The translations under genes were made by a program, and so were the position numbers. A model generated the notes under the pieces. It saw only the letters and a list, made by a program, of their open reading frames with translations. It was not told the DNA's origin and did not search any database. A stretch of 51,491 bases of DNA, the filler included, from Sphacelaria rigidula (lineage: Eukaryota), in the NCBI GenBank assembly GCA_964200075.2. It is 2 parts of 2 records of this genome, joined end to end, with 100 filler letters (N's around TTAATTAATTAA, not from the genome) between each part and the next. Parts side by side here need not be neighbours in the genome. Positions count along the whole stretch, not along the records: positions 1 to 25,724 come from CAXNAA020000157.1; 1 more part is not named here. One strand, 5' to 3'. Below, piece after piece: positions 1-51,491 of the stretch (position 1 is its first letter; each line of letters begins with the position of its first letter).

Positions 1-627
1 GTTGGGGGGAGGCGGGGGCAATTGCCTAACCAGCATGGCCTGGCTTATCCATGGGGCCCCCCCCCCCCCCCCCCCCTCCCCTCCCCGTGATCCTCTTGGC
101 GATCGTGGGCGAGGAGCAAATAGTTGTAGCGGCCCTGTAGCGACTTCACCTTGGCATATCAGATCTGCTTTATCCTACTTTCCCCCGCGAGGATTACCAC
201 ACATGTATCTGCATGTTCTGTTGAAAACGGAACACGTGCCCACCCTACCTGGGATGACCCAAACGTTGTCATACTTGGGTTGATATACATTGACGAGGGC
301 CCGCGTTCTTGGTGAATGATGTTGTCATCTATGGAAGCCCCGATCTGAACCAGAGAGCGCCCGTAATTCTGCGGCGGTACGTATGTCACCATCGTCTGCG
401 GGAAACAGAATACAGTAGTCATCCACAAGCTGTTTTTGTTGCCATAGGTGGCGCAGGAGTCGCCCTACTGTCCCAGATGTTTCTGCGTCGGACAAGGCGC
501 TTTTGCGGTTTCCGAAGCAGTCGTCAAGTTTGCTTTCCAATTTCTTGGGGTACAGAGCGCGTTGGATTCGTCAGGTTGCGAGTTATAAATTTCATGCACG
601 AAACGGTGTGTTTGCTCCGTCGTGCAG

Positions 628-2442
628 GCCACTGAAGACCTACTCGCGTTTACGATCCGCACCACTAGCGGGGTAATTTGTGCTTCGCTGGAAGAAGATC
701 GTCTTGAGGTATCGTACACCACTCGAGTTGCCCCTGTTTTTCTTTTTCTTTTTTCGCTTGAATGGTTTCGCTCGGCGTTAGTCGGGGACGGTACGCCAAC
801 ATTGATTCGGCGGACCCAACTAGTACACTTTGGAGGTTTAGGTATAAAAGACGAAGATACGTTTCACGTTTCTTGTGTGACGAAATAACTTCTCCAAGGC
901 AGTACCGATTAGTAGCTGCTGTGCAGCCCTGACACGAAACTTTCTTTCAAGGTTTGCTCCTTGTCTGCCTTTCATATGTTTCAAGCTTAGGGCAGCACTG
1001 CTGCATTCTTACTCGCGAGGGTCGATGTACCCTTTTCCCCCGTTGGTAGGAATTGCATCTACCGCAAATGGTGGTGAACAACGAAGACCCGAAGGCAACA
1101 GCCTTTACGATCACAGTGGATGCGAAGGAAGGAATAAGCACAGGAATCAGTGCCGGTGACCGAGCACTCACGCTCCGCATGCTGGCCAATCCAGAGGTGA
1201 TTTCCCTCCTGTTTTCCATCGTACCGGCAGGCTTCACGTTCAGGCAGTATTTCCTGGCCGTGGTTGACTTTTCTAGCCTAATTTCGCTCCATGCGCTAGC
1301 AGAGAGCATGTGCTTCGTACTTTGATCGCCAGATCCCCCTTCCGCATTCCCGTGGCTTTCCAGAATCTGTCTGTGTACGTGTCTGTCGAACGCGCCCTTG
1401 TGTCGTCTGTGGTCGTGCTCATGCTTTCGTTCACGAAATGGTGCATGGCATTCGCATTGTGATGTCCTGATTTTTGCACCACGTCCAACTTGTGTACTGT
1501 CCTGGTTGCTCTCTTTTGTTGCCCGTTCAACATCAATTCGTGCGTGGCAGTCCACAGCAGACGAGTTCAATCGCCCAGGCCACATATTCCCACTGCGATA
1601 CACGGTGAGCTACCATTGCCAGGTTGGGACATGTGGATATCGCTTTGCCCTGTTGATGCCACTCGGAACCTGTGTATTGGAATTCAATGTTCATTGCGAG
1701 CGTGCGGCAACATTCCTTGTTCTTCGACTACTTGGCTCGATTACTGGTGCTCATCGTTTTCCCTTTTTCTTGTTTGTATACTTCGAACGGGTCGCGGCAG
1801 AGCGGAGGCGTGTTGAAGAGGGGAGGACATACGGAGGCTGCTGTTGACCTGGCTAGGTTGGCAGGCTTGAAGCCGGTGGGCGTACTGTGTGAGATAACGA
1901 CTAAAGACGGAAAGGGCATGGCGAGGTGAACGCTGGCGATTTTGTCGTGGCTGTGTTTTGCGGACAGACTAGACTATTGTGACTTTGTTTTTTGGGGATT
2001 TCTGTGTTCACGTTCAGAGCGTACTGTCTGTTGGCGTATTGTACCACGGTGAATACGCCCAGTTCGCGTGATGAAACATTAGTGTGACTGTACCGATGAG
2101 AGTGGCGTGCTATCGGCGGAACGCTATCGTCAGCTTTCTGTCAAGTATACCTAGTCATTTCTGTTGAGGGGCAGTCTTGTGCGCTGTCTAGAATTTTCCG
2201 TAGCATATTCACGTGTGTCCATCGTCGCCCGTGATTTGTCCAGTGCTCGAACGTGGCTTTAGTCCTCACGATTTGTGCCTTCTATTGCAATGTGCAGGTT
2301 GCCGGAGTTGCGTGAGTTTTGTGCGGAGCACGGGCTAGTGCTCACATCCATCCAGGACCTACGCTGCTTGATACGTGAAAGACAGCGGGCAGATGTGCTT
2401 GCAGGCGCTGACCCTTCGTTGTCTTGCATAGTAGCGCGGTAG
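628..2442 (+). CDS. ribB: 3,4-dihydroxy-2-butanone 4-phosphate (DHBP) synthase, 5'-partial, 5 exons in window
   Basis: Exons 628-708, 1050-1196, 1551-1604, 1801-1925 and 2298-2442 have GT-AG boundaries and splice in frame. Translation: [21 protein letters not shown]...[40 protein letters not shown]...[69 protein letters not shown]. These are the diagnostic DHBP synthase motifs (TGISAx[10 protein letters not shown], RxGHTEA). The N-terminal DDxDRENEGD exon is not seen and is presumably upstream of the window. Confidence 0.95.
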
Positions 2443-2747
2443 CCCGCGGCAGGTGTTACCCTTGTGTTTCCACGTTCTCCCCCGTGGTTTGCGGCACCTG
2501 CGCTTTCTGTACGTGGGTAGAGAAGTGTGGTGTTCGGTTTAGGTGGAGATATGGCGCCGCCAGTGCCTTCAGGGCTGTGGTCGGCTCTGTGCTTCGCGTG
2601 CTGATCTGTAACGGTATCATGTGGTGTATTTCGGTGAAAGATAGATTCATGAAGTTTTTATGATATGCAGTGGAAGAGGAAAGTTGGAGGACCTGACAGT
2701 CACGCCAGTTTGATGTCGAGAAAAGGGGTGCCACGTCATGTATTCCC

Positions 2748-2807
2748 CGAGCAGAAAAACTGCGAGCGGAAAAACTGCGAGCGGAAAAACTGCGAGCGGA
2801 AGAACTG
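2748..2807. repeat. 15-bp tandem repeat (GAAAAACTGCGAGCG) x~4
   Basis: Three exact copies at 2754-2798 plus partial flanking copies. Confidence 0.9.
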
Positions 2808-3319
2808 GTGGTGAGAAATATATAAAAGTGCCCTTCCCAGTTTTAGATTTGTGGGCAAGTGCAGGATTCGTGGGACTTCTCAGGGCATTGTTTGCGACAA
2901 CCGAGCGATTACATCGACTGCGTAAAGGTGATGGGAGGCGAACGGGTAGTTTGTATAACAGGCATACTTTTAGGAAGGGTACATATGTGGAACTTAGCCA
3001 GCAGAAACACTCACGCGCTTGATGACCATTATTTGCAGTACTTTCCCCAGTAGTGGACATAAGTTAACCGGTATACTATACACAACACAGTCGTGGACTT
3101 TTCCCTCCATCACTATCAATAGGGTAACTGGACACTAATAAAGGATCCTTGTACCTTATACGTTGTACATGAATGGCCTGTGAAAAACATCCATCACGCG
3201 TATAGAGATCAACCCGACACGAAGAAAATACAAAATATATATTACGTGTCTTCAATAGTACCAATTATTTTCATCGATCGAGGCTGAAATCCGAAATTTC
3301 CAAGGCTTGTCTCGGGGAA

Positions 3320-4050
3320 AAGTTCCGACGGGAAATTGCACGGCACGGGATAGCATTGAACGTCCCGTCCCGTCATTTTTGTGGCAACGAAAAAATTGTC
3401 CGATCGCGTCCCGACGCGACGGGGAAACGTCCCTGTCGCGTCTCGTTGTATGTGATGACGGGAAAAAGGTCCCGCCCGGTTTTCACGGGGAACTCCCGAT
3501 CATTTTCACGGAAATGCTCGCAGATTGGACGGGACGTCGACGGAACGAGATCACCTGTCCAGTCTGACGGGAACTTGAGAGTATCTGGATGTGGGAGTCT
3601 GTTTTTGATTTTTGGGCTCCGGTCACTTAGTACCACAATCAAACACTTCACACATTTCCGTCCGTAATCATGGCCTAGTAATAATAACCACGAGATTTAG
3701 GGATTGACGGGGACGGGATGGTACAATAAGTACCGTTCCCTGGAAGGTCACGGGATTGGTGGGACGGGATCGTGTCCCCGTTGCTGTCATGAGTCGACGC
3801 ATCTTTTGTCCGATGACGTAAGTCAAAACCGGCGATTGTTGTGCGTGACTGTGATCGTGTCCAAGTTTCACTGTGGTACTTCATCATGATCCCATCGTAC
3901 TTTTTCCGGAGAAGTCAGGCACATAGTCCCGTGAGCGTGCGACAGGGTTGGATAACAGGGGAATTTTCCCGGTAGAAGGGGAGGGGACAAGAATTTCCGT
4001 CCGGTGAGAGCAAATATTCATACCCCCTCCCGTTTTTGTTGACCGAGAGA
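3320..4050. repeat. Intergenic repeat element dense in GACGGGA/TCCCGTC motifs in both orientations (probable non-autonomous TE)
   Basis: Many (G/C)ACGGGA and TCCCG(T) motifs, e.g. cgtcccgtcccgtc at 3361, gacgggacgtcgacgg at 3528 and gacggggacggga at 3706. No credible ORF. Termini not resolved. Confidence 0.55.
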
Positions 4051-4709
4051 AACTGATGCTTTTTTGGCTCATCTACTACAGATAATGGTAACCCAGAGTG
4101 AGTCGAAATGTTTTCGCGCGAAGCGCGATTTTGACCCAGCGTTCGATAATCGCCACTCGGCAAAAATCGAGGACTCACCCGAAATCAGGGAAAACGTCGC
4201 ATTTCGGTGATGCGGGATTTTGGCGTCGGGTTTCCACTTGAAATAATATGCATCAGAGACCCAAAAAGCCTCTCGACGGTTTCCCTTGTATCGGTCGTAG
4301 GAAAGCTCGGATCATCCTCAAACTTGGCACTTTGGAAGAATGCTGGTGCTTGAAATGGGAAAAAAAATCGTCGAAGAATATTTCTTGAAGTATATCCGCG
4401 CTCTCTACCGGCTTGCAGGGGTCCCAGCATGAAGACCCCCAGAAGACGATGCAGATTAACTCACAAAAAAACTCGTCCTGAGCTTGTCCAAGGAAAGTTT
4501 GTACAAAGTATCGTTGCGTGAGTAAAAAAGCTGATTCCAAACGGTCGATGCAAGCTGAAGTCGATAATGACGCTAGAAAGCACCTGGGTGATAAATAAAG
4601 TGATGGATTGCTCAAAGAGCTCACTTCATCAGTCTTGAGCCTTGAAATACAGCTGACAAACAGGACGTCTTCAGCTCTGTGGCGGCATTACACGGGTGTA
4701 AATCATAGC

Positions 4710-7700
4710 ATGAGCAGGAAAATGCGAGGTAGGCACGTGGTGCCAGCAGCAGCTGTTGTTCTCTGTTTGACGTGGGGTCCTTGCGCGATTTTAGCCTTTG
4801 TACGACCACTCATACATCGGGATGTCAACGTAGGCCTACGGTTTAGTTCACAGCACGAAAGCGTCACCGAAAGTGCTACTACTGCTCCTGGAGTGCGGGT
4901 GTCAAGATCTGGCCTCTCTCCTGATTTGCAGTGGATCACAGATCCATGGGACAGAGGGGTCCTGTTCTCGGTGAAAGTGGACAGCATTGTTCACGATGCA
5001 AGGAGCAAGTTTCAGCGCATTCAGGTGCGGACCGCAGAACGGTACAGCGCTGATCATTCTGACTGTGCTATTAATACCTAACAATCACACCTTCAAAGAC
5101 ATGTATGTACAGCAAGTCACCGATCATCAGCAATGGGATCATGCGATTGCTATTAGACTATTGCTTTGTACAGTAATCTTCGGCAGTCACAAGAGAAATA
5201 GTTTAGAGAGAGGTGATGTAACCCTGGGATACTTTTTTTTGCGCCCAAAGAGTGTGTTGCTGGGGCCCGCCGTCGCGTTGGATGACGAAAATATCGACCG
5301 TGATTCATGAAACGCATCCCAGGACAAAGTGATTGGACCCAATTGGGCCGCGTCCGACCTGGAGTGTCGGATACTGTTGTATCGGGTGTCGCAATATCTT
5401 GGTAGATGTAGCAGATAAAAAACGATCGCACCTGCATACTCGGTTGCATCCTGCGCCATATCGTCACATGCCAGCGATTGCGCACGCAACCAAGGCAGCA
5501 TGCGCACAGAACACATATGCTCACTTGCGCTTGAGGTACGTGCATTCGCCGAAGATTCGCCCGCAATATCAGTCACTGCGACGGTGGTCTGCTGAAACCT
5601 ACTCACTTGTCCCATCTATCCGAAAGATCCCATTAACAGGCGGAAAATTCTGAGAAAGCATCGAGACTCGATTAGACATGATAGTATCTTACTCGCGTTG
5701 GACGTCAGTGGGTGCGAGCCATGGGCCTTGTTGCGACTGCGCTGGGGCAAATTCTCCTGCGCTCTGTTCTTGACTCGGGCAGTTGACGCAATTTTTTGTG
5801 AGCCGTTCCGGCCGGTAGTCAGCGCAGAGCATTGAGTATTTATTTGCGCCCTACTAAAAGTGCCGTGGACCATCAAGAGCATCAGGTACAACAGCAGCAT
5901 CATGATTGTAGTGCAGTAAATTCAGAACAGAACAGGTCATGGTTTTGATTGATCCCTCTGACAAACAGATTCGTTACGTCAGGTATTTGCGGGTAGAATA
6001 TTCCGCAAGTCGCGTGAAATATACTCGCAGCGTCCTATAAAACGCGACCGTCGTGTGGCAGTAGCGATGGCGTCGGTGAACCTCCGCTGTCGTGGCGAGG
6101 GTACAATGATGGCAGCGCCCGACGTTGTCTCATAATCTGCTTAAAAAAATTTGGTGCCCAACTATACTCGAAATTTTTGTCGCCTCTCGTCGAGTATTTT
6201 GTTTGACGTTTGCATGATTTTGCGTGCGATTTGCGGCGCAGAGGATGGTTGCACCCGGTTGTAACTAAACCTGTCACGACATGGGAGGTAGCGAGAACAA
6301 ATCACCGCGCGGTGTTTTAGAACAGCTGGACACCATAGTCATTGGCAGTTTCGAGGGTGCGCTCGCAGCCTCGGCGACAGAATGAAGCCTGATGCGTCCA
6401 ATTCGAACAGTGTGCTGTGAGATTCGGTGAAGTGAAGGGAATTCATCAAGCCGATTCAATTATCAATTATGAGTTAACGGATCTACATCACGTCATCCAG
6501 TCAAGCACACATATTGATATCGCGATGGAAGTCGCTGCGTCCGCGATGTTTGACACCGAGTTAGCACCCCAGCAGTGCAGCTGTAGATGTTGTTGGAATT
6601 TCCACTGAGCCGGATCCCTAGCACGCACGAGTGAGATTGATAGTCGGGTCCTGACGTATCCTGACTTTACTACGGGATCTGACACTGTATCCCTCACCAC
6701 TCTGACTGCCGCAGTACACGGTTAGCTGAAGCTTACCCCACGTTTACACGTCCACACCGTCTCCGCCATTAACATCTGTGAACCAGCCTTCAGTGTGCTA
6801 CGGTGTAGTGGGCCCCTAACAACTCTATGCTGCACGCGATGTGTGCAGTGTACACAGTCAGTGTTGACGGAAAGCTACGTGGTACTCGTACAGAGAAGAT
6901 TGGTTGTAGCACGAGTGATTTTGGCTGAGTATTGAGTTTGCCGCATTGCTCAAGCGACAACAGTTCCAAGTGTGACCCCAATGTTACGTGTGTGCTTCCT
7001 GGCATAACGAGACAGCTCGGTCCCTTCAAATTCCAAAAACGAGTTTCCCATTTGACATCTAGTCGGCTCACTTTTCCTGCAGCCAGCTCGTTCCTAGCTC
7101 TTCGAGCGTAGCCGCCACGACCCGTCGGTCTTACTGGCCACTCAAAGCTGAACAAAATCACGAGGCGCCCCCTCGAGTCTCTACAGCTAGGCGGCGCATC
7201 CACCAAGGAAAATTCCTACACTCGAATGGCGCGTCGGTTTTTTCCATGCTCATCACACGAGCACCCCTGAGCCACACGAGGCGTCGGTATTTCGACATGA
7301 ACAAGTTGACACAAAGAGAAGAGATTGGCGCTCGCTGATGTGATCTGGTTATATGTTACCCTGTATGATTTTGCTACCAAGTACATATCGTATGTACTTG
7401 CCTAGTGCATCGATGGCGGTGACCGGTTGTTGCTCGGATCCTCTTCTGCACCTCTCGCCGAACCCGTTGGGCGCCGGCCGACACATGGACGCCGGAATAT
7501 GACTCTCAATTTTCAAGTGAACGTGATGCCGATTCAACAGATGGACACATTCGGACAGCCAAAGAATCAACACCACATGTATTTTTTGTTCATTGTTGTC
7601 TCTTGTGCGTAAAGTAGGTGCTTGATACTCCGGCAATGGGTCGCATGCTGGTCCTTGACAACGCGCTGCAGTGCGCCGAGAGGGACGAGGCTGGATATCA

Positions 7701-10700
7701 CGAGATGATCACCCATGTTCCACTCTGCAGAAAAGGCGCCGCAGATCACGCGGAAAAGCGAGCTTTGGTCATCGGGGGGGGAGACGGCGGGGCAGCTAGA
7801 GAGATTCTACGGCACGAGGATATCGTAGCCGTGGATCTTGTCGACATCGACGCCGAGGTACGACAGGCAGTCCATGGGGTGAACATATCCTAGAGGGCGT
7901 TCCAATACCAGTTTTACTGTCTTGTTTGTCCAGGTGGTGGGCATAGCGCTTGATATAGTAGACAAAAAACTGCACTTTCGTCACAGAATTTACTTGTCAG
8001 CTCAGCACCAACATACTGTCACGATGGTAGCTGAACGCCAATGCTAGTAGAGCAGGAGAAGTGCGAAGGCCGCAGGGCCAGTGACTGTGAACTTCTGGTG
8101 AGAAGTGGTCACTGCTGCTCAGTCTCGTAAGATGTGTCGTTTATCCCTCGAGCCCCTGCACTGTGAAGATTTACTCCAAAGCCCGACTCACGATATGCTT
8201 ACTTGACGTTTGGTTTCTGTTGTACGCACGCGCAGGTGATGGCAGCATCGAAGAAATTTATTCCTGGCGTTTGGAGACACCCCAGTTCCACAGAAGATCT
8301 CCATGTGCCGCTCGAAAGCGATCCTCGACTCACGGTGCGCGCAGAGGACGGCGTTGCATTCCTCGCCGACGAAGATAGAGAAGGCTACGACCTGATTGTA
8401 GTCGATGCGAGCGACCCCGTCGGCCCCGGAGCAGCACTGTACAGCGACGACTTTTACGCGCTGCTGAGGCGTCGCCTCAAGCCCAAGGGCGCCGTGGCTG
8501 TCCAGGGGGGCTCGTTCTGGTACTTGCCGATGGTGTTTCGGACGGTTTTCCATGGGCTGAAGAAGGCGTTTCCGACAGTGCGACCGTTGCAGTGGTGGGT
8601 TTCTTAGCGTCCCATTTCGCGGACATCATTCATGTCATGTGCTTGTGCGTAGGTGGTGGGCCCGTTTGTTATGAGCGAGCGCTTGAGCTATCGTGTGGTT
8701 CGATGGGCGAAACTGGGCGGGGCTACGCCGTGTTTTTCTTGGTGAGCGAGAGCTGATACATCTTTTCGTTTGCTTTCGTACGGCGGAGGTCAATGTCTTA
8801 CGAGCTGCATGTTTAGGTTGAACCATTTAGTCGCGAAAATATTTCCGTACTCCTTTTTGCTGTTTGCAAAAGGAAAATGTTGGAATTGGGGTCGGCTCAA
8901 CTTTCCTCCTGCCGTACGATAGAGTATCTCAAGCGCCATCTGTTTTTTTCTCGTTCTTGTTTCCACCATGTCACGCCTCCATAACGCACAGTTTTACCGC
9001 GGTATATCCAGGTGGCGTGTGGAATCTACAGGTGGCAACACTGGGAGACGATCCACAAGAGGTTGACCTGAAAAAAGCGGAAGACTTGAGCAAGAGGTGA
9101 TATTTCTTACGAAGTTTTACTAGCGGAAAATGCGGAAATAGCGACAATAGCGAATACGTGTTTGAACGAAGAGAAAAAGACGCGCCCAAGCATTTGCGTT
9201 CGCGATTTTAGTGTACAGTGCCCACAGCACGTGCTCACTGTCGTCGCAAGGTCGAACTGTGCCGGAGCATGAGTGTGCTCAGGCATCGCAACAAACCCCA
9301 AGACGTTCATCTCTGCGCGGCCATGTGTCCCTCTCCCCTGGAAATACAGGCACTCTCTTATGTTGTATGATGGCTCTGGTCATCAGGCATCGTTTGTCTT
9401 GCCCCCTGTCGCTCTACGGGAGCTGGATAAGCCCCGCCCTTCGTTGAGAGATACAACTGCTGATCTTGAAGAGATAATGGCCTATGGCGAGGAGGAACAA
9501 CCCAATAACTCGATCGAGACGGGAATTTCAAGCAATCGGTGGGAACCTGACGTAAGTCTTGGTGCCCTTTTTCGGAGCGGTGCAAATGCATGCCAGGGCT
9601 TCGTATCTCTCGTTACTTTGGATCAGTGATGACTCGGGGATGTTGAAACTGTGACCATGAATACTTGCACGATATCGTATTCGATACGCTGGACCCATTC
9701 ATATCCAGAAACGAATCAATTATTTGCTTGAGACTGACGTTTTAGTACGTCTTATGTTTTCATATCGTCCTTCTGCTTTGGGATGGCGCTGTGTACGCAT
9801 ACGCAGGTTTGGCGATCCATCAGTCGCTTGGTGAGCGGCGATACTTCAACAGCCAGCGCTCAGGAGCAAGGACGCCCGCCAGTTGCAGCGTTCGATGCAG
9901 ACGGTACTCTATGGGATGGGGACGCCGCAGAGATCTTTTTGGCGTGGATGCAGGCAGGAAATCGCTGGAGCCAGCACGGAGACTTTGTCTCGAAGTGAGT
10001 TTCAAAGAACGCTCCCATTGTTTTTGGATGGCTGCTGTTGGATTATATTTAGATATGAACAAATATATACTCAACAAGATGAATGCTTGATTTGATTCAC
10101 CAGAGTCCTCTCGCTACAGTACCTTGACCAGGCGACTAGCCGTTTAGTAGAAGGTTACACATGTTTGTGAATCTTTGATATGGCAACACATGGCTGTACG
10201 CGACATCTGTGCGCTCGACTAGAGCCCTAAGAGCTGCAATCCGATTAGCTCAGCTCGTACCGCTTGTGTACGACACGACACAAGGATCGATAGTAGAATG
10301 TACTACTCACGACGGGAAAAACCTCTGCTGTGTGGTGGTGCTCACACAGTCTACCATTGTTCATCAGTCGAGGCGCGACCACGTTGCGTTTCCCTGTTCA
10401 GATACTACTCTTTGCTCGACGAGGGCAAAAAGAAAGTTGCGTACGGATACGTGGCTCAACTGTTCGACGGAATGGACCTAGCTGAGGTGGCTCGTCTTTG
10501 CGAGGAATGCTTCGAAGCCAACGTGGAGAATCTGGTGAGAACCTGCGAGTCGCGGAACCGAACACAACACGTGATCATTTTCTCCTCGACCAGAGATGTG
10601 ACTTTTTCTTCGACGGGGTCGTATGTGATGTTTTCTTTCGCGGTGCGGGGTCTGTAACATTCGTGATAACTTTGTCACTGCCATGCCCCAACTTGCCCGT

Positions 10701-11964
10701 TTCAGGATTTTTTTTGCGTACTGCAGCCCCAAACTCTGAAAGTCCGCCCGAAATGTTGCGTGAGTGTTGTACCTCTTTCGCTTGTCGCTCCCTTCGACCA
10801 CATAATTTAAGACTGCCTGCGCTTGAAACGTGCGTTGTGGCAGATTGTCCCTGAAATGAAGGAGTTGGTACAGAACTTGCGTGCTCGAGGGTGGTGTGTG
10901 GTGATTGTTTCTGCCAGCCCCAAGTGGATCGTGGAGCCTGGGGCTCGCCGGTTAGGTCTTGACCCGAAAGATGTCATCGGCGTCGAGGTGCGCCGTCGCT
11001 GATAATATGTTGCCGTTGGAATATGTCCGTCTACAGTTTTTTTCAGAGGTGCGTTACTTCGTAATGACCACCTCGTGCTGCTCGCGTTGATTGCCATTTC
11101 CATTTTGAAGACTTGCCCTACTGCAATGGTTGACTCTGGGTACATTTTTGTGCGGGATGGAGCTGAAGAGCTGGGAAGAGGCGCACCCAGGCGCACTCTA
11201 GGGTGCGTGTAAGTGTATCCTGTGACGTTGATGGGGATGTCCACGTTCCCATTGTTTTGCCAATCGACTGCCCACTGCAGGTCGAGACGTCAGGACAACA
11301 GGCCACTTCCGTTCTCCGACATCCCATGCCACTCCGAGAGGGCAAGGTCGAGTTGTTGAAGGTCAGTGATGAGAGCCGATACGTCCACTACGTGATTTTT
11401 TCCTCCCGTGATGAAGCCCACGGATCCCCGTGGATTGAAGGAGTAGAGAAGGACATGTAGAGCTAGGAGCAGCGGGCACCCGGCACGCTTCAGTGGTGTG
11501 CGTCTTTGGTGCGACGCTTTCGAAACCGAGACGAGAGTTCTTCTCGAGCAAGACGCACGTATTTCAATTGCGTGTACGCGGGTGTTGACAGAATGGTGTA
11601 GGTGTTGGCACTAGGAGAATGCACGCGTTCTACAAATGGTGTACGTATTGACACTACAAGGATGCACGCTTTCTGCGACGCACGTGGAAGGACCCTACCT
11701 GTTTTCCGACGATCGATCACTAGGCTTTTTCCCCACGTGTACGAAGAACACCCACCCACCCGTTGTTGAAATGTTGTCGCAAATACTGATTAGATGGCAT
11801 TCGGCGAAGGGCCGTCTTTTGCGGCTGGAAATTCCCTGGACGACGGCGCGATGCTCGGTTATGCTCGAGGTCTAGCGCTCGTGACGAATCCGAGCTCGTC
11901 GGAGTTGGAGGCTCTTGCGCTCGAAAAGGGCTGGAGCGTTCACCATCTGCGGCAACAGCAGTAA
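4710..11964 (+). CDS. Spermidine-synthase-family aminopropyltransferase fused to a C-terminal HAD-superfamily phosphatase; probable plastid-targeted precursor, 645 aa, 10 exons
   Basis: Exons 4710-5024, 7618-7857, 8236-8594, 8992-9096, 9350-9551, 9807-9994, 10402-10534, 10844-10987, 11281-11361 and 11794-11964 total 1938 nt, with GT-AG boundaries and no internal stop. Aminopropyltransferase motifs: SKFQRIQV, GRMLVLDNALQ, DEAGYHEMITH, ALVIGGGDGG, VDID, DGVAFL, YDLIVVDASDP, LKPKG, VYPGG. HAD motifs: AAFDADGTLW (I), VIVSASP (II), EGK (III), AAGNSLDD (IV). The N-terminus is hydrophobic (VVPAAAVVLCLTWGPCAILA/FVRP). Confidence 0.9.
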
Positions 11965-14900
11965 AGTAGACAAACGACTTGCTAGATGCTCGATGCGTGA
12001 AGCCACATTTTTGTCGACATTTTTTCACCTGTGCATCCAGTGTGTTTTTAGGGACTTCGAGGGCTTTTTCGTTGCATTCGCGCACCGCCGCGTACGGCCG
12101 CGAAACGTCCATTGTTTCGAGAAATAGGGGAAAAAAGTACTCGCAGTTTTCCCATGGACCAATATTCACTTGAAGTTCCCCTGAAGGGGTCTGTGTGCAA
12201 AAGTCCTGTCGAAGGCTCCGGCAACCAGGGTCTACCAAGAGAAGCAGTAGGAACTGTTCGATTATCATTGTATTATGGTTGTCATCACGTGGCTGAGTCC
12301 TCGCCACCATCTAGGCTGTCGTTCAGTCGTATGGTGGCAGAAGTTCGCAGGAATTTTGTGTTCTCCTCAAGCGCATTTTTGTCTGTTCTGCATGACGCCG
12401 ATTTCTACATTTCTGTTGTCGCGTGCTTGTTCCCCAGGTCCATTGCATTCTAGTCAGGTTTTGCAATGGAAGGTTGCAGAAGTGAAGCGTTGATTCGGTT
12501 CAGTGAATTGTTTTGATGAAGGTCGCAGAGATCGCAGCAATTCACGTTATAGCTGTGCTCCTGTGGTCAATGGGTGTCCACGCGTGCATGAGGAGATTGT
12601 GGAAGGCTCTGTGTCATACATTGTTAACCGGGCTTGAGCGTGAACGTCATTCGCGTATGTGTAGTGGTTGAGTGTTCGAAGATTGATGTACAACGTTTCT
12701 GCCAACCGTGCTTGCTGATTGTAGGTTTGTCACATGCACCCAGATGGCGACACGGTACTCGCGAAGATTTGTAAGTGACGATGCTCACCCACGAGCGGTC
12801 AAATACACACTACAGGTGACGCCCACTCTACTACTACGTTACCGTTGTGTGAGGCGGGTCGCTAAAGCGGGTGGTCGTAAATTGACCTGCTGCGCAGATC
12901 ACGCCAAGTGCAGTTACAGAACGATCTCATCATCTCAGTCGGTGACTTGATCACGGTTGCGCCGAGTTTGTGTTAACGGAAGTCCACTCTCGCTCCAAAC
13001 ATGAGCCCAGTCCGCTCTTATCCACCACGGACTCTGTCCTGGCGTCTTCGCGAAGTGGTCCATCCATAGAATTGCGCAGTAGTGCCCAAATAGCAAGAGT
13101 CTACCTTACCAGTCTATGCTCACATCCGTCCGACGCGTTGCTTGACTCTGAGCATAGAACGGGGCCGCGAGAGGGAGGCAAGGAGGTGACGATGGGATGG
13201 CACAAGCTTTGGATATTTTAGCTGTAGCGCAAAGAGTGAAAATCGCGGTTACCCCAGTCAACACCGATGGCTGGCAAACTCAGCAACAGCAGCGAAATAC
13301 TGTCTGTAGTACTTGGGCATCTGCCGCGTATATAATCTGCATACTGTTCCAATTTCACGGAGTGAATTTAGTTTATGCTGCAGGTGAAAATTTGACTCAC
13401 CGGTTTTTTGCGACTCGTTTTGCGCTACATTTTTCCACTCTAAAACCCCTTTTGATTTCAGTTTTTGAGGGAAAACTTTGTCAAACAAAACCAAACGCAT
13501 CTTGCTCCAGGGGGGCACGTGGACACAGCAGTTGCTGCTGCCTACCTAGTATCATGTTCCAAATCGAAGTCTCGGGTGAGAACGCCCAGCGTGCAGCCGC
13601 TTGACGCAACCACTGCGTTCTGCCACGGACCCTTCCCCACGTATCCGACAAGGGGGCAACATCCCCGTACAGGCGGTAGCAATGCTAGCGGATCCTACGT
13701 CCTGACAATCTGGCAGCCGGGCAGGTGGTTATGGCAGTGTCCTTCTAGCTATATCAACTTACACTGCACTGGAGCAGAGTTTGAAGGTGAATATTTTGGC
13801 GATTGCCTCACCTGCAGTTCGCCGAGATGTTCCGGATTTTTTCACGATCTCACTGAGTAACATTTCATGTGGAAATGTACCATACCCTGCATTACTGTGT
13901 ATGTGGAAATGTACCAGACTCTGGACAAAGATTTCTACAGTCAGTACGAACACGATGTTAAGAGTGTACTGCGCACAGTGTGTTGCGTGTGTTGTCGTCC
14001 CATCTATTCTGGACGCCGGTCTCCACCTTTCGGTATATGTGGGTGCACCAGCCGGGGTCACACAGGAGGAAAGTCAACACAGGAGTTTGTTTTTGTGTGT
14101 TTAGTTTAGTTCTCCACCTTCCTTCTGCGGTGTTTCCCTCTCTTTTTTATCGCGAGAGGGGTTCAGCAGTCCCTTTCCCTCGTCGACCGTTAGGTCGAAT
14201 TTCTTGCGCAGTATAGAATATGTTGCCGACTGTAATTTGTGTAAAAACACTGCGTACTTGAAGGGGGGGTTGCTGTGACACGCGGGAGTGCTCCAGGGAG
14301 CAGAGAGGTTCATCACCTCATGGCACAGAAATAAAGAGGAGGCCAGGTGGCTACGTGCGATTGGACGGGAGACCAACGAAGCCCATATAACACAGCAACG
14401 ACGACGGTCCAGAGAAGGGGGGGGTGGGGGGTGAACCCCCTCCGATGAGGAGTGCCGTTATGTCATGCAGTGCTTATCTTGATACACCTTGTATGCTTGT
14501 ACGTATGGCTGTCCCTCGAGAGGTCGAAAGATGGAACCTTGCGATTCTTAGTCCTTTGGTTGGTGGTATTTGGGGCCTTGAGTCTCGCCCGTAGTCGGAC
14601 CCTATGTTCATTTCTACTTGGTCTCGCGCGTCGAGTTGGAAAGCCGGGTGCCACCCCCTGAAGTCCGAATGGCCACCTGCGGCACCGGATCTTCTGAGGT
14701 TAGTCATATGTATTCTCTTTCTTCTTTTTTAGTTATCCCTGTTTTGCTCGTATCGCGTTTTGTGAGTTTTAATCTAGGTCCATATTGTTTTTTATTTTTG
14801 TTTTATATTATGTGGAGGTCGTGAGACTCCCGGTGACGGTAGAAACCGTCGAAGGTGGCCGATGATTTCCCTCGGGTTATGTAGTCAAGGATTGACCGTA

Positions 14901-15282
14901 AGTCGTGGGATTGAGGCAAAGTGGATCACTAGGGAAAGCTCGACGAGCGCGAGCGAGTTAGCCCGGTGACGAAGTCTGAGAGTCTTGGTCAAGAGTGATC
15001 CCCAGGGATAGCCAGCAGTTCGCTGGGAATATCCCTGTTACCTTGGGGTCCCAGATCCGGCTGTACAGATACGGAAGTTTCGGAGCTCCTGCAAACTTAC
15101 CCGTGTAACAGCCTTTCACTAGGTTACACGTCATAAAAGGAAATCTCTCCGCACATGCCCAAATGGCGATCTCCACAATGACCTCATTTGAGGTCGTTAG
15201 CCTGTGGCCACGGAAGGCGTCCGCATTAGATGCCCAGTACGAATATTCCGCGCAGATATCGGAACGGTTTTTAATGTGAAGA

Positions 15283-15328
15283 CAACAACACCAACACCAA
15301 CACCAACACCAACAACAACAGCAGCAAC
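15283..15328. repeat. CAA/CACCAA microsatellite
   Basis: caacaacaccaacaccaacaccaacaccaacaacaacagcagcaac. Confidence 0.85.
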
Positions 15329-15499
15329 TTGAAGTCGGTAACTACAACGCTACACTTCGAGACAATAGTGTGTAAAAATCTCCACGGTGATGAATGTTAC
15401 AGGCGGCTTTCGCGCGATGGCGACTGCGTTACCATACAGCTTCGCCCAAAATATAGGCAGCCATTACAGCGGCGGGGGCGGAGGCGGGGTACAAGGCAA

Positions 15500-16121
15500 A
15501 AGTAACAGATGTGATAGAAATAAGGGGAAAAGGAGCGCTCAGACGCGAAGTAGACGAGGAAGAGTTCTAATACCCGGAGATATACGGGGGGTCGAGAGAG
15601 GGGATCGGGATGAAAACATATCTGCATGGCCCCATGGACGCGGCGAAAAATCTTGAACCGCGGTGTCGGGTGGGGGACCTACACTTGCCAGAAAAAAAAA
15701 AAGAGATATACCAGTAGTCGAAAGGAGGAGGAAGTAGGTGGACAAAATTGCCCCTGTGGCAAAGTAGTAGAGAGCAGAAGTCATATAGGGGCAGAATTTG
15801 AACTATAAAAGGAGGAATGAGACGTGCTGGAGGGGGAAATGCGGGACGTGAACGAAGATGGCATGGAATAATTTGATGCATTAGACAGTAGGGAAAAAGC
15901 GGTGGCTATACTAGGAGATAGATGGTGGCCACAGACAGCGAAACTGGACGGGGATAAGATATGTCAAAGGTTTTTGTGTGATGTATGGAAGAAACGTAAT
16001 GAGCGCCGGAGTGTTGGAGGTGACTCTACTAGGGGTAGGAACGGTGCTCCGTCTCGAAAGGGATGCGTGATCGATGGTCAAACGACTAAGGCAAGCAACA
16101 TATGAGTACGTCCCCCCCTCC
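15500..16121 (+). mobile_element. Degenerate 3' end of a non-LTR (LINE-like) retroelement
   Basis: Frameshifted or stopped reading frame: EIYGG..EGIGMKTYLHGPMD..RVGDL.LPE..KRYTSSR...CPCGKVVESRSHIGAE...AILGDRWWPQTAK...GAPSRKGCVIDGQTTKASN. It includes a C-x-C...H zinc-knuckle-like segment and a C-rich tail. Its last ~64 nt recur at 25825-25890. Confidence 0.7.
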
Positions 16122-16934
16122 CACGGCCCCAGAATGAGGTTTTGGCGACCTGGGGGGGGGGTGGTGCCGTCATTTCCCGATATGGGGTCCATCGGCCCGG
16201 CGTGCAGCTGCTTGGCGCTTGACGCTGTCTCCTGTCTGCCCGAGAAACAGCAGTTTGCAACTCATAGTCTGTGACATAACGGGAAGCAAGTCCTGCACGT
16301 GTACTTGAAAACAGGCATGGTAGTGGCTGGGACTAGTGCGGGACGACCTAGCGGCAATTTGCCGGGAAGGGGCTTGCACCTCAGCTCCGGCTTGCTGCGG
16401 GCCTTTACGAATGTAGGGCGACGGGGTTAACACGAACACGATATATGCTGCAATACAACTTTACGCTTCCGTGCAATAACACATTACCAGATCCCGGGTG
16501 CGTGCGGCAGACCTTCATTCTAGAGCCACGTCTAACAAGGGCCCAGCCGAGATCACTCCGGTTTCACCGCCGCAATTCAAGACCAACGTCACAGACGCCG
16601 AAAAAAGTTGAAATTGGAAACGCCCTGGGCACAGGGCAATCCATCTATCTATATGTATACATACACACACAGAGACAGACAACCTTATAGCAAAACGACA
16701 ACATGCCGAGGGCACAAGAATGTCATACAAGCCAGTCAACTACGCACGCACGTTGAGCTACAAAAATCCAAGACATCGTGACCATTTGCTCATACTTAGA
16801 GACATGTTTTCACCTCTCGAGGAGTATTACAATTTTCGGCTCGCATACCCGGGAAGAAATCAAACGATGGAGTTCCAGCCGTGCATACTGCAGTAAAAAC
16901 ACGGCCTGGGCGCCCAAGACGCACCACCTCACCC

Positions 16935-17366
16935 TCATCTCGCTGTGTCCTGAGTGTCACGTTGCTCCCTCCACGGTAGCAGGTTCCCCTCTCGCATAAA
17001 ACTGCTAGCTCGACTTCTAACAGCGGCTAAAGTCATCTCGGGTGTGAACAACGTCCTACCGACAGCGAAACTTGTCACGCCGGCGCTGGAAAACGTTTTC
17101 AAATCAGCAACTTCCACACCCCCTGCTACAATCACGGGTACGCTAGAAGAAACGTCAACAATTTTATGTACGGTAGTCGGGGGTATTGTGCACGCGGGGA
17201 ACACTTTTAAGATGTCGCCTCCGGCTGCAATAGCCGCGATTGCCTGGGCCTCAGTGGCCACCCCCGGTATGCTTAGCATTCCCCATTCCTTGGTGCGCCG
17301 AACTACAGCTGAATCCAAGGACATGCTGCTGACAAACTTTGCTCCGCACTTGAAGGCGGTATCCAC
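16935..17366 (-). CDS. Terminal exon of a KDPG/KDPGal (Eda/DgoA-like) class I aldolase; 5' exons unresolved, possibly a pseudogene
   Basis: Acceptor atag|GTG at 17366. Translation VDTAFKCGAKFVSS...VVRRTKEWGMLSIPGVATEAQAIAAIAAGGDILKVFPA...VPVIVAGGV...TFSSAGVTSFAVGRTLF matches the C-terminal two-thirds of the KDPG aldolase barrel, including the Schiff-base Lys in LKVFPA. A candidate upstream exon start (cag|G at 17551) gives CSEFTVTLDS, but no GAGTV motif was found. Confidence 0.75.
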   Translation of the reverse strand: MDTAFKCGAKFVSSMSLDSAVVRRTKEWGMLSIPGVATEAQAIAAIAAGGDILKVFPACTIPPTTVHKIVDVSSSVPVIVAGGVEVADLKTFSSAGVTSFAVGRTLFTPEMTLAAVRSRASSFMREGNLLPWREQRDTQDTAR

Positions 17367-20340
17367 CTATGTAGACCCCGTGGGGATGAAAAGACATAAC
17401 GAATGCGAGGGGTGGATGAAGTTGCACGTTACACAGTGGCTGGTAGTACGATTGCGGCAGGCGGGTCTGTTCATGCAAAGGCTGGTTGGTTGCAGATATT
17501 GTTATCCTTCGACTTGTAGACGAATCGAGGGTAACGGTAAATTCACTGCACCTGCGCACAACCAATTGTGAGGGCAATCTAATAAAAGCAACGGAGTCAG
17601 GAAGAAACCATATGGAGGCAAAAGCTCGCGCTTCCATCTTCTCTACACGGTCCTCACAGCGTTTTCTTGTGTCGTTCTGTGTAGGAAAGTCAGGTGTTTT
17701 CGGTGAGGGCTCATGCGGTTCGGGTGGCGTATCATGTGCTGATGTTGAAATGCTGAGCATCCACTCGTAGTTCGCGAGTTGCTTTGGAAGGACTCAATAC
17801 GTGTATTGTAGCTCACGACCACAAAAAGCATTTTCATCTAGGCAAGGTGAAATAGACATTTCAAATATTTAGCCTAGTAGTGGTACTAAAGATGTGAACT
17901 CTTCGGACAAGTTCCTGCCACCACTGTTTTTCGCGCAGATTTTGCGAAGTAGACACGTTGATTAGGCTCCGCAAACCGCGCACACCGGTTCCGAAGTTCG
18001 TATTGTCTATGAAGCATTCCTGTGATGAGCACGAGGCATGTCGAGGCTCTCTCGCTCGTGTTTAGATAGAAAACTGTGCCGGAGACGCGTGCGCGCCCGT
18101 ACATGCACGAGCAAATCAGACCTGACTTCTAACACGTACTGAAAGCAAGTCTACAATACAATTTGCCCCCATTCTATCAAAGAAGAATGACTGCTGGAAC
18201 TTATCTTCACCCAATTTTGCTTAGATATCCAACACATTCTCACTTGTCACTCGGAATTCTTCAAGCATCTCGATCGGGGATACGTGCTGTATCCGTACCC
18301 TGAAAGAGATGAAAAAAATTAGAGCGCTGTTATATGCTAAATCGCCATGCGCAAGCAGGGTTCTTGGATTCCTCTCCAGTGTGTTAGACTCGGACCGACC
18401 TTAGTGTCAACAAATTTACGAAATATAGATCTGGATATTCTACGGCAAGTCTTGAACGCGAGAAAAATAAGGGCGATCATAACCAAAAATATAGACCACC
18501 GTAATAGCATGTTGCCCTGGACCGCAAGCAAACTGCTTTCAATTTCCCGAGCTCTAGTAAGATCTTAACTCTCACCTGAAATCAAAACGTGAGCACTTTG
18601 ATTGAAAACATGTGATGAAGAACTTGAAATGTTGTGAGACATGTGGTGAAAAACGTACCATGTCGTAACAATATTGCGTGATCGTCAAAAAACGTCCGAA
18701 CGTTTCGAGATGCGAAGGAGTGTGTAACGATTCAGGGTACTGTATACGGCATCGCGTACACCGACAGATGGTTTGAGTTCACTAGAATACCAGATCCTTG
18801 ATCGAGTGTTAGTGTCGGATCCAAGTAGCACATGGAAATCGCTCAACTTTGATTTTGATTTCGCTTCCCACTCTGAGTATGGGTAGGGACCAGGAAAAGG
18901 TGAACATTGTCATGTTTGACCACTTCGGGGTACAGTGATCAGCGAGTTGTCTTCGCGGTGCATAGAAAATGTGGACTTGGCCCGATTTGAGAAGTTTGTG
19001 CCAACAGCACGCTGGGTTGAAAGTAAACAAGCGAGAGTGTGCATACGCTGGCGCACAGTTGCGGGTTATTCATCGGAGCTATCTTGTACACTAGCCTGGC
19101 CGAAAACGGCAAGGTTACTCTGTTCCTCCTTACCGTACTCGGGCGCTACCTTCACTTGGCCACGATTGTATACCCCATGGTGGACTTAATTGAAAGGGTA
19201 TACATGGAGAATTTCGTGTAAGACACCCCTGACTACTATACACTAACGAAGCCAAAAACTACGAGGTGTGCCTTTTATCTAGGTAGCGCCCTGTGAGTGC
19301 TGTCCAAGACACGCGGTCACCCACTCTATAGGTGACGATTTCTCGGGGATTGGGCTACGGGATAAATCTGTTCGGAAAGTTCTCAAAGAAGCGGGGAAAC
19401 AACGTGATCAAGCGTCCGATTCTCCGGAGCCTTACACTCGAGAAAAATCAAGGGTGCCTTGACGCCGCGGGTGATATATGCTGGACCCGTGGTAGCTATA
19501 AACTGTGCCGAGAGATATGCGCAGCATACGAACTAACTTACGGCACAACGCCGTCAGTAGGTTCGTCGTTTTCCCGGTGCAGTACAGTATCTTGACAGTA
19601 CCCGGCCATCCGACATTTATTGCCGCCGTTGGCACCTCACGAAACGGAGGTAAATGGCAGTTATTTGCAACGATGCTGATTCCTTTGCGCTGCATTTTTT
19701 ACTACGGGATCCTCTTATACTTTTCATCCTACATTATTCTAACCACACCACATTGTCATGATGGTACAGTACAGCAGCAGTCGATATTGGCTATGATCGT
19801 ACCTGCAGTGGGGTGGTCACAGATGATGCCCCAATGGTCATGCCCGGCAACTCCAATCTGCAACATTTAACGAGGACTTCTTCGAATCCCGGGGTATCTA
19901 CAGTGACTGATAGCATACGGAAGCCTGTCTTGTAAAGCCCGACAACTGTTTCTTCGCCCCTCTCCAGCTCTAAGCCACGCAGGACGGCAAGAGGCCATCT
20001 TACCGCCAGCGGCGGGGGCGTTTGACCAACATGATCTCGTCCCACTTTACAAGCGACGCATGTTCGCTTCAATCCAAGAATGACGAAGGTCCGAGCCACA
20101 TTCGGAAAAAATGCAAGGTATAACAGCAGTAGCTTGCCATGCCTTAGCATGAAAAACGTCCTGCTCACACTCCCGAACCTGACGGCAGGTAGTAGCGCGA
20201 GTGGTACGAGAGGTAGGTCGTCTACTTCGAAGCAGTTGATGTCAGCTGCCCAGGTGCGCGATCCAAAAAACATACATAATATGGTTATTTTCCAGGATGG
20301 AGACAGCTGCCCATAAACAGCATGGCACGACAAACTAGCC

Positions 20341-23300
20341 ATGGCTTTGAATTTGAATGTTGGAGTATTGGGTCATGTGGACTGCGGAAAAACCTCTCTG
20401 GTGAAGGCATTATCGTCAGTTCTATCTACGGCATCTCTTGACAAGAATCCGCAGGTGTGGTTCTGTTGCTGAGTGCTGTCAGCTGCCAGACAGCACAGAA
20501 TAGCAGCGCAATCTGTAGCGTAGAGTAGGCTTTTACGCGATTGTAGTGGCGCACCCATGTCACGGACGGCCGTTGCTATAGGAACAATATGTAGTAACGT
20601 ACAGGATAGGTAGCTAAGCACGCAATGCCGACAGTAGTTGCTGCGGCTGTTTCGTAAGTCTCCCCGCAGGACTACCACAGTCTAGGTGACGGAATATAGC
20701 ACCCCCCCGCGCGCGCGCCGCGATGAGCCTTGAACCTCGATACTCCAAAAGCGGTTGAATCAATCCAACGTATTTTTTCGCTGGAAAGCTGTGATTGTGA
20801 TATTGACGTGTTCGCAGTCTCTCGGGGATGTAGAAGATCAATCCTCCCGGACAAAGAGATTGAGTAGCACACCACCGGGGGTGTTGTACCCCGTCACCCA
20901 CGCCGTATTGTCTGTCCCCATGCTGAACGTTCCAGGTAGTGGAAGTTTCACTCTGCATTCTGTATTCAGCAATGGAGCTACGCACCATGTTACCCGCGGA
21001 TTTCGGTCGACTCCCATCGTCTCTGATATTCTGCAGTGCTCCCTCCTGTTTGAATAAATATGCCTGCAGTTGTTTTCGCCGTGTTGGCAGCTGTGACACA
21101 ATGTACGTACCAGCCAGCACAGTCTATTCCTCGCTCGCCCACTCAGTCCGTCTCCTACTCGGAGATTCATCCATGGTGATTATTTGTGCTGGATCGTTTG
21201 TTCGTATGTGCTGCTGTGCTGTGACTGCAAGTCGCGAGAGCGAGGAATAACTTTGGACCTGGGCTTCTCTGCTTTCACTGTCGCTGTTCCTGACCATCTA
21301 CCCAAAGACACGTACAGCAGTCTACAGTTTACCCTGGTGAGCACTCGTTTCCGTTATTTTGCTGGTGCTACAATTAGTATGGTAGTGTCACATGACTCGT
21401 GCAACTATTTTTTGGATAAATGAATCCTCGACTTGTCATGATTCTGCTGACGGTCCGTGCAATGTCTAGTGTTGGAGGCAAGGTTCTCGTCATGCCGTAT
21501 GGTGCATACAAAGCGACGGCTGATCTATCTCTTCCCTCGATACGCTTGGTCATCGACCACGGTCGCTCTGAATATATCATTTTTTGCCGATATCATGTCT
21601 TACTTTGAGCCCCGTCTAAACCCTGAGATCGCTTCTTATGGTCCGTAAAAAAGGTTTATCGGGAAACTGTCTCTTTGACTCTTCGGCGACGTTTTTTGCC
21701 CGAGAAAAAGACTAGACGGATTCTGACAGCTCGGGATGATCTGGTCTACTACCCGGGGAGTCTGGCACGCTCATCTGCAGCTATGTCATGTACACTACTA
21801 AGCAATGTCAAAGATGTAGTATTCCCTGTCTTGAAGGCCCCCCTCCCTCCCCCTTTTTTGCAGGTGGATTGTCCTGGGCATGCGTCTCTCATTCGCACCA
21901 TTATCGGCGGGGCGCAAATATTGGACATGATGCTATTGGTCGGTGAGGCGAAGATGTTAACATATTGCATTTTCGTCATTTTTCTTTTGGCATCAAGCAC
22001 AAGTACCCCGCTCAGCGTGTCCTCCCCGATGCCTTGCGGTCATTCGACTAGACCATCAAAGCTGGACGGATGATGAGTCAGTCGTCGTCATGCCTTAAAC
22101 GCCTGCCACTGGGCTCACTGATGTATTCTGACCCCCAACGCTGTATATTGATCGCCCGCGTCGCTCTAACTTGGCAGTTGACGTGAACAAAGGGATGCAG
22201 GCGCAAACCGTTGAATGCGTTGTGATCGCAGAGGCAGTAATGGCAAAGGATGATGGAAGCAACATTATTGTTGTGCTAAATAAGGTGGGCAAAATACACC
22301 ATCTGCCGCACACCCGCGGTGGATTCGCAAGTAGGCGCAATGCCCCTGGTTACTCGCACTTGCAATGAGAAAATTGCAGCCAGTTGGCGCTTTCACCCGG
22401 GGTCGCTTCACTTGGTGCATGTATATACAATCTGCCTGATACAATCCAGTATGTGACCGCGTTTCCCCTAATACTGGCTCTACACGGGAAGACGCTGCTC
22501 GAAATTATTTATGTGCTCATCACTTGGGCCTCAATACTCGAGCTTCACTGCACCCTTGGCAGATAGATTTGATTCCAGAGGCCGAGCGAGAGCAGAAGAT
22601 CGACCAGGCCAAGAGGGATATCACTGCACAGCTTGCGCGAACAAAGTGAGTTATTTGCTCCCGAGAGCACTACGTGTACCCTGCCGGCTGCCTGGGCCGA
22701 ACTTATCACTAACATATGTGCCTTAGTGAAGGCTTCTGTTGGGATGGCCGAACTTTTCGGTTGTACTCGGCCCAACGCTACCGGTATGTGTTTCAATACC
22801 TCCCGCTTCGCAGGTTATCTCGTGCTTCCATCGTGTGCTGTGCGGCGGTCGTGGGCGGTGAAAAAATCGCTGCTGCTGCGTCAAGACCTACCAAAGATCC
22901 AAAGCGCAAGGCTGAGAAAGGACGGGGTGGCCACGGACGGGATGCGATTACTGGCGGGAAATCAGGTCGATCGGCAGATCGGGAAAGCGATGGACAAATG
23001 ATTGACTACGAAACAGCGTCGGTTGGGGTCGCTGAGGTGGCGGCAGAGCTAACCCAGCGGGCACGGTTACCGGACAGGAGAGCCAAAGCGCCGCTCTATT
23101 TCGCTTTTGATCACTGTTTCTCCGTACGTGGAGTAGGGACGATTTTGACTGGAACCGTGCTGGCGGGAGAAGTGAAGGTGCGCCGTCGATGGGCGAGACA
23201 GACGGCAAATTGAGCGGAACGGTGGTTGTCGGGAACGGTAGCTCGTGTCAACGTTTTGAGTTCGTAACATATCTGATGCCGACTGATTTTGCCGGCGCAG

Positions 23301-24548
23301 GTGAATCAGTTCGTGGAACTCCCTGCCTTGCGGTTGCAGAAGAAGGTCAAGTCTATGCAGATGTTCCGCAAGCCGGTCACCGTCGCTAGGTAAGAAATTC
23401 GCCTCAAAGGGACTCGCCATCTCCCGGTGGTGTGGGGGTGAATATCTGCTCTCTTGCTGAAATGCAACAACGTGGGCCCCGCTGCGAATTATCCAGGGCA
23501 GGCGATCGCGTGGGGATATGCTTGAGCGGCCTCGATGCGAAGTTGCTGGAGCGAGGTGTTGCCGCTGCTCCTGGTTCTATACGGCCAGTCACTGCTGCAG
23601 TTGCCCTTGTTCGCAAGGTACGATGACACTGGGTCTTGATCAATATCTAACTCTAGAGGCGAAGGACTACTCTTTGCAAACATGCCCAATGTTTGTAAGC
23701 CTCAGCGGCTTGGGTTCACGCAGAAGTGCTCTGATACACTGCCGTTGTGTTTTCTGTTATTGGATCGTTCGCTGCAGGTGTCCGTGTTCAGTGGTCTCTG
23801 TCGCAGTGGTGCTTACTACCATGTGTCCTTGGGCCATGCCACCGCCATGGCCACGGTAACCTTCTTTGGGGCGGAGGAGCTGAAGAACGGGTGGCGGGCT
23901 CTGATCGAAGCGGACACCAAGAATAACCACTCGCTAGTGGCCGAAGGCTGGGAGGAAGTTTGGTCTCTGGATGACATGGCCAGCTTACCATTTCCTTGGG
24001 GCGCAGAATTTGCCCAGCAATCAGAGCTTCTTGGGCAAGCTCGAGTTAACTCCGAAGGCTCAGTGGCCCTTGGTCGTGGGCAATCAGAAGGTCACGCGAG
24101 CCCTCTTCAGTACTGTCTTCTACAATTCCACAGCCCCGTCATAACACCTCCAAGCAGCGTCGTGCTGGGTAGCAGGCTGGACAGTATGGCGTCGGGTGCC
24201 GGGAGCGGGAGCACCCATGCAGATAGCAGCGATTACTTGGCAGGCGCGGGCGAGGCAAACTGCCGGATTGCTTTTTATGGTCGTTTGGTGGGAGGAGCTG
24301 TCGACGACGGGAGCAAGCGCACAAGGCCATCTGATGCAGACGGGGGGCTCGGTTTTGGGACGGAGGCAGGTCAACTCAAGCTGTTCAACGAGAAGGTCAA
24401 GACGGGATGTGTTTTTCGTGTAGGAGGCGGAAGTGGAACGGCGGAGCGGGGCGTCGGTGAGGGCTCAACGCTTGAAGTGTACGGAAAGGATCTGTTCAAG
24501 AAGGAGACCAACATGTCACCATTTGTGGGTATGCTCGTGCAAACAGAG
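20341..24548 (+). CDS. EEFSEC: Selenocysteine-specific translation elongation factor (eEFSec/SelB), 3'-incomplete
   Basis: Exons 20341-20454, 21232-21336, 21864-21942, 22178-22284, 22563-22645, 22814-23177, 23301-23389, 23497-23617 and 23778-24548 give 611 codons in frame. Motifs: NVGVLGHVDCGKT, LSTASLDKNPQSRERGITLDLGFS, VDCPGHASLIRTIIGGAQILD, NKID, FDHCF, VKSMQMF, GDRVG, YHVSLGH, GSRLD, CRIAFYG, LFKKET. The exon with the end of domain 4 was not found before the gap. Confidence 0.95.
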
Positions 24549-25176
24549 GTAAGAAGTATGTCTTGCAGTTGTGCTCCGCATTGTGGTACTACTGCTCATT
24601 CTACGGCACAGTTGGGGGTGCGAATCGGGGGGGTGTTGGCCTCCGAAGTGTGTTCGGGCTGTTCGACAACATTTCTCCCACCATAGACATATCATTTTTT
24701 CTTCCGTTTTTCCGATATGTGTTGACTCGATTTTAGATTGCATCGTTTTGATGGGACGTGCATGAATCGAGGCTACGCCCTCCCTATTCTGAGGGTGCAG
24801 ACGTCTCCTCACCGCTGACAGAGAGGGAGCTATAACCTCTTTTATCGAACCATTTCAAAGCGTACCCTCAAAACCTCAAATATCAATCATTATCCGGTTT
24901 ATGACGTGAGCGCGTGCTGTGCGATGACAAGGAGGTCATAGGCCTGCATTGGCATGTAAAGCACACAACGCAATAAACCTTGAACGAATCGCACACGTCG
25001 CCGAGAAGCGTTGGTTAGGCGAAGTCGACACCTCGCAGGATGCTCGCGCCCAACCCGCTGGCCTCAATAAAACCACATGAAAAAAACATAGACGATAGGG
25101 GGCTAGAGGAAACGTCGGACGAGAGGTCTTGGCCGGAGTAACTGTGTCTTGCTACGTGCGTGTGTCCATATATTGT

Positions 25177-25330
25177 CTCCCCCTTGTCCAAAAAATAAAA
25201 TACAACCATCCATCCCCAAACAATCTGTCTTTCCCTTGTCCAAACTGGTGGGATATTCCTTCCCTTGTCCAAAAAATAAAATTCATGCAACCATCCACCC
25301 TCTATCAACCTTTAATTAATTAATTAATTC
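25177..25330. repeat. Short direct repeats (CCCTTGTCCAAAAAATAAAAT x2) followed by a (TAAT)n tract
   Basis: Copies near 25181 and 25262, a partial copy near 25233, and ttaattaattaattaatt at 25312-25329. Confidence 0.7.
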
Positions 25331-25724
25331 TATAGGTGTATTGTTGTTGCTCGACCATTTATGTTTGGCCCTTTTCGTTACATACTGTGGGTCCGATTCT
25401 ATTTCCTGATTTTCCTTTTACCCTAACATCGGGTGGTAGCCCTATTAATGCACTCCGGCAACTTCTCATGAAAAACATGCTGCCGCTCGTATTTCCAGCC
25501 GCACAGGGCACCCATGCTGGAGAGTGTGGCTGTGTACACGAATAGACGAAGCCATCGTGGCTGTGTCTTGATCCTATTTTTGCTGTTGAGTCTGTCGGGA
25601 CCGCCATACTGGCCGTCCTGCCTGTATGGCATAGTGTATGGCATAGTGCGGGGAGCACATTTGTTTGCGCAGAAAATATTCCACGGTTAGGATAAATCAT
25701 CACGACTCAAAATCACCAAATTCA

Positions 25725-25824
25725 NNNNNNNNNNNNNNNNNNNNNNNNNNNNNNNNNNNNNNNNNNNNTTAATTAATTAANNNNNNNNNNNNNNNNNNNN
25801 NNNNNNNNNNNNNNNNNNNNNNNN
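25725..25824. other. Assembly gap / artificial contig linker N44-TTAATTAATTAA-N44
   Basis: Exactly 100 nt and symmetric. The central 12-mer contains stop codons in all six frames, a standard contig-concatenation spacer. Confidence 0.9.
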
Positions 25825-25890
25825 AAGGGATGCGTGGTCAATGGTCAAACGACTGAGGCAAGCAACAAATGAGTACGCCCCCCCCTCCCT
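25825..25890 (+). mobile_element. Second copy of the LINE-like 3' tail (truncated by the gap)
   Basis: aagggatgcgtggtcaatggtcaaacgactgaggcaagcaacaaatgagtacgccccccctccc differs from 16058-16121 by only about 5 changes. Confidence 0.85.
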
Positions 25891-27750
25891 CCACCCCCGA
25901 AAAACTCCAGGATTCAAAAAAGGGGCAAAGGGTCTTGGATTGTTATTTCGGGCAATCTCGGATGACGTTCAAATCCCATTCAAAGCGTTGAGCGATTCGA
26001 AAACCATTCATCTGAAATATACAGCAGCAGACTCTTCGTGAGGCGAGGAGGATGCAAACAAGCCAAAGCTGGCAGCACTAGGGGATAAGAGCACAAATGA
26101 TTCACCTCCGGACCCATGAGCACGCATGCAGTTGAATTGCAAGCCATGGTGTACTTCGTATTCTGTGATCGCGGATTACCGTTTGTTTGCTATTTTCAAT
26201 TCCAGATGTCGTGCTAGGAAACGACAAACCTGGCATATATCCGCGATATCACGTCGAGGTGTAGTGATCACGGCTACTGTACTGTGTACTGTTTCTACCT
26301 GCACTATTGTCAGGTGCAGATCCCAACCCCATTGTCATTTTGTTCGTACTCGTGTAAGCATCTTTGTAATAAACTCACTATACTGAAAATGGTATAAACA
26401 TTGCCCGTAACAGCTAATTTCAAATAAACTGGATAAAGTAAAGTCCTCATCACCAGTTCCAGTTAAACTGCCAGTACGAACTGGTCCAGTTCACAGCCCT
26501 AGTTTATAACCCTTCTTGACTCTTATTGCTAAGGAGGTCGAATGAGCAGTGATGGAGGAGGCGCCCAATCGTACGCAAGGGCCTAAGAGTCCACAAACAC
26601 TCCTTAAACCTGCGCGTCACTTACATATGTTTGACCGCAAAGATATCCACCAACAATCAGTAGTCCCACTCACCTTTGATGCCTTGCTGACCACACACAA
26701 AGGTTTATCTTCGACTCACAACACCGACAACGAACACGACCACAGTCGAAGCTTCATACGTCAGGTTACCAGTGATGTTCAACATCAAAATCGGCTAATG
26801 ATGACGGTCGGATGCGATCTGCCCGTTAATTATACATACATGTGGTCACTCGGCAACATGCTCTTCCCACTGGTCTGTCAGAACCGAGGTATTTATTCTC
26901 GTTGACAATAGTCAAGGATAATTTAATTTATGGGGCCGTAACCATGTCACAACATAGTGTATTTTTGGCGCGTTGCAACTTCGAAAAGTAAGGCCCTAGC
27001 CGAACATTGTTTCCACGCATCGACTGTGCAGAAGTTACCCTTGATGTTGTGCCACATGATTTGCGATCATTGCTCTGTGCGAAGTACTACGAGTCGCACG
27101 GCACTGTCACGCACTACACTAGCAATCTAGAGCCCTTGAAGCTGACATTTTTGCGATAAGAGGTATAAAACCAAGAAGAGAATATTCGAACACAAATCTC
27201 ATCCGAACCTGTGTGCCTAATATCAAACGGGCAGTGATGACACGAAGACTCTGGGTTAGAATATCCCCCGGTAAGAATTCCTACAGTGTCATCATCACCC
27301 CTCTCTTGCAGCCGCTCTGCTCCGAAAGCCATTCAGGGCAGTACTTCTCGACAAAAAAGGAAATACATGCATTTCGAGGGATGCCATTGTACATTCAAAC
27401 TCTTAAAACGAACTCCTGTAGTTAACAAACAACTCGTTTCGAAACACGCAAAATGTAAGTGCTGCGACCACAACTTGACATCCTCCGAGCTATGAGGATT
27501 GTCGCTTCAAGCAGTCGTAGTGCCACATTCCCACCGGCACCGACTATGTCCCATAGAGTGGTACGTTTGAACAAGACCCGGAATACTTGTGGTCTCACCA
27601 CCACGACAAGGAAGGTTACATTCCAGGAACAACTTGGGGTTGCGAACAACACCATTGGTCAACGACATCGCCCGATCCTCGGTGCCATACCCCGAAATCC
27701 ATGCAGGAAAGATGATGACTGTTCAACACTTGTCTTGGTAAGTTTTCGAA

Positions 27751-30700
27751 TCACGATCTTGGCGCGTGCGATGTCAATGCAGTCGCATCCAAACCAGCTG
27801 AACCGTCCGTCGTGGTGGTGACAAGCTCCACGTACCCCCGCGCCACCATGTCTTTGCAGGCCTCTGCAGCGTAATGTTGCAACTCGGTGACCAACTCCAG
27901 TGTAGAAAATATCAACGAAGCCGCCGCGATGGACGGGGCGCCATCCCAAGTATCTGACACTACGGACAGAGCGAGAAAGAGTGTGTCCACAACCACCGTC
28001 TCCCCCACTGCCCGAAGCATGACCACCGACCTACGAGTGGACCTACTGCCCCCGGGGAGATGATGTCCGTGCGGGTAGAAAAACACAGCGCGGCCTAGAT
28101 AACTGTACGGGTGGTGGTGCACGATCCTGTCGATCAACGAAAGACCAAGACCCCTTGCCTCGACAACATCCATGCGAGTATTTCCCGCCATACCCCAGAA
28201 AGACATCAGTGTACTTGCCTTTGAACGCGATCCTATTATGGCCCACATAGCGCTGTCCAGGACCGGCCATCTTAGGGCGGATGGTCTCGTTGCCCACACC
28301 TCCACGTTGCCATCTATACGTGAAAAGTACTTTTGAAGGGAAACCTTCCGTCCCCCATTCAAAATTGTCAGCACCGGCTGAAACAGTTCAGCACGAGTTT
28401 CGTCTGTGCCGAACAGAGCGAATGGCACCCATCATAGGAGCAGTAAGCAGGTGACCAAAAGAAGAAGTGCTCGTTCAATATCTGCAAGCACAAGGGCGAC
28501 GCAGCACCCCCACCACAGTCCACCTCGGTCTCCGACCGTCGAGCAGAGAAGCAGAACGTCAGTGACATCGTCGAGAATGGGTACAAGGAAGTGCCACAGA
28601 GCCGTTAGAGCGTCCACCGCGACAATAGCGTACGGCTTCATGTCCCCACCAGCTGTATATAGTAAGCGGCAAAGCAAAAACATTTGTTTGTGTCAGCATG
28701 ATATTGTAGTGAGATGCGTTGCAGAAAACGGTAAGACTCGCAGCACTGCACGATGTATAATCCTAACGACCAGCTTGCAGCCGGCGTACCTCGCAGCTTC
28801 TCCTGCCATCGAGCTAACGCAGCTCCAGTGAGTTGTTGCCTCGGAGCACCTGGAATGCAAATCGCGAACGAGGGGAGAGAATCATTCTTACGTAGGCGCG
28901 GACATCTGCCCAAAGCACGGATCATGTGATTGACCGGGCATTCAAATGAACTCATTCCAAATGATGAATGAAGGGCTATTCAACTCAACATGAAAACGCG
29001 GCAACTCACCACTCACTCCGGTGTCGACTAGGTCGCAGACTCTCAGGTGAATTAGATGGCCCAGCTCCACCGGGATTTCTCCTGCAGCAATACCGTTTGC
29101 GTAAGTGTGATCACTCCCGACGTTCAAATTACGAGATTCTCAATACGTGAAAACTCTCGACACGTGGAAGGTTTGGCCGTGCTGACTGGTACTCACTCAC
29201 AGAAAATATGAGAACGGAATTTTCAGCCGCCGCGCGTTCTGCAGGGGATGACTCGACACGTAGGCTTGGGGGAAGGCTGCTTCTACTCTTGGCCATCTAT
29301 TGGACTTTCATACAGGCTAACCAAAATACACCCTAAAATCCCAACCCCAACCTTAGGCCCCATCCCAACGAAGGAATACTGTGGACCTGAGCAAATAGCC
29401 CCCCCCCATACACAGTTACCAACGCAAAAACACGTTGCGGTAGGATGAGTGCCGCGCCGTGACATGACAATGCCCGCTGCATACCCAGGAACCAATTTGG
29501 ATGATCATCAGCTGAAAGCCAACTGATAATCCAGCGGCGCTTGAGGTGGTAAACCATACGGGCCCGGCGACTGGCTGAAGAAGTCACCAAGGTCTTTGGT
29601 TCACGGAGAAACCACTACACCGAGTGAGCCACGGTCTTAGCAATAGTAGGGCGGACAGGGGGGCTGCGCAGCAGCTACATACGCATAAGCTCCCCACAAC
29701 ATTGCTGGGGCGGAATCGCGAATGCGTTCACTTTCCCAGTCCTAACCCGCGTTCACACATTACGTTAACTGATGTTCATTGACCTCTCTATGATCTCCCC
29801 GGTAGAAATTTGCGTCACTGTATACATGCGTCCAACTCGTGGCAGGAAGCCCGCGCTCACCGCTCTGATATAATCTGGCGGTAATCCTGGGCAAACATGA
29901 CATATATATTCAGCCCGTTTCATCGCCAAGCCGGGGGCACTTGGGGGTATAGAAGTCGTCGGATGTTACTAGCAGTCGACAGCCCTGCTCGTACTGGCTA
30001 GAGCTGGTAGGGCTGGGCATCACAAGGTACGGAGCGTTGACGCCGCAAATGACGACCCACGACGAGGGTTGCACTCACCAGTGAGTTTGTTCCTTAATAG
30101 AGACAACACCTCAAGAGAAGTCAGTCTTCCCAGTTCACGCGGGATTGAACCTGCAGAGATTTAAGGGATACAGTGCGGTGCCAGCAACCACAAGTCGGAA
30201 GAGAGATGATCGACCTTTCATGAATAATGTGAACAACAGCAAATAACGAGCAGCGCCATTACCGCACGCAGGACAGCGTTTGATGGCAAACTAGACCAAT
30301 GTGAGGGAACAACTGCTGGCCCCATTTTGGTACTACTCGACCCGGAGAAACAGAATTTTCTACAGGTACGCTGTGCTTACCCATGTTATGATTACATGAC
30401 TTTTGACTCTTCTGTAGGACGTACCAATAGTGATGTACAACGTAGAAAAACTCTCAGCTCGGATACATGAATAACTGTCGATCGGGTCTCAACAATGCTA
30501 CTACTTTGCTTGAGTAGAGGCATCCGCTTCACGTCATGACGTCTCAATGGGCGTTCACTCACCGGACAGTTCATTGCCACCTAGCCATAGTGTGTTGAGA
30601 GCGGAGAGATTACTCAGCTCACAAGGAATGAGACCTGCGCCGCAGCAACACGAAGATAGAGGCCAAGTATCCCATTTTTTATAACATACGACCGTTCCGC

Positions 30701-33700
30701 AAATGAGTACGTTGCGGCTGATGAGACACGTCCCAGCTCTGATAGGGGCAGTCAAGCGATCAATCACACGACGCAAGACACAGTCCGTTTTCCCTGCAAC
30801 ACAAGTGTTCAATGCAGGGTAATGAGACGTATGGATCGAACACACAAACTACTCATCAGTCATACTGCACATCCACTACAGAACGTGAACCTTGCCCAGT
30901 GTTTTGTTCGCTGAGGTAGGTCTCTTTAAATGCGTGTGAGTCAACGTAGTAATAGCCACATGAATGGGTACGGTGATTCGCAAGCCGTAAAATCGCAAAA
31001 TCTGACTACACGCGAAACGAACGTGCTCAAGGGGTATGTGCTCACGATACCGGCGTACCGCTCAGCTTGTTCCGACTGATGTGCATGATCTTCAGGCTTG
31101 TGAGATTTCCGAGCTCGGCGGGTAGCTCACCTGCATAAACAGCATACGCAGAGAGGGGGCGACACCAGCTATACTATCCACACTTGTTTTCAGTAGCATC
31201 GTATCGGGCACGAACAATCTGTGGATATTGCAACACGCCCCGTCGGATGCTTCTATTCCACTGTCAGCGTGTATTCTATCTCGTATTGTAGAGGATCGAC
31301 TACTCTTCACATAGAGCGATACTTTTTGTTACATCACATGTAATCGATTGTATCGCTCATGGTCAACTCGAATACACGTTTCGAACGAGTGTCAGTCACA
31401 AACTAAAGCCTTTTCAAATACGCTGGGTGCTTCGAAACACCATGCGTGTGTGTTTAAGAAGGAACATGAATCACCCGTGATATGATTTCGCGCGAGATAC
31501 AGCAGCTCGAGGGCAGCCAGTTTCCCCAGCTGACGCGGTATGGAACCTGCCAAAACGAGCATGGGGGCAAGCACAGGTTGAGAATGTGAGCCCCACGTGA
31601 TTCTCGAGTTCTCTTGGACCGTTCCAGTTCTTCCCGAACGTCTGTCCATTCACTCAATCAACCGGTAGAGAAAATCGTGGGAGACAGTTGTGGTTGTGTA
31701 GAACTGTCGTACCCGGTATCGGCAGGAACAATCACACGGACGATTGGAGGGGAATCCAATATTTCTCAAAGCTGAAATACTGGTTTACAAGTACACCTGA
31801 CTAGAAAACGAAATATAACGTCAGTAACAAGTGTACTACGCACACAGAGGGGGTTCTAGATGGCTCACATGATATTTGTTTGGGGGATGCAATGGACCTC
31901 ACTTGATCAACGACATGTCAAGACGACAAACAAAACAAGCTATCGCATGACAGACAGCAGTGGAATTATCAAACCGTCACGGCCCTTGGACCCTCGATGC
32001 ATACTACCAGTGACGGGATGATTTTGGAGAGTTCACCATAAGTACACTTGACCTACCGCTCAGTTTGTTCTCATGAAGATCCAGTATCTTGAGAGCCGCG
32101 AGATTCCCCAGCTCGTTCGGAATGGAACCTGCGTTGAAATAGCATGCATCTCAGGGAATATACTATTATGAGACACTCATCGACAGCACTGCGTCATGAA
32201 TAAACGTTCATAACCCAGGATACCACGAGTCGACGTCGATCAAATTGGATTACAGTTAGATACGCACTCTTATCCTGTAGCATTGGAGCTTCCACTCTCG
32301 ACTCAACCACTCCGTCTCAGACTGTTTTTCCTCGTTGCGAAATATACACCCGTGAACGCACAAGAATCCTTGTCCGCCGCGCACCTCGGGCCTCTTCTTT
32401 CGCTGCAATATGGCCCTGTTTGCGTCGTGATCGACATCAAAAACGCACAAAAAAACCGCTCTCACCGACAAGTTCATTCTCTCCGAGCCCTAGAACCTCA
32501 AGGGTGGTCAATGTACCCAACAGAGAAGGAATTGAACCTGTCACATGTGGAACGGGGGATGGATAAAGCTGCTGCTCAGGGGACTTGAGAAGCAGACGAA
32601 AAACATTATATCCGACGTAATGCACCAATCGGGAATTTGCCCCCTGAACCTTGACTTCGGATATAATCAAGTTATTCAACGAAGCAAAATATCTTGGGTG
32701 GGGATAAGTTGACCTTCGCACCCGGTACCGGCGGCCACATCAAACACGCCAGCGACAACGGAGCGTGAGCAACCAATCCAGAGCCTACTCGTTTGCAAGC
32801 TGTTCTTGACATCGTCAACAAGAGCACTGATAACACAGTAGTAGCGTTCTTTAGCATCTAACCAAATCCGAGGTGGCCACCATGATGCATATCCAACATG
32901 CAGGAACCCACTGCTTCATCGTAAGAAAGATAAGTGGGGTAACGCCGAAAGTGATTCAAATACCACCCCATCCCGTGGGCGTGAAGAGCTACCCTGTTGT
33001 TCTGCGATTTCAGAAACTCTCGAAAGATTAGAGTATTCGAATAATAATGCCTGCCGCTATTAAGAACACGTAGATGAGATACTCAGATGAGATACTCAGC
33101 GTTAGTTTCATAATCAATGGGCTACTAGAAAACAGATCCATATGAAGATTGCACGCTGATGATTGTTTACGTGATGGCAGACACCAAACATCAGCATCTT
33201 CATGATGAGGGCATAAGGCCTTGGCCAGATGTCATGAATCGTAATGGTGCGCCGCTTCTGCACACGTCAAGTCGGCACTAGTGACAACTTCTGCGAGAGG
33301 CATGAACGCACCGCTCAACTTATTCCGATTGAGCTCCAGCCTCTTGAGAGTGGTGAGTCTCGCGAACTCGTCCGGGATGGCACCTGAATAACACGACCAA
33401 GGACCTTGTTGAGCATCATGACCACCACCATGCGCACCGACGAAACAAAAAGTGCCTTCATATTCGAGCAAACGTAAAACGCTCACCAGTGAGTTCGTTG
33501 CTCCAGAGAAGAAGCACCTCGAGGGCTGTCAGCAGCCCTAGATCAGACGGGATAGGACCTGCTCCGGGTAAAGGAAACGGTGCGGCAATCCCGGAATCTC
33601 CATGAGAGTACCTCTTCGAGGCCGATGGGGCTATATACCGCAGATGCTACCTACATAACAAGGGTCACTTCCCTGGCAACGTGTTGGCGACGAGTCGAGT

Positions 33701-33846
33701 ACAGCAAGCCAGCAAACGTCGGCAGCCTCACGGTTTCAGCCGGTGCCAAGAATCAAGCACAGATCTCTGCTCACCGGATAGCTTGTTTCCATTCAGATTA
33801 AGCACCTTCAGGAAACGTAGCTTACTGAGGTCTCGCGGAATCTGAC
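27751..33846 (-). CDS. Leucine-rich-repeat protein with C-terminal multi-pass membrane domain; 5'-partial; one in-frame TGA (possible pseudogene allele)
   Basis: Ten 72-nt phase-1 exons each encode one 24-aa GxIPxxLGxLxxLxxLxLxxNxLS/T repeat: 33846-33775, 33558-33487, 33383-33312, 32537-32466, 32128-32057, 31546-31475, 31130-31059, 30634-30563, 30150-30079, 29081-29010. They are followed by 28849-28790 (60 nt) and a terminal exon 28652-27751 with several hydrophobic segments. The TGA at 28434-28432 lies in frame (LLLL*WVPF). Confidence 0.85.
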
Positions 33847-36119
33847 CTGCAGCAAGTGGTCGGAGCAACAGTGATGGACAATAATATTATTACCACCGCT
33901 GGCACCTGGCCTGCAGCAGGCACAAAAATCACGTACGTTTGGGGACAACACTTCGATCGAATACTTTGGCACCAATTGAACACTACTCGAGGCACATACG
34001 TTACAGGAAAGGTTTGGTTAAGGTCTTTGCTACAGTCGAAATTGTCCATGTTTCGGGAGTGTTGCTTATGCGAGTCGTCGCTACCGCGCCAAGTATGCTA
34101 CCTGACAGCGACGAGCGAACGCTGTCGCGTTAGCTGCTGGCATTTTTGAGATTGAGAGGAGCATGCACCAACTGCTACACAAATGCACAAAGATCCGAAA
34201 CATGTGCTACAGCCTGGGAGAATACGTGTCACTTGCTGGCCACTTGAACCTCTCCCGGGCTAAAAGTCCCCGTTTGTGACTATCAAAATATACTCATGTT
34301 ATTTGTTAGGGCGGATATCGGCTGTATATGTAGTAGGTGTTTCGAAGTACGCGTGGCATTTGCATTAGGTTTTATTCCATTCGCATATTGGTGTTGTGCT
34401 CCAATTTGGCGTCCTCCGCCCCGACCCCTGGCTCCTCACAACTTTGAGCTACCCAGTCACTGTCGTTTAGCTACTCGGTTGCAACACCTAATAACAAAGC
34501 TATCAGCCAACTCCTTTGAGACATCTCGCTTGCAAGCAAGTCAAGAGCACTTCTCTGCACGCTAAAGTGAGTCTGTGTTCTGTATGATGCGGTGCCGGTT
34601 CGGCTCAACGGTTCGGACTCAATGGTGTGTAAGCCACGAGCTGGAGTGTTGCCGCACTCGACTGCAGTTATTTATTTCGGTCGGGCGCTTGTTTAGGGCA
34701 ACCCCCGACCTGGTGTGTTCCTTGATAGTGATGCCCGCATCACCTCGTGACCCGACTACCACATGGTGCCCAACCAAGAAGATAAGCAATACTGCATAGT
34801 CGCATCGCTGTAGGGCTGCACTGTTTTGCATATTGTCTGCATACTGTGAAGCGAAACGCTCAGGCTTTCTGTTCGGCTTGAGGCAGCCAGACAACCGATT
34901 GCGCGTTTTTTCTTTCTGTCCCCAACAAATGTTTCGCGCACCGGCTAGCTTCTCGAAGACACCATCGGCTGAGCGAATCGGAGCTGTGACACGCAGCTTT
35001 ATCGTATGCTTGATACTTGCCGTGCCAACCCGGCACCATGGGTAAATCCCATCGTTCACCCTTCTACACGACCCTGTGCGTGCACGGCTTGGTACCCCAC
35101 GCACACCCTTGCTAAAACAGAACGTTGCAGACAGCATGTGTCCGTACACGCGATATCACAGGGAAAACAAGCGAACTCTAGAAAAAATCCTGTTCATACA
35201 ACGTGTTACAGGGCACATACTCCCATCCCCTTCAGAGAAGTTACGGCGGGCGCGTTGTGGTTAACATGTTTTGTAGTCTGGAGGTAAGTGCTGTTGAGCC
35301 ACTTTAGACTCTAGAGAGTGAAGTATCCCGAGACGAAAACCCTCGTACGTGCGTGCGCAGAGTACACATAGCTAGCGGTTGGGTGTAGAGTCCATCTGGA
35401 GATATGTGTATATAGGCTGCTGACTACTTGTGAAACGTCAGGTATTGCGAGACCGTACTCCGCGTGCAATCTTGATGGTTCAGATGTCTCCTTTATGTCG
35501 AACTCCTGTTAGCTCTGGTGCCCTGTCTACGCATGTTAGCCGCCGTACGTAGTCCCACGGTGTTTGTCCTGTATTGTGTGCGGTGGCAGCGTGTTTGCGC
35601 TGTCTGCAACTTGGTACAGACGAACACTGAGCACACGTGCAGGACTGCCCGAGAGCTTGTTTGGGTCATTCTTCGCGTGTCCAACTGCCATGGCCGCCGA
35701 CAATGAAGCATCTGTGCCGTTGTCAACTTGGGGGGCGAAAATGTTCTACGCCCCACGATGACGACAGCCCAAGTATGATTTGATTGATGTGTGGCACTAT
35801 GAAAAGTCATTTGCGTGAGTCGAGTAGTCTTGTATTCGCCTCCGCTACTCATCACGACATGTCGCCACAACGCGTGCACCTTCCCATCCGCCTAAGTTTT
35901 GACACGTCCCATCTACTCGACAAGCGGTATGTTCACTCCACTTCATGGGGCAAACTATCGTCACTTCACATCATGGGGCGAACAACATTTCGCCACGACA
36001 CTCCGAGGGCCTCGTGGCTTCTCCACATCGGCAAACTTCGGGCAACTAGTGCGGTTGCTCGGCAGCAGTAGATATACCGAATGTATAAGATATTATATGC
36101 CGGGCTCACGCCTTCATCA

Positions 36120-37200
36120 TTTTGTTTCGTCTACCTTTCAACTACTGTAGCGTTCCGCTGGGTTTGATGTCTCCCTTCACAGTGGCCTATATTAATTTTG
36201 TATTCATTTATTTCATATCCACATATTTATTCATGTGGGGTTTAGGAATTATTTCATGTTTTCATTTCTTTTGCACAACGATTATCATTTCACTATTCGT
36301 TAGGACATTTGATCTTTGACGCCATGTTACGTTTTCCAGCTTTTTTTTCCCTTCCCCACCTACTCTTGCTTGCAGTTCATCATTACTATTTTTGCTTTTC
36401 CGCTGCTACACTGTTGCACCGATGTCTTCTATCCCATTATTCCTCGCTTTGCTACAGTACTTCTATAGCAGCGCCTTCGTTGCTGTCCATGAACATCAGA
36501 CGAGTTCACACTAAAACTACGCCCCTCCCATTCGCGCCTGCCGCTTTCATCATTTGATTATGCTTGCCCCGAACGCACCTGCGCAATGCCAGGACCCATT
36601 CGTGGTCGTTGTTGCCGCATCGTACCTCACCAATGATCGAGAGCTTCTCCCCTTGTTTGTTTTTTCTGTGCATGTTTTCCTCTTCCGCTTCCTCTGTCTT
36701 CTGTTTTTTCATACAATCATTAGTCGCCTCTTTCGCCACTGTAATATTCTTATTTGTAGCCTTTTCTGAATGTTTTCTCCTCTTCCGCTTGCCCTCAGTT
36801 TTATGTTCATTTTCTCATTGTCTTCAACGTTCCTATTCCGCTACTATTCAATTTTTTGTTACTTTCTCCACACGTTTTTTCCTCTCCCGCTGATATTTTC
36901 TTGCTGTCAATTTCTTCCGATGTATTCACGTCTTTTCCCCTCTTTCGCCATTACACTGTTTTATACTAGTGACCCCTTTCCCTTATCGTCTGCGTTTAGC
37001 AGTGGTATCCCACTATGCATATTTCACGTCAATTTCTCTTTCCACTGGCTCACATACTGGTATTGTTTCTCTTCTGTTCCCCTGTCTACCGTATGGTACC
37101 CCTTGATTTTCTGCCGTTTCTTTCCTCTCGCTGTCCACATTTTATACTCCTATCCTCTCCACTTCCCGCGGTAATTTCAGTCTACAACCATCTTCGCTAT
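36120..37200. repeat. Pyrimidine-rich low-complexity region
   Basis: About 1 kb strongly T/C-biased on the + strand. The ORFs here are Phe/Leu/Ser-rich compositional artefacts. Confidence 0.6.
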
Positions 37201-38299
37201 TTAAATTGCTACCGTCATGCTGCGAGCGTATAGCTCGTCCATCCATGGTGTTATTTTGGCGACAATTTTGCGAGCGACCTTGCCTGATGCATGAAAGTAC
37301 ATCCCAGATACACCTATCTTGAGAAACCTACGATGGCAGACTTCAGGGACGATCGCTAAGCGCAACGAAAGCCAACTCGGAGTAACGGGAGAGATCGGGC
37401 ATCGACAGCGGCTCCACCAATCGCGGCCGACGGAGATTTTGCTAGACATCGGAGAAGGTGATGTGACCAGATGTCGGTAATGTTGTGGCGGAAGGTTAAT
37501 ATGTGAGACGGTACTCTTTTAACCTTGGCGCGTCAGGCGTTTTTGCGCTACCATCCCTGCTCAGAGTACGTTTTCCCGATGCACGTAGTAGGATCCGTGA
37601 TCGTACCCCTGCCTCTGACATCCCGACTCACGGGTCCGTAACATGCCCCGAGAGTAGCGGAGGTCGACTCAAACACATCTAGGGTAGATTCCTGTCACAC
37701 CTCCCTCCGCGTGCAGCACGTTCCAATAGTGTTGCTCGACTCACTCGCCTCCAAGGTAGATGCGGCGGAGAGACGGGAGCTTGTGGACATCCTGCTGGGC
37801 TTTCTCGACACTGGACTGATCTCCACGGACCCGAAGCACGGAACCGAAGCAAGTTCTGGTCACCATCAATGGGGAGCTAGAACTACCCTCGTTCACGAGT
37901 ACTGCACACTATTCGCAGCAAATCGACGCCACTTTTTTGCTGAAAAGCGTCACGTACCTCCCCAAGCGGTAGACCTGAGATCGCCCGCACAGCACCGATC
38001 GAGGTTCCGTAACAGGTGTCAGTCCTGGTCATTCCGCACAGTCAGCAAACGAACGAAGGTAGGCAAAGTGCTCTCCGCAGAGGGGGAGACGCCTAGTTCA
38101 TCTGCAGACCTCTACCTGGGGACATAGTGGCGAATGATCGTGCTCTGCAGACCCTCACTAACGCATCCAATCCGAGCGCCAGCAAGGAGACCCTTTTCTG
38201 GAACAGGTGTGATCGGAGCTGAGGGAAAAGCGACTGCCGAAACGGTAGATGAGAGGTGATCTGAGTACAAAATAGAAGCGATAACTAGGGGTCGATGAG

Positions 38300-39150
38300 A
38301 AGGAGCTACCGGCGGTTCCAAAAATGAGGATAGTCGACCTGTTAGCACTCGTTCATACATTCCATGAAAATGTAGCGGTAGGCGCCACCCTATCCACGAT
38401 GCGTGACCGCTTCCTGTTGTTAACGAGGACGAAATATATCTGGCATGATGTGCTGCCATGTAGTTGCAGGAGGCCCAAGGGATCAAGCAGTCGTCAAACG
38501 GCCGTGAGGTGGGAGCGTGCGGTAGACCCGTGGGACGAGGTGGAGATCAACTTGCCAATGCTTGAGGTAATGTTGCATTCACATTGGTACATCTGTCAGG
38601 CAGTCGACCTCGCTTCCCGATTCCCATTTGGTTTCACACAGCCATCGAAACAAGCCAACGGGGTAGTCTATGCCCCCGCGGAATGTGCATAACTTCCGAT
38701 GTCCCACAAAAGATTCGCCGAACAGAGGCGAAGAGTTCAGCGTGGAGTAGTCACCCATCTGTGCAGGTGACTGAAAGAGGACATCGCTTTCCGAAGCGTC
38801 AGATCTGTCACGCGGTCAGGACGCAGTCGAAAGATCGGGAGGATGGCTGCTGGGCATGTTGTCAGAACTTTGCAAGTCATGACGTCAGGTGGGATGAGCA
38901 CGCCTCATTGGCTCTTTGGATCAAGCACACATTGCTTGACACGCTGCTTCCCTCTGACATGTCACTCTCCGAGTGGCCGTGTCGACGCAAAACCTCGCAC
39001 ATCGCTAAGCTGACTTGCACCTCTCTCACAAGAAGCAGAACCGAGAGTAGGACGGGACGCTTTCGTAGAACCGCGCAAACAGCACCTATGCAAGGTAAGA
39101 CTGGTGATGGATCCGGAGAGAGAGATCTTAACGTGTCGGGATAATAACGG
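38300..39150 (+). mobile_element. Degenerate Ty3/gypsy-like integrase remnant
   Basis: LLALVHTFHENVAVGATL..RDRF...VLPCSCRR (zinc-binding remnant), DPWDEVEIN...AVDLASRFPFGF, RGQDAVERSGGW and RWDEHASLALWIKHTL..LPSDMS. These parallel the element at 45000-45850. Multiple frameshifts. Confidence 0.75.
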
Positions 39151-40915
39151 CCGGAAACTACAGCACTAGTACACGGTACCTTGAAATTTAAGAAAGATCG
39201 ATGACGGCACGCAGTCTGGAGGTGGTGATGCAAGGACACAAAAAACGTACGCGTAAGATAGTCCGCCCGATGTCAACCCGCATCTCGTTACTCGCCTCAC
39301 CTGAGATTTTCAATCGCTGACGGGTTCGCCTAGTTTGCCTGAAGACCAGACTATAGGGCGACGCCAACCTTTAACCCAAAATTTTCACCTTCTCACCCTG
39401 ATAGACCGTCGCGAGTCTAAATTCAGGGGAAAAAATCAGGCTGGAAATAGCGAGGAAGGGCCCAGGATGGAGCAATGTCGTAGTGGCTACCAGGAAGCGG
39501 AGTCCTGGAAAGCCTCACGCTTCCACCAGTGGACGGGTTCCACGCCCTTTGGCATCTGCACCACCCAGCCAAGGCATCAAGTATGTCATCCCGCCCGAGC
39601 ACGCCATGACGCTGTGCCGCGCAGTGATGCTCCGAACATGTTCCCCATGGGTTTCACATTCTGAGAGGATTTTGACGGAGCTGGGCAGAAAGGACAAGTG
39701 TTCGACGGCGGCAACCTTTCCGTAGAGTGACACGACGACGAAGACTACGAGGGGTCTTCACGTAGAGAACTCCAGCAAGTGGCCCTGACGAGCGAGCCCA
39801 TACATCAACGAAGCAGAGAAACACATTATTATTGTACGAAGGAGAGAACACAACACAGTTATGGGTGCACCTGACCCCCCCAATATGGCACAAAAAGTGT
39901 CACCGACCAAAAGCACGGACAGACCGGAGATCTTGTTCATCCCCTGATTATGCACGCCGTAAAATCCCCCAGAGTACTTGTGATTTGAGTAGGGTTTCCA
40001 CTGCACTATTTCCCATTTTCGCCGTCCCGGACTACGAGCCACGGCCTGCTTCGGCTACTCATCGGCGTATATTTGTGCAAGCTACAATCTGACACGATTG
40101 CGGAACCAAAGGAGTTATGGTGAAGATAATCGCGAAAAACCCATGTTTTTTTTCACTCAATATGTTATATAAGTCGGATCCCACTGATATGAGACAAATT
40201 CACGCATCAAATCGTAGCTGCTGTTTTGGCGCAGATGATGCAATAAACCGCACCCCAATCGATGGCCTTGGCAATGAGTAATCGGAGCGACCGTTTGGGC
40301 TATGAGCGCAAACCAGCGCCTCCAACCCTCGCCGATTTCCACGACATGCGGAAACCTCACCCCTGTCCAGCGGCCTCTCAGAATAGATTACACCCATGAA
40401 TGACTTTTGATAGTGCAGATGGTCGATACATCGGAGTCGTGGAATCTTTGACAGCTGTAGAGTTTGAACCCTTGACCGAACCCCTAGAAGCTCCTGTGTC
40501 TGCGAGACATTCACCCGTCTGTGCATTGCTCGTGATAGTGGCAAGAGTAGCGCTCGTTCTCCTGCACCCGGTGCCACCACCACGCCACCATCGATAGCGT
40601 AGCTAAGTATCTGATCTCACCTGGCGGCACGTATGGGCAAACTCTTAACTGAAGGAGAAAAGAAAGCCGCAGAGCAAGCTGGCATTCAAGAAGAGAGAGC
40701 AGTATCCGCAACGGCAACACACTCCAAAAGCCGTCATAGACATCACGATGAGTCGCACGAACGAAAGCAAGAATCATCTTCGCGACCTCGCAGCACCGAA
40801 GCGAAAATTGTAACACTAACCCTAAGCCTAACCACAACGAAGGCATACCGAAAACCCTCGTATACCTGGCATATCACGGTTTGAGGTGTACACTGGAATG
40901 CCCTGACCCTTATTA

Positions 40916-41123
40916 GAGGTGTCTTAAACTCGGTTCCCGGTTTCCTGGTTTACTCGCTGCCTCTAAGCATTGTACTATTTTTTCAAGTGAAAATGATGGC
41001 GATTTATAGGAGGACCTAACCTGGCGGTCAAAGGGTCTCATCATCTGATGAATCGCCCCACTTTCACTTGAAAAAATGGAACAAGATGAACCAGGAAACC
41101 GGGAACCAAGTTTGAAATACCTC
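40916..41123. mobile_element. Foldback/MITE-like element (~208 bp, long terminal inverted repeats)
   Basis: Left arm gaggtgtcttaaactcggttcccggtttcctggtt matches the reverse complement of the right arm (gaggtatttcaaacttggttcccggtttcctggtt). An inner pair ttttttcaagtgaaa / tttcacttgaaaaaa also matches. Confidence 0.85.
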
Positions 41124-41769
41124 CATTATTCGGCATGTCGATCGATCGTTACGAGCCCCTGAACCAGACGAGATGTTGCGCAACAAGTGTACCTCTGCCG
41201 CAGCACTCTGTAAAAATTGAAGGACCAAGCAGTCTCATCAAACCAATAAATTTGACTCTACGGAGTATATGTCTTGAGATTCAACTGGTCGTCATCGATC
41301 ACATAGGTACTTTTTGCAACCGGAGGGCGGCGGCAAGCCACTGAGACAACTACATACCGATATCATCTCTGCAACCATGCTGGAGGTATATATCTCTACC
41401 CACACTGTACCTATCGAGACGTTCTTTACGATTTGCCAACAACCATTCTAGCTGGAAACGGGTGTCCCATAACCCATACCCAACAAGTAAGAAAAAATGG
41501 ATCACATTTCAGCTGGGTCGGCATGCCGTGTGCACATAGCCCCAGCGCCAAGAATACTGTATGTGTCTATCCGCAGATACCAGGTACCGAAAACATGTTT
41601 CGCCATCAACCAACTAAGTGAGGGAAAATCAACCTACACTCCAAGGGGGGGTGGATCGTGCAATGCAATCGAGTCATCTACCCGTCGACTAACCAACTTC
41701 GGGAATATCAACCTGCACTCCAAGGAAAAGTGGATAGTGTGATACTCTAACGTTGAGAACGGTACATCC

Positions 41770-42140
41770 CGAAAAGGGGTCTCAACGTCGGCCACATACC
41801 AACATCTTCATGCAATCGAGTAATAAAGCCGATGTGAAAACAAGCACATCTCATTGTCCACCTGGCAAGCTAGGAAACGGTAACCTACACTTCAGGGATG
41901 ATGGGAGGTGCAATTCACTAGGGTTGGGATCGGTGTATCGCTGTGGAAAGGATCTCAACGCCGGGCGTATAGCGACATCATTATGCAATCAAGTCATATA
42001 CCCTATGTGAAAACAAGCACATCTCATCGTCAACCTGCCAAGCTGGGAAACGGTAACCTAAACTTCTAGGGATAATGAGAGGTGCAATTCACCAGTGTTG
42101 GGGACGGTACAATGCTGTGAAAAGGGTCTTAACGGGTCTT
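41770..42140. repeat. Tandem duplication, ~173-bp unit
   Basis: atgtgaaaacaagcacatctcat...ggaaacggtaaccta...gaggtgcaattcac occurs at 41832 and 42005, with a more decayed unit upstream. Confidence 0.85.
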
Positions 42141-43099
42141 AATGCCGTTCGAGATCATCCACCTACTATACCCAGCTTTACAATCATTTACGTTTCACAA
42201 CACGCGTGAGGTTCTAGCGGGCATTTTTTGTTTTTCATCATATATCGTCGTACAGTACACTGTCCAAATTCACGTGTTGGCCCAGAGAGTTTGTCACAAA
42301 CAACCGCAGGTTGGAATACATCAACCCTTCCCTTGAAAAACGTTTGTCCCGCCGAGACGGAGAAAACCTACTAAGCAGTTTTTCAGTTAAACTGTCACTA
42401 CAGCTCAGATCCTCTGGCATCTCACCCTACTGTTGAAACAAGATAAGCGTATTACAGTGCCACAAATCACGTCCCGATATTCGTCGGGAACACAATGATC
42501 AGCAGCCGCCTGCAGGCACGCTCACCGCCACTATTATGATTCGTCCCGAGAATTGTCATGTAACTGACTTAGCTTCACCCACAAAATAAAAACCCATCAC
42601 AGCGCGGATAATCATGGGAACCGCAAACACCTTGACAACATCCATGAAAACCCGCGGCACCACGCTACTTCGTGCAGTACTCACTTCTGGGACATGTGTC
42701 CCGCGATTAATCTTCACCATGAGACGCGAGGCCTCTCAACCAGATAGTACGTACGTGAGTTCAATACATACTCTGACTATGATAGCAAATCCCACCGCAT
42801 GTAACTGCCAAAACATGAAAAGGCAAGTACCTCTGTACCGTGTCATCTAATCAGTATAATAGACTATACTGAAAAGCCTGTTCACTCGAATACCTCGTGG
42901 AAAGGGTCTCGACGCTGGTCAAGATTTAGACTTTGTCCACAAGTGCCAGTGAAACATTTCTCCATTGGTATGATTTCTCCCAGGTGAACAAACTGGATTG
43001 CGAAAAGAGAGAGTTGAACAGGGGATGCAACAGTTTCTCTATCGCACACGCTGTCTTATCTAGAAAGCTTCTGCATCTGCGTCAGAATTAATAGGGGGA

Positions 43100-46000
43100 G
43101 AGCTGTCACCGCGTGTGCCATCTTTAGCCATCATTATGTCCTCATCTTCTTCCCTTGTGGGGCAGTCTTTCAACTTGTGTCCTTTCTCACCACACTTCAC
43201 GCAATAGCTTTCCGGGCAATCGGTTGCGTAGCGCTAAACCATCTGTTTACGTACCCAATACCTTCGTTTTCCCGGTTCTTCGTCACCTCTGCTTCTCTTA
43301 TCTTCTTTCTTGACATTCTTGATGCGTTTTTTCTACCACCCTTTTTTCGACCGCTCCCTCCCTTGATACAAGTACACCGTGCGGCATTCAGTCCGTTACG
43401 TGACCCCTCCGCCATCAGCAACCGACGTTATGGGGAGGAGGGGTCACGTGAAGGACAGCACGCCGTGACAGATGCGGGAGCAGAAGAAACGGTCCCTGCA
43501 TCAACCGACCGAGAGGTCAGATCCGGCCGGACAGGAGGAGCCAGGCCGGTCCACGAAGAACCCACGACAACTGTGGGGGATGTTTCGCCCGATAGCACTA
43601 CCGGCGAGGCTCGGAAAACCTCGAGACACGTGACTCTGGGGTTGACCAACGCACCACGTTTGTAGAAACTGAGTTTTGATGGTCTTGACGAGAGTTGGCA
43701 GATGTTCTGTGGCGATTTTGTGAAGCAGATAGAGGCGATGGGCATGCTGGAGGTGTTGAGTGACTGACGTAGAGAGAGATCAGTCGAGAGATCAACGTGC
43801 ATCAGGCCAGTGAACAACGGATGGCTGTACAGGGATTGGACAGTACCGAAACAATCATGTTCAAAACTGTTTGGGCGACGCTAATCAACTCTATTAGCGG
43901 TGAGGCCACGAGGCAACTCGTGAACTCAAGCCAGGGATCAGAAAAAGCAAGGAAGGCGTTGCAGGTACGTACAAGTCCGGGGCGCCGTTTTTCCCATAAC
44001 CTCGTGCAAGATGTACAACCAGAAGTGTTGGGTAGGGGATGCAAGTCGAGTCGCGCCAATCGATCGGGCTGCGCCAGAGTCGGAAATTTGCCAGTGTCAG
44101 CAAAGAGTTGGTCAAGATTCCTTTCATCAATCTCTGTGAGAACGCTGATCTTGGAGAGTACTGCTGTGATGGTGATTTTCCTGCTTGGAAGGAGCTCGTT
44201 GTTCCGTTGTTAAGCGGAGCTGATCGTCTCACAGAGCAGGCCTCAGTCTCAGCCGTGCAGGTGGGCTCACCGTATCAGAAAAGACGGGCCCATGTGGTCG
44301 CCTTGAAAACTAAGGGTCGGAGAAGGGCAACTGCGAGCGTGGAAGCAGCGATTGGAAGCGTACGCCGTTGCCTGCCCCACGTTGGGTCAGCTATTACGGT
44401 GGGCAGGTACCTATTTTCTGGAGCCGACGGGACAGGTCAAAGCGATTCACACCTTCGAGGATTCGTTGTCCAGGTGATCTCGTTCTCGGCTGACGAAAGG
44501 GAAACCAAGGCGGGGAGAATTGAGGCCTCACAAGGCGGACGCAGGGGGATGGGAGGAAGCAATCGAGCTGGAAAAAGTCGATATTGTGAGAGTCGCTACA
44601 ACTCTCGACTGCTACGAGACACCGCTGACGGTTAATAACGACGCCATGCCGGAGATCGTAGCGAATTTCGTTCACGCATGGATGAGTAAGGCGGTTTTAT
44701 CCAGTTTGGAAGGGGAAAGTGTGCTGAGCCCGACTCAGCTTCAGGGCGAGGATGATGATACGAGCATGCTCGTTGCGATGTGGCCTCGTGACGAAGCAGA
44801 ATAATCAGAGGCTTGGGGAGTCGCCGTAACTCGTTCGTCGGTTCAAGAGGCAAAGCAAAAGCCGGACCAAGACCCCGGTGGTGGGAAGGTTTCAACCGGG
44901 GAGCCACGGATGCCGGGTAAAGGTGACCCCAGACCGTTCTCGATCAGGCGAGAGCGATCTTGATGGATAAGCCGCGATTAGTTCTGCTTTAAGAGCGGGA
45001 ATCGCGGCTTGGGCTCATGAGGGATAGGTTACTGGAGGAAGACCGGAATAAAGGAACCGGTAAAAGGCAGGAAGCGTACGCTTTAGATGATAATCCTTTA
45101 CGGTATACGTCACCGAGAGCGCCAGCTAGGTCAGTTGTTTCACGCAGCCTGGTGCCTGGTTTGCTGGCGCTGGTGCACACTACGTGCGGGCACGCCGGAG
45201 TGATGAGGACGGCTGCAGCAGTGAACGCAAGCGGTGAGTGGCTCGGTCTTTTCGCCGACACTCCCAAATACGTGTTGTCTTGTGGTTATCGCCGGCGCAA
45301 GCATACTAACAGCCACACCATAGCGATGCAACCGGCCCGCTTCTTGCTGCCCTGGGAGGTGATAGAGATGGGCATATCTGACATGAAGCAGGTTTCTACC
45401 GCGGGTAATCGATACTTATTAGTCGTTTTGGGTCGGGCGACCAAGTTTCTCTTTGCTTTCCCACTAGCAGGTCACCAAAGCCGTAGCCAAGTGTCTGCTT
45501 AAGCTCTTCTTGACGTTCGGAGTAGCCCATTTCCTTAGAACTGACGTTGGGGGGGAGTTCACTTCGTAAGTAGTCAAGCATGTATGCCAGTGGATGATGT
45601 GAAACTCGATCATGGTCCAGTAGACCACCCTCGCGGTCAGGGCGCGGTGGAAAGATACGGAGGGCGGTTACACGGTGCCTTCGCCGAGTTACGCAGGCAG
45701 TGGCCGGAAAGGTGGGACGAGTATGTGGATTCCGCGATTTGGATTCGTCGTACTATTCCCAATCCGTCACTGCCTAATAACCCTACGCCATTTAAGCTGC
45801 TTTTGGGGCGCGAACCTCGCACCCAAGTAGACTCTGTTGTCACCTAAAGCGAAGTCACGACTGTTGAACAACACGGTGGAACAGCAACGACGGTGAGGTT
45901 CAGGAGATACTAGCTCAACGCCATCAGTAAAGGGAAGTGGTGAGATCAGCTAGAAACGCCGAAATGACTCGCCAGTCGGCAAGATCACGAGAACAGGTAG

Positions 46001-47550
46001 GAGATCTGATGCTAGTTAAAGAGTCCGACAGCTCCACTTTGAACGGAGACGTACCGGCCAAAATAGTCCACGACCTGCTGACAGGGCCATGAACGGTGCA
46101 GATACGTTCTACGATAGCCCCCCCCACAAAAGTGCATCATGTTGGGAGACAAAATCTTCACGTAAATCGAAATGGGAAAAGCCGAGCACAACGAGCAGCT
46201 GGGAATTCCCACGTTTGGGTCCGTTCTAGCCGATGTCGCCAATATGAGGCGTTTCATGCAGCCTGAACCCAAACATTAGGCGCTGTATGGCCATTTTTTT
46301 CGTGACACGTTTGAGCTGGTTTTTTGGGGGGGCTATCGTAGAAAGTGTCTGCAGCAAGTAGTAATACCGTGCCCCAGCCTCAAGGTCAAGATACGGTGTA
46401 AGATACGCGAGTGAACGGTTTCTACGGCCAATGTGAAGAAATCTTATGTTCGCCCAGAACATCTACGGCACTCATTTCCAGACGATTACTCGCCGTTGGC
46501 GTGGGGGACTGATTTGGGATTGGCCGAGGGCATTGCATCCGCGCCACCACTGTTTACCTCGACGGACAGGAAAGTAGTGCTGGGCCCAGGATCGTCGTGG
46601 GTGTGGGGATATCGGGGGTTGTTTCACGACAGAGCTGAGTCAAACTGGCTTTCAGAGGAGGAGGCTTTGGGCAATTCTACTCGTTTACAGTTGGACGCGT
46701 TTCATGCCTTGTGAGAAGCATATCACCCGCAGACGAGACGACGTCCATCGGATACGCCATCGCAAGGAGAAAGCGACTCAATTGCTCGGGATGAAGCGAT
46801 ACGTCACATTCCCCGAGGTGCAAAGATCCGTAAGCGGCTTGCAAACTGCCAAGGGGAGTAACGGCAATTCGAAGGGGTGGTTTTCGATTTCCGTCAACCG
46901 TACTATCGTATCAAGTAAGGATGAGGACTGGGAGGAGATAATCCAGTTGCGGGTACAAAAATACGCGGTGATGCAGGAAATGCCGGAGCAGTTCATATTA
47001 TCAAGCTGAATTGTGAAAAATAATCGTTTATGTACAGTGTTGAAATTCCTTACGTGGTCTAACCCGGCAGAGCGGTCAACAAGATTAGGAATTGCTCCTG
47101 ACTGGCTGGGTTCGTTCTAGCACGGTGTGTAATTTCACTGCGTGATCTAACCCAGCAGGTCGGTCATCAAGATCGACGGCTACACGAAACGACGTCGATT
47201 ACGCGGGGAAGAGGAACATGGTGACGCGACTATCCATCGTCCGAGGGGTTTTCAACCCTGGGTCTGAGAGGGGGTGTTATGGGTCGCGGCGTAGTGGTGG
47301 TAGGGCAGTACAATGATGGGCGAGTCGTGTCGACGAATAGTGCCCGCAGAGCTGACTGCGGGAACTGGCAAGTGGTGAGGATATTTGGATCCGTTCGCGA
47401 CGGTTACATAAACATGCCTCTTTGCATCCAGCTTGGATTCGTTTCTTTCTTGAACGAATCTCTGCTGAGCCCCTGGTGTTTAATTCTCAGCACGAGTCAA
47501 GAGCGAAAGCTTGTGCACTGAGCCAACGCCACCAGACGAGAAAACAAAAT
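43100..47550 (+). mobile_element. Degenerate Ty3/gypsy-like LTR retrotransposon (gag-like region plus integrase; RT/RNase H not seen)
   Basis: Integrase motifs at 45100-45850: LLALVHTTCGHAGVMRT...YVLSCGYRRRK, PWEVIEM..SD..STAGNRYLLVV..RATKFLFAFPL, DVGGE, HPRGQGAVER, WPERWDEYV, TPFKLLLGREPRT. A purine tract GAGAGGGGG followed by TG near 47266-47276 resembles a PPT/3' LTR start. Many stops and frameshifts; boundaries are approximate. Confidence 0.8.
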
Positions 47551-48189
47551 CATCGCCTCTGAAGCCGTGATCGAGACGCTCTGACGTTCAGCGTGAATTG
47601 TTCTGCGTTGGACGTATCCTCTTTTGTTGTGCATTTTACTGGTTGGTTGTAGAGCAACGGTGAGGCAGTATACGGATGCACGTAACAATGTAGGTGAACT
47701 ACTGTAGCAAGATGCGGTTGATACAACAGTAAAAACAAACGAGTACATGGATAGGATATATGTGGTGCTATATTTACCGTTCTCACGTATGTCAAAACTG
47801 TAAAATAACAAAGACATGTTGGTGACGCATGAGTTTGTACGGGCGTGAGTTAGCGAGACTTGGCTGATCGCTAGAAGTTACAACATGTATCGCATCGCTG
47901 TTCGCGCTGAAGCAATGTTCAATGAAGACAATGAGTTTCTGAACCTGACTGTCCATGACACTTGTGCTGTGGTACAGTTGGCCTGAATATACACAACAGT
48001 GCGAAGACAATTTCAGACAACACCAGTGCTGCAAGAGTCGTCCCCGCATGTTCGCGTGAGTTTTCATAAACACTGCAGCAATACCTACTGCAGTCAGCGG
48101 ATAGTGCAGTACAGTACAGCACAGATTAGGGTTGTACAATCTGTGCAGCGGATGACAGACAACAGTAGTACGAAACCTTCCATTTAAAC

Positions 48190-48600
48190 GGTATGAATCA
48201 TAGGTACATGATGTATTTCTCTCCTTTCATTTATGCAGCATAAATCACATGCACATGTTTCCCCCCTTGCATTTGTGCAGCATGAATCATACGCACATAA
48301 TCCTCGTCTTCCATGTATATGAGGTGAAGCAAGTCTACGTGTATCTCCACTTCATTCATGTAGCATGAATCATACGTACATGTTCCCCACCTTCTATTTG
48401 TACGAGGTGAAACAAGCGTGCATGTTTCCCAATTTTCGTTCATGCAACATGAATCAGACGTACACGTTCCCCGCCTTTCGTCCATACGAGATTAACCAAG
48501 CTTACATATCTCCCAATTTCCGTTCATGCAGCATGAAACATACGTATATGATATGTTCCCCACCCTCCATTCATGCCAGATGAGTCTAGCTTACATGTGT
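48190..48600. repeat. Degenerate minisatellite, ~84-bp period
   Basis: GCA(G/A)CATGAATCATACGTACAT-like core recurs at about 48277, 48360, 48444 and 48528. Confidence 0.75.
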
Positions 48601-51491
48601 TCCACCGATGATTTATCGTACCGGAAATACCCCAGTAACTTGGCACCGTTGCGTACGTGAGATGTAGGGGGGTGTGGCGACGACGAACCGGAGTGACTGC
48701 ATCGGAGTCTTAGGCTTTAGCTTCGTATGCACGCATGAAGTTCAGCTTAATTTGGGGGTTTTGGGCTCAAAATACGTTTTTTTCCAAAAGCTCAGAAAGA
48801 GCTTAAAATTTCTGAGAAGCTTCTGGTGTGCTTAACATGCGCATGAAGTTGCGATAAATGTATGTGCTCCTCCTGGAGCCATTGTAGCGGCTGCCTGAAA
48901 GTGCTCATATGGGCAATTTTCGTCACCTGACAGGCTTCAATACTTCAAACTGCCATGGTTGTGGGTCTCATCAGAAAAACGTTCCGCTAAATATTTCATT
49001 CACGTGATATCATGTTGAACGGAGAAATGAAAAATGTAATCAAAATGGGGTACAACAATTTTACAGGGCGTTAGATGACCGGATCGAATTCGCGGTCATG
49101 ATCGTGTACAATCGGAGCCGGGAGTTTGACAAGATTTGAAACGTCGACTGATGGTAAATGATGGGGAGGGGGGCAGGAGCGGTAGCTTGTAGTTTGCCGG
49201 GCGAGAGGCCAAAGGCTGCAATACCCTGTGTCCAGAGACTGCAATGCCCTACTGCTGTATCATGTATCATGAGTGTATGTGGTCGCATTTTGTTGTTTCG
49301 ATAGGTCGTTTGGGGTGGCCTTCAAACTCAAAGATCGAAAAAAAGTTCTATATTTCAATGGAAACAAACTTCAAAATTTCGGATACCCAAACTTTCGTCT
49401 TCTCCTCATGCTAAAAGGCTCGCCTCGTGAGGGGATACTGCCACAACGTCACAACAAGGACGCGCAGGAGGCGCATGAAGTACGCGTATTTTCGCCGAAA
49501 AAACTTGAAATGGGGCTTGAAACAAGTAAAAAATCTAATATACAAGAAAAACGCAGCTTAACCCTTTTGGCACTGGGCCACCAGAACGACCAATGAGGCC
49601 GGTTGGTAACGACGTGTCCTGCATATGCATGAAACAGTGGCTTCATGTTGCTAAATATCCACGTATGTATGTAACCGCAAGGTTAGTTGAAGACCGAAAC
49701 TTTCATCCAATCTATTTTCAGGTGCAGGTACAAGCTGTCTGTACTGTACTACAATTCGGGTGTTGTGGGCATCAGGTAATGTACAGATGTATCAAGCAGT
49801 ATGAGTCGCCGTCGAGAGCTTTCAACAGGATGTGGCAACCGCCACCCGTCACTTGCGGCCTTGGATATTGTCCTCATCACCATGCCACACAGCCCTTTGT
49901 GGTCGGGTTGGGCCGCGACTTCCCTCTTTGTTGCAAGCGGCAAATTCTCTTCGACCGGCATGGGCGTTGCGCCGCAGATACAGTACAGTGCGGCACGCCT
50001 TCCCGAATGCAGCAGCAGCTGCCGCTGCATACTCCCTCACATGTTCAGGGTAGTTCTCCGCGACGGAGATCAGCTGCCTATACACAGCTTATTTTTTACC
50101 GTCGATCACATACGACCTCATCGCCGCTTGTACCGCTTCGACAGAGAGATACGCAGAACTCATGCCTCTAGCTCCTTCTCTTGCCCCATAGCGTTGCCAG
50201 ATTCAGTCACCTTGTGAACATGACCACATATTATATTTAGTAGGGTACATTTATTCCCGAGTTTTCCCCCGAACACTGCGTGTTAGTGTTATCAACTAGG
50301 TTTTACAATAGGATGATGAGCCCAAAAAAAACGGGGGATGGGAGGTCGGACCTGTATAAAATGCAAGTAAATGATGAAAAAAATTGGGAATCCGAGCCCC
50401 GACCACCTGGGCTTCCTTTTGCTTCAAAGGCTTTTTTGTGAGTCAGGGACAGGGTACACCAACTTTACAGTCACATCACTCCTGGCGAAAGCCCCCCTCC
50501 ACCGGTCGTTCCGACGTGGTCGATAAATTTCGCCTCGCCGTGATCGGGCAGGTCGCTCCCAGACTGGTTTATTATCATTACAATACATGGTGGACCCCTT
50601 CTTACTGAGCTTCAGTCCCAAGATGATTAAGTTGGAAAAAAACGCATACTGTTCGAAGCTTAGGCCTAATCGGACTACGCATGGCCTACGCGTCGAAGAA
50701 ACCTTTTGACCGACTGCGAAACCGGCTGAACATACCAGTATGAGCATTTACTGCCAGTTTCAGGCAGTCTTGCGCGAAAAACAATATGCATACCCGAATG
50801 CCCGCCCTGTATTTATGACTGCCCGCACTTGGCCCGAATACAAAAATCATAACACTTTTGTACGGAAACTTTGCTTTTGCATTTCTCGACCGTGGGCGAA
50901 GGCACCACCATGAAACTCGATGCACTAGTTGGACGCAACACAGGCCGGATGTGCACCAAGTTTCAGCTCCTTGTGGCCAACGAGCAAATTAAACTAAGCG
51001 AATACCGAAATATTGTCGATAGGCCCTCAAAATGGCTAGCTCGCAGCCCAGATTCCGTGTACCATTAGTGAATGCATATGTGGACATGGTGGTGCACTTA
51101 CTGCCATATCATCATCTCCTGGGAGGGTACAGTACTGGCAAACGAACATAGATCAGTACCAGCTCACCCTCTGGATAATGACAATCTCAAGAAAAGTCAT
51201 TGCGGTATCGACTGTAGAGATGCGCAGCGCAGGAGGCACGGTCATGCGCGCGCTGTCGCCGCTGCTATGCGCTGAAACTTCGGCAACATGTCATGTAGGC
51301 CATAATCAAAACGCCCATGCGTCTACATCTGGGGTTGGGTGTTGTAGTAGTGCGCGAGGGGGCGAAAAGACCTCCAATTCTGTTCCGAATATATGTATAT
51401 ATTTCAGGGGGGGGGGGGGGGGGGGGGGGACAACATGGGGGGGTTTTTGCAACCCAACAAAAAAAAAACACACAACACTAAAAAAAAAAAA

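Follow-up and report, generated by a model that had tools for sequence, protein, structure and literature searches.

The brown alga Sphacelaria rigidula carries a nuclear gene encoding a single, predicted bifunctional protein, in which a polyamine aminopropyltransferase is joined to a HAD phosphatase module, and this architecture is kept across brown algae and in one distant relative. The gene lies on the plus strand at positions 4710-11964 of the window, the whole 51,491-nucleotide stretch of DNA analyzed (filler included), from assembly GCA_964200075.2. In the model rebuilt from the window sequence it comprises 10 exons, with GT..AG introns throughout (9/9) and a coding sequence of 1938 nt (645 codons plus TAA) that starts at ATG 4710, the earliest in-frame ATG downstream of an in-frame stop. 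A preliminary description of this DNA, in which ten exons formed one 645-residue open reading frame with no stop between the domains, agrees with both the rebuilt model and the transcript-like contigs considered here.

Splicing was assessed in four transcript-like runs (X1-X4), which are assemblies from a single study and whose RNA nature is a guess. The runs hold 0.22-0.25 of the sampled words, and exons account for 0.27 of the stretch. In each of the four, one intron-less contig (3334, 2859, 3105, and 3386 nt, respectively) bears all nine exon joints, including the 9551/9807 junction that the preliminary description had named as the place to check, and the mRNA of the fusion gene is spliced as modeled. 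The longest transcript-like contig begins at 4632, with no in-frame ATG between the in-frame stop and 4710, giving a 5' UTR of at least 4632-4709; the 3' UTR occupies 11965-12500 and continues beyond, as contigs reach 12500 with approximately 820-900 further bases. A misreading of two neighboring genes as one is hardly credible and close to refuted, given that all exons are found on a single contig per run in 4/4 runs, that the reading frame is continuous, and that the same fusion occurs in four independently annotated brown-alga genomes; moreover, the boundary between the modules falls inside exon 5, and the gene is therefore not two genes mistakenly joined. In favor of such an artifact, some database models look partial or split, namely Choristocarpus P0005, which has the aminopropyltransferase alone, and Phaeothamnion P0043, which has the HAD alone; each carries a partial flag, and P0043 sits on a 2-kb contig.

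Exon 1 (4710-5024) opens with the start codon and a predicted signal peptide of residues 1-29 (4710-4796), consisting of a basic n-region and a hydrophobic stretch to ...ILA (Kyte-Doolittle mean 2.14 for residues 16-30). The remainder (4797-5024) encodes Phe30, a Ser/Thr/Arg-rich stretch resembling a transit peptide in composition, and the start of the Spermine_synt_N domain (PF17284, residues 74-105, E 3.5e-5). A hydrophobic N-terminus followed by Phe is present in the window protein, Scytosiphon P0003, Discosporangium P0004 and the unfused relative P0013; the signal appears in 3/4 Met-starting models, and Ectocarpus P0001 begins with Met without a signal peptide. By analogy with the heterokont ASAFAP-type motif, which is named in an excerpt of PMC4329603, cleavage is predicted before Phe30, and the N-terminus has a somewhat better than even chance of being a heterokont bipartite plastid signal, which it resembles.

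The aminopropyltransferase module (approximately residues 70-387) continues through exon 2 (7618-7857; joint 5024/7618 in 4/4 runs), which holds the end of Spermine_synt_N, the YHEM motif and the GGGDGG dcSAM loop with Asp161 (7783-7785), and exon 3 (8236-8594), which holds the core of the enzyme, a clade-specific WRHP insertion and, by residue mapping, the catalytic DASDP motif (D242 at 8404-8406, D245 at 8413-8415). In per-exon Pfam searches Spermine_synth (PF01564) matched exon 2 (E 5.6e-16) and exon 3 (E 4e-17), and exon 3 is 85% identical to Ectocarpus P0001; exons 4, 5, 9, and 10 taken singly gave no Pfam match. Exon 4 (8992-9096), with its joints seen in the transcript-like contigs, aligns with the YPGG strand and the next part of the fold. 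Exon 5 (9350-9551) had been described in its entirety as an acidic linker between the domains. A linker is indeed present, but it comprises only 16 residues of the exon (9492-9539; 6-16 residues in relatives). Preceding it are the last helices of the aminopropyltransferase fold (9350-9458), which align with the C-terminal regions of the bacterial enzymes P0008 and P0012 and correspond to helices at 315-333 of P0001 with pLDDT >90 in its AF2 model, and a conserved tail, ADLEEIMAYGE (9459-9491), which is common to all fused proteins and forms the C-termini of the stand-alone P0032, P0013, P0012, and L001. Following it are the first HAD residues, WEPD (9540-9551), which align with approximately residues 5-8 of stand-alone bacterial HAD proteins (QWSPSV) and with HWPAP of PchP.

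Sequence and structural modeling both indicate that this N-terminal module is a complete dcSAM-type polyamine aminopropyltransferase with a spermidine-synthase fold. In addition to the motifs, all of which were located as the preliminary description had claimed (GGGDGG with its Asp, DxSDP, YHEM, and YP, here within YPGG), PF01564 and PF17284 exceed their cut-offs, and the AF2 model of the Ectocarpus orthologue P0001 (pLDDT 88.8, pTM 0.74) has the linker, residues 356-364, as its sole internal stretch with pLDDT <50. A structural search returned spermidine synthases as top matches, led by 6qmm (Z 37.8, rmsd 1.8 over 279 residues) and followed by 1uir, 2e5w, and the human enzyme, with human spermine synthase at Z 23.0. 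The NCBIfam equivalog PRK00811 was narrowly missed (P0001 251.5, P0007 257.9, cut-off 260). With SpeE/SPDS enzymes (Synechococcus 6qmm, Bacillus subtilis 1iy9, human 2o06) the module shares the fold, the N-terminal beta-hairpin tetramerization domain, GGGDGG with Asp, D-x-S-D-P, YHE, and YPGG; unlike them, the brown-alga protein carries a WRHP...PL insertion loop and a targeting peptide, has Glu replaced by Asp in its ribose-binding strand (VDLVDID), and is longer by a conserved C-terminal tail and by the fused HAD module. Altogether this half looks like an ordinary di- or polyamine enzyme.

Fusion enzymes of AdoMetDC with an aminopropyltransferase were reportedly described from bacteria and diatoms by Green et al. 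in 2011 and Michael in 2011 (both cited in PMC6356823), and excerpts of one source mention delta-proteobacterial AdoMetDC-spermine synthase fusions (PMC12803844). On sequence, the brown-alga aminopropyltransferase half is assigned to a small eukaryotic clade adjoining such bacterial fusions: a 99* clade of 10 eukaryote-like rows lies next to AdoMetDC-fused bacterial rows in the tree, and the two groups, as members of the same sub-clade, share 49-54% identity (to P0008) and the WRHP insertion. Both combine a polyamine aminopropyltransferase with a second enzyme; however, the brown-alga partner is a C-terminal HAD-IB phosphatase and theirs an N-terminal AdoMetDC, a domain for which a Pfam search of the brown-alga protein gave no match. 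Similarly, the basidiomycete spermidine synthase-saccharopine reductase fusion, according to excerpts of the same source, pairs an N-terminal aminopropyltransferase with a C-terminal second metabolic enzyme (PMC12803844), but it has another partner, belongs to another lineage and gives no hint of common descent.

The C-terminal module (residues 404-645) is predicted to be a complete HAD-IB phosphomonoesterase, with Asp as nucleophile, Asp+2 as general acid and a C1 cap made of helices, and each of the four motifs was found in the IB arrangement reported earlier. Exon 6 (9807-9994; joint 9551->9807 in 4/4 runs) contributes the N-terminal helix, motif I DADGT (D437 at 9894-9896, D439, T441), W443, D446, E449, and the start of the cap, exon 7 (10402-10534) the helical C1-type cap including Tyr471, as located by PchP alignment and the AF2 model, and exon 8 (10844-10987) the end of the cap and motif II (IVSASP, S537). 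Exon 9 (11281-11361) adds a beta-hairpin and motif III (K584), and exon 10 (11794-11964) motif IV, GNSLDD (D605, D606), the C-terminal strand-helix and TAA at 11962-11964; all were placed by alignment and residue mapping. Pfam HAD (PF12710) matched exon 8 (E 3.2e-8) and, weakly, exon 6 (E 0.024), and TIGR01488 scored 51.3 against a cut-off of 45. The motif residues D, D, T, K, and the final Asp are invariant in 72/72 rows of the HAD family alignment.

The nearest characterized relative of the HAD half is PchP, the phosphorylcholine/phosphorylethanolamine phosphatase of Pseudomonas aeruginosa, rather than MtnX or SerB. The HAD family profile had PchP (4as2) as its best PDB match (E 6.9e-21, covering chain residues 3-291), and PchP was also the best structural match of known function (Z 24.7, rmsd 2.5 over 235 residues), ahead of human PSP (16.9) and MtnX (2fea, 14.9); 3fvv, 4ovy, and 4gxt, structures of unknown function, score about equally. 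In excerpts of PMC3170909, E43 and Y83 of PchP act on the alkylammonium moiety of the substrate. Their aligned counterparts in the window protein, E449 and Y471, are conserved at >=90% in the 72-row alignment. The two enzymes share the N-terminal Trp helix, DxDxT, the C1 cap and equivalents of D40, E43, and Y83, but they differ in that identity is 24%, that large PchP insertions are missing from the HAD half (235/327 residues align), that the E42 equivalent is Ala448, and that PchP is a stand-alone secreted bacterial enzyme. Profile and fold also place in this family the HAD-IB proteins 3fvv (Bordetella), 4ovy (Planctomyces), and 4gxt (Anaerococcus), along with approximately 247-residue "HAD family hydrolases" from Bdellovibrio, Silvibacterium, and Myxococcota (Z 21.9-24.5, 31-38% identity to the HAD half); all are stand-alone and uncharacterized, and none was found beside polyamine genes. 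As the nearest characterized relative is a phosphocholine/phosphoethanolamine phosphatase, a phospho-amine substrate fits, and by this analogy the HAD half may possibly, at somewhat below even odds, hydrolyze a phosphomonoester that has an ammonium group close by, for example phosphoethanolamine, phosphocholine or a different amino-alcohol phosphate.

Two other roles for the HAD half are each very unlikely. It had been suggested that an MtnX-like methionine-salvage phosphatase recycles the methylthioadenosine that aminopropyltransferases release as a product, and MtnX is likewise HAD-IB in excerpts of PMC6302742; nevertheless, the suggestion was not supported, as TIGR03333 and TIGR01489 gave no match to the fused proteins at E<=0.01 (the sole TIGR01489 match in the family, P0044, reached 13.3 bits, well short of the 81.55 cut-off), and 2fea, with its lower structural score, is 10% identical. 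The same excerpts have MtnX partnering the RuBisCO-like MtnW and most organisms using MtnC (PMC6302742). The HAD half as a non-catalytic regulatory, ligand-sensing or oligomerization domain of a polyamine synthase would have parallels in human spermine synthase, which keeps an inactive AdoMetDC-like domain for dimerization (excerpts of PMC12803844), and in the second, inhibitory alkylammonium site of PchP (excerpts of PMC3170909), but the nucleophile Asp, Asp+2, Thr, motif II Ser/Thr, motif III Lys, and both motif IV Asp residues are invariant in all fused proteins.

Both Spermine_synth and HAD were present in 5/31 hits, those of Ectocarpus, Hapterophycus, Scytosiphon, Discosporangium, and the more distant JGI protein P0007. 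The catalytic motifs of both halves are invariant across these five database proteins and also present in the window protein, which is 80% (aminopropyltransferase half) and 67% (HAD half) identical to Ectocarpus P0001, and 64% and 42% identical to P0007. In a library of 1.84e9 representatives, 1 of the best 150 spanned both modules, and other eukaryote-like sequences carry stand-alone aminopropyltransferase (P0013, P0032) or HAD (P0044, P0200) modules. Among the bacteria searched, sequence comparison revealed no older partnership: no HAD homologue was found in the flanks of 26 bacterial or metagenomic aminopropyltransferase loci, neither an aminopropyltransferase nor AdoMetDC near 34 Myxococcota HAD loci, and no overlap, among 301 Myxococcota genomes, between the 33 with the HAD homologue and the 7 with the close aminopropyltransferase clade.

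Taken together, the protein is probably best explained as a bifunctional polyamine aminopropyltransferase and HAD-IB phosphatase serving one amine-metabolic context. The aminopropyltransferase half would aminopropylate an ordinary diamine or polyamine, yielding spermidine, norspermidine or spermine-type products and methylthioadenosine, and the phosphatase, acting on its ammonium-bearing phosphomonoester, would supply or process an amine. The modules are joined head to tail by the short variable linker with the termini of both intact, and the fusion may date back to an ancestral ochrophyte, built there from two bacterial-type genes that had been acquired separately.

Two other readings of the fusion bear on this explanation. 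The second acidic residue of DASDP contacts the distal ammonium of the diamine, at a site that would accommodate a phosphate poorly; this counts against an enzyme that aminopropylates a phosphorylated amine such as phosphoethanolamine and then has its HAD half dephosphorylate the product to a new aminopropylated amino-alcohol. Direct two-step action on the same molecule is unlikely, and this form of it slightly more so: one polypeptide holds both halves, which are conserved jointly, the nearest characterized relative of the HAD half hydrolyzes phosphocholine and phosphoethanolamine, and the equivalents of the PchP alkylammonium-site residues are conserved, but the modules neither co-occur nor adjoin in the bacteria searched, the DASDP acidic pair is kept, and the closest relatives are ordinary spermidine synthases and, from excerpts of PMC12803844, bacterial AdoMetDC-aminopropyltransferase polyamine makers. 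Less improbable, if still a minority reading, is that the fusion unites unrelated pathways (for example spermidine synthesis with a phosphoethanolamine-, phosphocholine- or phosphoserine-type phosphatase) that merely have a promoter and plastid-targeting peptide in common. The missing co-occurrence and neighborhood in the bacteria searched, the short, variable, low-confidence linker, the stand-alone modules and the faster evolution of the HAD half among brown algae (57-67% identity vs. 76-81% for the aminopropyltransferase half) all favor it, but the fusion is retained from Discosporangium to the Ectocarpales and in the distant P0007. Stable enzyme fusions as a rule join steps of one pathway, which also counts against it. 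The preliminary description knew of no HAD fusion of this kind, and our literature searches likewise found no description of an aminopropyltransferase-HAD architecture. In this brown alga one expressed gene thus unites a polyamine-making and a phosphate-removing enzyme, a combination so far not described in the literature searched.

The fusion gene was rebuilt by splicing ten plus-strand exons by their coordinates, with exons 1 to 5 at 4710-5024, 7618-7857, 8236-8594, 8992-9096 and 9350-9551, and exons 6 to 10 at 9807-9994, 10402-10534, 10844-10987, 11281-11361 and 11794-11964. As in the preliminary description, these exons form one 645-aa ORF; all nine introns are bounded by GT and AG, the frame is continuous to a TAA stop, and the ATG at 4710 is the first in-frame ATG downstream of an in-frame stop. 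When the exons were scanned singly against Pfam, the spermidine-synthase tetramerisation domain was found in exons 1-2, Spermine_synth in exons 2 and 3 (E 5.6e-16 and 4e-17) and the HAD family PF12710 in exon 8 (E 3.2e-8), with a weak match in exon 6 (E 0.024); exons 4, 5, 9 and 10, which are too short or divergent when scanned in this way, gave no Pfam match. The motifs listed earlier for both halves, including the four HAD motifs, were all recovered in the window protein.

Four transcript-like sequencing runs from one study (X1-X4), labelled RNA by guess only and with no RNA dataset on record for the gene, contain 0.22-0.25 of the sampled words, the exon share of the stretch being 0.27; four further runs in the same listing contain 0.57-1.00. 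Over 4300-12500, each of the four runs assembled into a single contig (3334, 2859, 3105 and 3386 nt) from which the nine introns are absent and in which precisely the nine modelled joints are present, including the 9551/9807 junction that had been put forward as diagnostic of a fused transcript and that was seen in 4/4 runs. Intron coverage in these runs consists of low-depth scraps only (depth 2-3). A spliced fused transcript exists, and other isoforms are compatible with these data, all of them assemblies and all from a single study. Each of the four runs also has a contig that matches just 31 nt of intron 1 (7518-7548), flanked on either side by unrelated sequence; this piece is probably a short repeat common to another transcript.

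Alignments with unfused relatives bear on the fusion independently of the transcripts. The C-terminal tail of stand-alone aminopropyltransferases corresponds to ADLEEIMAYGE, and the Trp-containing N-terminal helix of stand-alone bacterial HAD proteins and of PchP (Pseudomonas aeruginosa phosphorylcholine phosphatase) corresponds to WEPDVWRSISRL. Because exon 5 (9350-9551) encodes both the ADLEEIMAYGE tail and WEPD, the junction between the modules falls within this exon. The view of exon 5 as a linker therefore stands in part, since the exon holds the variable linker (16 residues in the window, at 9492-9539, and 6-16 among relatives) and also encodes the end of one module and WEPD. With the junction placed by alignment inside one exon, we consider a misreading of two neighbouring genes as one to be all but ruled out.

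To place the fusion among related proteins, we searched longer proteins with exon 3 as query, which reduced 449 candidates to 31 matches. Spermine_synth and HAD occur together in five of the 31, from Ectocarpus sp. 13 (P0001, 612 aa), Hapterophycus (580 aa, partial), Scytosiphon (P0003, 674 aa), Discosporangium (P0004, 734 aa) and a distant JGI protein (P0007, 564 aa), so that orthologues consistently split into two genes, the pattern expected had the fusion been spurious, were not seen. A sixth relative in the same search, from Choristocarpus, is a partial model stopping at the aminopropyltransferase tail, and four further matches are bacterial AdoMetDC-aminopropyltransferase fusions. Identity to the window protein in the aminopropyltransferase and HAD halves, respectively, is 80% and 67% for Ectocarpus, 76% and 57% for Discosporangium, and 64% and 42% for P0007. 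Discosporangium and Choristocarpus are placed with the first brown-alga lineages to branch off, and on this placement the fusion would be older than the brown-alga crown group. In public databases the fused proteins are named "unnamed protein product" or "spermidine synthase".

Searching 1.84 billion cluster representatives with a profile built from these five proteins gave 12,353 matches. The fusion architecture is rare and its distribution narrow, since among the best 150 of these 12,353 matches both modules are spanned by P0007 only, seven being HAD-only and the remainder aminopropyltransferase-only or fragments. When the HAD part of the Ectocarpus protein was used in a word-based search, three matches were returned, all of them fused proteins. 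A search of metagenome contigs with P0007 returned 11 aminopropyltransferase-only loci at 37-41% identity, and neither the contig of P0007 itself nor another fused locus was among them. Two irregular models were met among the relatives. The Discosporangium model carries ~90 extra residues between ...DVIGVEV and VDVTSG, exactly at the position of the window's exon 8/9 intron, and this stretch is probably an intron retained in the annotation. P0039 (588 aa) was matched in two stretches and consists of two aminopropyltransferase domains in tandem. Its second domain has a degenerate glycine loop (GNGGGG) and no D-x-x-D-P; from the sequence, P0039 looks like an active-plus-inactive pair.

The aminopropyltransferase half scores above the relevant family cut-offs in the window itself, with 59.1 and 62.8 bits for exons 2 and 3 (PF01564, cut-off 22.9) and 24.1 bits for exon 1 (PF17284, cut-off 22.1); the Ectocarpus orthologue reaches 140.8 and 53.9 bits, above the gathering score of each. 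The NCBIfam equivalog models PRK00811 (cut-off 260; 251.5 for Ectocarpus and 257.9 for P0007) and TIGR00417 (cut-off 249.55; 220.2 for Ectocarpus) were narrowly missed by these orthologues. GGGDGG with its Asp, DASDP, YHE and YPGG are invariant across the alignment, and Asp161 (GGGDGG), D242 and D245 (D-x-x-D-P) are present in the window protein and every aligned relative. We take Asp161 to be the glycine-loop residue of the dcSAM type, and D242/D245 to be the catalytic pair known from the spermidine-synthase literature.

An AlphaFold2 model of the Ectocarpus orthologue from a 52-row alignment (pLDDT 88.8, pTM 0.74; pLDDT below 50 at residues 1-22, 356-364 and 605-612 only) was compared with 48,161 PDB representatives. 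An earlier model from a 5-row alignment was poor (pLDDT 61.7, pTM 0.45), and its Foldseek matches were spermidine synthases only. For the aminopropyltransferase half, the list of structural matches is headed by spermidine synthases or broad-range polyamine aminopropyltransferases: 6qmm (Z 37.8; rmsd 1.8 across 279 aa), 1uir (Z 36.1) and 2e5w (Z 36.0) come first, then the spermidine synthases of human (Z 33.7), B. subtilis (Z 33.4) and E. coli (Z 30.6). Human spermine synthase reaches Z 23.0. The predicted structure has the spermidine-synthase fold. At the sequence level, the best matches of the relative P0012 are to spermidine synthases (1iy9, E 1.5e-46), with a weaker one to thermospermine synthase (6e-32).

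In a quick tree of 52 rows, the brown-alga sequences, P0007 and the unfused P0013, P0032 and P0038 form a clade with support of 99, whose nearest neighbours, at a weak support of 85, are the bacterial AdoMetDC-fused enzymes. The latter share with the brown-alga clade a WRHP...PL insertion and Asp in place of Glu in VDLVDID. Spermidine and spermine are demonstrated products of bacterial AdoMetDC-aminopropyltransferase fusions (PMC12803844, in part), as is norspermidine (PMC6356823, in part, citing Green et al., 2011). Brown seaweeds are reported to contain putrescine, spermidine and spermine, with norspermidine and norspermine in some (PMC4316711, in part). From the structural matches, motifs and tree neighbours we infer by analogy that the acceptor of this half would be an ordinary di- or polyamine.

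The C-terminal half belongs to the HAD superfamily, subfamily IB, as judged from sequence models: TIGR01488 (HAD-IB, cut-off 45) was passed by the Ectocarpus, Scytosiphon and JGI proteins (51.3, 49.1 and 47.0), and PF12710 (cut-off 27) gave 75-89 bits, with 34.7 bits for window exon 8 singly. D437 and D439 (the Asp nucleophile and Asp+2), T441, S537, K584, D605 and D606 are all present in the window protein, and in the Ectocarpus model the helical C1 cap that separates motif I from motif II is made of five helices between residues 407 and 488. D397, D399, G400, T401, W403, D406, K544, G562 and D567 (Ectocarpus numbering) are invariant in a 72-row family alignment; a combined 119-row alignment, in which HAD-only rows were misaligned at 14-20% identity, was left out. 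The best-scoring subfamily model, TIGR01490 (HAD-SF-IB-hyp1), stayed below its cut-off of 98.3, at 77.5, 66.9 and 57.6 for the same three proteins, and the histidinol-phosphatase model NF052360 (Pseudomonas PA0335 type) gave 50.8, 48.6 and 35.5 bits against 280.

While the preliminary description offered a phosphatase resembling MtnX, the HAD-IB enzyme of methionine salvage, as one reading of this half, the searches point elsewhere. TIGR03333 and TIGR01489 gave no match at E<=0.01 on the Ectocarpus, Scytosiphon and JGI proteins, and in stand-alone relatives TIGR01489 appeared once, on the HAD-only P0044 (13.3 bits against 81.55). The MtnX structure (2fea) reaches Z 14.9 at 10% identity, against Z 24.7 for PchP (4as2; rmsd 2.5 over 235 aa, 24% identity), and the salvage assignment is not upheld. 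An identity as SerB was likewise not supported, TIGR00338 giving 16.4 bits on the Ectocarpus protein against a cut-off of 144 and SerB/PSP structures Z 15-17 (human PSP, 16.9); ThrH reaches Z 14.2. Sequence and structure searches concur on PchP as the top structural match having a known function. The 72-row family profile finds PchP as its best PDB sequence (E 6.9e-21, chain 3-291, N-terminal helix included), ahead of 4gxt, 4ovy and 3fvv, which have no assigned function, and then SerB at ~1e-10; the same three structures have Z of 21.9, 23.9 and 24.5. From the sequence and the model, this half would be best described as PchP-like, not MtnX- or SerB-like.

PchP hydrolyses phosphorylcholine, phosphorylethanolamine and pNPP, and the alkylammonium moiety of its substrates is handled by residues E42, E43 and Y82-Y84 (PMC3170909, in part). 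In the HMMER alignment PchP D40 falls on an invariant Asp, D446 in the window. The counterparts of E43 and Y83 are E449 and Y471, each with conservation of 90% or more in the 72-row family alignment; in place of E42 the window has Ala448, and Y471 is the sole Tyr retained of the three. PA0335, the model of the next-best characterised family, acts on an amino-alcohol phosphate (PMC12220765, in part). Since PchP is the match, equivalents of E43 and Y83 are retained and PA0335 has such a substrate, the HAD half could, by analogy and rather tentatively, act on a phosphomonoester with a neighbouring ammonium group.

The N-terminus of the window protein has a basic n-region and a hydrophobic stretch to ILA, then Phe and a Ser/Thr/Arg-rich region. 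A like pattern was seen, by eye and hydropathy, in Scytosiphon (…ATA|F), Discosporangium (…SRC|F) and the unfused P0013; the Ectocarpus model has a Met start and lacks the signal pattern. ASAFAP-type patterns mark heterokont plastid proteins (PMC4329603 and PMC2567999, both in part), and on this sequence pattern plastid targeting of the window protein is predicted with somewhat better than even confidence. The unfused P0013, P0032 and P0038, of the same eukaryote-like clade, also begin with a signal peptide or membrane anchor, and the whole eukaryote-like aminopropyltransferase clade may work in secretory or plastid compartments.

With regard to the origin of the fusion, no earlier pairing of the two modules was seen in the bacteria searched. 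Among bacterial aminopropyltransferases with a genomic context, the nearest, at 57% identity in a Myxococcales MAG, stands alone among unrelated neighbours, and tblastn found a HAD homologue in 0/26 aminopropyltransferase loci and an aminopropyltransferase or AdoMetDC in 0/34 HAD loci. Among 301 Myxococcota genomes (HAD E<=1e-20, aminopropyltransferase E<=1e-30, close clade E<=1e-75), 33 have a HAD homologue and 34 an aminopropyltransferase, seven of the latter of the close clade; none of those seven has the HAD homologue, which co-occurs with any aminopropyltransferase in one genome (G108). Polyamine families were absent among the Pfam matches near 14 Myxococcota HAD loci, a weak test with 22 of 99 crude ORFs matched and the HAD gene itself recovered in 3/14 loci. 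A Peptidase_S58 gene (DmpA-type aminopeptidase) lies within a few kb of the HAD homologue in three of the 14 (L037, L042 and L045) and a LuxR-type response regulator is nearby in L037, L042 and L044; these recurring neighbours may reflect kinship of the genomes.

In HAD trees, the six fused rows group with the HAD-only P0043 (Phaeothamnion, partial, on a 2-kb contig) and P0044 in one supported clade (96/85) that neighbours a small bacterial group. An AU test did not reject monophyly of the six fused rows without P0043 and P0044 (p 0.32), and a single origin of the fusion is possible. The simplest account has an ochrophyte ancestor of the brown algae gaining two genes of bacterial type in separate events, followed by a single fusion.

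Elsewhere in the window, no polyamine-related neighbours were found; outside the gene, Pfam matches were obtained for 3 of the 81 ORFs that reach 105 aa or more, and for none of ten ORFs lying in the flank, the UTRs and intron 1. A 348-aa frame at 23640-24683 (+) matches domains III and IV of eEFSec, the eukaryotic selenocysteine-specific elongation factor (PF21208, E 4e-14; PF21131, E 7e-5), and an eEFSec gene therefore lies ~12 kb downstream of the fusion gene. The frame at 16938-17366 (-) matches KDPG/KHG aldolase (PF01081, E 6.7e-8) and probably represents a single exon of a gene on the minus strand. The frame at 44993-45499 (+), with a weak integrase zinc-binding H2C2 match below the cut-off (PF17921, E 6e-5), may be left over from a retrotransposon.

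The fusion of the two modules in one gene is genuine, expressed and conserved, and an aminopropyltransferase fusion enzyme with a PchP-like C-terminal partner is a new variant among the known kinds of fusion. The preliminary description knew of no described HAD fusion, and our full-text search of the literature agrees, finding no description of the architecture; a mention in Green 2011 or Michael 2011 is possible. The available part of a 2025 survey of eukaryotic aminopropyltransferases contains no mention of brown algae, HAD or phosphatase, and describes many diatom aminopropyltransferase fusions as still to be studied (PMC12803844). The main text of the Phaeoexplorer preprint treats composite genes generally and does not mention spermidine; its supplements, which list composite genes, may name the family. 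A further reading is a channelled two-step enzyme that would aminopropylate a phosphorylated amino-alcohol, or an amino-alcohol just freed by the PchP-like half, yielding a plastid-made aminopropyl-amino-alcohol. We regard this as improbable; if true, its product would be a polyamine-like metabolite class without prior description.

Aminopropyltransferase fusions, whose known partners are AdoMetDC or others, are the chief clue to unusual stramenopile polyamine chemistry, and molecular information on brown-alga polyamine enzymes is stated to be lacking in part of a seaweed review (PMC4316711). The gene also opens a way into a large bacterial HAD-IB family that is still uncharacterised, including 3fvv, 4ovy and Bdellovibrio and Myxococcota proteins. 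The conserved, expressed PchP-like fusion points to polyamine synthesis linked, in the plastid of brown algae, with a metabolite that is phosphorylated and probably cationic, a link of a kind that we found in no pathway map.
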